This document shows, in pieces, positions 1 through 48,199 of a stretch of 48,199 nucleotides of DNA. The notes under the pieces were generated by a model. The model was not told where the DNA came from, searched no databases, and worked only from the letters and a program-made list of their open reading frames with translations. The first letter of the stretch is position 1. The number at the start of each line of letters is the position of its first letter. The position numbers were made by a program, and so were the translations under genes. The stretch covers positions 1-48,199 of the forward strand of contig CAVHWW010000047.1 in assembly GCA_963639715.1 (NCBI GenBank). The letters are read 5' to 3'. The stretch comes from Acutalibacteraceae bacterium (GTDB taxonomy: Bacteria > Actinomycetota > Coriobacteriia > Coriobacteriales > Atopobiaceae).

Positions 1-60
1 CGCCGCGGGTAGCGCGGCACCGGCCCGGCCGAGGCGGCCAACGGCCACATCAACGTCAAC

Positions 61-95
61 GAGGGCGGCAGGACCAACCTGCCGCCCTCTTTTTT
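61..95 (+). terminator. Intrinsic terminator of an upstream transcript outside the window
   Basis: Perfect 12-bp stem GAGGGCGGCAGG/CCTGCCGCCCTC, 5-nt loop, followed by T6. Confidence 0.85.
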
Positions 96-242
96 GTTAA
101 CAGGGGCCCGATACCCTGGGCGTCCGCAGGAATTGGGGGCAGTTCAATCGCAAGCGCGACTATTAGAGGCTTAATGCCCAGGGCGCCTGTCAAGACAAGA
201 TGGCGGATTCGAGCAAAAGCGTGACTATGCGCAGGGGGGGCT

Positions 243-478
243 GGGTTGTCGCAAATAGCTACGAATCCCGCAAATGTATCCCCGTGCAACATCTCCGAAG
301 ACCTGCTGGATCGATGCGCTTGCGAGACGAGCCTTCTTCCTGGGGTTTTGTAATTTGAATATGTCTAACGCCAGATCGGGGTTGTCGCATTCGGTTGCAA
401 ATCCCGCAAACGCATGCGCGCGAGACATCGGGGTTGTCGCGTCCGGTTGCAAATCCCGCAAACGCATGCGTGTGCAAC
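243..478. repeat. Intergenic ~52-bp repeat cluster (two tandem copies plus one diverged copy)
   Basis: 375-426 and 427-478 both read ATCGGGGTTGTCGC-N4-GGTTGCAAATCCCGCAAACGCATGCG; 243-292 aligns ungapped to 431-480 at 36/50. Confidence 0.8.
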
Positions 479-624
479 GTTGGGGCGACAGCGTGGGCCA
501 GACAATCTCGCGTGAATGCAACCACGAGCGATAGGGGAGACCCTCGTTCTCGATGCCAATTCGAACGCAAAATAGGCAGTGCAAACCATGCCCTCGCACC
601 TGCGAAAATTGCCACATATAGAGA

Positions 625-653
625 TTGTGAAGCGGCCCATGCGTGTGTATACT
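625..653 (+). promoter_or_regulatory. Putative sigma70-type promoter of the rplC (S10-type) operon
   Basis: TTGTGA (625-630), 17-bp spacer, TATACT (648-653), ~220 nt upstream of rplC. Confidence 0.65.
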
Positions 654-876
654 AGTCAGGCTGTGCTTTTAGGGGCATGCTGTGTCGGAACCATAACACG
701 GTTCCGGGCGTATCCCTCGAACGGGCTCGAGAAGCAACTGCTTCCGCCGGCAACGCGAGGAAAACAGCTCACAGCCAACGCCCTCACCCGCACGGTGCAA
801 GTAGGTCGTGGTCCTCTGGGGCCGGGCACAAGGGGTGTCCGCAACAACCCAAGACCACCGAGTGTTAGGAACGTGT

Positions 877-1497
877 ATGGTCAGCACCATCCTCGGCCGC
901 AAGATCGGGATGACCCAGGTGTTTGACGAGGACGACAACGTCGTGCCCGTCACGGTCATCCAGGCCGGCCCCTGCGTCGTTTCGCAGGTCAAGACCGTTG
1001 CCACCGACGGCTACGATGCCGTTCAGATTGGCTTCGGCGAGGTCAAGAAGTCCCGTCTCAACAAGCCCATGGCTGGTCACTTCGCCAAGGCTGGCGTCGA
1101 GCCCATGCGCTACCTGCGCGAGGTTCGCGTTGAGAACGGCGAGGACCACAAGGTGGGCGACGTCGTGTCCGTCGCCGACTTCTCCGAGGTCAAGAGCGTT
1201 GACGTCACCGGCACCTCCAAGGGCAAGGGCTTCCAGGGCACCATTAAGCGCTGGAACTTCGCCTGCGGTCCCATGACGCACGGTTCGCGCAACCAGCGCA
1301 AGCCGGGTTCCATCGGTCAGTGCGCTTATCCCTCCCGTGTCCGCAAGGGCCTCCACATGGCTGGCCACATGGGCGACGAGCGCGTCACCGTCAAGAACCT
1401 CAAGCTCGTCCGCGTTGACGCCGAGCAGAACCTCATGCTCGTGAAGGGCGCCGTCCCCGGCGGCAAGAACGCCCTCGTCTCGATCCGCATGGCCTAA
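877..1497 (+). CDS. rplC: 50S ribosomal protein L3
   Basis: [26 protein letters not shown] and RKPGSIG motifs; ATG 877 after AGGA. Confidence 0.97.
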
Positions 1498-1539
1498 GGG
1501 CCCCAAGCAAATAACCTTTAGGCTTCCAAGGAGAACATG

Positions 1540-2166
1540 ATGTCCAAGATCGAAATCAAGAACGCGGAGGGCAAGGCGGTAGAGACCGTCGAGTTCGACT
1601 CCAGCGTTTTCGGCATTGAGCCGAACATTGCCGTTATCCACCAGGTCGTGACCGTGCAGCTCGGCAACCTTCGCCAGGGCACCCACGACACCAAGGGCCG
1701 CTCTGAGGTCTCCGGTGGCGGCGCCAAGCCGTGGCGTCAGAAGGGCACCGGCCGTGCCCGTCAGGGCTCCATCCGCGCCACCCAGTGGGTCGGCGGCGGC
1801 GTGCCCTTTGGCCCCACCCCCCGCACTCACAACCGTCGCGTGAACAACAAGGAGGTCAAGCTCGCCATGCGCGGCGTGCTCTCCGGCAAGGTCCGCGACA
1901 ACGAGCTCGTCGTTGTCGACAACTACGGCTTCGACAAGCCCTGCACCAAGCAGGCCGTCGCCCTCCTCAAGGCCCTGGGCCTCGAGGGCAAGCGCGTCAC
2001 CCTTGTCGTTGCTGATGACGACATCTACACCTACCTGTCCTTCCGCAACGTCGAGACCGTCCGTGTCCTCGGCGTCAGCGAGGTCACCACGCACTCCCTC
2101 ATCGACAACGCCGCTCTCGTCCTCAACACCGAGTGCGCCAAGAAGCTCGAGGAGGTGCTCGCTTAA
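1540..2166 (+). CDS. rplD: 50S ribosomal protein L4
   Basis: RQGTHDTKGRSEVSGGGAKPWRQKGTGRARQGS; start 1540 (or 1537) after AAGGAG. Confidence 0.97.
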   Translation: MSKIEIKNAEGKAVETVEFDSSVFGIEPNIAVIHQVVTVQLGNLRQGTHDTKGRSEVSGGGAKPWRQKGTGRARQGSIRATQWVGGGVPFGPTPRTHNRRVNNKEVKLAMRGVLSGKVRDNELVVVDNYGFDKPCTKQAVALLKALGLEGKRVTLVVADDDIYTYLSFRNVETVRVLGVSEVTTHSLIDNAALVLNTECAKKLEEVLA

Positions 2167-2466
2167 ATGAACTCCGTCTACAACGTCATCATCCGCCCGA
2201 TCGTCTCCGAGCGTTCCTTCGACCTCATGGGCCAGAACAAGTACACCTTCGAGGTTGCCAAGCAGGCTCCCAAGGAGGAGATTGCCGCCGCGGTTGAGAA
2301 GCTCTTCGGCGTCCACGTTCTTAAGGTCAACACCATCAACGTGAAGCCCAAGAAGAAGCGCGTCCGCTACGTCGCTGGCATGACCCGCTCCTGGAAGAAG
2401 GCCGTCGTCACTATCGCTGACGGCGAGACCATCGAGGTCTTCGGCCAGCAGGCCACCGAGGAGTAG
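2167..2466 (+). CDS. rplW: 50S ribosomal protein L23
   Basis: IIRPIVSE, NKYTFEV, KVNT, WKKAVVT; operon order. Confidence 0.96.
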   Translation: MNSVYNVIIRPIVSERSFDLMGQNKYTFEVAKQAPKEEIAAAVEKLFGVHVLKVNTINVKPKKKRVRYVAGMTRSWKKAVVTIADGETIEVFGQQATEE

Positions 2467-2640
2467 GCAAGGTACTCCCGCCTCCGTCCTCGTGACGGGG
2501 GCGTGTCCGCGCCGCGCCGAAGGATACGCGCGGCACCGTGGTAATCCGGCGTCATCTCGCCGAGGCCACAAGGGAGAAATCCCCACCCGGCCTCATCCCT
2601 TGAGCGGGATGGCCAACGGAACTAAGAAAGGGAAAGCAAC

Positions 2641-3474
<834 letters not shown>

Positions 3475-3498
3475 CGCGAGAAGTAGGAGAAAGCACCT

Positions 3499-3759
3499 AT
3501 GAGCAGAAGTCTCAAGAAGGGCCCGTTCGTGGAGACTCGCCTCCTTTCGCGTGTCGCTGCGATGAACGAGGCTGGCAAGAAGGAGGTCATCAAGACCTGG
3601 TCGCGCGCCTCTACCATCTTCCCGGAGATGGTCGGTCACACGATCGCCGTCCACGATGGCCGCAAGCACGTGCCCGTGTATGTCACCGAGTCCATGGTTG
3701 GTCACAAGCTGGGCGAGTTCGCCCCGACCCGCACCTTCCGTGGCCACAAGAACGCCTAA
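3499..3759 (+). CDS. rpsS: 30S ribosomal protein S19
   Basis: [31 protein letters not shown]. Confidence 0.98.
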
Positions 3760-3773
3760 GGGGGTACTGACAA

Positions 3774-4136
3774 ATGGCTAAGAACACCAACCCGAACTGG
3801 GTCTCGGCAACCGCCAAGTACGTCCGTGTCGCCCCGCGCAAGGCTCGTCTTGTCGTTGATCAGATCCGCAACCAGTCCGTCGAGCGCGCCAACGAGATCC
3901 TCCAGTTCTCCGAGCGTGCCGTCGCCGTCGACGTGGAGAAGGTTCTCCGCTCCGCTACGGCCAACGCTTACCAGAACAAGGGCATGCGTCCCGACGACCT
4001 CGTGATCGTGGCCGCCTACGTGGACGAGGGCCCGACGCTCAAGCGCATCCGCCCGCGCGCCAAGGGCTCCGCGAGCCGCATCAACAAGCGCACGAGCCAC
4101 ATCACCATCACCGTCGCTCCCCGAAAGGAGGCGTAA
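3774..4136 (+). CDS. rplV: 50S ribosomal protein L22
   Basis: [32 protein letters not shown]. Confidence 0.97.
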
Positions 4137-4142
4137 AGCCAC

Positions 4143-4849
<707 letters not shown>

Positions 4850-4850
<1 letters not shown>

Positions 4851-5281
4851 TGCTGGCTCCTAAGCGCATCCTCCACCGTAAGGTTCAGCGTGGCTCCATG
4901 AAGGGCCAGGCTAAGGGCAACACCAAGCTCTACTTCGGTGAGTACGGCATCCAGGCCCTCGAGGCTCACTGGATCACCAACCGTCAGATCGAGGCCGCTC
5001 GTATCGCCATGACCCGTTACATGAAGCGTGGCGGTAAGGTCTGGATCACCATCTTCCCGGACAAGCCCATCTCCAAGAAGCCCGCCGAGACCCGCATGGG
5101 CAAGGGTAAGGGTAACCCCGAGGAGTGGGTGGCCGTGGTCAAGCCCGGCCGCATCATGTTCGAGATTGGCGGCGTCTCCGACGAGATCGCCAGGGAGGCC
5201 CTCCGTCTTGCTCAGCACAAGCTGCCCATCAAGACGAAGATCGTCGCCCTCTCCGACCAGGCTGGGAAGGACGAGCAGTAA
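4850..5281 (+). CDS. rplP: 50S ribosomal protein L16
   Basis: [23 protein letters not shown]. Confidence 0.98.
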
Positions 5282-5490
5282 TGAAGATGACCGAAATCCG
5301 CGAGCTCTCTGACGAGCAGCTCGCCCAGAAGCTTGAGGACGGCCGCGCCGAGCTCTTCAACCTGCGTTTCCAGATGGCCACCAGCCAGCTGGACAACACG
5401 GCCCGCGTGACCAACGTCAAGCGTGACATTGCCCGCATCCAGACCGAGATGCGCGCCCGCCAGATCGCCAGCGAATCCGCTGCCGAGTAA
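5281..5490 (+). CDS. rpmC: 50S ribosomal protein L29
   Basis: ELFNLRFQMATSQL, VKRDIARIQT; TAATG overlap with rplP. Confidence 0.96.
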   Translation: MKMTEIRELSDEQLAQKLEDGRAELFNLRFQMATSQLDNTARVTNVKRDIARIQTEMRARQIASESAAE

Positions 5491-5509
5491 GAGAGTCTAG
5501 GGAGTAAAC

Positions 5510-5776
5510 ATGAGCGATACCGAGGCTCGCAACAGCCGCAAGGTGCGCACGGGCGTCGTCACCTCCATCTCCGGTGCCAAGAGCATCGTCGTGAAGATCG
5601 ACAACCGCAAGCGTCACCCCAAGTACGGCAAGATGATTACCATCACCAAGAAGCTCCACGCCCACGACGAGAACGAGGTCGCGCACGTCGGCGACACCGT
5701 CAAGGTCATGGAGACGCGTCCGATGTCCAAGACGAAGCGCTGGCGCCTCGTCGAGGTCGTTGAGGCCGCCAAGTAA
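5510..5776 (+). CDS. rpsQ: 30S ribosomal protein S17
   Basis: [23 protein letters not shown]. Confidence 0.97.
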
Positions 5777-5860
5777 CATACCAAGGCCCTCTTCCGGCCA
5801 AGTGCGTCGCACGTGTGGGCGCACCTCTGGCCCGGATGAGCTTCTGAAAGGGATTTTGCA

Positions 5861-6229
5861 ATGATTCAGATGCAAACCATGCTCACCGTTGCCGATAACT
5901 CCGGCGCCAAGCGCGTGAGGTGCATTAAGGTCCTGGGCGGCTCCAAGCGTCGTTACGCCGGTCTTGCCGACGTCATCATCGCCGCCGTGCAGGAGGCCAC
6001 CCCGGGTGGCTCCGTCAAGAAGGGCGACGTCGTTCGCTGCGTCATCGTGCGCACCGCCAAGGAGAACCGTCGCAAGGACGGCAGCTACATCAAGTTCGAC
6101 CAGAACGCCTGCGTTCTGATCGACAAGGACGGCGGCCCCGTGGGCACCCGTATCTTCGGGCCTGTCGCCCGTGAGCTGCGCGACCACAAGTACATGAAGA
6201 TCGTCTCTCTCGCGCCTGAGACGCTTTAG
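5861..6229 (+). CDS. rplN: 50S ribosomal protein L14
   Basis: [28 protein letters not shown]. Confidence 0.98.
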
Positions 6230-6243
6230 AAGGAGTCGCGAAC

Positions 6244-6576
6244 ATGGCTAAGATGAAGATCAAGAAGGGCGACACCGTCGAGGTTCTCTCCGGCAAGGAC
6301 AAGGGCAAGCGCGGCATGGTCGTGCGCGCCCTGCCCGCCGAGGGCAAGGTCGTCGTCGAGGGCGTCGCCGTGGCCAAGAAGGCCCAGCGCCCCACCCAGG
6401 AGAACCAGCAGGGCGGCTTCGTGAACAAGGAGATGCCCATCGACGTCTCCAACGTCGCGCTGATCGACCCCAAGACCGACAAGCCCACGCGCGTCGGCTA
6501 CCGCTTCGAGGAGGACGGCACCAAGGTCCGTTTCGCCAAGAAGAGCGGCGAGGTCATTCCTGACCCTGCCAAGTAG
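6244..6576 (+). CDS. rplX: 50S ribosomal protein L24
   Basis: KIKKGDTVEVLSGKDKGK KOW motif, EMPIDVSNV. Confidence 0.97.
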   Translation: MAKMKIKKGDTVEVLSGKDKGKRGMVVRALPAEGKVVVEGVAVAKKAQRPTQENQQGGFVNKEMPIDVSNVALIDPKTDKPTRVGYRFEEDGTKVRFAKKSGEVIPDPAK

Positions 6577-6609
6577 TTCTTGCGGGATTACCCGCTAGCA
6601 CTTGAGCTC

Positions 6610-6647
6610 AAGCCCCGTAGGAGAAATCCTGCGGGGCTTTTTGTTTT
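6610..6647 (+). terminator. Intrinsic terminator after rplX, splitting the spc operon
   Basis: 11-bp stem GCCCCGTAGGA/TCCTGCGGGGC with GAAA tetraloop, followed by TTTTTGTTTT. Confidence 0.85.
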
Positions 6648-7055
6648 GACGAGCTTGGCTTGTGGGCTGTTCGCGTTCGCCCGTGGATTCATCTCGGCGG
6701 TTATCTCTAAAGCTGTTGAACGGGGGGTGCCTGCTTCATCGTCCCTGCTTGAGCGGCTAGACCCGTTCCGCACCTCCTTCCGGCTCGGGAAGCTCTGCTT
6801 GTGCTTCCGCTCTAACCCGCAAAGAAATCAGCATTGCCGCGATGATCGAGCGGCACGACGTGTTTCGCCATTCCGGCTTGGACGCCTCTAATTGTTGGGT
6901 GGCCCGAACCGGGGCACGCACCACATCGCCGCTCCGCGAAAATTTGCGCCGCTCGTCGGGTGGCTGTGGATAGCCAACAGGCCTTGGGGGACTCTTAGAG
7001 CCAAGACAGCGTCACCTGAGCGCGGGTAGTCCCGCGCAAGACGAAGGGAGCAACC

Positions 7056-7349
7056 ATGGGAGTGATGGCGGAAGAGAAGCTCGAAATCGGACCTGATGGC
7101 CTCGAGGGCTATCTGCGCTCCGCAACGCGCGTGTTCGCCAAGGTGGGGGAGGACACCTACTACGTCACCCACACTGACGGCTACTGGCGCGTGCAGGACT
7201 GCTCCAAGCTCAACGAAAAGGGCCACTTCACTGATTGCTCCGAACTCGTCCCCACGGTTGACGAAGTCTTGAACCTTCCGGCCCTTGGCGGCAAGACGCT
7301 GCTTGAGGTGGCCGGCGAGGCAGAGTTCTTCGAGAGCTTGCCCGAGTAG
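7056..7349 (+). CDS. Small acidic hypothetical protein (97 aa) between rplX and rplE
   Basis: AAGGGAG RBS 5 nt upstream of ATG; host-like GC3-rich codons; no recognisable catalytic motif. Confidence 0.75.
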   Translation: MGVMAEEKLEIGPDGLEGYLRSATRVFAKVGEDTYYVTHTDGYWRVQDCSKLNEKGHFTDCSELVPTVDEVLNLPALGGKTLLEVAGEAEFFESLPE

Positions 7350-7562
7350 GCTGGCGCTCCAGGAAGGGGTCTTCGCGAGGGCGCGGGCGACGCGGCACGG
7401 GAAGCGACGAAGGGAAGCGCTTCCCATATAGTCCGCGGGTGCCCGGCAACGGGCTAGCCAAGCGAGGAGAGATGGCGTCGCATTCGTGCGGCGCCATTTT
7501 TAGTGAGTTGTGTCAGTGTCGTGTGCGCGGGTGCCACCCTGCGGAAATGTACAAATTTGTAC

Positions 7563-7591
7563 TGGTAAATGGCCTCACAAAGGCATATCCT
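7563..7591 (+). promoter_or_regulatory. Putative promoter for the distal spc genes (rplE onward)
   Basis: TGGTAA, 17 bp, TATCCT; a promoter is expected after the 6610 terminator; shares an upstream CCTGCGRAAAT motif with the rplC promoter. Confidence 0.45.
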
Positions 7592-7736
7592 TATGAGCTG
7601 CACTGTGAAGGCTCCTGCCGATTAGCCGTCGAGCAGGAGGCATGAGGATAACGGGGCGCCCGGCACACGTGTTGCTAGCAGCGCAAACGCCGGCGTCAAC
7701 GCCAACCCCATGCTGAGAACCCCATAAGGAGTGAAC

Positions 7737-8297
7737 ATGGCTGAAGAGAAGTACGTCCCGCGCTTCAAGACCCTCTACAAGGACGAGGTCCGCGCCAAGC
7801 TCATCGAGCAGTTCGGCTACACCAACCCCATGACCGTTCCCCAGATCGAGAAGATCGTCGTGAACATGGGTGTCGGCGAGGCCGCTACCGATTCCAAGGC
7901 CATCGACGGCGCCGTTGCCGACCTGCGCACCATCACCGGTCAGCAGCCCACCATCCGTCGTGCCCGTAAGTCCATCGCTACCTTCCACCTCCGTGAGGGT
8001 CAGCCCATCGGCGCCAAGGTCACCCTGCGCGGCGACCGCATGTGGGACTTCCTGGATCGTCTGATCTGCGTTGCCATCCCCCGTATCCGCGACTTCCGCG
8101 GCATCTCTGCCAAGAGCTTCGACGGCCGTGGCAACTTCTCCATGGGCGTGACCGAGCAGCTCATCTTCCCCGAGATTGACTTCGACAAGATGGACCGCAC
8201 CCGTGGCATGGACATCACCATCGTCACCACCGCCAAGACCAACGAGGAGGGCAAGGCGCTTCTCGACGCCTTCAACTTCCCGTTCAAGGAGAACTAA
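7737..8297 (+). CDS. rplE: 50S ribosomal protein L5
   Basis: [39 protein letters not shown] 7737 after AAGGAG. Confidence 0.98.
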
Positions 8298-8401
8298 ACC
8301 TATTAGGTAATCCCGCTGCCGGAGCAATCCGGCAGCGTCGTCGCATAAGCGACATGGACAAAGCCGCATAAGGATGCGGCCGAAACCCAGAAGGAGGATT
8401 T

Positions 8402-8587
8402 GTGGCTAAGACATCGATGATCGTCAAGGCATCGCGTGAGCCGAAGTACTCTACGCGCACCCAGAACCGCTGCCAGCGCTGCGGCCGTCCGCACAGCGTG
8501 TATCGCAAGTTCGGCCTGTGCCGTGTGTGCTTCCGCGAGCTCGCGAGCAAGGGCGAGCTTCCCGGCGTCCGCAAGGCGAGCTGGTAG
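8402..8587 (+). CDS. rpsZ: 30S ribosomal protein S14, zinc-binding type Z
   Basis: 61 aa, CQRC...CRVC zinc ribbon, [12 protein letters not shown] start after AAGGAGG. Confidence 0.97.
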
Positions 8588-8626
8588 GACATCCGTCCCC
8601 AGCTCCAAGGGCAGAAGGAAGACTCC

Positions 8627-8666
8627 CGTTCAGGTGCTTGGGCCACGGGTTCAAGTAAACCGAGCG
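8627..8666 (+). promoter_or_regulatory. Candidate S8-binding mRNA element (16S helix-21 mimic) upstream of rpsH
   Basis: Hairpin CGTTC-A-GG-TGCTTGGGCC-acg-GGTTCAAGTA-AA-CC-GAGCG with the bulged-A / 2-bp / 2-nt-bulge / U-A geometry of the S8 site. Confidence 0.6.
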
Positions 8667-8698
8667 AAGAGGTTCATCCCTACCGAAGGAGAAACTCA

Positions 8699-9097
8699 AT
8701 GAACGTTACCGATCCCATTGCAGACATGCTCACGCGCATCCGCAACGGCAACACCGCCGGCAAGGAAGTCGTCAGCATGCCGTCGAGCAAGGTGCTCGTC
8801 GAGATCGCCCGTGTTATCACGGAAGAGGGCTACATCGAGGGCTACGCCGTCGAGGACACCAAGCCCCAGAAGACCCTGCACATCACCCTCAAGTATGGCG
8901 CTCGTCGTGCCCGCGTCATCCGCGGCATCAAGCGCATCTCTAAGCCCGGCCTGCGCATCTACTCCAAGGCCGAGGATCTTCCTCGCGTCCTCGGTGGCCT
9001 GGGCACCGCCGTCATCTCCACTTCCAAGGGCATGATGTGCGACCGCGACGCCCGTAAGCTCGGCGTCGGCGGCGAAGTCATCGCCTACGTCTGGTAA
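8699..9097 (+). CDS. rpsH: 30S ribosomal protein S8
   Basis: [32 protein letters not shown]. Confidence 0.98.
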
Positions 9098-9125
9098 CCC
9101 ACGGCAGGATAGGAAAGGAGACACT

Positions 9126-9662
9126 ATGTCCCGCATTGGCAAGAAGCCTGTCCAGATTCCCGCCGGAGTCACTGTGACAGTCAATGGCACTAACGTCCAC
9201 GTCAAGGGCCCCAAGGGCGAGCTTGAGCGCACCTTCTCCGAGCTCGTGACCATCACGCAGGAGGGCGAGGAGATCATCGTCGCCACCGCTGAGGAGTCCC
9301 GCGACGCCAACGCCCAGCACGGCCTCGTCCGCACCCTCATCAACAACATGGTTATCGGCGTCTCCGCTGGCTTCCAGAAGCAGCTCGAGCTCACCGGCGT
9401 TGGCTACCGTGTTGCTCTCAAGGGCAAGGACCTCGACCTTTCCCTGGGCTACTCCCACCCCGTGATCTACAAGGCTCCCGAGAACATCACGTTCGAGGTG
9501 CCCGACAACACGCACATCAACGTGAACGGCATCTCCAAGGAGCAGGTCGGCCAGGTTGCCGCCGAGATTCGCATGAAGCGTCCTCCCGAGCCGTACAAGG
9601 GCAAGGGCATCCACTACATGGGTGAGCACATCCGTCGTAAGCTCGGCAAGGCCGCCAAGTAA
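9126..9662 (+). CDS. rplF: 50S ribosomal protein L6
   Basis: MSRIGKKPV, LGYSHPV, RPPEPYKGKGI. Confidence 0.98.
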   Translation: MSRIGKKPVQIPAGVTVTVNGTNVHVKGPKGELERTFSELVTITQEGEEIIVATAEESRDANAQHGLVRTLINNMVIGVSAGFQKQLELTGVGYRVALKGKDLDLSLGYSHPVIYKAPENITFEVPDNTHINVNGISKEQVGQVAAEIRMKRPPEPYKGKGIHYMGEHIRRKLGKAAK

Positions 9663-9731
9663 CGGCTTGCGCCCAGTAAGTCATAAAAGTCCGTCACCCT
9701 GTCAGGTGACGGCGTGACTAAGGAGAAACGT

Positions 9732-10100
9732 ATGAACAAGCAGCAGGCAAAGCTCGCTGGCTTCAAGCGTCGCCAGCGTCGCGTCCGCTCCAAGATTACC
9801 GGCACCGCCGAGCGTCCGCGCCTGTCCGTGCACCGCACGAACTCCAACATCTACGCTCAGCTCATCAACGACGTCGAGGCCAAGACCATCTGCAGCGCCT
9901 CCACGCTCGATCCTGAGTTCCGCGCTGCTGGCAAGCTCGGCTCCAACAAGGAGGCCGCCGAGTTCGTCGGTAAGCTCATCGGTGAGCGCGCCCTCAAGGC
10001 CGGCGTCGACACCGTCACCTTCGACCGTGGTGGCTGCATCTACCACGGCCGTGTCAAGGCTCTCGCAGACGGCGCCCGCTCCGCGGGCCTGAAGTTCTAG
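9732..10100 (+). CDS. rplR: 50S ribosomal protein L18
   Basis: [32 protein letters not shown] 9732 after AAGGAG. Confidence 0.97.
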
Positions 10101-10112
10101 GAGGTTTTAGTA

Positions 10113-10637
10113 ATGGCTCGTAACCAGAAGCAGCAGCGCGAAGCCTCCGAGCTTGAGGAGCGCGTCGTCTTCATCCACCGCGTGTCCAAGACCGTCAAGG
10201 GCGGTCGCCGCATGTCCCTCGTCGCCCTCGTGGTCGTCGGTGACGGCAAGGGCAACGTTGGCCTCGGCATGGGCAAGTCCGCTGAGGTGCCCCTGGCCAT
10301 CCAGAAGGCTTCCGACAACGCCAAGAAGAACATGTTCAAGGTGCCGCTGACCGAGACCGGCTCCATTCCCCACGACGTCATGGGTGAGTTCGGTGCTGCT
10401 CGCGTCCTCGTGAAGCCCGCCATCGAGGGTACCGGTGTTATCGCCGGCGGCCCCGTGCGTCCGCTCTTCGAGCTCGCTGGCATCAAGAACGTCCTGTCCA
10501 AGTCCATGGGTTCCAGCAACGGCCTCAACACCATCAAGGCCGCCGCTGAGGCCCTCAAGCAGCTCTCCAGCCCGGAGGAGACCGCCGCTCGTCGTGGTCT
10601 CACCGTCGCCGAGATGTTCGTCGGGAAGGAGAACTAA
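10113..10637 (+). CDS. rpsE: 30S ribosomal protein S5
   Basis: [26 protein letters not shown]. Confidence 0.98.
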
Positions 10638-10639
10638 CC

Positions 10640-10825
10640 ATGGCGAAGACCCTCAAGATCAAGCTCGTCAAGAGCCCTGTCTGTGGCGTCAAGAAGGACC
10701 AGACTGCCACCGTCCGCGCCCTTGGTCTCCACAAGGTCAACAGCGTCGTCGAGCAGCCTGACAACGAGAGCATCCGTGGGATGATCTTCAAGGTCAAGCA
10801 CCTCGTCACCGTGGAAGAGATTTAG
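10640..10825 (+). CDS. rpmD: 50S ribosomal protein L30
   Basis: [20 protein letters not shown]; operon order. Confidence 0.95.
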
Positions 10826-10835
10826 GAGTCACCCC

Positions 10836-11285
10836 ATGCAGCTTCACGATCTGCGTCCCAACGAGGGCGCTAAGAAGGCCCGCAAGCGTATCGGTCGCGG
10901 CAACGGCTCCGGCCACGGCACCACTGCCGGTCGCGGCACCAAGGGTCAGCTCTCCCGCTCTGGTGGCGGCAAGGGCGCCGGCTTCGAGGGCGGCCAGCAG
11001 CCGCTCGCGATGCGTCTCCCGAAGCTCCCCGGCTTCAAGAACCGCAACCGCGTCGAGTACGCTCCGGTCAACGTCTCCCGTCTCGAGGAGAAGTTCAACG
11101 ATGGCGATGTCGTCGACACCCAGAGCCTCGTTGCCGCTGGCATCATCAAGCGCGAGTACGAGCTCGTCAAGGTTCTTGGCGACGGCGAGATCACCAAGAA
11201 GCTCACCGTCAAGGTGGACAAGGTTTCCCCCGCCGCCCAGGCCAAGATTGAGGCCGCCGGCGGAAAGGTAGAGCTCCCGTGCTAA
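10836..11285 (+). CDS. rplO: 50S ribosomal protein L15
   Basis: GRGNGSGHGTTAGRGTKGQ, GFEGGQQPL. Confidence 0.98.
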   Translation: MQLHDLRPNEGAKKARKRIGRGNGSGHGTTAGRGTKGQLSRSGGGKGAGFEGGQQPLAMRLPKLPGFKNRNRVEYAPVNVSRLEEKFNDGDVVDTQSLVAAGIIKREYELVKVLGDGEITKKLTVKVDKVSPAAQAKIEAAGGKVELPC

Positions 11286-12568
11286 ACGGTTTCCTCAACG
11301 CGTTCCGCGTAAAGGAGCTCCGTAGCAAGATCCTGCTGACGCTCGGCATTCTCGTGCTCTACAGGATCGGGGCCTACATCCCTGTGCCAGGCATTCCCTT
11401 CTCGGGCATGCTCTCGGCCTACCAGTCGAGCTCCAGCGCCAACAGCGCTATTGCCGTGCTGAACCTGTTCAGCGGCGGCGCGCTGTCCCGCGTCTCGGTG
11501 TTCTGCCTCGGTATCATGCCCTACATCACGGCCCAGATCATCATGCAGATGCTCCAGGCCGTGGTTCCCAGCCTCGGCACTCTCGCCCGCGAGGGCGAGA
11601 GTGGCCAGCGCAAGGTCACGCAGTACACGCGCTACCTCACCGTTGCGCTCGCTCTGCTGAACTCCGTTGGCTACCTGTTCCTCTTCAAGAGCTCGAGCTT
11701 CGGCATCGATTTCTCTGAGGCGGGTATGCCGGGCTGGATCATGGACATCGTCGTTGTCGTGACCATGCTGGCCGGCGCCATCCTCATTATGTGGATGGGC
11801 GAGGTCATCACCCAGCGCGGCATCGGCAATGGCATGAGCCTGATCATCTTCGCGAACATCATCTCGGGCCTGCCCACCTCGATCGTTCAGTCGCTGAGCA
11901 CCGCCGAGAACGGCGTGCTGCTCACCGTTCTGATCGTTGTGGTCATCGTCGCGGTCGTTCCCTTCATCGTCTACATCGAGCGCGGCCAGCGCCGCATCCC
12001 GGTGCAGTACGCAAAGCGTGTCGTCGGTCGTCGCATCATGGGCGGTCAGGCTACGTATCTGCCGATCAAGGTCAACACCGCCGGCGTCGTTCCGATTATC
12101 TTCGCGAGCGCCATCCTGTACTTCCCGGCTCAGATTGCGGTCTTCTTCCCCAACGTGGGTTGGATCACCGCCTTCGCTAACGCCGTGAGCTCCGGTTGGC
12201 TCAACTGGGTGCTGTCTGTTCTCCTCATCGTGGGCTTTGCCTACTTCTACACCTCCATGGTGTTCAACCCTGATGAGACAGCCGACACCCTCCGTAAGCA
12301 GGGCGGCTTCATCCCCGGTGTTCGTCCGGGCGCTGCCACTGCTGCCTACATCAAGAACGTGCTGAACCACATCACGCTTCCCGGCGCCATCTTCATCGCC
12401 GTGGTCGCTGTGGTTCCGTCGATCGTCTTCACCGTCACGGGCAACTCGCTCGTGCAGTCCTTCGGCGGCACGTCCATCCTCATCATGGTTGGCGTCGCTC
12501 TGGACACGCTCTCCCAGATCGAGAGCCAGCTCAAGACCGCCAACTACGAGGGCCTCTTCATTAAGTAG
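11279..12568 (+). CDS. secY: Preprotein translocase subunit SecY
   Basis: LGIMPYITAQII, GIGNGMSLIIF, RRIPVQYAKR, GGFIPGVRPG; multiple TM segments; GTG start overlapping rplO. Confidence 0.98.
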   Translation: MLNGFLNAFRVKELRSKILLTLGILVLYRIGAYIPVPGIPFSGMLSAYQSSSSANSAIAVLNLFSGGALSRVSVFCLGIMPYITAQIIMQMLQAVVPSLGTLAREGESGQRKVTQYTRYLTVALALLNSVGYLFLFKSSSFGIDFSEAGMPGWIMDIVVVVTMLAGAILIMWMGEVITQRGIGNGMSLIIFANIISGLPTSIVQSLSTAENGVLLTVLIVVVIVAVVPFIVYIERGQRRIPVQYAKRVVGRRIMGGQATYLPIKVNTAGVVPIIFASAILYFPAQIAVFFPNVGWITAFANAVSSGWLNWVLSVLLIVGFAYFYTSMVFNPDETADTLRKQGGFIPGVRPGAATAAYIKNVLNHITLPGAIFIAVVAVVPSIVFTVTGNSLVQSFGGTSILIMVGVALDTLSQIESQLKTANYEGLFIK

Positions 12569-12593
12569 CCTTCAGGCGAGATGAGATTTTGCG

Positions 12594-12629
12594 GGGCCGC
12601 TGCCTTCGGGCGGCGGCCCTTCTCTTTTT
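12594..12629 (+). terminator. Terminator-like hairpin between secY and adk
   Basis: 11-bp GC stem with cUUCGg loop followed by TTCTCTTTTT. Confidence 0.7.
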
Positions 12630-12681
12630 GCGGTAGGCTTGCAAGAGCGACCGCGCCGTCAGGCGCAGAAAGAAGGAATCC

Positions 12682-13308
12682 ATGAACATCGTTTTGCTCG
12701 GAGCTCCCGGTGCTGGCAAGGGCACCCAGGCCCAGAAGCTCGTCGAGGAGTTCGGCGTTGCCCACATCTCCACCGGCGATCTGCTTCGTGCCGCCGTCAA
12801 GGCTGGCACCAAGCTCGGCGTGAAGGCCAAGGAGTACATGGACAACGGTCAGCTCGTCCCCGACAAGCTCGTCGTTGACCTCGTGCTCGAGCGCCTCGCT
12901 GCCGATGACGCCAAGAAGGGCTTCATTCTCGACGGCTTCCCGCGCAACACCGCCCAGGCCGTTACGCTCGACTCCGCCCTCGCTGAGTCTGGCGTGAAGC
13001 TCGATGCCGCTCTGCTCGTTGACGTGGCCTCCGAGGTCATCGTCAAGCGTCTGTCCTCCCGCCGCACCTGCAAGGACTGCGGCTACACCGCGCCTGCCGG
13101 CGTTGACGTGTGCCCCTCCTGCCACGGTGAGATGTATCAGCGCGACGACGACAAGCCCGAGACCATTCAGAAGCGCCTTGACGTCTACGAGTCCCAGACT
13201 GCCCCGCTCGTTGAGTACTACAAGGGCAAGGGCCTGCTCGTGAGCGTCGACGGTGACCGTCCGGTCGACGAGGTCTACACCGACGTGAAGCAGCTGCTCT
13301 CCCTATGA
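12682..13308 (+). CDS. adk: Adenylate kinase with zinc-binding LID
   Basis: GAPGAGKGTQA P-loop, HISTGDLLR, GFILDGFPR, CxxC-x10-CxxC. Confidence 0.98.
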   Translation: MNIVLLGAPGAGKGTQAQKLVEEFGVAHISTGDLLRAAVKAGTKLGVKAKEYMDNGQLVPDKLVVDLVLERLAADDAKKGFILDGFPRNTAQAVTLDSALAESGVKLDAALLVDVASEVIVKRLSSRRTCKDCGYTAPAGVDVCPSCHGEMYQRDDDKPETIQKRLDVYESQTAPLVEYYKGKGLLVSVDGDRPVDEVYTDVKQLLSL

Positions 13309-14144
13309 TCAAGATCAAGACTCCCGAGCAGATTGAGGCGATGAAGCAGGCTGGAGCCCTCTCTAAGCTTGCGCTTCGTCGTGTTGGCGAGGCCATCAAG
13401 CCCGGCGTGAGCACACTCGAGCTCGATGCCATTGCCGAGCAGGTCATCCGTGGTGCTGGCGGCGTGCCCGCCTTCAAGGGATACGGTGGCTTCCCCGGAA
13501 GCATCTGCTGCTCGGTGAACGGTGAGATTGTTCACGGCATCCCGAGCGCCACGCGCAAGCTTGCCGAAGGCGACGTTGTCTCCATCGACACGGGCGCCAT
13601 TGTCGACGGCTGGGTGGGCGACAACGCCTGGACCTTCTACTGCGGAAACGTCTCCAGCAACGACAAGGCGCTCTGCGAGGTCACGCGTGACTGCCTCATC
13701 GCCGGCATTAACGCCGCCGTACCCGGTAACCGCATTGGCGACATCGGCCATGCTGTTCAGGAGCTTGCCGAAGCCGCTGGTTATGGGGTTGTTCGTGACT
13801 ACGTGGGTCACGGTGTTGGCCGCGATATGCACGAGGAGCCCAACGTCCCCAACTATGGCAAGGCCGGACGTGGCGTGAAGCTCCACGTGGGCATGGTCAT
13901 CGCCATCGAGCCCATGATCTGCATGGGCGGCTACGAGAGCCACGTGCTTCCTAACCGCTGGACGGTCGTCACCAACGACGGTCTGAACGCGGCCCACTAT
14001 GAGAACACCATCGCCATCACCGAGGATGGTCCGGTCATTCTCACGCAGGACACCCAGGGTCCATGGTGTGCGATGCAGGGCGGCAAGGCCGTGGTCCAGC
14101 AGGCGAACGAAGCAGAACAGGCCGAGGCTCCCGAGCAGGAGTAG
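13305..14144 (+). CDS. map: Type I methionine aminopeptidase
   Basis: SVNGEIVHGIP, GHGVG..MHEEP, AIEPM, AAHYENT. Confidence 0.97.
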   Translation: MIKIKTPEQIEAMKQAGALSKLALRRVGEAIKPGVSTLELDAIAEQVIRGAGGVPAFKGYGGFPGSICCSVNGEIVHGIPSATRKLAEGDVVSIDTGAIVDGWVGDNAWTFYCGNVSSNDKALCEVTRDCLIAGINAAVPGNRIGDIGHAVQELAEAAGYGVVRDYVGHGVGRDMHEEPNVPNYGKAGRGVKLHVGMVIAIEPMICMGGYESHVLPNRWTVVTNDGLNAAHYENTIAITEDGPVILTQDTQGPWCAMQGGKAVVQQANEAEQAEAPEQE

Positions 14145-14298
14145 GTTCGGGCGTGGGGAAGGCCAACTTGGCTAGCGCGCCGGGTGATACACAGGCCCCA
14201 AGGACGCTGCCCGATTGCGCCTTCGAACCGCCCATGGCCCTGCTTTGGCACCCTTCTCGGGCGCCAAAAATAAAACTTGTGGAGAAACCCACGCTATG

Positions 14299-14328
14299 TG
14301 GACATGGCGTGGGTTTCTCCTATATGAT
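14299..14328 (+). promoter_or_regulatory. Putative promoter for infA-rpmJ-alpha cluster
   Basis: TGGACA, 18 bp, TATGAT; A-tract upstream (14266-14275); largely inside a 40-bp inverted repeat. Confidence 0.5.
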
Positions 14329-14370
14329 GTTCAGTCGCTGTGTCATGTGTCGAGGAGAAGGTAGCACGCA

Positions 14371-14589
14371 GTGAGCAAACAGGACGCAATCGAGCTCGAA
14401 GGCAAGGTTCTCGAGCCGCTGCCAAACGCGATGTTCAACGTCGAGCTTGAGAATGGCCACACCATTCTCTGCACCATCTCGGGCAAGATTCGTATGAACT
14501 ACATCCGAATCCTTCCCGGCGACAAGGTCGTTGTCGAGATTTCGCCGTACGACCTCCAGCGCGGGCGCATCACCTACCGTTACAAGTAG
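14371..14589 (+). CDS. infA: Translation initiation factor IF-1
   Basis: [32 protein letters not shown] start. Confidence 0.98.
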
Positions 14590-14725
14590 GGCCCGTACGC
14601 GGCATAGCCGCACGGCCTTCGGGCCACACCGCGCCGGCCTCGTGCCAGCGCATTTCAGCCTTGGATATTCTCGCCAGCGGCTGGGCGTTCATATAGGAAA
14701 GCAAGACACACCGAGAGGAAGAACG

Positions 14726-14839
14726 ATGAAAGTACGTCCTTCGGTCAAGAAGATGTGCGATAAGTGCAAGGTCATCCGTCGCCACGGTAAGGTGTACGTG
14801 ATCTGCGAGAACCCGCGCCACAAGCAGCGTCAGGGCTAG
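14726..14839 (+). CDS. rpmJ: 50S ribosomal protein L36 (zinc-ribbon type)
   Basis: [14 protein letters not shown]...[11 protein letters not shown], 37 aa. Confidence 0.97.
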
Positions 14840-14853
14840 GAGAGGAGCACAAG

Positions 14854-15225
14854 TTGGCCCGTATTAACGGCGTCGACCTCCCGCGCGAGAAGCGCGTCGA
14901 GATCGGACTCACCTACATTTTTGGCATCGGCCGCACCCGCGCCACCAAGATTTGCGCCGAGACCGGCGTTGATCCCTCCACTCGTGTCAAGGATCTGACC
15001 GAGGACGAGGTCACCAAGATTCGTGACTTCATTGATGCTAACTACACGACCGAGGGCGACCTTCGTCGTGAGACCCGCCAGAACATCGCCCGCCTGATGG
15101 AGATCGGCTGCTACCGCGGCCTCCGTCACCGCAAGGGCCTCCCCGTCCGTGGTCAGCGCACGCACACCAACGCTCGCACCCGCAAGGGCAAGAAGCGTCA
15201 GGTCGGCGGCAAGAAGAAGAAGTAG
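14854..15225 (+). CDS. rpsM: 30S ribosomal protein S13
   Basis: [38 protein letters not shown] start. Confidence 0.98.
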
Positions 15226-15238
15226 GGGAGACTGACTA

Positions 15239-15646
15239 ATGGCTACTGCTAAGAAGGGCGCCCAGAACCGCGGGCGCATCAAGCGTGCCGACCGCAAGAA
15301 CATCTCCGTCGGTCAGGCCCACATCAAGAGCACCTTCAACAACACGATCATCTCGATCACCGACCCCCAGGGCAACGTGATTTCCTGGCGCTCCGCCGGT
15401 ATGGTCGGCTTCAAGGGCTCCCGTAAGTCCACGCCGTTCGCCGCTCAGATGGCTGCCGAGGCTTGCGCCAAGGAGGCCATGGAGCACGGCGTCCACAAGG
15501 TGTCCGTCTTCGTCAAGGGCCCCGGTTCGGGCCGCGAGACGGCCATCCGCTCCCTCCAGGCTGCTGGCCTCGAGGTTTCGAGCATCCAGGACAAGACCCC
15601 CATCGCGCACAACGGTTGCCGTCCGTGCAAGCGTCGCCGCGTGTAG
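15239..15646 (+). CDS. rpsK: 30S ribosomal protein S11
   Basis: [33 protein letters not shown]. Confidence 0.98.
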
Positions 15647-15665
15647 GTAAGGAAGGAATCTAACT

Positions 15666-16259
15666 ATGGCAGTGGATAGGACTCCTGTCCTTAAGAGGTG
15701 CCGCGCGCTCGACATTGACCCGATCGTGATGGGCATCAACAAGAAGTCGAACCGCCAGCCCAAGCGCCAGCGTCGTCAGGAGAGCGAGTACGGCCGTCAG
15801 CTCCGCGAGAAGCAGAAGGCCAAGTTCATCTACGGCGTGCTTGAGAAGCAGTTCCACATGTACTACGACAAGGCTCTTAAGCTCGAGGGCATCACTGGTG
15901 ACAACCTGATGACCATCCTCGAGAGCCGCCTTGACAACGTCGTGTTCCGTCTTGGCTTCGCCCGCACCCGCAAGGAGGCCCGTCAGACCGTCCGTCACGG
16001 CCACATCACCGTGAACGGCCGTCGCGTCGACATCCCCTCCTACCGCGTTAAGGCCGGCGACGTCGTCGCCGTGGGCGCCAAGTACAAGGATCTCCTCCCC
16101 ATCAAGGAGGCTCTGATCTCCTCCGAGCACATGGCCGTTCCGGCTTGGCTCGAGGTCGACATCGAGAAGCTCCAGGGCACCGTCCTCCAGCTCCCGACGC
16201 GCGATCAGATCGACCTTGATATCGACGCCCAGCTCATCGTCGAGCTCTACTCCAAGTAG
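15666..16259 (+). CDS. rpsD: 30S ribosomal protein S4 (short, no zinc ribbon)
   Basis: SEYGRQLREKQK, LESRLDNVVFRLG, LIVELYSK. Confidence 0.97.
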   Translation: MAVDRTPVLKRCRALDIDPIVMGINKKSNRQPKRQRRQESEYGRQLREKQKAKFIYGVLEKQFHMYYDKALKLEGITGDNLMTILESRLDNVVFRLGFARTRKEARQTVRHGHITVNGRRVDIPSYRVKAGDVVAVGAKYKDLLPIKEALISSEHMAVPAWLEVDIEKLQGTVLQLPTRDQIDLDIDAQLIVELYSK

Positions 16260-16281
16260 TAGAGACCGGTTGGAGGTTTCT

Positions 16282-17223
16282 ATGTCCGATTTCATCCGAC
16301 CCACCGTGTCGGTAGAAGAGGTCAGCGAGAATGTCGCTCGCGTCGTGGCCGAGCCGCTTGAGCACGGCTATGGCGACACGCTCGGCAACTCGCTTCGCCG
16401 CGTGCTGCTCTCCTCTCTCGAGGGCGCCGCTGTGGAGGCCATCCAGATCGACGGTGTGCAGCACGAGTTCACGACTGTCGACGGCGTCTACGAGGACGTC
16501 ACTGACATCGTTCTGAACGTCAAGGGCCTTGCTTTCAAGAGCCTTGGCGTTGGCGACGAGGCCACGGCCACCATCTCCATCGATGGCCCGGCTACCGTCA
16601 CCGGCGGCGACTTCGACATTCCGACGGAGTTCACGCTGGTCAACCCCGAGCACGTCATCTGCACCCTCGGCGAGGGCTCTCACCTCACGATGTCCATGCG
16701 CATCGGCACCGGTCGCGGCTACGTCTCCGGCGAGGACAACGAGCGTGACGACGACCCCATCGGTCTCATTCACGTCGACTCCCTCTTCTCGCCCGTGACC
16801 CGCTGCGCCAAGGCCGTCGAGCCCTGCCGTGTCGGTCAGCACACCGACTACGATCGTCTCGTCCTTGAGATCGAGACGAACGGCGGTGTCTCTCCGCGCG
16901 AGGCCGTCGTCGAGGCCGCCAACATCATCAACCAGCACATGACTGCGTTCATGGCGCTCACCGATGATGACGAGCCGGTCGAGGACACGTCGATCTTCGC
17001 CGCTGGCCAGACCGACGACAACACCGAGCTTGACAAGCAGATCGAGGACCTGGACCTGTCCGTGCGCTCCTACAATTGCCTGAAGCGCGCTGGCATCCAC
17101 TCCGTCCGTCAGCTCGTCGAGTTCTCCGAGAACGACCTGCTCAACATCCGCAACTTCGGCGTCAAGTCGATCGAGGAAGTCAAGGACAAGCTCGACGAGA
17201 TGGGCCTGAGCTTCAAGGCCTAG
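16282..17223 (+). CDS. rpoA: DNA-directed RNA polymerase subunit alpha
   Basis: EPLEHGYGDTLGNSLRRVLLSSL, LSVRSYNCLKRAGI; ATG 16282 after GGAGG. Confidence 0.98.
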   Translation: MSDFIRPTVSVEEVSENVARVVAEPLEHGYGDTLGNSLRRVLLSSLEGAAVEAIQIDGVQHEFTTVDGVYEDVTDIVLNVKGLAFKSLGVGDEATATISIDGPATVTGGDFDIPTEFTLVNPEHVICTLGEGSHLTMSMRIGTGRGYVSGEDNERDDDPIGLIHVDSLFSPVTRCAKAVEPCRVGQHTDYDRLVLEIETNGGVSPREAVVEAANIINQHMTAFMALTDDDEPVEDTSIFAAGQTDDNTELDKQIEDLDLSVRSYNCLKRAGIHSVRQLVEFSENDLLNIRNFGVKSIEEVKDKLDEMGLSFKA

Positions 17224-17254
17224 CCGCCACACATTCGCATAGGAGTAACAGACT

Positions 17255-17737
17255 ATGAGGCACTACAAGAAGAGCGGGATGAAGCTTGGCACCGACGCCA
17301 GCCACACCAAGGCCATTAAGAAGAGCCTTGTTCAGGCGCTGCTTGCCAACGACCGCATCAAGACGACCCTGCCGCGCGCCAAGGCTATCCGCGGCGAGGT
17401 TGACCGTGTTGTCACCTGGGCCAAGAAGGGCGACCTGCACTCCCGTCGTCTCGCCATCGCCAAGGTTGGCGACAAGGAGCTCGTCCGCGAGGTCTTCGAG
17501 AAGGCCGCGCAGGGCATGTGGGCTGACCGCAACGGCGGCTACACCCGCATCATGAAGCTCGGCCCCCGCAAGGGCGACAACGCCGAGGTTGTCATCATGG
17601 AGATGGTGACCGAGCCCGTGACCCCCAAGGCCAAGGCCGCCAAGACCGAGGTCAAGAAGGTCGAGAAGGTCGAGGAGCCCAAGGCTGAGGAGGCCGTTGA
17701 GGCTGAGGCCGAGACCACCGAGGAGAGCGCCGAGTAG
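17255..17737 (+). CDS. rplQ: 50S ribosomal protein L17 with acidic C-terminal tail
   Basis: RIKTTLPRAK, DRNGGYTRIMKLGPRKGDNA. Confidence 0.97.
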   Translation: MRHYKKSGMKLGTDASHTKAIKKSLVQALLANDRIKTTLPRAKAIRGEVDRVVTWAKKGDLHSRRLAIAKVGDKELVREVFEKAAQGMWADRNGGYTRIMKLGPRKGDNAEVVIMEMVTEPVTPKAKAAKTEVKKVEKVEEPKAEEAVEAEAETTEESAE

Positions 17738-17774
17738 GCACTCGAGGCTTTCGAGCTTTCGGATAGTACTATCG

Positions 17775-17806
17775 AAGGGACCTGCCACGAGCAGGTCCCT
17801 TTCTTT
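17775..17806 (+). terminator. Intrinsic terminator at end of alpha cluster
   Basis: AAGGGACCTGC/GCAGGTCCCTT stem followed by TCTTT. Confidence 0.8.
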
Positions 17807-17834
17807 ATGTCGATTGACGCCCGCGGAGGAGCGC

Positions 17835-19424
17835 TTGCTGAAGGCCGAAGACATATGGTTTGCCTACGTGCCGGGCGCTGATGCTTATGCCGTACGAGGG
17901 GTTTCTCTCGATGTCTCGCCCGGCGAGGTCGTTGCACTCGTGGGGCCGAACGGGTGTGGCAAGTCGACGCTTGTGCGTGTGCTGGCTGGTTCGCTGCCGC
18001 TTCAGAGGGGTCGTATAGAGGCGGACGGCGCGTTGGGCGAGGGCGAGCCGGGCTGTTGCGCTGTGGGCTATGTGCGACAGGACCCAAAGAGCCAACTTGT
18101 TGCTCCCGTTGTGTTTGATGAGGTTGCGTTTGGCCCCTGCAATCTGGGGCTTCCTGTTGCTGAGGTTGAGCGGCGCGTCCATGAGGCTTTGAAGTTGGTT
18201 GGGCTTGTGGGCTATGAAGACCGCCTGGCAGATACGCTCTCGGGCGGTGAGCAGCAGCGTTTGGCCCTGGCCGGAGTGCTTGCTAATAGGCCAAGTTACC
18301 TTGTTCTCGATGAGGTCACCTCGTTTCTTGATGAGGGAGCGAGATGCGATATTCGCTCGCTTATCCGTAGGCTTTCAGATGCGGGCACGGGGATTCTGCT
18401 TGTTACCCATAACGCTGATGATGTGCTGTGCTGCGACCGCGTGGTCGCGATGAATCGCGGGCTTGTCGTGTGGAACGGCGGGCCGAGGGACGCGGTCGCG
18501 AGGAAAGGTCCGTCGCCTTCTGACGCGCGTCACCTCGCGAAGGAGTCGATTGAGCCGGAGGCTGCTGGCTGCGTGGAAGGGCCAAACGAGCCGACAGGCG
18601 CCGCCCCCACCTTGAATGCGCGAGGTGCCAAGCCTGTCCTGGTGGCTCGCGACCTTACCGTCTTGTTCAATGAGCGGGAGCTTCTCTCTCGCGTCTCGCT
18701 GGATGTGAGGCCAGGCGAGCTGCTGCTCGTTACGGGGCCTTCCGGTTCGGGCAAGACGACGCTGGCGCGTGTGCTTGCCGGTGTTCTTGCGCCCGATGGG
18801 GGAGAGGCGAGGATTACCTGCGCCGGTAGAGAGCCTGAGCCTGTGCGGCCTGGCATGGTGGGGCTCTGCCTGCAGCGTCCGGAAGAGCAGTTTGTTCGTG
18901 CGACCGTGATCGATGATGTGGCTTTAGCGCCCGAGAACATGGGGGCAAGCCATGAGGAGGTCCGAGAGCGTGCCGAAGAGACGCTTCGCTGGCTGGGTGT
19001 GCCCAAGGACCTGTGGGAAGCTTCGCTATGGGGCCTTTCCGGTGGAGAAGCTCGGCTCGTGGCCATTGCGGGCGTGGTGGCGCAGGGGTCGGAGGTCGTT
19101 ATCTTGGATGAGCCCACAGCCGGGCTCGACGGCGAGGCTTCCGGGCGTGTCTGCGAGGTCGCGCGAGCGCTTGCAGATGCGGGCCGTGCCGTCGTGGTTG
19201 TCTCTCACGACTTGGGGGAGTGGCTACCCGTTGCCGATAGGGTCGCGTTGCTTCGCGAGGGCAGTCTCGTTTGGAGTGGTCCGGTGGGGGCGCTGGAGCG
19301 CGAAGTCGCAGATGGCCTCGCTAGCGACGCTGGCAAGGACCTCGCAAGCGACGCTGACAAGGCCCTCGTTTCGCCATCCCCATGGCGGATTCGCTCCGCA
19401 ATCTGGCGGGGTGAGGGCCAATGA
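17835..19424 (+). CDS. ECF transporter ATPase with two fused ABC domains (EcfA-EcfA' type)
   Basis: Two Walker A motifs (GPNGCGKS, GPSGSGKT), two LSGGE signatures, EVAFGP motif; TTG start after GGAGGAG; next to ecfT-truA. Confidence 0.88.
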   Translation: MLKAEDIWFAYVPGADAYAVRGVSLDVSPGEVVALVGPNGCGKSTLVRVLAGSLPLQRGRIEADGALGEGEPGCCAVGYVRQDPKSQLVAPVVFDEVAFGPCNLGLPVAEVERRVHEALKLVGLVGYEDRLADTLSGGEQQRLALAGVLANRPSYLVLDEVTSFLDEGARCDIRSLIRRLSDAGTGILLVTHNADDVLCCDRVVAMNRGLVVWNGGPRDAVARKGPSPSDARHLAKESIEPEAAGCVEGPNEPTGAAPTLNARGAKPVLVARDLTVLFNERELLSRVSLDVRPGELLLVTGPSGSGKTTLARVLAGVLAPDGGEARITCAGREPEPVRPGMVGLCLQRPEEQFVRATVIDDVALAPENMGASHEEVRERAEETLRWLGVPKDLWEASLWGLSGGEARLVAIAGVVAQGSEVVILDEPTAGLDGEASGRVCEVARALADAGRAVVVVSHDLGEWLPVADRVALLREGSLVWSGPVGALEREVADGLASDAGKDLASDADKALVSPSPWRIRSAIWRGEGQ

Positions 19425-20203
19425 ACGGTCGCTTGTCGCTTGGCTCGTATCGTCCGGGTGCCTCGCCCCTCCACAGGCTTGACGCTCGCGTGAAGCTTGT
19501 CTGCCTGGCCGCTATCAGCGCGGCGTTGCTTGCTGCGAAAAATCCGGTGGCCCTGGGTGCGCTCGCCGTTGCGGTTGCGGAGCTGCTGCACATTTCGGGA
19601 GTGACTCCAAAGGAGCTTGCCGCGGGCATCAGGCCGGCGGCGTTTCTGCTCGTGTTCGGCCTTGTCGCCAACGCGTTCGCTCCGGCTGCAACGGCTGACC
19701 TTGCGTTGGGGCCGGTGGGCATATCGCTTGCGGGCCTTGGGCGTGGCGCAATCTTGGCCCTGCGCATGGTTGTGGTCATAGCGGCCTCGCTTGTGCTGTG
19801 TGCAACCACAAGCCCAACCGCTATCGCCGAGGCCTTAAGCTCGCTGCTCTCGCCGCTGGCGCGCCTCGGCCTGCCCGTGGACGACATCTCGATGACGCTG
19901 TCCCTGGTGCTGCGATTCGTCCCCATTGCGGCCGGGGAGTTTGGTCGCATCCAAGATGCGCAGCTCGCTCGTGGCGCCTGCTTTGCACGCGGTGGGGCGT
20001 GGGGCCGCGTCAGGCGTTGGAGCGCCACGCTAGTCCCCTTGGTAGTGGGCCTCTTCAGGCGCTCAACGGAGCTTGCGAGCGCCATGCGGGAGCGCGGTTG
20101 GGGCATGGGAAATAGAACGCGCCTCTCGCGTAAGCTCAACGGCGCCGATATCATGGTGCTCGTACTGTGCCTGGCGGCCTGCCTTGCCGCCATCTTTGTC
20201 TAG
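19421..20203 (+). CDS. ecfT: ECF transporter transmembrane component T (CbiQ family)
   Basis: SPLHRLDARVKL, LVLRFVP, AQLARG, AMRERG motifs. Confidence 0.92.
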   Translation: MNGRLSLGSYRPGASPLHRLDARVKLVCLAAISAALLAAKNPVALGALAVAVAELLHISGVTPKELAAGIRPAAFLLVFGLVANAFAPAATADLALGPVGISLAGLGRGAILALRMVVVIAASLVLCATTSPTAIAEALSSLLSPLARLGLPVDDISMTLSLVLRFVPIAAGEFGRIQDAQLARGACFARGGAWGRVRRWSATLVPLVVGLFRRSTELASAMRERGWGMGNRTRLSRKLNGADIMVLVLCLAACLAAIFV

Positions 20204-20211
20204 GAGGCCGC

Positions 20212-21162
20212 GTGTCACAGGGTTTGGAACAGTTGTCTGCGCGGGCGCCGAGCGCTTGCGAGGGCGAGGCCGGCGAGCGGGCGGCGGCCCCCGTGCAATC
20301 CGCAACCTCAAAGCTCGAGGTCCTGCGCGCTCAGCGCCCCTCGCTTGAGGAGCGCGCCCAAGATCCGGCGGCGCTTGATGCGACGCTCGTCTTGCGCCTG
20401 GGCTACCGCGGCGCTGACTTTGCCGGCTTTGCCGCCCAGCCAACTCAGCGCACGGTCGCGGGCGAGCTCACCCGTTCGTTCGAGACGCTGCTACGCCGCC
20501 CCGTCGAGCTCACCTGCGCCGGTCGAACGGACGCGGGCGTCCATGCCATTGCCCAGTACGTGAGCCTGCCGGTGAGCGCTACCGAGCTCGAGCTGCCGGC
20601 CCGTCGCCTTATGCACGGCCTCTCGGCGCTACTGCCCGATGACATCTCGGCTGGCGCTCTCTACGTGGCACCCAAGGGATTCTCTGCTCGTTTTGACGCA
20701 CTTTCCCGCAGCTATCGCTACCGAATCGTGAGCGGCGAAGCGCGCCCCGTGCTGGCCTGGGATCACGCCTGGTGGCTTCGTAGCCAGCTGGACGCTTCCG
20801 CCATGGATGAGGCGGCGGCCTGCCTGGTGGGCGAGCATGACTTCAAGAGCTTCTGCAAGGCAACCTCGGCCGAGGGCAAGCCGACCCAGCGCTGTGTCAT
20901 GAGCCTTGGCGTCTCGCGCGAGCAGGAATGCGGCGAGGACGTCATCTGCATCGACGTGGTTGGCAACGCCTTCCTCCACTCCATGGTGCGAACCATTGCC
21001 GGCACGCTCGTTGAGGTGGGCAGAGGTCACAGGGACAAGGCTTGGGTCGAGCAGGCCCTGGCCGCTTGCGACCGCAAGGCTGCCGGCCCGTGCGCCCCGG
21101 CCAAGGGCCTTACCTTTGTAGGGGTAGACTATCCCCAAGAATTGCTCACGCCCTGGAAGTAA
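20212..21162 (+). CDS. truA: tRNA pseudouridine(38-40) synthase
   Basis: CAGRTDAGVHA, FSARFDA, GEHDFKSF, AFLHSMVR, APAKGL; GTG start after AGGAGG. Confidence 0.96.
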   Translation: MSQGLEQLSARAPSACEGEAGERAAAPVQSATSKLEVLRAQRPSLEERAQDPAALDATLVLRLGYRGADFAGFAAQPTQRTVAGELTRSFETLLRRPVELTCAGRTDAGVHAIAQYVSLPVSATELELPARRLMHGLSALLPDDISAGALYVAPKGFSARFDALSRSYRYRIVSGEARPVLAWDHAWWLRSQLDASAMDEAAACLVGEHDFKSFCKATSAEGKPTQRCVMSLGVSREQECGEDVICIDVVGNAFLHSMVRTIAGTLVEVGRGHRDKAWVEQALAACDRKAAGPCAPAKGLTFVGVDYPQELLTPWK

Positions 21163-21239
21163 GAAGCGGCACAGAGCGTTCAATCGGATTTGAGACACCG
21201 CGGGCGGTTTCCGGCGTGGTTCAGATGTAGGAGGCAACT

Positions 21240-21995
21240 ATGTACGAGAGGCCAGACGTCCCCAAGGACAGCCCGCACCGCAACCTCATCGCACTTATCG
21301 TCATAGCCGTCGTCGCAGTGGCTATGACCATGCTCGTCTCCTCGCTGTGGAAGCTCGCCAACACTAACTCAGCCTTCGGCAGCAAGACGCTCGCCAAGGC
21401 CGTTAAGAGCACCAAGCCTAGTTCTGACACCATTGGCGCTTTTGCCGAGGCAACAGGGCTCACGGCAACCGGTGCGGATGTCGAGACGGTGCTGTTTGCC
21501 ATCACGCCCGATTCTTCCGAGGACAGCGTGAGCGCCGTCTACCTCGCAATCATGAATGAGACGGAGGGCTCCACCAAGCTCGTGCAATTCCAGAGCGACG
21601 CCTGGGTGCAGGCCGGTGATGAGAACTATACCGTTGCGGACTGGTACGCCCAACAGGGCGCTTCGGGCCTCGCCTCGGCCATCAGTGCCTGCGCCGCCGT
21701 TCCGGTGAGCCACGTCGTCGTGATGCAAGAGAGCGGCTGGAACTCGCTCATGGCCGTGGCTAAGGAGGGAACGGCTTCGCTCTCGAGCAAGAGCAGCGAG
21801 CTTGTGGAGTCCATCGAGGAGACCGACATGGAGGTCAGCGACCTCGTTGACGTGGCCCAGAAGGCCATCTCGGCCGGTGCTTCGGTGGAGGAAATCGAGA
21901 CGGTTGCCATGAGCGAGGTTTCCGACGACGCCGGCAACACGCGCATGCAGGTCGATGCCGCCCAGCTTGCCGTTAGCGTGGGCACGCTGGCATAG
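21240..21995 (+). CDS. Membrane-anchored protein, degenerate LCP (LytR-CpsA-Psr)-like
   Basis: N-terminal TM helix; spacing of VYLAIMN..KLVQFQSDAWV..WYAQQGASGLASAI..PVSHVVV resembles the LCP core; AGGAGG RBS. Confidence 0.55.
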   Translation: MYERPDVPKDSPHRNLIALIVIAVVAVAMTMLVSSLWKLANTNSAFGSKTLAKAVKSTKPSSDTIGAFAEATGLTATGADVETVLFAITPDSSEDSVSAVYLAIMNETEGSTKLVQFQSDAWVQAGDENYTVADWYAQQGASGLASAISACAAVPVSHVVVMQESGWNSLMAVAKEGTASLSSKSSELVESIEETDMEVSDLVDVAQKAISAGASVEEIETVAMSEVSDDAGNTRMQVDAAQLAVSVGTLA

Positions 21996-22149
21996 GGAAG
22001 CCTGCTCTCGCGGGACAAAATATGCAGATATCCTGCGCTGCACGGGGCCTCCATAGGTCTGCTGCTGCACGATGGTAGTCTCTCGATGGGCCCAGCGGTG
22101 GCTCGGCCGGGGCATGGCCTCGGAACAAACTTCGTATCAAAGGATGAAG

Positions 22150-23229
22150 ATGGCTCGCATGGAGAAGAGGACCCCGAAGGTCTCAATCATCATTCCTGCC
22201 TATAACGTGGACCGTTTCATCGGTCGAGCCATCGAGAGCCTGCAGAACCAGACGCTGAGGGACTTTGAGCTGCTGGTGGTCGATGACGGCTCCAAGGACC
22301 GCACCGGCCAGGTGGCCGATCGCATGGCCGAGCGCGACATCCGCATCGACGTCATCCACTCCGAGAACCAGGGCGCCGCCGCCGCGCGCAACCTTGCGCT
22401 CGACCGTGCCCGCGGTGAGTTCGTGCACTTCGTTGACGGTGACGATTGGGTGGAGCCCGCGATGCTCGCCGACCTCGTGGCCATGGCCGAGGAGCACGAG
22501 CTCGACCTCGTCATCGCCGGCTTTTACATCGAGACCTACTACGGCAACGCCGACCAGCACACCACCGAGCTCAAGAGCCAGCCTACCCAGGTCTTTGGCT
22601 CCAAGGAGGAGTTCCGCTCGGCTGCCTGGAGGCTCTTTGACGAGAACCTCCTCTATACGCCGTGGAACAAGCTCTTCCGCCGCTCCTATCTCGAGAAGAT
22701 CGGCGCACGCTTCCGCCCCACGTTCTGGGACGACTTCCCCTTCGTGCTCGACGTCATCCGTGACATCGAGCGCGTTGCTGTGACCGAGAAGGCCTACTAC
22801 CACTTCATCCGCCTGCGCGCGGAGAGCGAGACGGCCCGTTGGCGCGCCAACATGTACGAGAAGCGCGAGGAGGAGCACGGCTGGATGCTCGACCTCTACG
22901 AGCACTGGGGCCTTTCTGGCGACACCGCGAGCGTCGAGATGGTGCAGCGCCGCTATATCGAGCGCCTTGTGGGCTGCATCGAGAATGTCTGCAATCCCAG
23001 CTGCACCCTTTCGGCTGCCGAGAAGCTCGCTGAAGTCGAGCGCATGATCTGCTCCGACCGCGCTCAGCTTGCCGTGAGCGTGGCCAAGCCCCGCTCCAAG
23101 ATGATGAACATCATGCTCGTTCCCATCCGTCGCAAAGATGCCCGCATGGCCATCGCCGAAGGCCGCTTCATCTCCTTCGTCAAGCGCCACAACACCAAGC
23201 TTTTCGCCACCTTGAAGGCCAATCGCTAA
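22150..23229 (+). CDS. Glycosyltransferase family 2
   Basis: KVSIIIPAYN, VVDDGSKD, ARNLALD, FVDGDD, WNKLFRR; start uncertain (22144/22150/22159). Confidence 0.93.
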   Translation: MARMEKRTPKVSIIIPAYNVDRFIGRAIESLQNQTLRDFELLVVDDGSKDRTGQVADRMAERDIRIDVIHSENQGAAAARNLALDRARGEFVHFVDGDDWVEPAMLADLVAMAEEHELDLVIAGFYIETYYGNADQHTTELKSQPTQVFGSKEEFRSAAWRLFDENLLYTPWNKLFRRSYLEKIGARFRPTFWDDFPFVLDVIRDIERVAVTEKAYYHFIRLRAESETARWRANMYEKREEEHGWMLDLYEHWGLSGDTASVEMVQRRYIERLVGCIENVCNPSCTLSAAEKLAEVERMICSDRAQLAVSVAKPRSKMMNIMLVPIRRKDARMAIAEGRFISFVKRHNTKLFATLKANR

Positions 23230-23321
23230 AGGCTTCCTTTCGAGCGCATGGGCCGGGCGCGAACAAGGGACGTTGAATTGTTCACGTGCGCGCAGGGTAC
23301 GTCGGGGATGGCATCTTTTTT

Positions 23322-23471
23322 CGTCGGAAATCCGAGTTGTGCGTTCCATTTGCGTCTCAAAATGACATGCGAGCAACGCTGGATTTCTAAACTCCCAGGT
23401 AGACGGCTTGACCAAATTAGAGGCTGGGCACGGTTGCCCTCCTAGGGCGCGCACAACTCGGGTTTCCAACG
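23322..23471. repeat. 150-bp element bounded by 22-bp inverted repeats (MITE/REP-doublet-like)
   Basis: CGTCGGAAATCCGAGTTGTGCG (23322-23343) vs reverse complement of 23450-23471, 20/22 identical. Confidence 0.6.
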
Positions 23472-23583
23472 TCTGGAACGGGCCACTTCGACGTAGATGG
23501 CTTGGCTGCGCGTTCGAGGGGGCGGTGCTGCGTCCTTGTTTACATCTCGCACGGATGTTAAATCTGCTGGCTTGTTCTAACAA

Positions 23584-23622
23584 TATGCATGAATCTGCAT
23601 TAAACATAGGTAGATATGCAGA
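23584..23622. promoter_or_regulatory. Tandem ARG boxes (ArgR/AhrC operator) upstream of argC
   Basis: TATGCATGAATCTGCATT, 3 bp, CATAGGTAGATATGCAGA in an AT-rich patch; TATAAT at 23662-23667. Confidence 0.75.
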
Positions 23623-23706
23623 ATTACGATAATTGATGCGAAACCCTCGCGGGCGGAGGTCTATAATGGCCTTCTGTTTTGCTTGACGCGTTTGAGGGAG
23701 ATTCGC

Positions 23707-24768
23707 ATGTCATACAAGGTTGGCGTCATTGGTGCTGCGGGCTTTGCCGGAGCCGAGCTCGTGAGGCTCGTTTTGGGCCACCCGCAGTTTGAGCTTTCGG
23801 TCATCACCTCAAACGCGGACGCCGGCACTGCGCTGGCCGACGCCTACCCGGCCTTCGCCGGCGCCTCTGACATTTGCTTCACCACGCACGACGACCCGGC
23901 GGTAAAGGACTGCGATCTGGTCTTCCTCGCTGTACCGCACACCGCCGCCATGGCGCAGGCACCCTCCCTGCTCGCCGCTGGCGTCACCGTCGTTGACCTC
24001 TCGGCCGACTATCGCCTCTCAGACAAGGACATCTACGAGCAGTGGTATGGCGCCGAACACACCTCGCCCGAGCTGCTTGCCACCCGCGCCTTCGGCCTGC
24101 CCGAGCTGTTCGCCGAAGACATCCAGGCCGCCGCTGAGCTCTACGCCGCCGGCAAGCCTGCGCTCGTCGCCTGTGCCGGCTGCTATCCCACCGCCACCTC
24201 CATCGCCAGCGCCCCGGCCATCCGTGCCGGCTGGACGGAAGGCCTTGTCATCGTGGACGCCAAGAGCGGCGTCACCGGTGCGGGCAAAGGTTGCAACGCC
24301 AAGACCCACTTCTGCAACGCTGACGAGGACGTGCAGGCCTACAACGTCGGCAAGCACCGCCATACGCCCGAGATCGAGCAGATTCTCGGCAAGCCGGGTC
24401 AGGTCGTGTTCACGCCGCACCTCGTGCCGCAGCGACGAGGCATCCTCTCCACCGTTTACCTGCAGCTCACGCCCGAGGCTGCGGCCATGAGCGTCGAGGA
24501 CATGGTCGCCTACTACCGCAGCTTCTATGAGGGCCGTCCCTGCGCCCAGGTGCTCGCCGCCGGCAAGCTGCCGCGTTCCTCGAGCGTCGCCGGAACCAAC
24601 GTCTGCCAGGTTGGCCTGGCAAAGAACGAGCGCACCAACACGCTCGTAGCCATCGGTGTCATCGACAACCTGTGCAAGGGCGCTGCCGGCCAAGCCGTCC
24701 AGTGCGCCAACCTTGTGCTCGGCCTGCCCGAGACCTGTGGCCTGCCCACGGTTGGCATGCCCGTCTAG
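23707..24768 (+). CDS. argC: N-acetyl-gamma-glutamyl-phosphate reductase
   Basis: IGAAGFAGAEL, DLSADYRL, GCYPT, SGVTGAG, IDNLCKGAAGQA. Confidence 0.97.
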   Translation: MSYKVGVIGAAGFAGAELVRLVLGHPQFELSVITSNADAGTALADAYPAFAGASDICFTTHDDPAVKDCDLVFLAVPHTAAMAQAPSLLAAGVTVVDLSADYRLSDKDIYEQWYGAEHTSPELLATRAFGLPELFAEDIQAAAELYAAGKPALVACAGCYPTATSIASAPAIRAGWTEGLVIVDAKSGVTGAGKGCNAKTHFCNADEDVQAYNVGKHRHTPEIEQILGKPGQVVFTPHLVPQRRGILSTVYLQLTPEAAAMSVEDMVAYYRSFYEGRPCAQVLAAGKLPRSSSVAGTNVCQVGLAKNERTNTLVAIGVIDNLCKGAAGQAVQCANLVLGLPETCGLPTVGMPV

Positions 24769-24822
24769 CAAACTCATCGGCTCGAGCCATCCTGACTCGG
24801 CCGCCCATCGCAAGGAGTCCCT

Positions 24823-26103
24823 ATGGAAGAGAACAACCCCAAGCTCACCGTGGTTGCTGACGGCGGCGTTGCTAGCCCGGCCGGCATCTGCGCCGGCGGC
24901 ATCCACGCCGGTTTTCGCCAGGACCCGAACCGTCTCGACATGGCGATCGTTGAGGTCGCCAAGCCCGCGAGCGCTGCCGGTGCCTTCACCACGAACAAGT
25001 TTTGCGCCGCTCCCGTAACCGTCTCGCGCGAGAACCTCGGCGCCCAGGGCGCGAGCCCGGTTCGCGCCATCTGCATCAACTCGGGCAACGCCAACGCGGC
25101 CACCGGCGAGGAGGGCCTCGAGGTTGCTCGCGCCACCTGCGAGCTTGTGGCCAAGACCGTCGGCTGCGAGCCCTCCGAGGTGCTCGTGGCCTCCACGGGC
25201 GTCATTGGCCAGCTGCTCGAGCTCGATTGCTTCGAGACGGGCGTGCCGGCACTCCACGACAAGATCTGCTCCGTCGCCACCGAGGCCGAGCGCCTGGCTG
25301 GTGGCCACGACGCCGCTCGCGCCATCATGACCACCGACACCCACCCCAAGGAGTACGCGGTTTCCTACGAGGCGAGTGGTTCTTTGGCTGGCTCCACCAT
25401 CACGGTTGGCGGCATGTGCAAGGGCTCGGGCATGATCATGCCCAACATGGCCACCATGATCGCCATCATCACCACCGATGCTCCCGTGGCGCCTTCGGCC
25501 CTGCATGAGGTGCTTATCAACGTGGTGAAGAAGACCTTCAACAAGGTTACGGTTGACTCCGACACCTCCACCAATGACACCTGCATCGCGCTTGCCACGG
25601 GCGACGCCGCCGCGGACGCTGCTCCCATCGAGGCCGGAACGCCCGAGGCCGCCGAGTTCGCCTATGCCGTGAACGCCGTGTGCCAGCACCTCGCCCGCGA
25701 GATCGCGGCCGACGGTGAGGGTGCCTCAAAGCTGGTGACGGTGACCGTTGCCGGCGCCGCCACCGACGAGGACGCCGATACCGCGGCGCGCGCCATCGCC
25801 AACTCGCCGCTGGTAAAGACCGCCATCTACGGCCACGACTGCAACTGGGGCCGCATCGCCATGGCCCTCGGCAAGTGCGGTGTTGCCTTTGACCAGCGCG
25901 ATGTCGACATCGACATCATGGGCATGCCGGTCTGCCGCGACGGCCTCACGGTTGCCTTTGACGAGGACGAGGCCTTGCGCCGCTTCGAGGAGCCCGAGAT
26001 CACGATCTGGGCCGACCTCGGAGCCGGTACCGCCGAGACCACGGTGTGGACCTGCGACCTCACCCACGAGTACGTCACTATCAACGGCGACTACCGCACC
26101 TAG
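24823..26103 (+). CDS. argJ: Ornithine acetyltransferase / N-acetylglutamate synthase
   Basis: NSGNANAATG, STGVIG, AIMTTD, KGSGMIMPNMATM, DTSTND. Confidence 0.97.
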   Translation: MEENNPKLTVVADGGVASPAGICAGGIHAGFRQDPNRLDMAIVEVAKPASAAGAFTTNKFCAAPVTVSRENLGAQGASPVRAICINSGNANAATGEEGLEVARATCELVAKTVGCEPSEVLVASTGVIGQLLELDCFETGVPALHDKICSVATEAERLAGGHDAARAIMTTDTHPKEYAVSYEASGSLAGSTITVGGMCKGSGMIMPNMATMIAIITTDAPVAPSALHEVLINVVKKTFNKVTVDSDTSTNDTCIALATGDAAADAAPIEAGTPEAAEFAYAVNAVCQHLAREIAADGEGASKLVTVTVAGAATDEDADTAARAIANSPLVKTAIYGHDCNWGRIAMALGKCGVAFDQRDVDIDIMGMPVCRDGLTVAFDEDEALRRFEEPEITIWADLGAGTAETTVWTCDLTHEYVTINGDYRT

Positions 26104-26242
26104 GGCGAGCTTGCCCGGCCGCGTCTTGCGGCTGACCTTGGGCGGCCGGCTTCCCGCTTGCGCCCGGAGCCGCCGCGCTACCGGCCCAAGCCTGCACGCC
26201 GCCGCACCCCACCGTTAAGCCAACTCCGCGCGAGGAGAGACC

Positions 26243-27196
26243 ATGAAGTACGCAACAGAGACGAGCCAGCGCGCCAAAGAGAGCGACGAGCGCACCGGCC
26301 AACTCCTCTTCGAGGCCCTGCCTTGGATCAAGAACATCACCGGTAAGACCGTCGTCATCAAGTACGGTGGCGCGGCGATGGTGGACGAGAAGCTGCGCGC
26401 CGACGTCATGAGCGACATCGTGCTGCTCAAGATCCTGGGCGTGAACGTCGTCATCGTTCACGGCGGCGGCAAGGCCATCAACAAGGCCTTTGATGCCCTC
26501 AACTTCCCCGTGGAGTTCAAGGACGGCCAGCGTGTCACCACGCCTGCGGCCATGGACGTCGTGCGTCAGGTGCTCGTGGGCGAGGTCAACCAGGACCTCG
26601 TGGCTGCCATCAACCGCCACGGTAACCTTGCCGTGGGCGTCTCGGGCGCCGATGCGGGCACCATCCTGTGTTCCACGCTCGACCCCGACCTTGGTCGTGT
26701 GGGCAAGGTCGAGAGCGTCGACACCGCCTACCTCGAGAACCTTCTCAAGAGCCAGTACATCCCCGTGGTGGCCACGGTGGGCATTGGCGAGGATGGCGGC
26801 TACTACAACATCAACGCCGACGTCGCCGCCGGCTACGTCGCGGCTGCCATCGGTGCCCAGAAGATTGTCTACCTCACCGACGTCGATGGCGTCTACATGG
26901 ACTTCTCCGACAAGAGCACGCTCATCTCCAACATGAGCCTGCGCGAGATGGAGGACATGCTCGCCTCCGGCACCGTGGACAAGGGCATGATTCCCAAGCT
27001 CGAGAGCTGCTGCTATGCCCTGCGTGCCGGTGTCTTCCGCAGCCACGTCATCAACGGTAAGACCCCGCACTCCCTGCTCATCGAGCTGCTCACCGACAAG
27101 GGCATCGGCACTACGATGCACTCCAGCGAGGAGGCGCTCGAGTACGACGCCCACCCGCTCGGCATGCTCGCCAGCAGGCTCGCCGTCAACAACTAA
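26243..27196 (+). CDS. argB: Acetylglutamate kinase
   Basis: VVIKYGGAAM, VHGGG, YNINAD, LTDVDG, GMIPKL. Confidence 0.97.
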   Translation: MKYATETSQRAKESDERTGQLLFEALPWIKNITGKTVVIKYGGAAMVDEKLRADVMSDIVLLKILGVNVVIVHGGGKAINKAFDALNFPVEFKDGQRVTTPAAMDVVRQVLVGEVNQDLVAAINRHGNLAVGVSGADAGTILCSTLDPDLGRVGKVESVDTAYLENLLKSQYIPVVATVGIGEDGGYYNINADVAAGYVAAAIGAQKIVYLTDVDGVYMDFSDKSTLISNMSLREMEDMLASGTVDKGMIPKLESCCYALRAGVFRSHVINGKTPHSLLIELLTDKGIGTTMHSSEEALEYDAHPLGMLASRLAVNN

Positions 27197-27226
27197 CGCG
27201 CCCCGCGCGAGAAGAAAGGACCTTCC

Positions 27227-28498
27227 ATGTCTTTCGAAGACGCCAAGAAGCTCGATGACGCCTACGTGATGCACACCTTCGGCCGCTCCCCGGTTGAGTT
27301 CGTGGGTGGCGAAGGCATGCGCCTCACCGACTCCGAGGGCAACGAGTACCTCGACTTCCTCGGCGGCATTGCCGTGAGCTGCCTGGGCTACAACCACCCT
27401 GCACTTACCGGCGCTCTCCAGGAGCAGGCCGCCAAGCTGCTGCACGTCTCCAACTACTTCCACATCGAGCACCGCGGCGAGGTGGCCCGTCGCATCGCCC
27501 AGCTCGCAAACGCCGGCACGGGCGCGCCTAAGGATGCCAGCCCCGACGCCCCCGAGCAGTGGAGGACCTTCTTCGCCAACTCTGGCGCCGAGGCCAACGA
27601 GTGTGCCATCAAGCTTGCGCGCCTGTGGGCCAAACGCGGCGGCAACGGCGGCTACGACATCGTCTGCCTTAACAAGAGCTTCCACGGCCGCACCATGGAG
27701 ACCATCGCGGCCACCATGCAGGGTTGGGCCCAGGATCCCTTTCAGCCCCTGCCGGGCGGCTTTCTTTCCGTCGACGCCAACGACGTCGAGGGCCTGCGTA
27801 ACCTCTTTGCCCAGAAGGGCTCCGGTATCTGCGCCGTGCTTCTCGAGCCCATCCAGGGCGAGAGCGGCGTCCACCCCATGACGCAGGAGTTCATGGAGGA
27901 GGTCCGCAGTCTCACGAGCGAGTACGGCGCGCTCATGATCTGCGACGAGGTCCAGACCGGCCTGTTCCGCACCGGCTGGGCTTTGGCCTTCCAGGCCTAC
28001 GGCGTGGTGCCCGACGTCTTCACCCTGGCCAAGGCCATCGCCGGTGGCGTGCCCATGGGCGCCTGCGTGGCCAAGGCTGAGATTAGCGAGGCCTTTAGGC
28101 CCGGCGACCACGGCTCCACCTTTGGCGGCGGTCCGCTCGCCTGCGCCGCTGCCGACGCCGTGCTCACTGAGCTTGTTGAGGGAGACGCTCCCGAGGGCAA
28201 GCCTGGCGAGGGCTACCTCGAGCACGTCCGCGAGGTGGGCGATTACCTGGCCGAGCAGCTCGCGCAGCTGCCGCATGTGGTCGAGGTGCGCGGCCGCGGC
28301 CTCATCCAGGGTGCTGAGCTCGAGGCCGGCCTGCCCGATGCTCACGAGCTGGTGGCTGCGGCCCTCGAGGCCGGCGCCGTCATCAACGCCACCGGCCCCA
28401 CCACGTTGCGCATGCTTCCGCCGCTCGTCTGCACCCGTGCTGACGTCGACGAGCTGTGCGGCATCCTGTCCGGCATTCTCGAGAAGGCCGGCGAGTAG
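27227..28498 (+). CDS. argD: Acetylornithine aminotransferase (class III PLP)
   Basis: [44 protein letters not shown]; in arg cluster. Confidence 0.95.
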
Positions 28499-28571
28499 GG
28501 GAGGACGGTTCCTCTCGATAGCAGGCGGCTCTTCCGATGGCGGAATAGAGCCTCCCAGCATGTTCCAAAGT

Positions 28572-28604
28572 AAAGGCGAGCGTCCAAGCGGGCGCTCGCC
28601 TTTT
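28572..28604. terminator. Probable bidirectional terminator between convergent argD and IclR gene
   Basis: AAAGGCGAGCGTCC/GGGCGCTCGCCTTT stem with A- and T-flanks. Confidence 0.75.
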
Positions 28605-28739
28605 GTGTTGCTATGGGGATTGAGCTGCGGTTTATTTGCTGGCTCGCTGAAGAGACGCCCGATGGCGACATCGGCGTGCCTGCCGCATTGCGCTTCTCGC
28701 GCGCGGCGTCCGTCCGATGGCGAGGCCGTCATGCCCGCC

Positions 28740-29501
28740 TTACGCCAGCGCAGCCTCGAGCTGCAGGCGCGTCTCGAGCAGCGTCTGGTCGATGAGGCGC
28801 TTCTTCTCCTCGGTGAGGCGGTACTTCGGCACGCTGACGCCCATGCCGTAGCGAACCTCGCCGTCTTGGGTGATCGGCACGGCGACACACTCCACGCCCT
28901 CGAGCACCTCCTGGCGGTCGTGCGCAAAGCCCGTCTCGCGCACCTCTGCCAGGCGCTCGATGACCTCGTCCACCGTCTGGGCGGCGTTTTTGGTGGGGCG
29001 CTCGAGCGGCTCGCTCAAAAGGCCGCGCACGCGCTCGTCATCCCAACTTGCGAGGATGGCCTTGCCGATGGCGGTGCAGTGGGCGGGCAGCGTCTTGCCG
29101 ATCTCGGACGAGAGGCGGATGCGCTGCGGCGAGTCCACGCGCGCCACGTAAAGCACGCGGCCAAAGTCGAGCACGCCGAGCTGGCAGGTCTCGCCGCAGG
29201 TGGCCACGACCTCCTTCATCGCGTTCTCGATCAGCGAGATGCCCATGCCGTCGCGGTCGAAGGCCTTACCGAGCAGGTAGGTCTTGATGCCGATGTAATA
29301 GCGCGAGGTGTCCTCGTTGAACATGATGTAGTCGGCGTCAGCCATGGTGTGCAGGATGGGGAAGAGGCTGCTCTTGGGAGCATCAAGCTCGCGGCAGATG
29401 TCGGCCATGGTGAGGCCGCGTTCGTTGTTGGCGAGCACCTCAAGAATCGCGAGAACCCTCAGGGTGGCGCGGTGGCCCTGGGCGTCTACCTGCTGCGACA
29501 T
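28740..29501 (-). CDS. IclR-family transcriptional regulator of the divergent sugar-acid/fucose cluster
   Basis: N-terminal HTH (RVLAILEVL..PKSSLFPILHTM), GETCQLGV, LPAHCTAIGKAILA. Confidence 0.93.
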   Translation of the reverse strand: MSQQVDAQGHRATLRVLAILEVLANNERGLTMADICRELDAPKSSLFPILHTMADADYIMFNEDTSRYYIGIKTYLLGKAFDRDGMGISLIENAMKEVVATCGETCQLGVLDFGRVLYVARVDSPQRIRLSSEIGKTLPAHCTAIGKAILASWDDERVRGLLSEPLERPTKNAAQTVDEVIERLAEVRETGFAHDRQEVLEGVECVAVPITQDGEVRYGMGVSVPKYRLTEEKKRLIDQTLLETRLQLEAALA

Positions 29502-29551
29502 ACTCTTCCCTTCATCGATTTCTTAATTAATTATCATAGCGATAGCCGAGC

Positions 29552-29678
29552 GTTCGAAATGCGGAACTCCGTTCGCAGAGGATATTCTACCGTTCGCCCG
29601 CGTTTCACAACCGTTCACAGTCGCGCTAGTATTTTAGATACCAGGAAATCGGAATACCGTTCGCATATCGGAACGGTA
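29552..29678. promoter_or_regulatory. IclR-type operators and promoter of the uxaA-like operon
   Basis: GTTC-N8-GAAC at 29552-29567 and TACCGTTC-N8-GAACGGTA at 29655-29678; TTCACA-17-TAGTAT at 29604-29632. Confidence 0.65.
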
Positions 29679-29691
29679 CCAAGGAGGATGC

Positions 29692-31218
29692 ATGACCCGC
29701 ACGGATGAGCAGCAGCGCAACGCCGTCGTCATTGACGAGAAGGACAACGTCGTCATTGCCATCTATCAGCTGAAGGCCGGTGACGAGGTCCGCTATCCCG
29801 CGCCGGATGGCACGCTTGCCACCTTCACCACCACCCAGGACATCCCCCTGTTCCACAAGATTGCCCGCGCCGACATCGCCGCCGGCGAGAAGGTCGTGAA
29901 GTACGGCGAGTTCATCGGCGTCGCCACGACCGACATCCACGTGGGCGACCACGTCCACACCCACAACTGCGAGAGCACCGACGCCCTCAAGGACGGCGTG
30001 GAGGAGGACACCACTGTCTCTGGCTCCAAGCAGGCCGCTCCCACCAAGTGCACCCGCACCTTCCGTGGCTACCGTCGCGCCGACGGCACGGTGGGCATCC
30101 GCAACCACGTACTGATCCTCCCCACGAGCATCTGCGCCTCCGACACCACCGAGCGCATCGCCCGCGCCGTTGAGGGCTGCGTCACCTTCCACAACCAGAA
30201 CGGCTGCAGCCAGGTGAACATCGACCAGCAGATGACGGTCGACACCCTCGCCGGCCTTGCCGCCAACCCCAACATCCACTCCGTTCTCGCCGTCTCCCTC
30301 GGCTGCGAGGGCTGCCAGAACGACCTCGTGGTCGACGCCATCGCCCAGCGCACCAACAAGGAGGTCCGCTCGCTGGTCATCCAGCAGGTCGGCGGCTCCA
30401 TCCGCGCGGTGGAGGAGGGCACCCGCATCGCCCGCGAGCTCGTGCGCAAGGCCAGCACTTGCGAGCGCGAGGAGTGCGGCATTGACGAGCTCATTTTCGG
30501 CACCAACTGCGGCGGCTCCGACACCTCCTCCGGCCTGGGCTCCAACCCGCTGATCGGCGAGGTCTCCGACTGGATGGTCTCCCAGGGTGCTACCACGGTT
30601 CTGTGCGAGACGCCCGAGATCTTCGGCGGCGAACACATTCTGGCCCGTCGCGCCAAGTCGCCCGAGGTGGGCGAGCAGCTGCTCAAGATCGTCTATGACT
30701 ACGAGAAGTACGTGCAGATGTTCGGCGCCGAGATGCGCGAGGGCAACCCCAGCCCCGGCAACATGGCTGGCGGCCTGACCACCCTCGAGGAGAAGTCGCT
30801 CGGCTGCATCCACAAGGCCGGCCACTCCACCATCAACGCCGTCTACCCCTACGCGGCCCAGCTCAAGAGCCACGAGGGCCTCGTCGTCATGGACACCCCC
30901 GGCAACGACCCCTCCAGCGTTGGCGGCATCATCGCCGGCGGCTGCCAGCTCGTTGTCTTCTCCACTGGCCTTGGCACGCCTACGGGCAACGCCATCGCCC
31001 CGGTGCTTCGCATCACGGCCAACGGTCGCACGGCTAAGACCATGGCCGACAACATCGACTTTGACGCGCAGGGCACCATCTACGGCCCCCAGACCATGGA
31101 GGAGCTGCGCGACGCACTCATCGACCAGATCATCGCCGTCTGCAACGGCGAGCCCACCTGCGCCGAGGCCCTCGGCTACACCGAGACGGCCCTGCCGCAC
31201 CTGTGCAACTACATGTAA
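29692..31218 (+). CDS. UxaA/GarD-family dehydratase with N-terminal SAF domain (putative L-fuconate/D-arabinonate dehydratase)
   Basis: DNVVIA, HKIA, KYGEFIG, HVHTHN, GIRNH, NCGGSD, GGLTTLEEKSLG; substrate inferred from neighbours. Confidence 0.88.
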   Translation: MTRTDEQQRNAVVIDEKDNVVIAIYQLKAGDEVRYPAPDGTLATFTTTQDIPLFHKIARADIAAGEKVVKYGEFIGVATTDIHVGDHVHTHNCESTDALKDGVEEDTTVSGSKQAAPTKCTRTFRGYRRADGTVGIRNHVLILPTSICASDTTERIARAVEGCVTFHNQNGCSQVNIDQQMTVDTLAGLAANPNIHSVLAVSLGCEGCQNDLVVDAIAQRTNKEVRSLVIQQVGGSIRAVEEGTRIARELVRKASTCEREECGIDELIFGTNCGGSDTSSGLGSNPLIGEVSDWMVSQGATTVLCETPEIFGGEHILARRAKSPEVGEQLLKIVYDYEKYVQMFGAEMREGNPSPGNMAGGLTTLEEKSLGCIHKAGHSTINAVYPYAAQLKSHEGLVVMDTPGNDPSSVGGIIAGGCQLVVFSTGLGTPTGNAIAPVLRITANGRTAKTMADNIDFDAQGTIYGPQTMEELRDALIDQIIAVCNGEPTCAEALGYTETALPHLCNYM

Positions 31219-31377
31219 GACCTGCCTCGCTGCCGTAAGGCGGCGGGCAACCCCGCGCCCCTAGGCGCACCACTTTGGTTCAAACGCGGAAGGGACACCG
31301 CGTCGGAACGGCCCCACCCCCTTGGGGCCCATAACGTAAATGCCCGGGTACCGGGCGTATAGAGAGAGGGAACTACC

Positions 31378-32169
31378 ATGGATCTGCATCTCGAGGGCAA
31401 GGTTATCTTCGTCACCGGCGGCTTCAAGGGCATCGGCAAGGGCATTGTCATGCAGCTCGCCCAGGAGGGCGCCATCCCCGTGGTCCTGAACCGCAAGGAC
31501 GGTGTCGAGGACGAGTTCCGCGCCGAGATCTCCAAGGTCACCGACACCTACGAGATCTTCTACATCGACCTTAACGATACCGACGCCATCAAGCCGATCG
31601 TCGACGAGGTCTACGCCAAGTACGGCCACATCGACGGCGTGGTTAACAACGCCGGCCGCAACGACAACCTCGAGCTCGAGACCACCAGCTGGCAGGAGTT
31701 CGAGAAGTCCCTCCACGGCAACCTCACCCACTACTTCGAGCTCGTCCACGAGACCTGCCCGTACCTCAAGGAGTCCAAGGGCTCCATCGTGAACATCGCC
31801 TCCAAGGTGGCCCTCACCGGCCAGGGCAAGACCTCTGCCTACGCCGCCGCCAAGGGCGCCATCCTCGGCCTCACCCGCGAGTGGGCTGCTGCCCTCGTCC
31901 ACGACTCCGTCCGCGTCAACGCCATCGTTGTCGCTGAGGCCTGGACCCCGCTGTACGCCAACTGGATCAAGACCTTTGGTGACGAGGAGGCCCAGCAGAA
32001 GCGTCTCGCCCTCATCACCGACCGTATCCCCCTGGAGCACCGCATGACCTCCGTCGAGGAGATCGCCGACACCACCTGCTTCCTGCTCTCCGACCGCTCC
32101 AGCCACACCACCGGCCAGTGGTGCAACGTTGACGGTGGCTACGTCAACCTCGACCGCTCCCTCGACTAG
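31378..32169 (+). CDS. SDR oxidoreductase, putative L-fucose dehydrogenase
   Basis: TGGFKGIG, NNAG, YAAAKG, LTREWA; adjacent to fucP and a lactonase-type amidohydrolase. Confidence 0.85.
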   Translation: MDLHLEGKVIFVTGGFKGIGKGIVMQLAQEGAIPVVLNRKDGVEDEFRAEISKVTDTYEIFYIDLNDTDAIKPIVDEVYAKYGHIDGVVNNAGRNDNLELETTSWQEFEKSLHGNLTHYFELVHETCPYLKESKGSIVNIASKVALTGQGKTSAYAAAKGAILGLTREWAAALVHDSVRVNAIVVAEAWTPLYANWIKTFGDEEAQQKRLALITDRIPLEHRMTSVEEIADTTCFLLSDRSSHTTGQWCNVDGGYVNLDRSLD

Positions 32170-32196
32170 TCGAGCGAACCACAGAGGAGTACGTAG

Positions 32197-33462
32197 ATGT
32201 CTGATTCTTCCAAGAGCGTCAGCTCCAAGGGCTCGGCGGCTACCGTTGCCATCGTCCTTGTGACCTCGCTGTTCTTCGTCTGGGGCCTGACCATGAACCT
32301 GGTCAACGCCCTCAACAGCCCGATGGCCAACTACCTCGAGCTGTCCGGCACCGAGGCCTCGCTTCTGCAGGTGGCCTACTACGGCGCCTACTTCGTGATG
32401 GCCATCCCGGCCTCCATCGTGGCCAAGAAGTTTGGCTACAAGGGCGGCGTCATCATGGGCCTCGGCCTGTTCGTCATCGGCTCGCTCATCACCGTGCCTG
32501 CCACCAACGTCGCCTCCTACGCGATGTTCCTGCTCGCCATGTTCGTGATTGCAGCCGGCGCCTCCACGCTCGAGACCAACTGCAACCCCTACATCACCAA
32601 GCTGGGTGACGAGGAGCACGAGTCCATGCGACTCAACCTCGCCCAGTCCTTCAACGGCGTCGGCAACATCGTCGGCCCGCTGATCCTGGCCCAGTTCCTC
32701 GGCACCACCGTCGCCGCTGGCGAGCCGGGCTTTGCCGAGGCCAAGCTCTCCTTCCTCTCCAGCATGCGTGGCATGTACATCGTCATCGCCGTCGTGCTGG
32801 CCGTGGTCCTGGCTGTCTTCGTCTTCGTGAAGCTCCCCACGCCTCCCGGTGACGAGCAGGAGGCCGCCGGCTCCGAGGAGAAGGTCTCCTTCGGCGACAT
32901 GCTCAAGCGCCCCTACTTTGCCCTGGGCGTTCTGGCCGAGTTCATCTTCATCGGCCTGCAGGTCGCTGGCATGTCTCTGTTCTCCAGCTTTGCCATGCAG
33001 CAGTGGGAGGGCATGACCGCCGGCACCGCCGCGACCTACCTCTCCATCCTGTCGCTGCTGTTCACCGTGGGCCGCTTCGTCTCCACGCCCATCATGGCCA
33101 AGGTTGACGCCGGCAAGCTCCTGGGCGTCTACATGACCGCCTCCGCCGTGCTGTTCTTCGTGGCCTTCCTCGGCCTCGGCCCCGTGAGCGTCATCGCCAT
33201 GATCGTGTCCTACCTGTTCGTCTCCATTGGCTACCCGGTGGTCTTCTCGCTGACCCTCACCGGCTTCCAGGGCACCGCCGTCAAGACCGGCTCCTCCGCC
33301 CTCGTGATGTCGATCGTGGGCGCCGCCCTGATCCCGCTGCTGATGAGCGCCATCGCTGACGCCGCTGGCATCAACATTGCCCTGCTCGTCGCGGTTCCCG
33401 GCTTCCTGTATGTCGCTTGGTACGGCCTGTTCGGCTCCAAGCTCGGCCTGGAGAGGAAGTAA
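32197..33462 (+). CDS. fucP: FucP-family MFS sugar:H+ symporter (L-fucose permease-like)
   Basis: SLFFVWG, LQVAYYGAYF, GYKGG, LETNCNPY, RLNLAQSFNG, MSIVGAALIP. Confidence 0.85.
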   Translation: MSDSSKSVSSKGSAATVAIVLVTSLFFVWGLTMNLVNALNSPMANYLELSGTEASLLQVAYYGAYFVMAIPASIVAKKFGYKGGVIMGLGLFVIGSLITVPATNVASYAMFLLAMFVIAAGASTLETNCNPYITKLGDEEHESMRLNLAQSFNGVGNIVGPLILAQFLGTTVAAGEPGFAEAKLSFLSSMRGMYIVIAVVLAVVLAVFVFVKLPTPPGDEQEAAGSEEKVSFGDMLKRPYFALGVLAEFIFIGLQVAGMSLFSSFAMQQWEGMTAGTAATYLSILSLLFTVGRFVSTPIMAKVDAGKLLGVYMTASAVLFFVAFLGLGPVSVIAMIVSYLFVSIGYPVVFSLTLTGFQGTAVKTGSSALVMSIVGAALIPLLMSAIADAAGINIALLVAVPGFLYVAWYGLFGSKLGLERK

Positions 33463-33464
33463 CC

Positions 33465-34259
33465 ATGGCACTTAAGGTCATCGATTCGCACTTCCACGTC
33501 TGGAACCTCGAGACCCAGGACCTCCCCTGGCTGGAGGGCACCGACGGCACCATCACCCACACCTACAAGATGGCTGACCTCGAGACCGAGTACGCCCGCC
33601 AGGCCGGCATCGAGTTCGTCGGTGGCGTGTACGTCGAGGTCGACTGCGCCGATCACGTGGGCGAGGACAAGATCGCCTACGACATCATGCAGGAAGACCC
33701 CAAGATGCTTGCCTGCATGCTGCGCAGCGACGTCTCGCCCTGGATGCGCGTTCCGGCCTTCGCCGCCGGCATCCGCGAGCCGCTCCACATCGACTCCGAG
33801 CCCAAGGGCCGCTGCCTTGAGCCGAGCTTCGTGGCTGGTCTTCACGCCATGGCCGAGAAGGGCCTGCCCTTCGAGTCCTGCAACCGCGTGGACGAGCTTG
33901 AGGACGCCTACGAGGCCTTTGCCCAGGCTCCCGAGGAGACCATCATCCTCAACCACCTCGGCAACGTTGAGGCCCTCACGCCCGAGTGGTGCGAGGTCAT
34001 GAAGAAGTTCGCCACCCTGCCGAACCTCTACATGAAGGTCTCGGGCTACGCCACGGCCGACAAGCAGTTCGTCTCCGAGCTGCTCAAGTTCACCCGTGAC
34101 ACCTTTGCGCCCGACAAGCTCCTCTACGCCTCCAACTGGCCGGTCGTGAAGCTGTACTCCAGCTTTGACGAGCACTTCCAGATCCTGCGTGACGAGTTTG
34201 GCGACGACGAGGACTTCTTCATGAACAACGCCGTCCGCGCCTACGGTCTTAAGCTCTAA
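33465..34259 (+). CDS. Amidohydrolase-2 family, putative L-fuconolactonase
   Basis: IDSHFHVW, ILNHLG, YMKVSG, ASNWP, NNAVRAY; ATG 33465. Confidence 0.83.
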   Translation: MALKVIDSHFHVWNLETQDLPWLEGTDGTITHTYKMADLETEYARQAGIEFVGGVYVEVDCADHVGEDKIAYDIMQEDPKMLACMLRSDVSPWMRVPAFAAGIREPLHIDSEPKGRCLEPSFVAGLHAMAEKGLPFESCNRVDELEDAYEAFAQAPEETIILNHLGNVEALTPEWCEVMKKFATLPNLYMKVSGYATADKQFVSELLKFTRDTFAPDKLLYASNWPVVKLYSSFDEHFQILRDEFGDDEDFFMNNAVRAYGLKL

Positions 34260-34427
34260 GCTCGAGTTTTCGAGTTGACGCGCCGGGGGTCATTCGTGGC
34301 CCCCGGCGCTTCTCGCCCAAGGGCGGCGTTTTCGCGCCCGCCTGGCGAGCGGGGGATTTCAAGCCATGCTTCGCAGCGTTTGCGGAGCGAGAGTTCTACC
34401 GGGGTTTTGCCCCAGAAGGAGAGACAC

Positions 34428-35306
34428 ATGTTTGAGGGCATCTTCTGCCCCACCATCACCATCCTCGATGATGAGGGCAAGATCGACTACGAGCTTTGGG
34501 GCAAGCACCTCGACCACCTCGCCGAGGCTGGCCTGAACGGCGTTCTGCTGTTCGGTTCCATCGGTGAGTTCTACAGCGTCACGCTCGAGGACAAGAAGGC
34601 TGCTACCGAGTTCGCCGTCAAGCGCGTGGGCGATCGCATGAAGGTCTTCATCGGTGTGGGTGACACGAACTACGACAACGTGCTCGAGCTCACCCGTTTT
34701 GCCGAGGAAGCCGGCGCCGACGCCGTCCTCGCCGTCTCTCCGTACTACTTTGGCCCCACCGACGCCGCTGCCATGAAGTACTTCGGCGGCATCGCCGAGG
34801 CCACTGAGCTGCCGGTTATTCTCTACAACTTCCCGGCTCGCACCGGCACCGACCTTTCGCCCGAGCTCGTCGCCAAGCTTGCCGCCGCACACAAGAACAT
34901 CTGCGGCATCAAGGACACGGTCGACACCATCAGCCACACGCGCAAGGTCATCCGTGCTGCCCGTGCCGTGAACCCCGAGTTCACCGTCTTCTCCGGCTTT
35001 GACGAGTACTACCTCGTCAACCGCGTGAGCGGCGGCAACGGCGTGCTGTGTGGCCTCACCAACGTGGAGCCCGAGCTCTTCGCCAAGATGCACGCTGCCT
35101 ACGAGGACGGCGAGCTGTCTGTGGCCATCGAGTGCGCCGAGCGCATCTCCAAGCTCATGGCCGTCTACGACGTCTGCGACCTGTTTGTCTCCGCCATCAA
35201 GGGTGCCGTCAACGTGAAGGGCCTGCCGATCTGCACTAAGATCTTTGAGCCTGCCGTCAACGTCACCGACGAGCAGATGGACGAGATTCGCGAGCTGCTC
35301 GCCTAG
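34428..35306 (+). CDS. DHDPS/NAL-family class I aldolase, putative 2-keto-3-deoxy-L-fuconate aldolase
   Basis: GSIGEF, LYNFP (Tyr), GIKDT (Schiff-base Lys); ATG 34428 after AAGGAG. Confidence 0.83.
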   Translation: MFEGIFCPTITILDDEGKIDYELWGKHLDHLAEAGLNGVLLFGSIGEFYSVTLEDKKAATEFAVKRVGDRMKVFIGVGDTNYDNVLELTRFAEEAGADAVLAVSPYYFGPTDAAAMKYFGGIAEATELPVILYNFPARTGTDLSPELVAKLAAAHKNICGIKDTVDTISHTRKVIRAARAVNPEFTVFSGFDEYYLVNRVSGGNGVLCGLTNVEPELFAKMHAAYEDGELSVAIECAERISKLMAVYDVCDLFVSAIKGAVNVKGLPICTKIFEPAVNVTDEQMDEIRELLA

Positions 35307-35430
35307 TTTGAACTGTGGCTCAAAGCTCGGTTCCCCTTGCCTAGGGCTTTGAGCTGCTATTTATTGGCAGGTTGCCTTGTTTGCTCACGGTTTGAGCTGA
35401 ACTGTAATGCAGCTGCCAATACGTGCCAAC

Positions 35431-35475
35431 AAGAATCGCCCCGCTTCTATTTGGGAAGCGGGGCGACTCTTTTTT
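35431..35475 (+). terminator. Terminator between the fucose-type operon and convergent galT
   Basis: TCGCCCCGCTTC/GAAGCGGGGCGA stem followed by CTCTTTTTT. Confidence 0.8.
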
Positions 35476-35581
35476 ATATGGCGGTTGGCCTGCGATTTAG
35501 CTTCTAAAGTCGCAGGGGCCTTTGGGCTCAAAGGGTCGCGAGCGTGAAGCGATTGCGCGCCGTGCGCCTTTGGTTGCGACC

Positions 35582-37180
35582 CTACAGGCTCTCAATAAAG
35601 CGCTGGCAGGCGGCTCGTCCGGCCTCGTCCCATTTGAAGACGCCGGCGTTCTCGAGCACGTGGCCAAAGACCGCGCCGACCTCCTCGTGGAGCACCTCAA
35701 GCGCGTTGTCCTCGGTAAGCTCGCTGCCGCGGCGCTCGTACACCTCGGCTGCCCAGGCTGCGTGGCTGGCCGTAAGCTCGTCTTCGTTCAGGCCTTCGAC
35801 GTCGCCGGCAAGCAGGTATTTGGCCACGGCATTAAGCTCGGGAACCAGGCGCGGAGGCAAGATGGCCAGGCCCATGACCTCGATAAGGCCGATGTTCTCC
35901 TTCTTGATGTGGTGGTACTCGGCGTGCGGGTGGAAGACCCCGAGCGGGTGCTCGTCGGTGGTGATGTTGCAGCGAAGGGCAAGGTAGGCCTCGTAGAGCT
36001 CGCCGCCAACGTAGCCCTGTGCGTTGACCCTGCGTATGACGGGCGTCACGGTGTTGTGGCGCGTGCCGTCGGCCTCGTTTGCGATGATGCCCACGGTCGC
36101 GTCTGACCAGGTGCGCCACACGTCGATGACGTAAGTCGCTGCATCGAGCAGCTTGTCCCTGCTGGCGCTACGAAGGCGCAACACGGAGAGCGGCCACTCG
36201 AGCACGGCGCCCTCGACATCGGGGAAGCTCGAAAGCTCAAACTCGGCCGCAACCTTGGCCTGCATCATCGGGAACTCGTGGGCGCCGCCCTGGAAGTGGT
36301 CGTGCGACAGAATCGAGCCGCCCACGATGGGCAGGTCGGCGTTGGAGCCAATGAAGTAGTCGGGTACCGTGTCCACAAAGTCCAACAGGCAGGTGAGCGC
36401 CGCGCGGTCGATGTGCATGGGACGGTGGTGCGAGCTCATGGCAATGCAGTGCTCGTTGAAGTAGGCATAAGGGGAGTACTGCAGGCCCCAGCGCTCGCCT
36501 CCGAGCGTGATGGGGACGATGCGCAGGTTCTGGCGCGCGGGGTGAGCGCCGCCTTCCGCGCTGGCCGCACGGCCTGCGTAGCCTTCATTTTCGATGCAGA
36601 GCTGGCAGGCGGGATACTTCTCGCCGGTGTTCTTGGCAGCTCCCGCGGCGGCAATTTCGCGCGGATCCTTCTCGGGCTTGGAGAGGTTGATCGTAATCTC
36701 AAGGCCGCCCCAGCGCGTTGGCGTGACCCACTCGATGTTTCTTGCGATGGCCGAACGGCGCACGTAGCCGGCGTCGCAGCACAGCTGGTAGAACCAGTCC
36801 GTTGCAGCCTTGGGGCCCTCGCTTGCGGCAAGCTCGTCAAAGCGGCGGGAGACCTCGGAGGGTTTGGGCATGAGCAAGCCCATCGCCCGGCAGGCAGCGC
36901 GGTCACGTCCGCTAGCCGTATCGTCGGCGACGCTGTTTTCCACAGCTGCCTCGGCAATGGTGGCCAGCGTGGCGTCGAGGTCAAAGCTGGGGTCGGCCTC
37001 GGGCTCGCCTTCGGCAAGCACCCAGCTTTCGAGCGGGGCGGGGCCAGGGGCGCCTGCGCACTCAAGCACGGCGTTATACGACCACACGCGGTCGCCTGCC
37101 TCCTGCAAGCCGCAGGCCGCGGCATAGCTCACGAGCGCCTGCGCGGCGTCGCGGAGCTTCTCTGGATCGGTTAGAGCCAT
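35582..37180 (-). CDS. galT: Galactose-1-phosphate uridylyltransferase, type II (Firmicutes-like)
   Basis: ITINLSKPEKDP, YPACQLCIENEGY, QYSPY.YFNEHCI, GSNADLPIVGGSILSHDHFQGG, HHIKKENIGLIEVMG. Confidence 0.95.
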   Translation of the reverse strand: MALTDPEKLRDAAQALVSYAAACGLQEAGDRVWSYNAVLECAGAPGPAPLESWVLAEGEPEADPSFDLDATLATIAEAAVENSVADDTASGRDRAACRAMGLLMPKPSEVSRRFDELAASEGPKAATDWFYQLCCDAGYVRRSAIARNIEWVTPTRWGGLEITINLSKPEKDPREIAAAGAAKNTGEKYPACQLCIENEGYAGRAASAEGGAHPARQNLRIVPITLGGERWGLQYSPYAYFNEHCIAMSSHHRPMHIDRAALTCLLDFVDTVPDYFIGSNADLPIVGGSILSHDHFQGGAHEFPMMQAKVAAEFELSSFPDVEGAVLEWPLSVLRLRSASRDKLLDAATYVIDVWRTWSDATVGIIANEADGTRHNTVTPVIRRVNAQGYVGGELYEAYLALRCNITTDEHPLGVFHPHAEYHHIKKENIGLIEVMGLAILPPRLVPELNAVAKYLLAGDVEGLNEDELTASHAAWAAEVYERRGSELTEDNALEVLHEEVGAVFGHVLENAGVFKWDEAGRAACQRFIESL

Positions 37181-38379
37181 TCGGCGTACGCCCCCTCGTC
37201 GGTGACCTGGTGGCGGCGGGAAGAACCCTCGCCCAGCCAGGCGTCCATCTTCTCCATGAAGTCGTCGACCATGTCGAGCGGAACAAAGACCTGGATGGTG
37301 CCGCCAAAGCCGCCGCCGTGGATGCGGGCGCCACCGCGGCCGTCCAGGATGTGCTCGGCCAGGGCAAGCGCGTACATGGCCGGCTGCTCGCGGCCAAGCT
37401 CGGCCACGACGTTCTGCAAGTACATCGCCGAGCTCGCGCTGCTCGCGCGGTGCAGGGCCACGAAGGCATCGACGTCGCCGGCCTTGAGGGCCTCCCAGCG
37501 CTTGTCCACCAGGTCGTTCTCGTACCAGTAGTGTACGCAGCGCATGATGGCACGGTCACCGAACTCGGCCGTGAGCTCGGGGATCTTGGCGTCGAACTCG
37601 GCCTTGTCCACCTCGCACAGGCGCGTGTGGCCGAGCTTGGCGGCCACGGCCTGCATCTCGGCGGGCACCGAGGCGTAGTCGTCGGTTGAGGCGGCGTGGT
37701 CGGCGCCCACCTTCACGAGCACGAGGGCGTAGCCGTGGTCCTCAAAGTTCAGCTCGAGCTTCTCGGTCTGGGGCTGCTCGAGGTCCTCGAAGTTCATGAA
37801 CGCAAGGCCGCCCAGGCAGACGGCCGCCTGGTCCATGAGGCCGCAGGGCTTGCCGTAGTAGATGTTCTCGGCGCGCTGGCTCATCTGGGCAAGCACTACG
37901 GGCTCGGCGGGCTCTGCGCCCCAAAGGGCTTCCATCACACGGCCCCAGATGCCCTCGCAGGCAGCCGAGCTCGAAAGGCCGCCGCCGAGCGGCACGTTGC
38001 AGGTCATGGCGAGGTCAAAGCCCGCGGGCTTGCCGCCCCTGGCTGCGACCTCGTGGGCCATGCCACGCAGGATGGCCGCCGTCTTGCCAACCTCTTCGTC
38101 AACGGGCTCGAGCGAGGTGAGGTCGACCTCAACCAGCGGACGCCCTTCGGAATAAAGGCGCAGGATGTTGGTGCCGTTTGCCACGGCGAGGCCATCGGCC
38201 GAGACGTCGAGGGCCGCCGCAATCACGTGACCTCCCTCGTGGTCGGTGTGGTTGCCGGCCACCTCGGAGCGGCCAGGGGCGTGGGCGTAGAGGACGGGCC
38301 TGTCGCCGATGGGGCCGAAGGTCTCCTCAAAGAGCTTGGTGATGTGGCTGAGAAGCTCGGGCGTGGGTCGCGTGCTCAT
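37171..38379 (-). CDS. galK: Galactokinase
   Basis: APGRSEVAGNHTDH, PLGGGLSSSAA, GKPCGLMDQ, RIHGGGFGG; ATG 38379 after GAAAGGAAG. Confidence 0.94.
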   Translation of the reverse strand: MSTRPTPELLSHITKLFEETFGPIGDRPVLYAHAPGRSEVAGNHTDHEGGHVIAAALDVSADGLAVANGTNILRLYSEGRPLVEVDLTSLEPVDEEVGKTAAILRGMAHEVAARGGKPAGFDLAMTCNVPLGGGLSSSAACEGIWGRVMEALWGAEPAEPVVLAQMSQRAENIYYGKPCGLMDQAAVCLGGLAFMNFEDLEQPQTEKLELNFEDHGYALVLVKVGADHAASTDDYASVPAEMQAVAAKLGHTRLCEVDKAEFDAKIPELTAEFGDRAIMRCVHYWYENDLVDKRWEALKAGDVDAFVALHRASSASSAMYLQNVVAELGREQPAMYALALAEHILDGRGGARIHGGGFGGTIQVFVPLDMVDDFMEKMDAWLGEGSSRRHQVTDEGAYAEWL

Positions 38380-38550
38380 TCGGCTTCCTTTCTCTGTTTG
38401 GCGCTGGGCCGATGGTTTTCCGCGCGTAGGCGCGGTTGGGTTCCTGTTCTGTGCGGGTGGCGCGTGTTCTTGCACCTACCCTTGCCGTTTCGGCGCTGTG
38501 CGCGCCTTCTGCGGGCGTCCTGGCTGGGGCAATGCGGGTCCTTGCTCGCT

Positions 38551-39627
38551 CTACTCCTTCACGCTGAGGCGGTAGACGATGGTCTGCGAGTAGGGATGGC
38601 CCGGCTTGCAGACGGGGTGTGCCCAGTCCTCGTGACGGTTGTTGTTGGGCCAGTACTCCGGCTCAAAGGCAAAGCCGCAGTTGGGCGTATAGGTCGCGCC
38701 GTCCTTTGCGGGCGAATCGTCGAGCCAGTTGCCGGTGTAGAGGTGCGCGCCGGGCGTGGTGATGGAGATGTCGAGCGTGCGGCCGCTGACTGGGTCTTCG
38801 GCATGGAAGGCCGGCCTGGGGTCGGCACCCTCCTCAAAGCCGTCGACGCAGAAGCAGTGGTCATAGCCCTTACCCTGGATGAGCTGTGCGTCATCTGTTG
38901 CGATGTCTTGGCCGAGCGGCTTGGGACGGCGGAAGTCGAAGGGCGTGGCGGCTACGGGCCAAACCTCGCCAAGCGAGACGTTGTCGTCGCGCAGCGGCAA
39001 GAAGTTGTCGGCGTTGATGCAAACAACCTGGTCAAGTGCCTTGCCGCTGGCATGCCCGGCGAGGTTCCAGTAGGTGTGGGCCGTCATGTTCACGTAGGTC
39101 TCGGTGTCAGACTCGCAACCGTACGTGAGCGTGAGGGCTACGCCGCCCTTCTCGGCGGGGGAGAGGGCGTAGCGGGCGCAGAAGACGCGGTTGCCCGGCA
39201 GACCCAGCTCGCCATCTGCCAGCTTGCACGTGAAGGTGCAGCTGGTGCCGTCCTCGCTGGGGGCCGCCTCCCAAACGCGCTTGTGCAGGCCGTGGTCGAA
39301 GTCGCTGTGGTTGTTGTTGCGATTGCTCGGCCCGTCGTTTTTGGCCAGCTGGTAGGACTTGCCGGCGATGGTGAGCAGGCCGTCTTCCACGCGGTTTGCG
39401 GAAGGGCCGACGCTGCAGCCGTAGAACGCGGGGTCATTGAAGTAGCCCTCGAGTGTTCCGAACCCCAAGACAAGATCGGCGACGTTGCCTGATCCGTCCG
39501 GCGCGCTTGCCTCCAAAAGCGTGGCGCCAAAGTCCATGACGCGAACGGTGACATCTTCGCACCTAAGGGTGTAGACGCTTACGGGCGTGCCGTCCGGGGC
39601 CGTCCCAAAGGGTTGCTTTATATCCAT
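38551..39627 (-). CDS. galM: Aldose 1-epimerase (galactose mutarotase)
   Basis: FGATL, GPSANR, NMTAHTYWNL, TPFDFR, GYDHCF, YTGNWL. Confidence 0.94.
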   Translation of the reverse strand: MDIKQPFGTAPDGTPVSVYTLRCEDVTVRVMDFGATLLEASAPDGSGNVADLVLGFGTLEGYFNDPAFYGCSVGPSANRVEDGLLTIAGKSYQLAKNDGPSNRNNNHSDFDHGLHKRVWEAAPSEDGTSCTFTCKLADGELGLPGNRVFCARYALSPAEKGGVALTLTYGCESDTETYVNMTAHTYWNLAGHASGKALDQVVCINADNFLPLRDDNVSLGEVWPVAATPFDFRRPKPLGQDIATDDAQLIQGKGYDHCFCVDGFEEGADPRPAFHAEDPVSGRTLDISITTPGAHLYTGNWLDDSPAKDGATYTPNCGFAFEPEYWPNNNRHEDWAHPVCKPGHPYSQTIVYRLSVKE

Positions 39628-39787
39628 GACCTGCCTTCCTTGCGGTAGCTATCCAAGAGAAGCCATGTCCGCCATTCGCGCCTTGTCCGTCGCCGGCGTC
39701 GGACAAGGCCTTGCATTGGCGTGGCGCGCAGCCCTAGGGGAAGCTGAGCGCGCATCTGCATGGCTCCGCCAAAATGGCCGTGCATAA

Positions 39788-39801
39788 TGTTAACGTACTC
39801 A
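39788..39801. promoter_or_regulatory. LacI-family operator, galM/lacI divergent region
   Basis: TGTTAACGTACTCA, CG-centred pseudo-palindrome; identical copy at 42393. Confidence 0.75.
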
Positions 39802-39992
39802 TTTTTGTTTTGATCGATGACGGTCCAATTCCTGCAACCGGACGAAATCCGGCTGCGAACGGCATTCGCTTGTGGAAAGCATTTGAGCGGACCATTCAAA
39901 TGGCTAAAATGCGTACGCAAACATTTATGGCCATATCAGGGGGGGTGGCATCCTTGTCTGTTGAGAAGAAAGTCGAGCTTGACGGCGGTGTT

Positions 39993-41000
39993 GTGTCGAA
40001 CCGCCCTGTTTCTATGGCAGATGTCGCCCGTGTAGCCGGGGTCTCTCAGCAGACCGTCTCCCGTGTTGCCAACAACATGCCCAACGTCAGCGAGCGCACG
40101 CGCAAGCGCGTTCAGCAGGCCATGGAGGAGCTCGGCTTTCGCGTGAGCTACGCTGGCCGTTCCCTGCGTGACGGCAAGTACCGCTCGGTTGGCCTGTGCG
40201 TGAACGACATCACCGAATTCGGCAACCTTGCCATGCTCGACGGCATCACCCGCGCGGCTCGCGAACGCGACTATGCCGTGACGCTGCTCGAGGTGAGCAA
40301 GGATGACAAATGGTCACTGGGCGAGGCCGTTCGCTCCATGTCGGCCCTGCCGGTTGATGGCGTGATCTTGGGCATGAGCCGCCTCGCGCCCGACTTTGAG
40401 GAGTTCACCCCGCTTGCCGGCCTGCCTTGCGTGATCATGGCGATGTACGCCCACCCACGCTGCACTACGGTCGATTCTGACCAGTACGGCGCCTCACTCA
40501 TGGTGATGCGCCACTTCTTCGAGCATGGCCACCGCGAGATTCGCTATATCGGCGGTCCGAGCTTCTCCATCGACGAGAACTTCAGACAAGCCGGCTGGTC
40601 TGACTCGCTCAAGGAGGCCGGCATTGAACCTGTCGAGCCGATTCTTGGCGACTGGTCGGCTCGCAGCGGCTATGAGATTGCTTGCAAGCTCATTGAGCAA
40701 GACCACGACTTTACGGCCATCTACGCTGCAAATGACCAGATGGCCAACGGCGCCATGTACGCCTTGCGTGAGCATGGCCTGCGCGTGCCGCAAGACGTGA
40801 GCATCGTGGGCATCGATGACTCCTTGTGCGACTACGTGCCGGAGAACACCCTTACCACCGTGCGGTTCGATAACCAAAAGCGTGGGCGCACGGCCTTTGA
40901 GTACGCCATTCCCGCTGACGGGAGTCCCGCCTCCACGGCGGCAATCCGCATTCCGGGCAAGCTCGTCGAGCGAAGCAGCGTGGCGCAGGCCCGGCGCTAG
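39993..41000 (+). CDS. LacI-family transcriptional regulator (GalR-like by context)
   Basis: SMADVARVAGVSQQTVSRV HTH, ANDQMANG, GLRVPQDVSIVGIDD; start GTG 39993 or ATG 40014. Confidence 0.93.
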   Translation: MSNRPVSMADVARVAGVSQQTVSRVANNMPNVSERTRKRVQQAMEELGFRVSYAGRSLRDGKYRSVGLCVNDITEFGNLAMLDGITRAARERDYAVTLLEVSKDDKWSLGEAVRSMSALPVDGVILGMSRLAPDFEEFTPLAGLPCVIMAMYAHPRCTTVDSDQYGASLMVMRHFFEHGHREIRYIGGPSFSIDENFRQAGWSDSLKEAGIEPVEPILGDWSARSGYEIACKLIEQDHDFTAIYAANDQMANGAMYALREHGLRVPQDVSIVGIDDSLCDYVPENTLTTVRFDNQKRGRTAFEYAIPADGSPASTAAIRIPGKLVERSSVAQARR

Positions 41001-41069
41001 TTTAGGGTCGCCCGCGCCGGTCGCTCGCTCGCGTCCCTTCAGCCAAAGCGGCCGGATACGGGGGAGAGC

Positions 41070-42080
41070 ATGCCGGATTTTCGCAAGACCTATGTGGCCG
41101 ATGAAGCTCGCTACAACACCATGGACTACCGACGCTGCGGCGTCTCGGGCCTCAAGCTGCCTGCCGTGAGCCTGGGCATGTGGCACAACTTTGGCAACGT
41201 CACGCCCTATGACCAGATGGCCAGCATCGCCCTTACGGCCTTTGACCACGGCATCACGCATTTTGACCTGGCCAACAACTATGGCCCACACTACGGCGAG
41301 GCCGAGCGCAACATGGGAAAGCTTCTGCGCGACCACCTGCGCCCCTACCGTGACGAGCTGCTCATCTCCACCAAGGCGGGCTATGACATGTGGCCCGGTC
41401 CCTACGGCGACCATGGCAGCCGCAAGTACTTGCTGGCCTCGCTCGACCAGAGCCTTGAGCGCATGGGGCTCGACTACGTGGACATCTTCTACCACCACCG
41501 CATGGACCCCGAGACGCCTCTTGAGGAGACGATGGGTGCGCTGGCCAGCGCGGTGGAGCAGGGCAAGGCACTCTACGTGGGTCTCTCGCGTTATGACGAG
41601 CCCACGCTGAGGGCCGCGACCAAGATCTTGGACGAACGCCACGTGCCCTACGTGCTCAACCAGTACCGCTACAACATCTTCGATCGCGGCATCGTCGATG
41701 ATGGCTCCAAGGCGGCGACGGCCGAGCTGGGGCGCGGCATCATCACCTTCTCGCCGCTGGCCCAGGGCCTGCTCACCAACCGCTACCTCGATGGCGTACC
41801 GGCCGATTCGCGCATGGCCCACGACCCGCGCTACCTCAAGGAAGCCGCGCTGACGCCCGAGACGCACAAAAAGATTGTGGCGCTGAATGACCTCGCGGCC
41901 GAGCGCGGCCAGACGCTTGCCGAGATGGCGCTTGCCTGGCAGCTGCGCGACCCCCAGATCACGAGCGTCCTCATCGGCGCCAGTCGTCCGCAGCAGATTC
42001 TCGACAACCTCAAGGCGCTCGAGAATTGCAGCTTCACTGACGAGGAGCTTGCGCGTATCGATCAGGTTTCTCTGGGCTAG
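41070..42080 (+). CDS. Aldo-keto reductase, YghZ/MgrA (L-glyceraldehyde-3-phosphate/methylglyoxal reductase) type
   Basis: GLKLPAVSLGMWHNFG, THFDLANNYGP, STKAGYDMWPGPYG, GSRKYLLASLDQSL. Confidence 0.9.
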   Translation: MPDFRKTYVADEARYNTMDYRRCGVSGLKLPAVSLGMWHNFGNVTPYDQMASIALTAFDHGITHFDLANNYGPHYGEAERNMGKLLRDHLRPYRDELLISTKAGYDMWPGPYGDHGSRKYLLASLDQSLERMGLDYVDIFYHHRMDPETPLEETMGALASAVEQGKALYVGLSRYDEPTLRAATKILDERHVPYVLNQYRYNIFDRGIVDDGSKAATAELGRGIITFSPLAQGLLTNRYLDGVPADSRMAHDPRYLKEAALTPETHKKIVALNDLAAERGQTLAEMALAWQLRDPQITSVLIGASRPQQILDNLKALENCSFTDEELARIDQVSLG

Positions 42081-42247
42081 GGGAGGCCTAAGACGGCCGT
42101 TTGCAGGCGTCTGGCGTCACTGATTTGCGGCACGTCCGATCCAATTCGAATGCCCAGGCAAGGGCCCCACTTCTATGCGGAGCTGGGCAGAAAAATAGGG
42201 ATAACCTAACCCTAATACATATATCTACCTGCGCTTTATTGGCAGAT

Positions 42248-42290
42248 AAGGACCCCACTCGCTGAATTGGCGAGTGGGGTCCTTTCTTTT
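42248..42290 (+). terminator. Intrinsic terminator downstream of lacI-AKR
   Basis: 15-bp stem AAGGACCCCACTCGC/GCGAGTGGGGTCCTT followed by TCTTTT. Confidence 0.8.
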
Positions 42291-42392
42291 CTGAGCCCCG
42301 TTGCGCCTGACCCCTAAAAACTACCGTCCGCAACGAAATCACAACCGTTCGCCATTCCTCGACGCGATTTCGAATCCGTTTCCGGGCGCTGA

Positions 42393-42406
42393 TGTTAACG
42401 TACTCA
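42393..42406. promoter_or_regulatory. LacI-family operator upstream of mglB
   Basis: TGTTAACGTACTCA, identical to 39788-39801. Confidence 0.75.
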
Positions 42407-42538
42407 ACGAAAAAAGGCAGCCCTGGAGTGGTCAACTTCGGACAGCAATCGAGCTCCAGCTGCTTTTTGCGGGATGAATCCCGCAGCTTGTAAAAGGGCG
42501 CGGGGAAGGCGCGCTGAAAAGGGAAAGGGAGTTTCGTT

Positions 42539-43822
42539 ATGGCAATGTCTCGTCGTAAGTTCCTCCAGGTTGCAGGTCTTGGCCTGAGCTCCGTCGCCGC
42601 GGGTTCTCTCGTGGGCTGCGGTGGCAGCAGCGATTCCGGCTCTTCTGACAGCGGCTCCAGCTCGTCTGCCAACGCCGACAAGCCGGTCGTCTTCTTCAAC
42701 CGCCAGCCGTCCAACAGCTCCACCGGTGAGCTCGACATGACGACGCTCAACTGGAACAAGGACACCTACTACGTCGGCTTCGACGCCAACCAGGGTGGCG
42801 AGCTCGAGGGCCAGATGGTCGTCGACTACATCAAGGAGCACATCGACACCATCGACCGCAACGGCGACGGCGTCATCGGCTACGTCCTCGCCATCGGTGA
42901 CGTGGGACACAACGACTCCATCGCCCGTACCCGTGGTTGCCGCAAGGCCCTCGGCACGGCCGTGGAGAAGGACGGCGCCATCGTCTCTGAGGCCGCCGGC
43001 ACCAACACTGACGGCTCCGCCACCGTCGTCCAGGACGGCACGCTCGAGGTCAACGGCAAGACCTACGTCGTCCGCGAGCTCGCTTCGCAGGAGATGAAGA
43101 ACTCCGCCGGCGCCACCTGGGACGCCGCCACCGCCGGTAACGCCCTGAGCTCCTGGGCTTCCTCCTTCGGCGACCAGATCGACGTCATCGTCTCCAACAA
43201 CGACGGCATGGGCATGGCCATGTTCAACGCCTGGTCCAAGGACAACAAGGTCCCGACCTTCGGCTATGACGCCAACAGCGACGCCGTTGCCGCCATCTCC
43301 GAGGGCTACGGCGGAACCATTTCGCAGAACCCGGCCGTCCAGGCCTACCTCACCCTGCGTCTGCTCCGCAACGCCCTTGACGGTGTCGACATCAACACCG
43401 GCATTGCCACCGCTGACGACGCCGGCAACGTCCTTGCCGAGGACGACTACAAGTACAGCGAGGAGGACCGCTCCTACTACGCGATGAACCTCGCCGTCAC
43501 CGCCGAGAACGCCGACAAGTTCGCCGACGCTACGGCCCTCTACGAGACCGCCCAGTCCCAGGTCGACGAGTCTAAGTCGCCCTCCAAGAAGGTCTGGCTC
43601 GACATCTACAACGCGGCCGACAACTTCCTGTCCGCCACCTACCAGCCGCTCCTCCAGAAGTACGACAAGCTTCTCAACCTCGAGGTCGACTACATCGGCG
43701 GCGACGGCCAGACGGAGTCCAACATCACCAACCGTCTCGGCAACCCGGGCGAGTACGACGCGTTCGCCATCAACATGGTGAAGACCGACAACGGCTCTTC
43801 CTACACCTCGCTGCTGGCCTAA
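42539..43822 (+). CDS. mglB: Galactose/glucose ABC substrate-binding lipoprotein (MglB-type, circularly permuted), Tat signal
   Basis: SRRKFLQ Tat motif plus LVGC lipobox; PVVFFNRQP, YYVGFD, DRNGDG Ca loop, SNNDGM, IYNAADNF. Confidence 0.85.
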   Translation: MAMSRRKFLQVAGLGLSSVAAGSLVGCGGSSDSGSSDSGSSSSANADKPVVFFNRQPSNSSTGELDMTTLNWNKDTYYVGFDANQGGELEGQMVVDYIKEHIDTIDRNGDGVIGYVLAIGDVGHNDSIARTRGCRKALGTAVEKDGAIVSEAAGTNTDGSATVVQDGTLEVNGKTYVVRELASQEMKNSAGATWDAATAGNALSSWASSFGDQIDVIVSNNDGMGMAMFNAWSKDNKVPTFGYDANSDAVAAISEGYGGTISQNPAVQAYLTLRLLRNALDGVDINTGIATADDAGNVLAEDDYKYSEEDRSYYAMNLAVTAENADKFADATALYETAQSQVDESKSPSKKVWLDIYNAADNFLSATYQPLLQKYDKLLNLEVDYIGGDGQTESNITNRLGNPGEYDAFAINMVKTDNGSSYTSLLA

Positions 43823-43903
43823 GTAACACAGGAACACCCGCCTTATCGGGTGAAACGGGGCCGGGGAGGGCAAGCTCTCCCCGGCCTTTCAAAAGTTCGA
43901 AAA

Positions 43904-43917
43904 TGAGTACGTTATCA
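43904..43917. promoter_or_regulatory. LacI-family operator between mglB and mglA
   Basis: TGAGTACGTTATCA (reverse complement TGATAACGTACTCA, 13/14 to the other two). Confidence 0.7.
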
Positions 43918-43945
43918 ATTTCGAGGGGTAAAGAGGGGTGATCAT

Positions 43946-45460
43946 ATGGCGGATGCGCAGGGCGAATACATCCTTTCAATTCAGGGCATGTGCAAGTCGT
44001 TTGGCCGCAACAGGGTTCTCGACCACATCAACCTCAACGTGCGCCCCGGCACCGTAATGGGCCTTATGGGCGAGAACGGTGCAGGCAAGTCCACCATGAT
44101 GAAGTGCCTGTTTGGCACCTATCAGAAGGACGAGGGAAGCATCTTCCTCGAGGGCAGGGAAGTGAACTTCTCTGGCCCCAAGGACGCCCTCGAAAACGGC
44201 GTCGCCATGGTGCACCAGGAGCTCAACCAGTGCCTGGAGCGCAACGTTATCGACAACCTGTTCCTGGGTCGCTATCCCAAGAACGCCGCCGGCATCGTGG
44301 ACGAGGCCCGCATGAAGAAGGAAGCGTCGGATCTGTTCCGACGCCTCGGCATGACGGTGAACCTTACCCAGCCGATGAAGAACATGAGCGTCTCCCAGCG
44401 CCAGATGTGCGAGATTGCCAAGGCCATCTCGTACAACGCGAAGGTCATCGTGCTCGACGAGCCGACCTCCTCGCTTATGGCGCAGGAAGTTGAGAAGCTC
44501 TTCCAGATGATGCGCGTGCTTAAGAGCCAGGGCATCGCGCTCATCTACATCTCGCACAAGATGGATGAGATCTTCGAGATTTGCGACGATGTCTCGGTGC
44601 TCCGTGACGGTAACCTCGTCATGAGCAAGGGCACCAAAGATACGAACATGAACGAGCTCATCTCGGCCATGGTCGGCCGCTCGCTCGACAACCGTTTCCC
44701 GCCGGTTGATAACGAGCCGGGCGAGCCCATCCTTTCCATCCAGCACCTTTCTACCAAGTACGAGCCCCACCTCAAGGACATCACCTTCGAGGTCAACAAG
44801 GGTGAGATCTTCGGCCTCTACGGACTGGTGGGCGCTGGCAGAACCGAGCTGCTCGAGACTATTTTTGGCATCCGCACACGTGCGGCCGGCCGCGTCTACT
44901 TCCGCGACCGCCTCATGAACTTCACCTCCACGCGCGAGGCCATGGACCACGGATTTGCCCTCATCACCGAGGAGCGCAAGGCCAACGGCCTGTTCCTCAA
45001 GGGCGACCTGACGTTCAATACCACCATTGCAAACCTCAACCAGTACAAGAGCAGCAATGGTCTCACGCTCTCCAACGAAAAGATGGTCCGCGCCACCAAC
45101 AACGAGATCAAGACCATGAAGACCAAGTGCATGGGTCCCGATGACCTGATCTCGTCGCTGTCCGGCGGCAACCAGCAGAAGGTCATCTTTGGCAAGTGGC
45201 TCGAGCGTGGGCCGCAGGTCTTCATGATGGACGAGCCTACCCGCGGCATCGACGTCGGTGCCAAGTACGAGATTTACGAGCTCATCATCAAGATGGCCAA
45301 GCAGGGCAAGACCATCATCGTGGTCTCGTCCGAGATGCCCGAGATTCTTGGCATCACCAACCGCATCGGCGTGATGTCCAACGGAAGGCTTTCCGGCATC
45401 GTCAAAACGTCCGAGACCAACCAGGAAGAGCTGCTGCGCCTGAGCGCCATGTACCTGTAA
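43946..45460 (+). CDS. mglA: Galactoside ABC transporter ATP-binding protein (CUT2, two domains)
   Basis: GENGAGKST, MVHQELN, LDEPTSSL, TEERK, LSGGNQQK, DEPTRGIDVGAK. Confidence 0.93.
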   Translation: MADAQGEYILSIQGMCKSFGRNRVLDHINLNVRPGTVMGLMGENGAGKSTMMKCLFGTYQKDEGSIFLEGREVNFSGPKDALENGVAMVHQELNQCLERNVIDNLFLGRYPKNAAGIVDEARMKKEASDLFRRLGMTVNLTQPMKNMSVSQRQMCEIAKAISYNAKVIVLDEPTSSLMAQEVEKLFQMMRVLKSQGIALIYISHKMDEIFEICDDVSVLRDGNLVMSKGTKDTNMNELISAMVGRSLDNRFPPVDNEPGEPILSIQHLSTKYEPHLKDITFEVNKGEIFGLYGLVGAGRTELLETIFGIRTRAAGRVYFRDRLMNFTSTREAMDHGFALITEERKANGLFLKGDLTFNTTIANLNQYKSSNGLTLSNEKMVRATNNEIKTMKTKCMGPDDLISSLSGGNQQKVIFGKWLERGPQVFMMDEPTRGIDVGAKYEIYELIIKMAKQGKTIIVVSSEMPEILGITNRIGVMSNGRLSGIVKTSETNQEELLRLSAMYL

Positions 45461-45479
45461 CCGGAGGGAGTCTGATCAT

Positions 45480-47135
45480 ATGGCCGCATCCAGCGGAAAG
45501 ATCCTCTCGATCGAGGAAGAGACAAAGCTCATCCAGCCGATCGACGAGTACGTAAGCAATATCCAGCACCAGATTGACGAGCTGCGTGCCGAGGGCACGA
45601 GTCGCGTCGTTGAGCTGCAGAGCAGCATCGACATCGCCAAGAACGACCACGTGCTCACCAAGACCGAGCGCGAGCAGGCCGTTGCCGGCTACAAGGCCGA
45701 GATGGAGAAGGCCAAGAAGGTCGAGGCTGCCAACAAGGCCGAGGTCGACAAGCTCGTTGGCCAGGCCGAGGCCTACCTCAAGGAGCACTTCGACACCGAT
45801 TACCTCAACCCGGTGAAGGAGAGCTGCGAGGTTGCCAAGACCCAGGCCAAGATCGACTACGAGAAGGCCCTGAAGCAGCTCGAGGAGAGCCACAAGAAGA
45901 CCGTCTCCTTCATGCAGGACCAGAGGGAGATCAAGGAAGAGAACTATATCTACAAGAACAAGCAGTTCGACGCCAAGATCACCTACCAGAACCAGCTCCA
46001 GGTCATCAAGGACCGTCAGCACGAGGCCTTCTCCTACCGCTATCACCTCATCGACATGCTTCGCATGGGCAAGTTCACCTTTGCCGAGAAGCAGGCCCAG
46101 AAGCGCGAGAACTACCTCTACACCTTCAACACCCGCGACTTCCTGCTTAAGAACGGCCTCTACATCGTGATTTTGCTCGTGTTCATCGCCCTGTGCGCCG
46201 CCGCGCCCATCGTCAAGAACACGCAGCTGCTCACCTACCAGAACGTCCTGAACATCCTGCAGCAGGCAAGCCCGCGCATGTTCTACGCCCTCGGCGTTGC
46301 CGGCCTGATCCTGCTCACCGGTACCGACCTGTCCATCGGCCGTATGGTCGGCATGGGCATGACGGCCGCCACGATCATCATGCACCAGGGCGTTAACACC
46401 GGCTCGGTCTTCGGCGTCATCTTTGACTTCACCGGCATGCCCGTGGCCGCCCGCGCCATCCTGGCCCTTGTGGTCTGCGTCTGCCTCTGCACCCTGTTCA
46501 CGACCATCGCCGGCTTCTTCATGGCCCGCTTTAAGATGCACCCGTTCATCTCCACGATGGCCAACATGCTCGTCATCTTCGGTCTGGTGACCTACGCCAC
46601 CAAGGGCGTCTCCTTCGGTGCCATTGAGTCCTCCATCCCGAACATCTTCATTCCCAAGGTCAACGGCTTCCCGACGATCGTCCTGTGGGCCGCTGCTGCC
46701 ATCGCCATCGTTTGGTTCATCTGGAACAAGACGACCTTCGGCAAGAACCTCTACGCCGTGGGTGGCAACCCCGAGGCCGCCGCTGTCTCCGGCATCTCCG
46801 TCTTCGGTGTGACCGTGGGCGCCTTCGTTCTCGCTGGTATCCTCTACGGCTTTGGTGACTGGCTCGAGTGCATGCGCATGGTCGGCTCCGGCTCCGCCGC
46901 TTATGGTCAGGGCTGGGACATGGACGCCATCGCAGCCTGCGTGGTCGGCGGCGTCTCCTTCACCGGCGGCATCGGCAAGATCAGCGGCGTGGCCGTCGGC
47001 GTCCTGATCTTCACCACGCTCACCTACGCCCTCACCATCCTGGGCATCGACACCAACCTGCAGTTCGTGTTCTCCGGCGTCATCATCCTCACCGCCGTCA
47101 CGCTCGACTGCCTCAAGTACGTCCAGAAGAAGTAA
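45480..47135 (+). CDS. mglC: Galactoside ABC transporter permease with long N-terminal soluble extension
   Basis: GTDLSIGR, HPFIST, FGKNLYAVGGNPEAA.VSGI, DAIAACVVGGVSF.GG. Confidence 0.9.
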   Translation: MAASSGKILSIEEETKLIQPIDEYVSNIQHQIDELRAEGTSRVVELQSSIDIAKNDHVLTKTEREQAVAGYKAEMEKAKKVEAANKAEVDKLVGQAEAYLKEHFDTDYLNPVKESCEVAKTQAKIDYEKALKQLEESHKKTVSFMQDQREIKEENYIYKNKQFDAKITYQNQLQVIKDRQHEAFSYRYHLIDMLRMGKFTFAEKQAQKRENYLYTFNTRDFLLKNGLYIVILLVFIALCAAAPIVKNTQLLTYQNVLNILQQASPRMFYALGVAGLILLTGTDLSIGRMVGMGMTAATIIMHQGVNTGSVFGVIFDFTGMPVAARAILALVVCVCLCTLFTTIAGFFMARFKMHPFISTMANMLVIFGLVTYATKGVSFGAIESSIPNIFIPKVNGFPTIVLWAAAAIAIVWFIWNKTTFGKNLYAVGGNPEAAAVSGISVFGVTVGAFVLAGILYGFGDWLECMRMVGSGSAAYGQGWDMDAIAACVVGGVSFTGGIGKISGVAVGVLIFTTLTYALTILGIDTNLQFVFSGVIILTAVTLDCLKYVQKK

Positions 47136-47215
47136 CTTCCCTCACCCCCCCCTCGGCCCCCATTCGTAAGGCTTGCGAATGGGGGCCACCCCTTCCTTTG
47201 AGAGGAGCTGCGCCG

Positions 47216-47512
47216 ATGAAGAAGATCCTTGTTTGCTGCATCTCAAGCGTTACCTCGAGCCTGCTTGTCGTAAAGATGGAGTCTGAGGTAAAGGCTCGCG
47301 GGCTCGACATCGAGATTGTCTCCGAGCCTGTCGCTGCGGCCATCGACCACCTGGCCGATGCCGATATGGTCTTGCTTGGCCCGCAAGTGGCTCATGCCCA
47401 GGCCCCCTTTGAGGAGGCCGGCGCCAAGAAGGTCCTCGTCATCGACCCCGATGACTACACCTGCCAAGCGGCCCCCAAAATCCTCGATGAGGCCCTCGCC
47501 GCCATCGAGTAG
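47216..47512 (+). CDS. Stand-alone PTS EIIB, lactose/cellobiose family
   Basis: KKILVCC....TSSLLVVKM, ADMVLLGPQV, VIDPDDY; ATG 47216 after GAGAGGAG. Confidence 0.82.
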   Translation: MKKILVCCISSVTSSLLVVKMESEVKARGLDIEIVSEPVAAAIDHLADADMVLLGPQVAHAQAPFEEAGAKKVLVIDPDDYTCQAAPKILDEALAAIE

Positions 47513-47903
47513 GCAGCAGGGAGTTCCCTTCAGGACTGGCCGCTAGGCGCCCCGTCGGGTACCCAAAAACAGAACATCCCCCCTTTTCCTTGCCCGCGCA
47601 GCCCCTCCCAGGCCGCGCGGGCAAGTAAGTTTGAGGGAGCGTTTGAAGGGGATTCGGGCGCAAAGCTGTGCCATGTTGGCAAACAAGCCCAAGGAGCAAT
47701 GGCAAAAAGACCAGAAGCAAAATAACCAAGCGTCTTGCTAATGGCCGCAAATCAAATAGACCGCGAAGCTAATTTTTGACAGGCCCAAGCCTGCCAAAAA
47801 TTACCGCATGTAGAACGAGCACAAGGGCCTCGCAACTAGTGGTCCTAGAATCCGCAAGCGCCCGGGGACTGCAGGCTCCCCACGCTGCAGCTGGATAGCC
47901 AAA

Positions 47904-47989
47904 GGCCGAGTGCCCCACCCCGAAGGGAGGGGCTAAGGGAGATTTGCGCAGCAAATCTGTCCCCGACCGCAGGGGTGGGGCTCTCGGCC
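47904..47989. repeat. 86-bp palindromic (REP-like) element
   Basis: 18-bp outer arms 17/18 complementary; inner AGATTTGC/GCAAATCT stem. Confidence 0.55.
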
Positions 47990-47995
47990 GAAGGG

Positions 47996-48034
47996 AAAAG
48001 AAGAGGCCTGCTAGCAAGAATGCCAGCAGGCCTC
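47996..48034 (-). terminator. Intrinsic terminator of asnS
   Basis: GAGGCCTGCTGGCA/TGCTAGCAGGCCTC stem followed by TTCTTTT on the minus strand. Confidence 0.75.
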
Positions 48035-48056
48035 AAATTCAATGCAGCAACGGGGC

Positions 48057-48199
48057 TTAGAACTCGGCGTTGCCCACAGTGCGAGGGTGGGGGATGACGT
48101 CGCGAATGTTGCCCACGCCCGTGAGGTACATCACGAGGCGCTCGAAGCCCATGCCGTAGCCCGCGTGCTTGCAGGAGCCGTAACGGCGCAGGTCGAGGT
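48057..48199 (-). CDS. asnS: Asparagine--tRNA ligase, 3' end (partial)
   Basis: Minus-strand translation [50 protein letters not shown], the class IIb motif 3 typical of AsnRS. Confidence 0.93.

Follow-up and report, generated by a model that had tools for sequence, protein, structure and literature searches.

Within 16S rRNA, the binding site of ribosomal protein S8 is described as a helix broken by an internal loop, asymmetric and made of conserved nucleotides, where base triples 595-(596-644) and (G597-C643)-641 are formed and the invariant A642 stacks on the S-T-S peptide of S8; position 641 may vary (PMC4176348). An mRNA copy of this helix-21 site, lying inside the spc cluster and overlapping the rplE start, constitutes the S8 operator of E. 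coli and is the closest described system in the Gammaproteobacteria, bound by the S8 encoded in the same operon (PMC3616713, PMC4176348). According to section 2.6 of a 2024 review, regulation of the spc operon outside E. coli and its close relatives is unknown, and no progress has been made with its phylogenetic study (PMC10931766).

The stretch of DNA analysed here (the window; 48,199 nt, contig CAVHWW010000047.1 of assembly GCA_963639715.1, lineage Coriobacteriia, Atopobiaceae) carries a hairpin between rpsZ and rpsH as a candidate S8 operator. Comparable arrangements have been described for other ribosomal proteins. The S7 operator between rpsL and rpsG of the E. coli str operon is likewise placed on a polycistronic mRNA just before the cistron of its own repressor and provides an rRNA-like site (PMC10931766 section 2.6), although it involves another protein and another RNA fold, and has no homology to the hairpin. 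Lineage-specific r-leader candidates reported by Eckert and Weinberg (2020), among them a Coriobacteria L31 leader, are also lineage-restricted structured RNAs before ribosomal protein genes that were found by comparison (PMC7247131); no S8 or rpsH leader stands among the 20 candidates tabulated there. A self-regulating S8 homologue is described in yeast, where Rps22, the eukaryotic uS8, acts by way of a stem in the RPS22B intron RNA that has two bulge loops (PMC13232506), but this element affects splicing rather than translation initiation, and that account leaves its resemblance to helix 21 unsettled.

Gene context of the rpsZ-rpsH spacer

The hairpin lies within a ribosomal protein gene cluster, with rplN, rplX, rplE and rpsZ upstream, and with the following features around it:

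8402..8587, + strand: rpsZ, the upstream gene, encoding a 61-aa S14 (Pfam PF00253, E 6.6e-27) that carries CxxC...CxxC
8588..8698, + strand: rpsZ-rpsH intercistronic spacer of 111 nt, between the rpsZ end at 8587 and the rpsH start at 8699, carrying the hairpin
8699..9097, + strand: rpsH, encoding S8 (Pfam PF00410, E 7e-50), the putative regulator; first gene under the proposed control
9126..11285, + strand: rplF, rplR, rpsE, rpmD and rplO (open reading frames and Pfam), close behind rpsH with gaps of 28, 51, 12, 2 and 10 nt

The rpsZ product is presumably an S14 of the zinc type, and alignment to solved S8 chains indicates that the S8 encoded here retains ISTSKG, i.e. the S-T-S motif. A consensus scan, whose coverage was sigma-70-type sites only, found no promoter or terminator in 8200-8800. 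Expression data were sought in 14 RNA-seq runs, none of which contained more than 0.11 of the words sampled; metatranscriptome contigs from four runs (X1, X3, X6, X7) derived from relatives, with genes 88-95% alike, and left 8611-8657 uncovered, so that they carry no information on transcription, transcript ends or processing. Among 30 relatives the rpsZ-rpsH spacer measures 87-123 nt.

Structure of the hairpin

The fold occupies the central part of the spacer and is composed of the following elements:

8627..8666, + strand: hairpin P1, with a 5-bp basal stem, an internal loop, a 10-bp upper stem and a 3-nt loop
8627-8631 with 8662-8666, + strand: basal stem of P1 (C8627-G8666, G8628-C8665, U8629-G8664, U8630-A8663, C8631-G8662)
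8632, + strand: bulged A, counterpart of 16S A595
8633..8634, + strand: G-G of the core, whose pairs with C8661 and C8660 correspond to 596-644 and G597-C643
8635, + strand: U of the core, paired with A8657, counterpart of 598-640
8643..8649, + strand: apex CCACGGG, which is invariant (consensus YYANGGG) and set a constant 10 bp away from the core
8658..8659, + strand: bulged A-A, corresponding to position 641 and the invariant A642 of 16S
8660..8661, + strand: C-C of the core, the 3' partners of G8634 and G8633

Above U8635-A8657 stand nine further pairs, closed by the loop A8645-G8647, and the internal loop is asymmetric with an odd count of unpaired residues, its 5' strand contributing a single one and its 3' strand two, flanked by helix on either side. 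When 8620-8675 is folded, the hairpin is both the minimum free energy (MFE) and the centroid structure (-22 kcal/mol, z -2.6), with 3 of 200 shuffles folding as well; the spacer taken as a whole is no more stable than its shuffles (z -0.36). An initial reading of the locus from its letters (the sequence-only reading) had placed the hairpin at 8627-8666, the 111-nt spacer, GTTCAT at 8672-8677 and ATGAAC at 8699-8704, all correctly; the U8629-G8664 wobble pair in the basal stem was absent from that account.

Conservation and covariation in the Coriobacteriia

A covariance model (R1) was built from 26 relatives, and the same region was aligned independently with MAFFT (alignment A2; gapless, 45 columns, 26 distinct sequences). 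In A2, 90.7% of cells are paired, compared with 26-42% when the partners are slid, two-sided changes occur in 13 of 17 pairs, and the covariation score of 0.617 (0.264 in shuffles) is reached in none of 500 shuffles. A larger set of 75 distinct class-wide sequences (alignment A3), which was fitted to the model and is hence biased towards the structure, gives 89.8% paired cells, compensatory changes in 13/17 pairs and a covariation score of 0.595 against 0.236, again attained by 0/500 shuffles. The sequence-only reading had called for a covariation check across Coriobacteriia spacers, and this is its outcome; the hairpin is a real, conserved and covarying element, and more than a chance fold. 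Evidence on the strand comes from wobble pairs (G-U plus U-G), which account for 155 of the 1268 paired cells in A3 and would read as A-C mismatches on the opposite strand.

In the window, R1 matches in full at 8623..8667 on the + strand (54.8 bits, E 2.2e-10), the sole strong match in the genome, where the next-best has an E value of 3.4. One strong site per genome is found in 122 of 151 Coriobacteriia genomes, and all 39 matches for which the locus was retrieved lie between the S14 and S8 genes. Thirty of 32 named Coriobacteriia loci are matched, with the match ending 30-35 nt before the AUG, in genera that include Olsenella, Atopobium, Lancefieldella, Collinsella, Eggerthella, Adlercreutzia and Denitrobacterium; among 48 loci outside this named set, none is matched. 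A second match in one genome (G009, E 0.013) falls inside the enolase coding region and is attributed to chance, as are 10 weak matches outside the class (E 0.014-0.045), none of which, among the nine with loci, is near an S8 or S14 gene. A loose descriptor restricted to the core finds 128 matches in the window's own genome, one per 27.7 kb of strand, the window copy having the longest helices.

Conservation is concentrated on the residues of the internal loop. The bulged A (position of 8632) is A in 73/75 distinct sequences, both core G-C pairs (positions of 8633-8661 and 8634-8660) are G-C in 75/75, and the AA bulge is present in 75/75 R1 matches; loss of the bulge residues in relatives, which would have spoken against the proposal, is thus not what is seen. 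The counterpart of the 598-640 pair is C-G in 72/75 and U-A in 3/75, never unpaired, so that U8635-A8657 in the window represents a compensatory double change relative to most relatives. Inspection by eye of five variants missed by R1 places G (L103-L105) or U (L106 and L110) at the 641 position and always A at the 642 position. Some members of the class are without the element, with spacers of only 21-30 nt (L107, L114, L121), and the motif was not found in three further loci (L115, L120, L194).

Correspondence with 16S helix 21

The window's own assembly (82% complete) is without any 16S gene, and helix 21 was therefore read in relatives. The helix-21 core is AGGC/GAACC in four genomes of the same genus, AGGU/AAACC in a fifth and AGGU/AUACC in three other genera; the fifth same-genus core has exactly the core letters of the window hairpin. 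A G596-C644 pair, stated for this group in the sequence-only reading, is indeed seen in same-family relatives, and the comparison with helix 21 proposed there, carried out on relatives' 16S, shows that the core of the hairpin equals that of their S8 site. Its proposed helix-21-mimic geometry is likewise borne out, the fixed residues of the hairpin being those that define the 16S S8 site. Compared with helix 21 (E. coli 588-603/634-651), the core letters A-GG-C/G-AA-CC or A-GG-U/A-AA-CC are identical to same-genus 16S, and the strands stand in the same order around an asymmetric loop of like geometry; at the sequence level, the A-(G-C) arrangement at the 595/596-644 counterpart is common to the hairpin and relatives' 16S. 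The distal parts differ, a plain 10-bp upper stem with a 3-nt loop in the hairpin taking the place of the long distal arm of helix 21, and R1 gives no match to 16S. A comparison of the two cores within each of 12 genomes shows that the mRNA version fails to follow changes in the rRNA version, remaining AGGC/GAACC where the 16S reads AGGU/AUACC or AAGU/AUACU. This, like the class members without the element, counts against the operator reading.

A candidate S8 operator

The bulged A, the two G-C pairs and the AA bulge are fixed class-wide, with letters equal to those of relatives' helix-21 core, which favours the reading of the hairpin as an S8 site; 8627-8666 is probably an mRNA copy of the 16S helix-21 site acting as an S8 autoregulatory operator. 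S8 binding, repression and the route of repression are putative. In the proposed mechanism, S8 present in excess over free 16S rRNA would bind the hairpin's internal loop with the same surface as on the ribosome, contacting A8632, G8633-C8661, G8634-C8660, A8658, A8659 and U8635-A8657. Bound S8 would lower translation initiation at rpsH, 32 nt downstream of the hairpin, and expression of rplF to rplO may also fall, these genes being putatively co-regulated with rpsH through translational coupling. In the favoured route, the S8-hairpin complex would be a steric obstacle to the 30S subunit as it docks at the ribosome-binding site's 5' edge.

The core shared with the E. coli operator comprises the bulged A, two Watson-Crick pairs, a 2-nt bulge ending in the key A, and the closing pair. 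However, the E. coli operator is bound by the S8 of its own operon, whereas such binding is only presumed for the hairpin, and the two elements differ in position and topology. The hairpin is intercistronic, directly before rpsH and about 35 nt ahead of its AUG, while the E. coli operator lies in a coding region; the sequence-only reading had put the operator at a position other than the E. coli one, and between rpsZ and rpsH, not at the rplE start, is where the hairpin stands. Strand order is native in the hairpin (5' AGGY...RAACC 3', distal end closed) but permuted in E. coli, where A7-G12, the 640-644 strand, lies 5' of C79-U83, the 595-598 strand. A generic core scan identified nothing S8-like at the rplE start, with matches on the window contig only at 8631 (+) and at two sites on the - strand. 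Since the hairpin is without sequence homology to the E. coli operator, the two are probably of independent origin.

A structural mRNA element not acting through S8, such as a processing or stabilising hairpin splitting rplN-rpsZ from rpsH-rplO, or the site of another protein, would make the helix-21 likeness incidental. Structured spacers are common in the operon, as in the neighbouring rplE-rpsZ spacer, where stable hairpins (z -4.4) covary within the genus (by eye), and the known S8 contact does not account for the invariant YYANGGG apex and fixed stem length. A stabiliser or RNase site, however, needs no class-wide fixed bulged A, two G-C pairs and AA bulge, has no reason to recur before rpsH or rpsZ in other Actinomycetota with unrelated upper stems, and would not be expected to carry the helix-21 core letters of relatives' own 16S; we regard this explanation as unlikely.

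Translation start region of rpsH

An S8 operator could also be coupled to translation by refolding, and on either side of the hairpin the relevant features are:

8603..8606, + strand: CUCC, the MFE-predicted partner of the Shine-Dalgarno (SD) GGAG at 8688-8691, kept within the genus only (by eye)
8673..8678, + strand: TTCATC box, conserved between hairpin and SD, nearly invariant in alignment A1
8685..8691, + strand: rpsH SD sequence GAAGGAG, which follows the hairpin by 18 nt and precedes the AUG by 7 nt

The window SD is predicted to be unpaired with a probability of 0.09. Since 18 nt separate the end of the hairpin from the SD, it is not evident in this lineage that the SD would be occluded directly.

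The sequence-only reading had proposed a switch in which S8 binding is coupled to translation through pairing of GUUCAU (8672-8677) with AUGAAC (8699-8704), hiding the start codon. The two hexamers are complementary, CAU is conserved wherever the box exists, and matching changes are seen by eye, CUCAUC occurring with AUGAGC in L027, L089, L091 and L106, and UUUCAUC with AUGAAG in L015 and L017. Against this, the window AUG is predicted to be unpaired with a probability of 0.79 and the helix is absent from the MFE fold; across 59 distinct spacers, predicted accessibility is unchanged between hairpin forced and forbidden (SD 0.44 vs 0.46, AUG 0.62 vs 0.59), a weak comparison, since the unconstrained ensemble already contains the hairpin. 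The flanking pairs are broken in other lineages, with CUCAUC facing AUGAAC or AUGAAU in L005, L023 and L026 and GUCAUC facing AUGAGC in L030, L057, L061 and L062, and in L064-L067, L069, L079 and L082 a GGAC-loop hairpin replaces the box while the S8-like hairpin is kept. The link found no support, the state of the hairpin being without predicted effect on the AUG and the flanks beyond CAU/AUG covarying only in some lineages (by eye), and a switch of this kind is very unlikely. That the whole arose as a fold by chance, the spacer being GC-rich, as the unremarkable stability of the entire spacer and the 128 genomic matches to the core descriptor might suggest, is contradicted by covariation, the single genome-wide model match and class-wide conservation, and its probability is negligible.

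Recurrence in other Actinomycetota

With filters off, R1 also matches two other families (E 0.001-0.04), at 15-25 nt upstream of the start of rpsZ or rpsH, and in one family (f38) CAGGC-[covarying stem]-GAACCGG stands ahead of the rpsZ SD in 6/7 genomes. A looser core descriptor, with a background of one match per 4972 nt, is matched 25-27 nt before the rpsH AUG in all 20 named Actinomycetota loci outside the Coriobacteriia, and in none of 28 non-Actinomycetota loci. The MFE folds of Streptomyces, Dietzia and a further locus (L155) show the same geometry as the window hairpin; the equivalent hairpin in other Actinomycetota abuts the SD. The element had been proposed as a feature of this lineage, where it is present, but that scope was too narrow, related hairpins preceding rpsH or rpsZ in other Actinomycetota. 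A native-topology helix-21 mimic before rpsH (or before rpsZ where both genes form one translational unit) may be old and widespread in the Actinomycetota and independent of the E. coli operator, with the YYANGGG apex and a CAUC...GAAC box as additions of the Coriobacteriia; we hold this broader reading tentatively, at somewhat short of even chances.

Novelty and significance

Rfam 15 gives no matches at or above a family's gathering threshold on the window, nothing meaningful at E <=10 on 8350-8800 and none on 30 related loci; a control on the E. coli rplX-rpsH region likewise gives no matches at E <=0.1, and as Rfam 15 is without a model detecting even the E. coli S8 operator, this null result says little on novelty. 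A full-text literature search found no description of S8 control at this place or in this bacterial group, so that the novelty claimed in the sequence-only reading stands as far as Rfam 15 and the full-text literature were searched.

The hairpin provides a concrete candidate operator for an entire class of bacteria from gut and mouth, among them Olsenella, Atopobium, Collinsella and Eggerthella, and would represent a second, independently evolved answer to the same regulatory problem, with another position and strand topology, useful for questions on the origin of rRNA mimics. Natural variants of the site (641 = A, G or U; a form with a 2-nt 5' bulge) would chart the tolerance of S8, and the R1 model would improve annotation of these genomes. 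If the Actinomycetota-wide reading is true, it would explain control of the rpsH-and-downstream part of spc outside the Gammaproteobacteria.

Apex and CAUC box

In the apex, alignment columns A26, G28, G29 and G30 are fixed in 75/75 sequences, and columns 24 and 25 are always pyrimidines. The distal stem and apex are thus invariant and of fixed length in the Coriobacteriia, whereas the distal stem of the E. coli S8 operator is described as variable (PMC3616713 section 15); an invariant apex and a fixed 10-bp stem, where the E. coli operator can dispense with both, point to selection beyond the known S8 contact. The sole shared look-alike of the apex in 16S is CUACGGG, near E. coli position 342.

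The TTCATC box is retained in most of 69 distinct tails, with a small hairpin instead in some families. A small second hairpin around the box, GUUC...GAAC, was considered and rejected, its pairing being broken in several lineages (by eye). Apex and box may make a further contact, perhaps one to the N-terminal domain of S8; it is also possible that the box is the site of a second sensed protein, given a likeness to 5S rRNA. The box, CAUC...GAAC, resembles loop C of relatives' 5S rRNA (CAU-N3-GAAC), a likeness spotted post hoc; across 5 genomes the variable loop position is without co-variation, the mRNA is without a closing helix, and in the window's own genus 7 nt separate CAU and GAA in the box, compared with 3 in 5S loop C. 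L5 and L18, which bind loop C of 5S rRNA, are both products of this operon.

A conserved hairpin between rpsZ and rpsH

The candidate S8 operator lies in the 111-nt spacer between two ribosomal protein genes of the window:

8402-8587, + strand, rpsZ, encoding a 61-aa S14 (open reading frame and Pfam)
8699-9097, + strand, rpsH, encoding S8 (open reading frame and Pfam)

The hairpin drawn at 8627-8666 in the sequence-only reading agrees base for base with the window, the sole addition being a U8629-G8664 wobble pair, and is both the minimum free energy (MFE) and the centroid fold of 8620-8675 (-22 kcal/mol, z -2.6). Folding stability of the entire spacer is ordinary (z -0.36), and a consensus scan of 8200-8800 returned neither promoter-like nor terminator-like sites. 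The window's own assembly comprises 134 contigs, is 82% complete and has no 16S; its S8 shares 92% identity with the S8 in a record named Olsenella uli, followed by matches to Olsenella, Atopobium, Lancefieldella, Thermophilibacter, Collinsella, Eggerthella and Adlercreutzia, which assigns the genome to Atopobiaceae (Coriobacteriales, Coriobacteriia, Actinomycetota).

Of 41 related genomes, 39 yielded the rpsZ-rpsH stretch; in the 30 loci taken for comparison the spacer measures 87-123 nt. RNAalifold returned the same hairpin from the 27 distinct spacers (L009-L011, identical to L007, were dropped), with two-sided changes in 12 of 16 pairs. In a hairpin-only alignment of 26 sequences and 45 columns without a gap, excluding L028 with its longer apex, 90.7% of cells are paired under the originally drawn structure, against 26-42% for slid partners, and 13 of 17 pairs carry two-sided changes. 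Covariation scores 0.617 versus 0.264 in shuffles, none of 500 reaching 0.617.

A covariance model built from these 26 hairpins (R1) has a single match in the window's own genome (8623-8667, E 2e-10; runner-up E 3.4), one match each, in the same place, in five complete relatives, and one site apiece in 122 of the 151 Coriobacteriia genomes sampled; all 39 matches with loci fall between the S14 and S8 genes. Across 99 loci R1 found 97 sites, 75 of them distinct, which in an alignment fitted to R1, and biased towards its structure, are paired in 89.8% of cells with two-sided changes in 13 of 17 pairs. G-U pairs account for 155 of 1268 paired cells (summed over the 75-sequence counts), and the folded species is therefore + strand RNA. 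The hairpin is a real, conserved RNA element. A strong R1 match (53.2 bits) was also obtained in L189, a contig titled Alloprevotella sp. with an Atopobiaceae-like S8 (83% identity), which is probably mis-binned or mislabelled.

Correspondence with 16S helix 21

PMC4176348 describes the S8 site as a helix whose internal loop consists of conserved nucleotides, featuring the base triples A595-(A596-U644), replaced in Thermus by G595-(C596-G644), and (G597-C643)-U641 (E. coli numbering). The sequence-only reading had proposed a comparison with helix 21, made here by aligning the 16S of 14 relatives to E. coli rrsB: four same-genus genomes read A-GG-C / G-AA-CC; a fifth reads A-GG-U / A-AA-CC, the very letters of the window hairpin; three other genera of the family read A-GG-U / A-UA-CC; and other families read A-AG-U / A-(U/A)A-CU, A-AG-C / G-AA-CU or A-GG-C / G-AA-CC. 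These letters identify the hairpin core, by sequence match, as the motif that S8 of this lineage already binds in rRNA. Genome by genome, the mRNA core does not track changes in the rRNA core; the window S8 retains ISTSKG. The candidate hairpin is very probably an S8 operator.

Fixed residues and natural variants

Conservation of the bulge nucleotides, on which the proposal had been staked, was found among the 75 distinct sequences: 73 have A as the single bulged base, and all 75 have AA as the two-nucleotide bulge and G-C at both pairs above the bulged A. At the following pair, 72 have C-G and three (the window and its two nearest relatives) have U-A; variation is seen at the remaining 13 pairs, with two-sided changes at 11. 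The upper stem has 10 bp in nearly every sequence and the apex Y-Y-A-N-G-G-G is fixed, with A26 and G28-G30 in 75/75.

Twenty genomes of the class were listed without an R1 match, and the S8 gene could be placed in 19. Five of these retain the hairpin but differ in the bulge or at position 641 (L103-L105, U bulge and 3' strand G-G-A-C-C; L106 and L110, 3' strand G-U-A-C-C). Nine, from the deep-branching families f14 and f16 (L108, L109, L111-L113, L116-L119), carry a variant core, 5'-R-A-G-[Y-A]-G-C ... G-[A-A]-C-C-U-Y-3', in which, by eye, a 2-nt 5' bulge separates the two G-C pairs while apex and 3' strand are unchanged; if bound by S8, it would be another, naturally occurring answer to the S8 fold. 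The element is missing from three genomes with spacers of 21-30 nt and from two whose spacer is long; it is also absent from L194, a named Atopobiaceae MAG. The 642 position is A in all forms, variants included.

Related hairpins in other Actinomycetota

With default filters, R1 gave only weak matches in other Actinomycetota (10 of 140 genomes), and none of the nine inspected at the locus lies near S8 or S14. Among 40 genomes from 39 other families whose DNA upstream of rpsH was read, S14 is upstream in 38, with a spacer of at most 34 nt in 27 and at least 51 nt in 11; several long spacers hold a helix-21-like hairpin adjoining the Shine-Dalgarno sequence (SD). Both tallies count in unpublished G266, G229, G185, G261, G296, G322 and G201, on which no specific claim is made. 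Family f38 features CAGGC-[stem of varying sequence]-GAACCGG directly before the rpsZ SD in 6/7 genomes; in this family (L172-L176 and L179, the same as L127) the rpsZ-rpsH gap is just 10-17 nt and the hairpin precedes rpsZ, not rpsH, as if the operator had shifted upstream of two coupled genes. The hairpin precedes rpsH in 4/4 genomes of family f66, and a variant GGG-AA-G-(U/C)... form was seen by eye in f39 (8/8), f57 and f74.

Run over 84 kb with filters off, R1 recovered L154, L127/L179 and L173-L176 (E 0.001-0.04), each site 15-25 nt before a start codon. A looser core descriptor, for which the window's own genome gives a background of one match every 4972 nt of strand, matched all 20 named Actinomycetota loci from outside Coriobacteriia and 0/28 loci of other phyla. 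The matches end 25-27 nt upstream of the rpsH AUG, and the 20 loci, about four independent lineages, comprise 15 Streptomyces, Actinacidiphila, Streptantibioticus, a Nocardiopsaceae MAG, Dietzia and an Actinomycetota MAG. MFE folds have the same geometry in two Streptomyces loci, Dietzia and L155, and L248 places the same core under a wholly different long upper helix. The reach of the element appears wider than the lineage for which it was proposed.

Potential mechanism

The operator of E. coli blocks initiation at the rplE start, with which it overlaps (PMC3616713, section 15). The window hairpin stops 18 nt short of the SD and 32 nt short of the AUG, a hairpin-to-AUG spacing held at 30-38 nt in relatives. 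When the hairpin was forced or forbidden in 59 distinct spacers, predicted unpaired probabilities did not differ (SD 0.44 vs 0.46, AUG 0.62 vs 0.59). The window AUG is predicted 0.79 unpaired, and its SD (0.09 unpaired) is mostly paired to a genus-specific CUCC at 8603-8606 whichever state the hairpin adopts; the suggestion that GUUCAU pairing with AUGAAC links binding to translation is therefore unsupported. The favoured explanation is that S8 bound to the hairpin would sterically obstruct docking of the 30S subunit, whose footprint extends to about -35, and translational coupling may pass the effect on to rplF-rplO, where gaps are 2-51 nt.

Apex and box

Two further conserved features are the invariant apex, whose distance from the core is constant, and a box before the SD. 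The latter (8673-8691; tails of L001-L119) is a conserved, single-stranded-looking yCAUCmnGAAC, with the consensus yCAUCmnGAACsAwAGGAG between hairpin and SD, and is replaced in some families of the class by a small GGAC-loop hairpin. Its sequence in several lineages is CAUCCCGAAC(C), resembling 5S rRNA loop C of relatives (CCCAUNCCGAACC; CCCAU(U/C/A)CCGAACC). L5 and L18 are 5S-binding proteins, and both are encoded in the same operon as the element. The likeness, noticed post hoc and with no co-variation found between box and loop C in five genomes, may offer a weak lead. A box-like GUCAUCC-N-GAAGGAGG also occurs before rpsZ in L004-L006.

Relation to known S8 operators

Rfam 15 contains no family matching the window or the 30 related loci; it also returned nothing at E up to 0.1 on E. 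coli rplX-rplE-rpsN-rpsH (L262, NC_000913 3445800-3447800), which means that this library lacks the experimentally established S8 operator. None of the 20 r-leader candidates tabulated by Eckert and Weinberg is for S8 (PMC7247131), known S8 RNA is limited to Gammaproteobacteria (Fu et al., PMC3616713), and spc regulation in other bacteria is called unknown (2024 review, PMC10931766). An S8 site before rpsH was not found described in the main texts of openly accessible papers, in keeping with the sequence-only reading's unawareness of any description for this lineage.

Neighbouring spacers

The rplE-rpsZ spacer (8298-8401) folds into three stable hairpins (-47.6 kcal/mol, z -4.4; 0/200 shuffles as stable), whose stems differ in sequence within the genus with pairing kept, by eye; in other genera there is a single GC-rich hairpin, or the spacer is short. 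Further upstream, a 1.15-kb gap within the ribosomal operon (6577-7730) parts rplX from rplE; in other genera rplX lies ~100-340 nt upstream of rplE, without the open reading frame found in this gap:

7056-7349, + strand, 97-aa open reading frame, no Pfam match

Its product is conserved in the same place, at 74-85% amino acid identity, in 11/11 other same-genus loci reaching far enough upstream (12 including the window).
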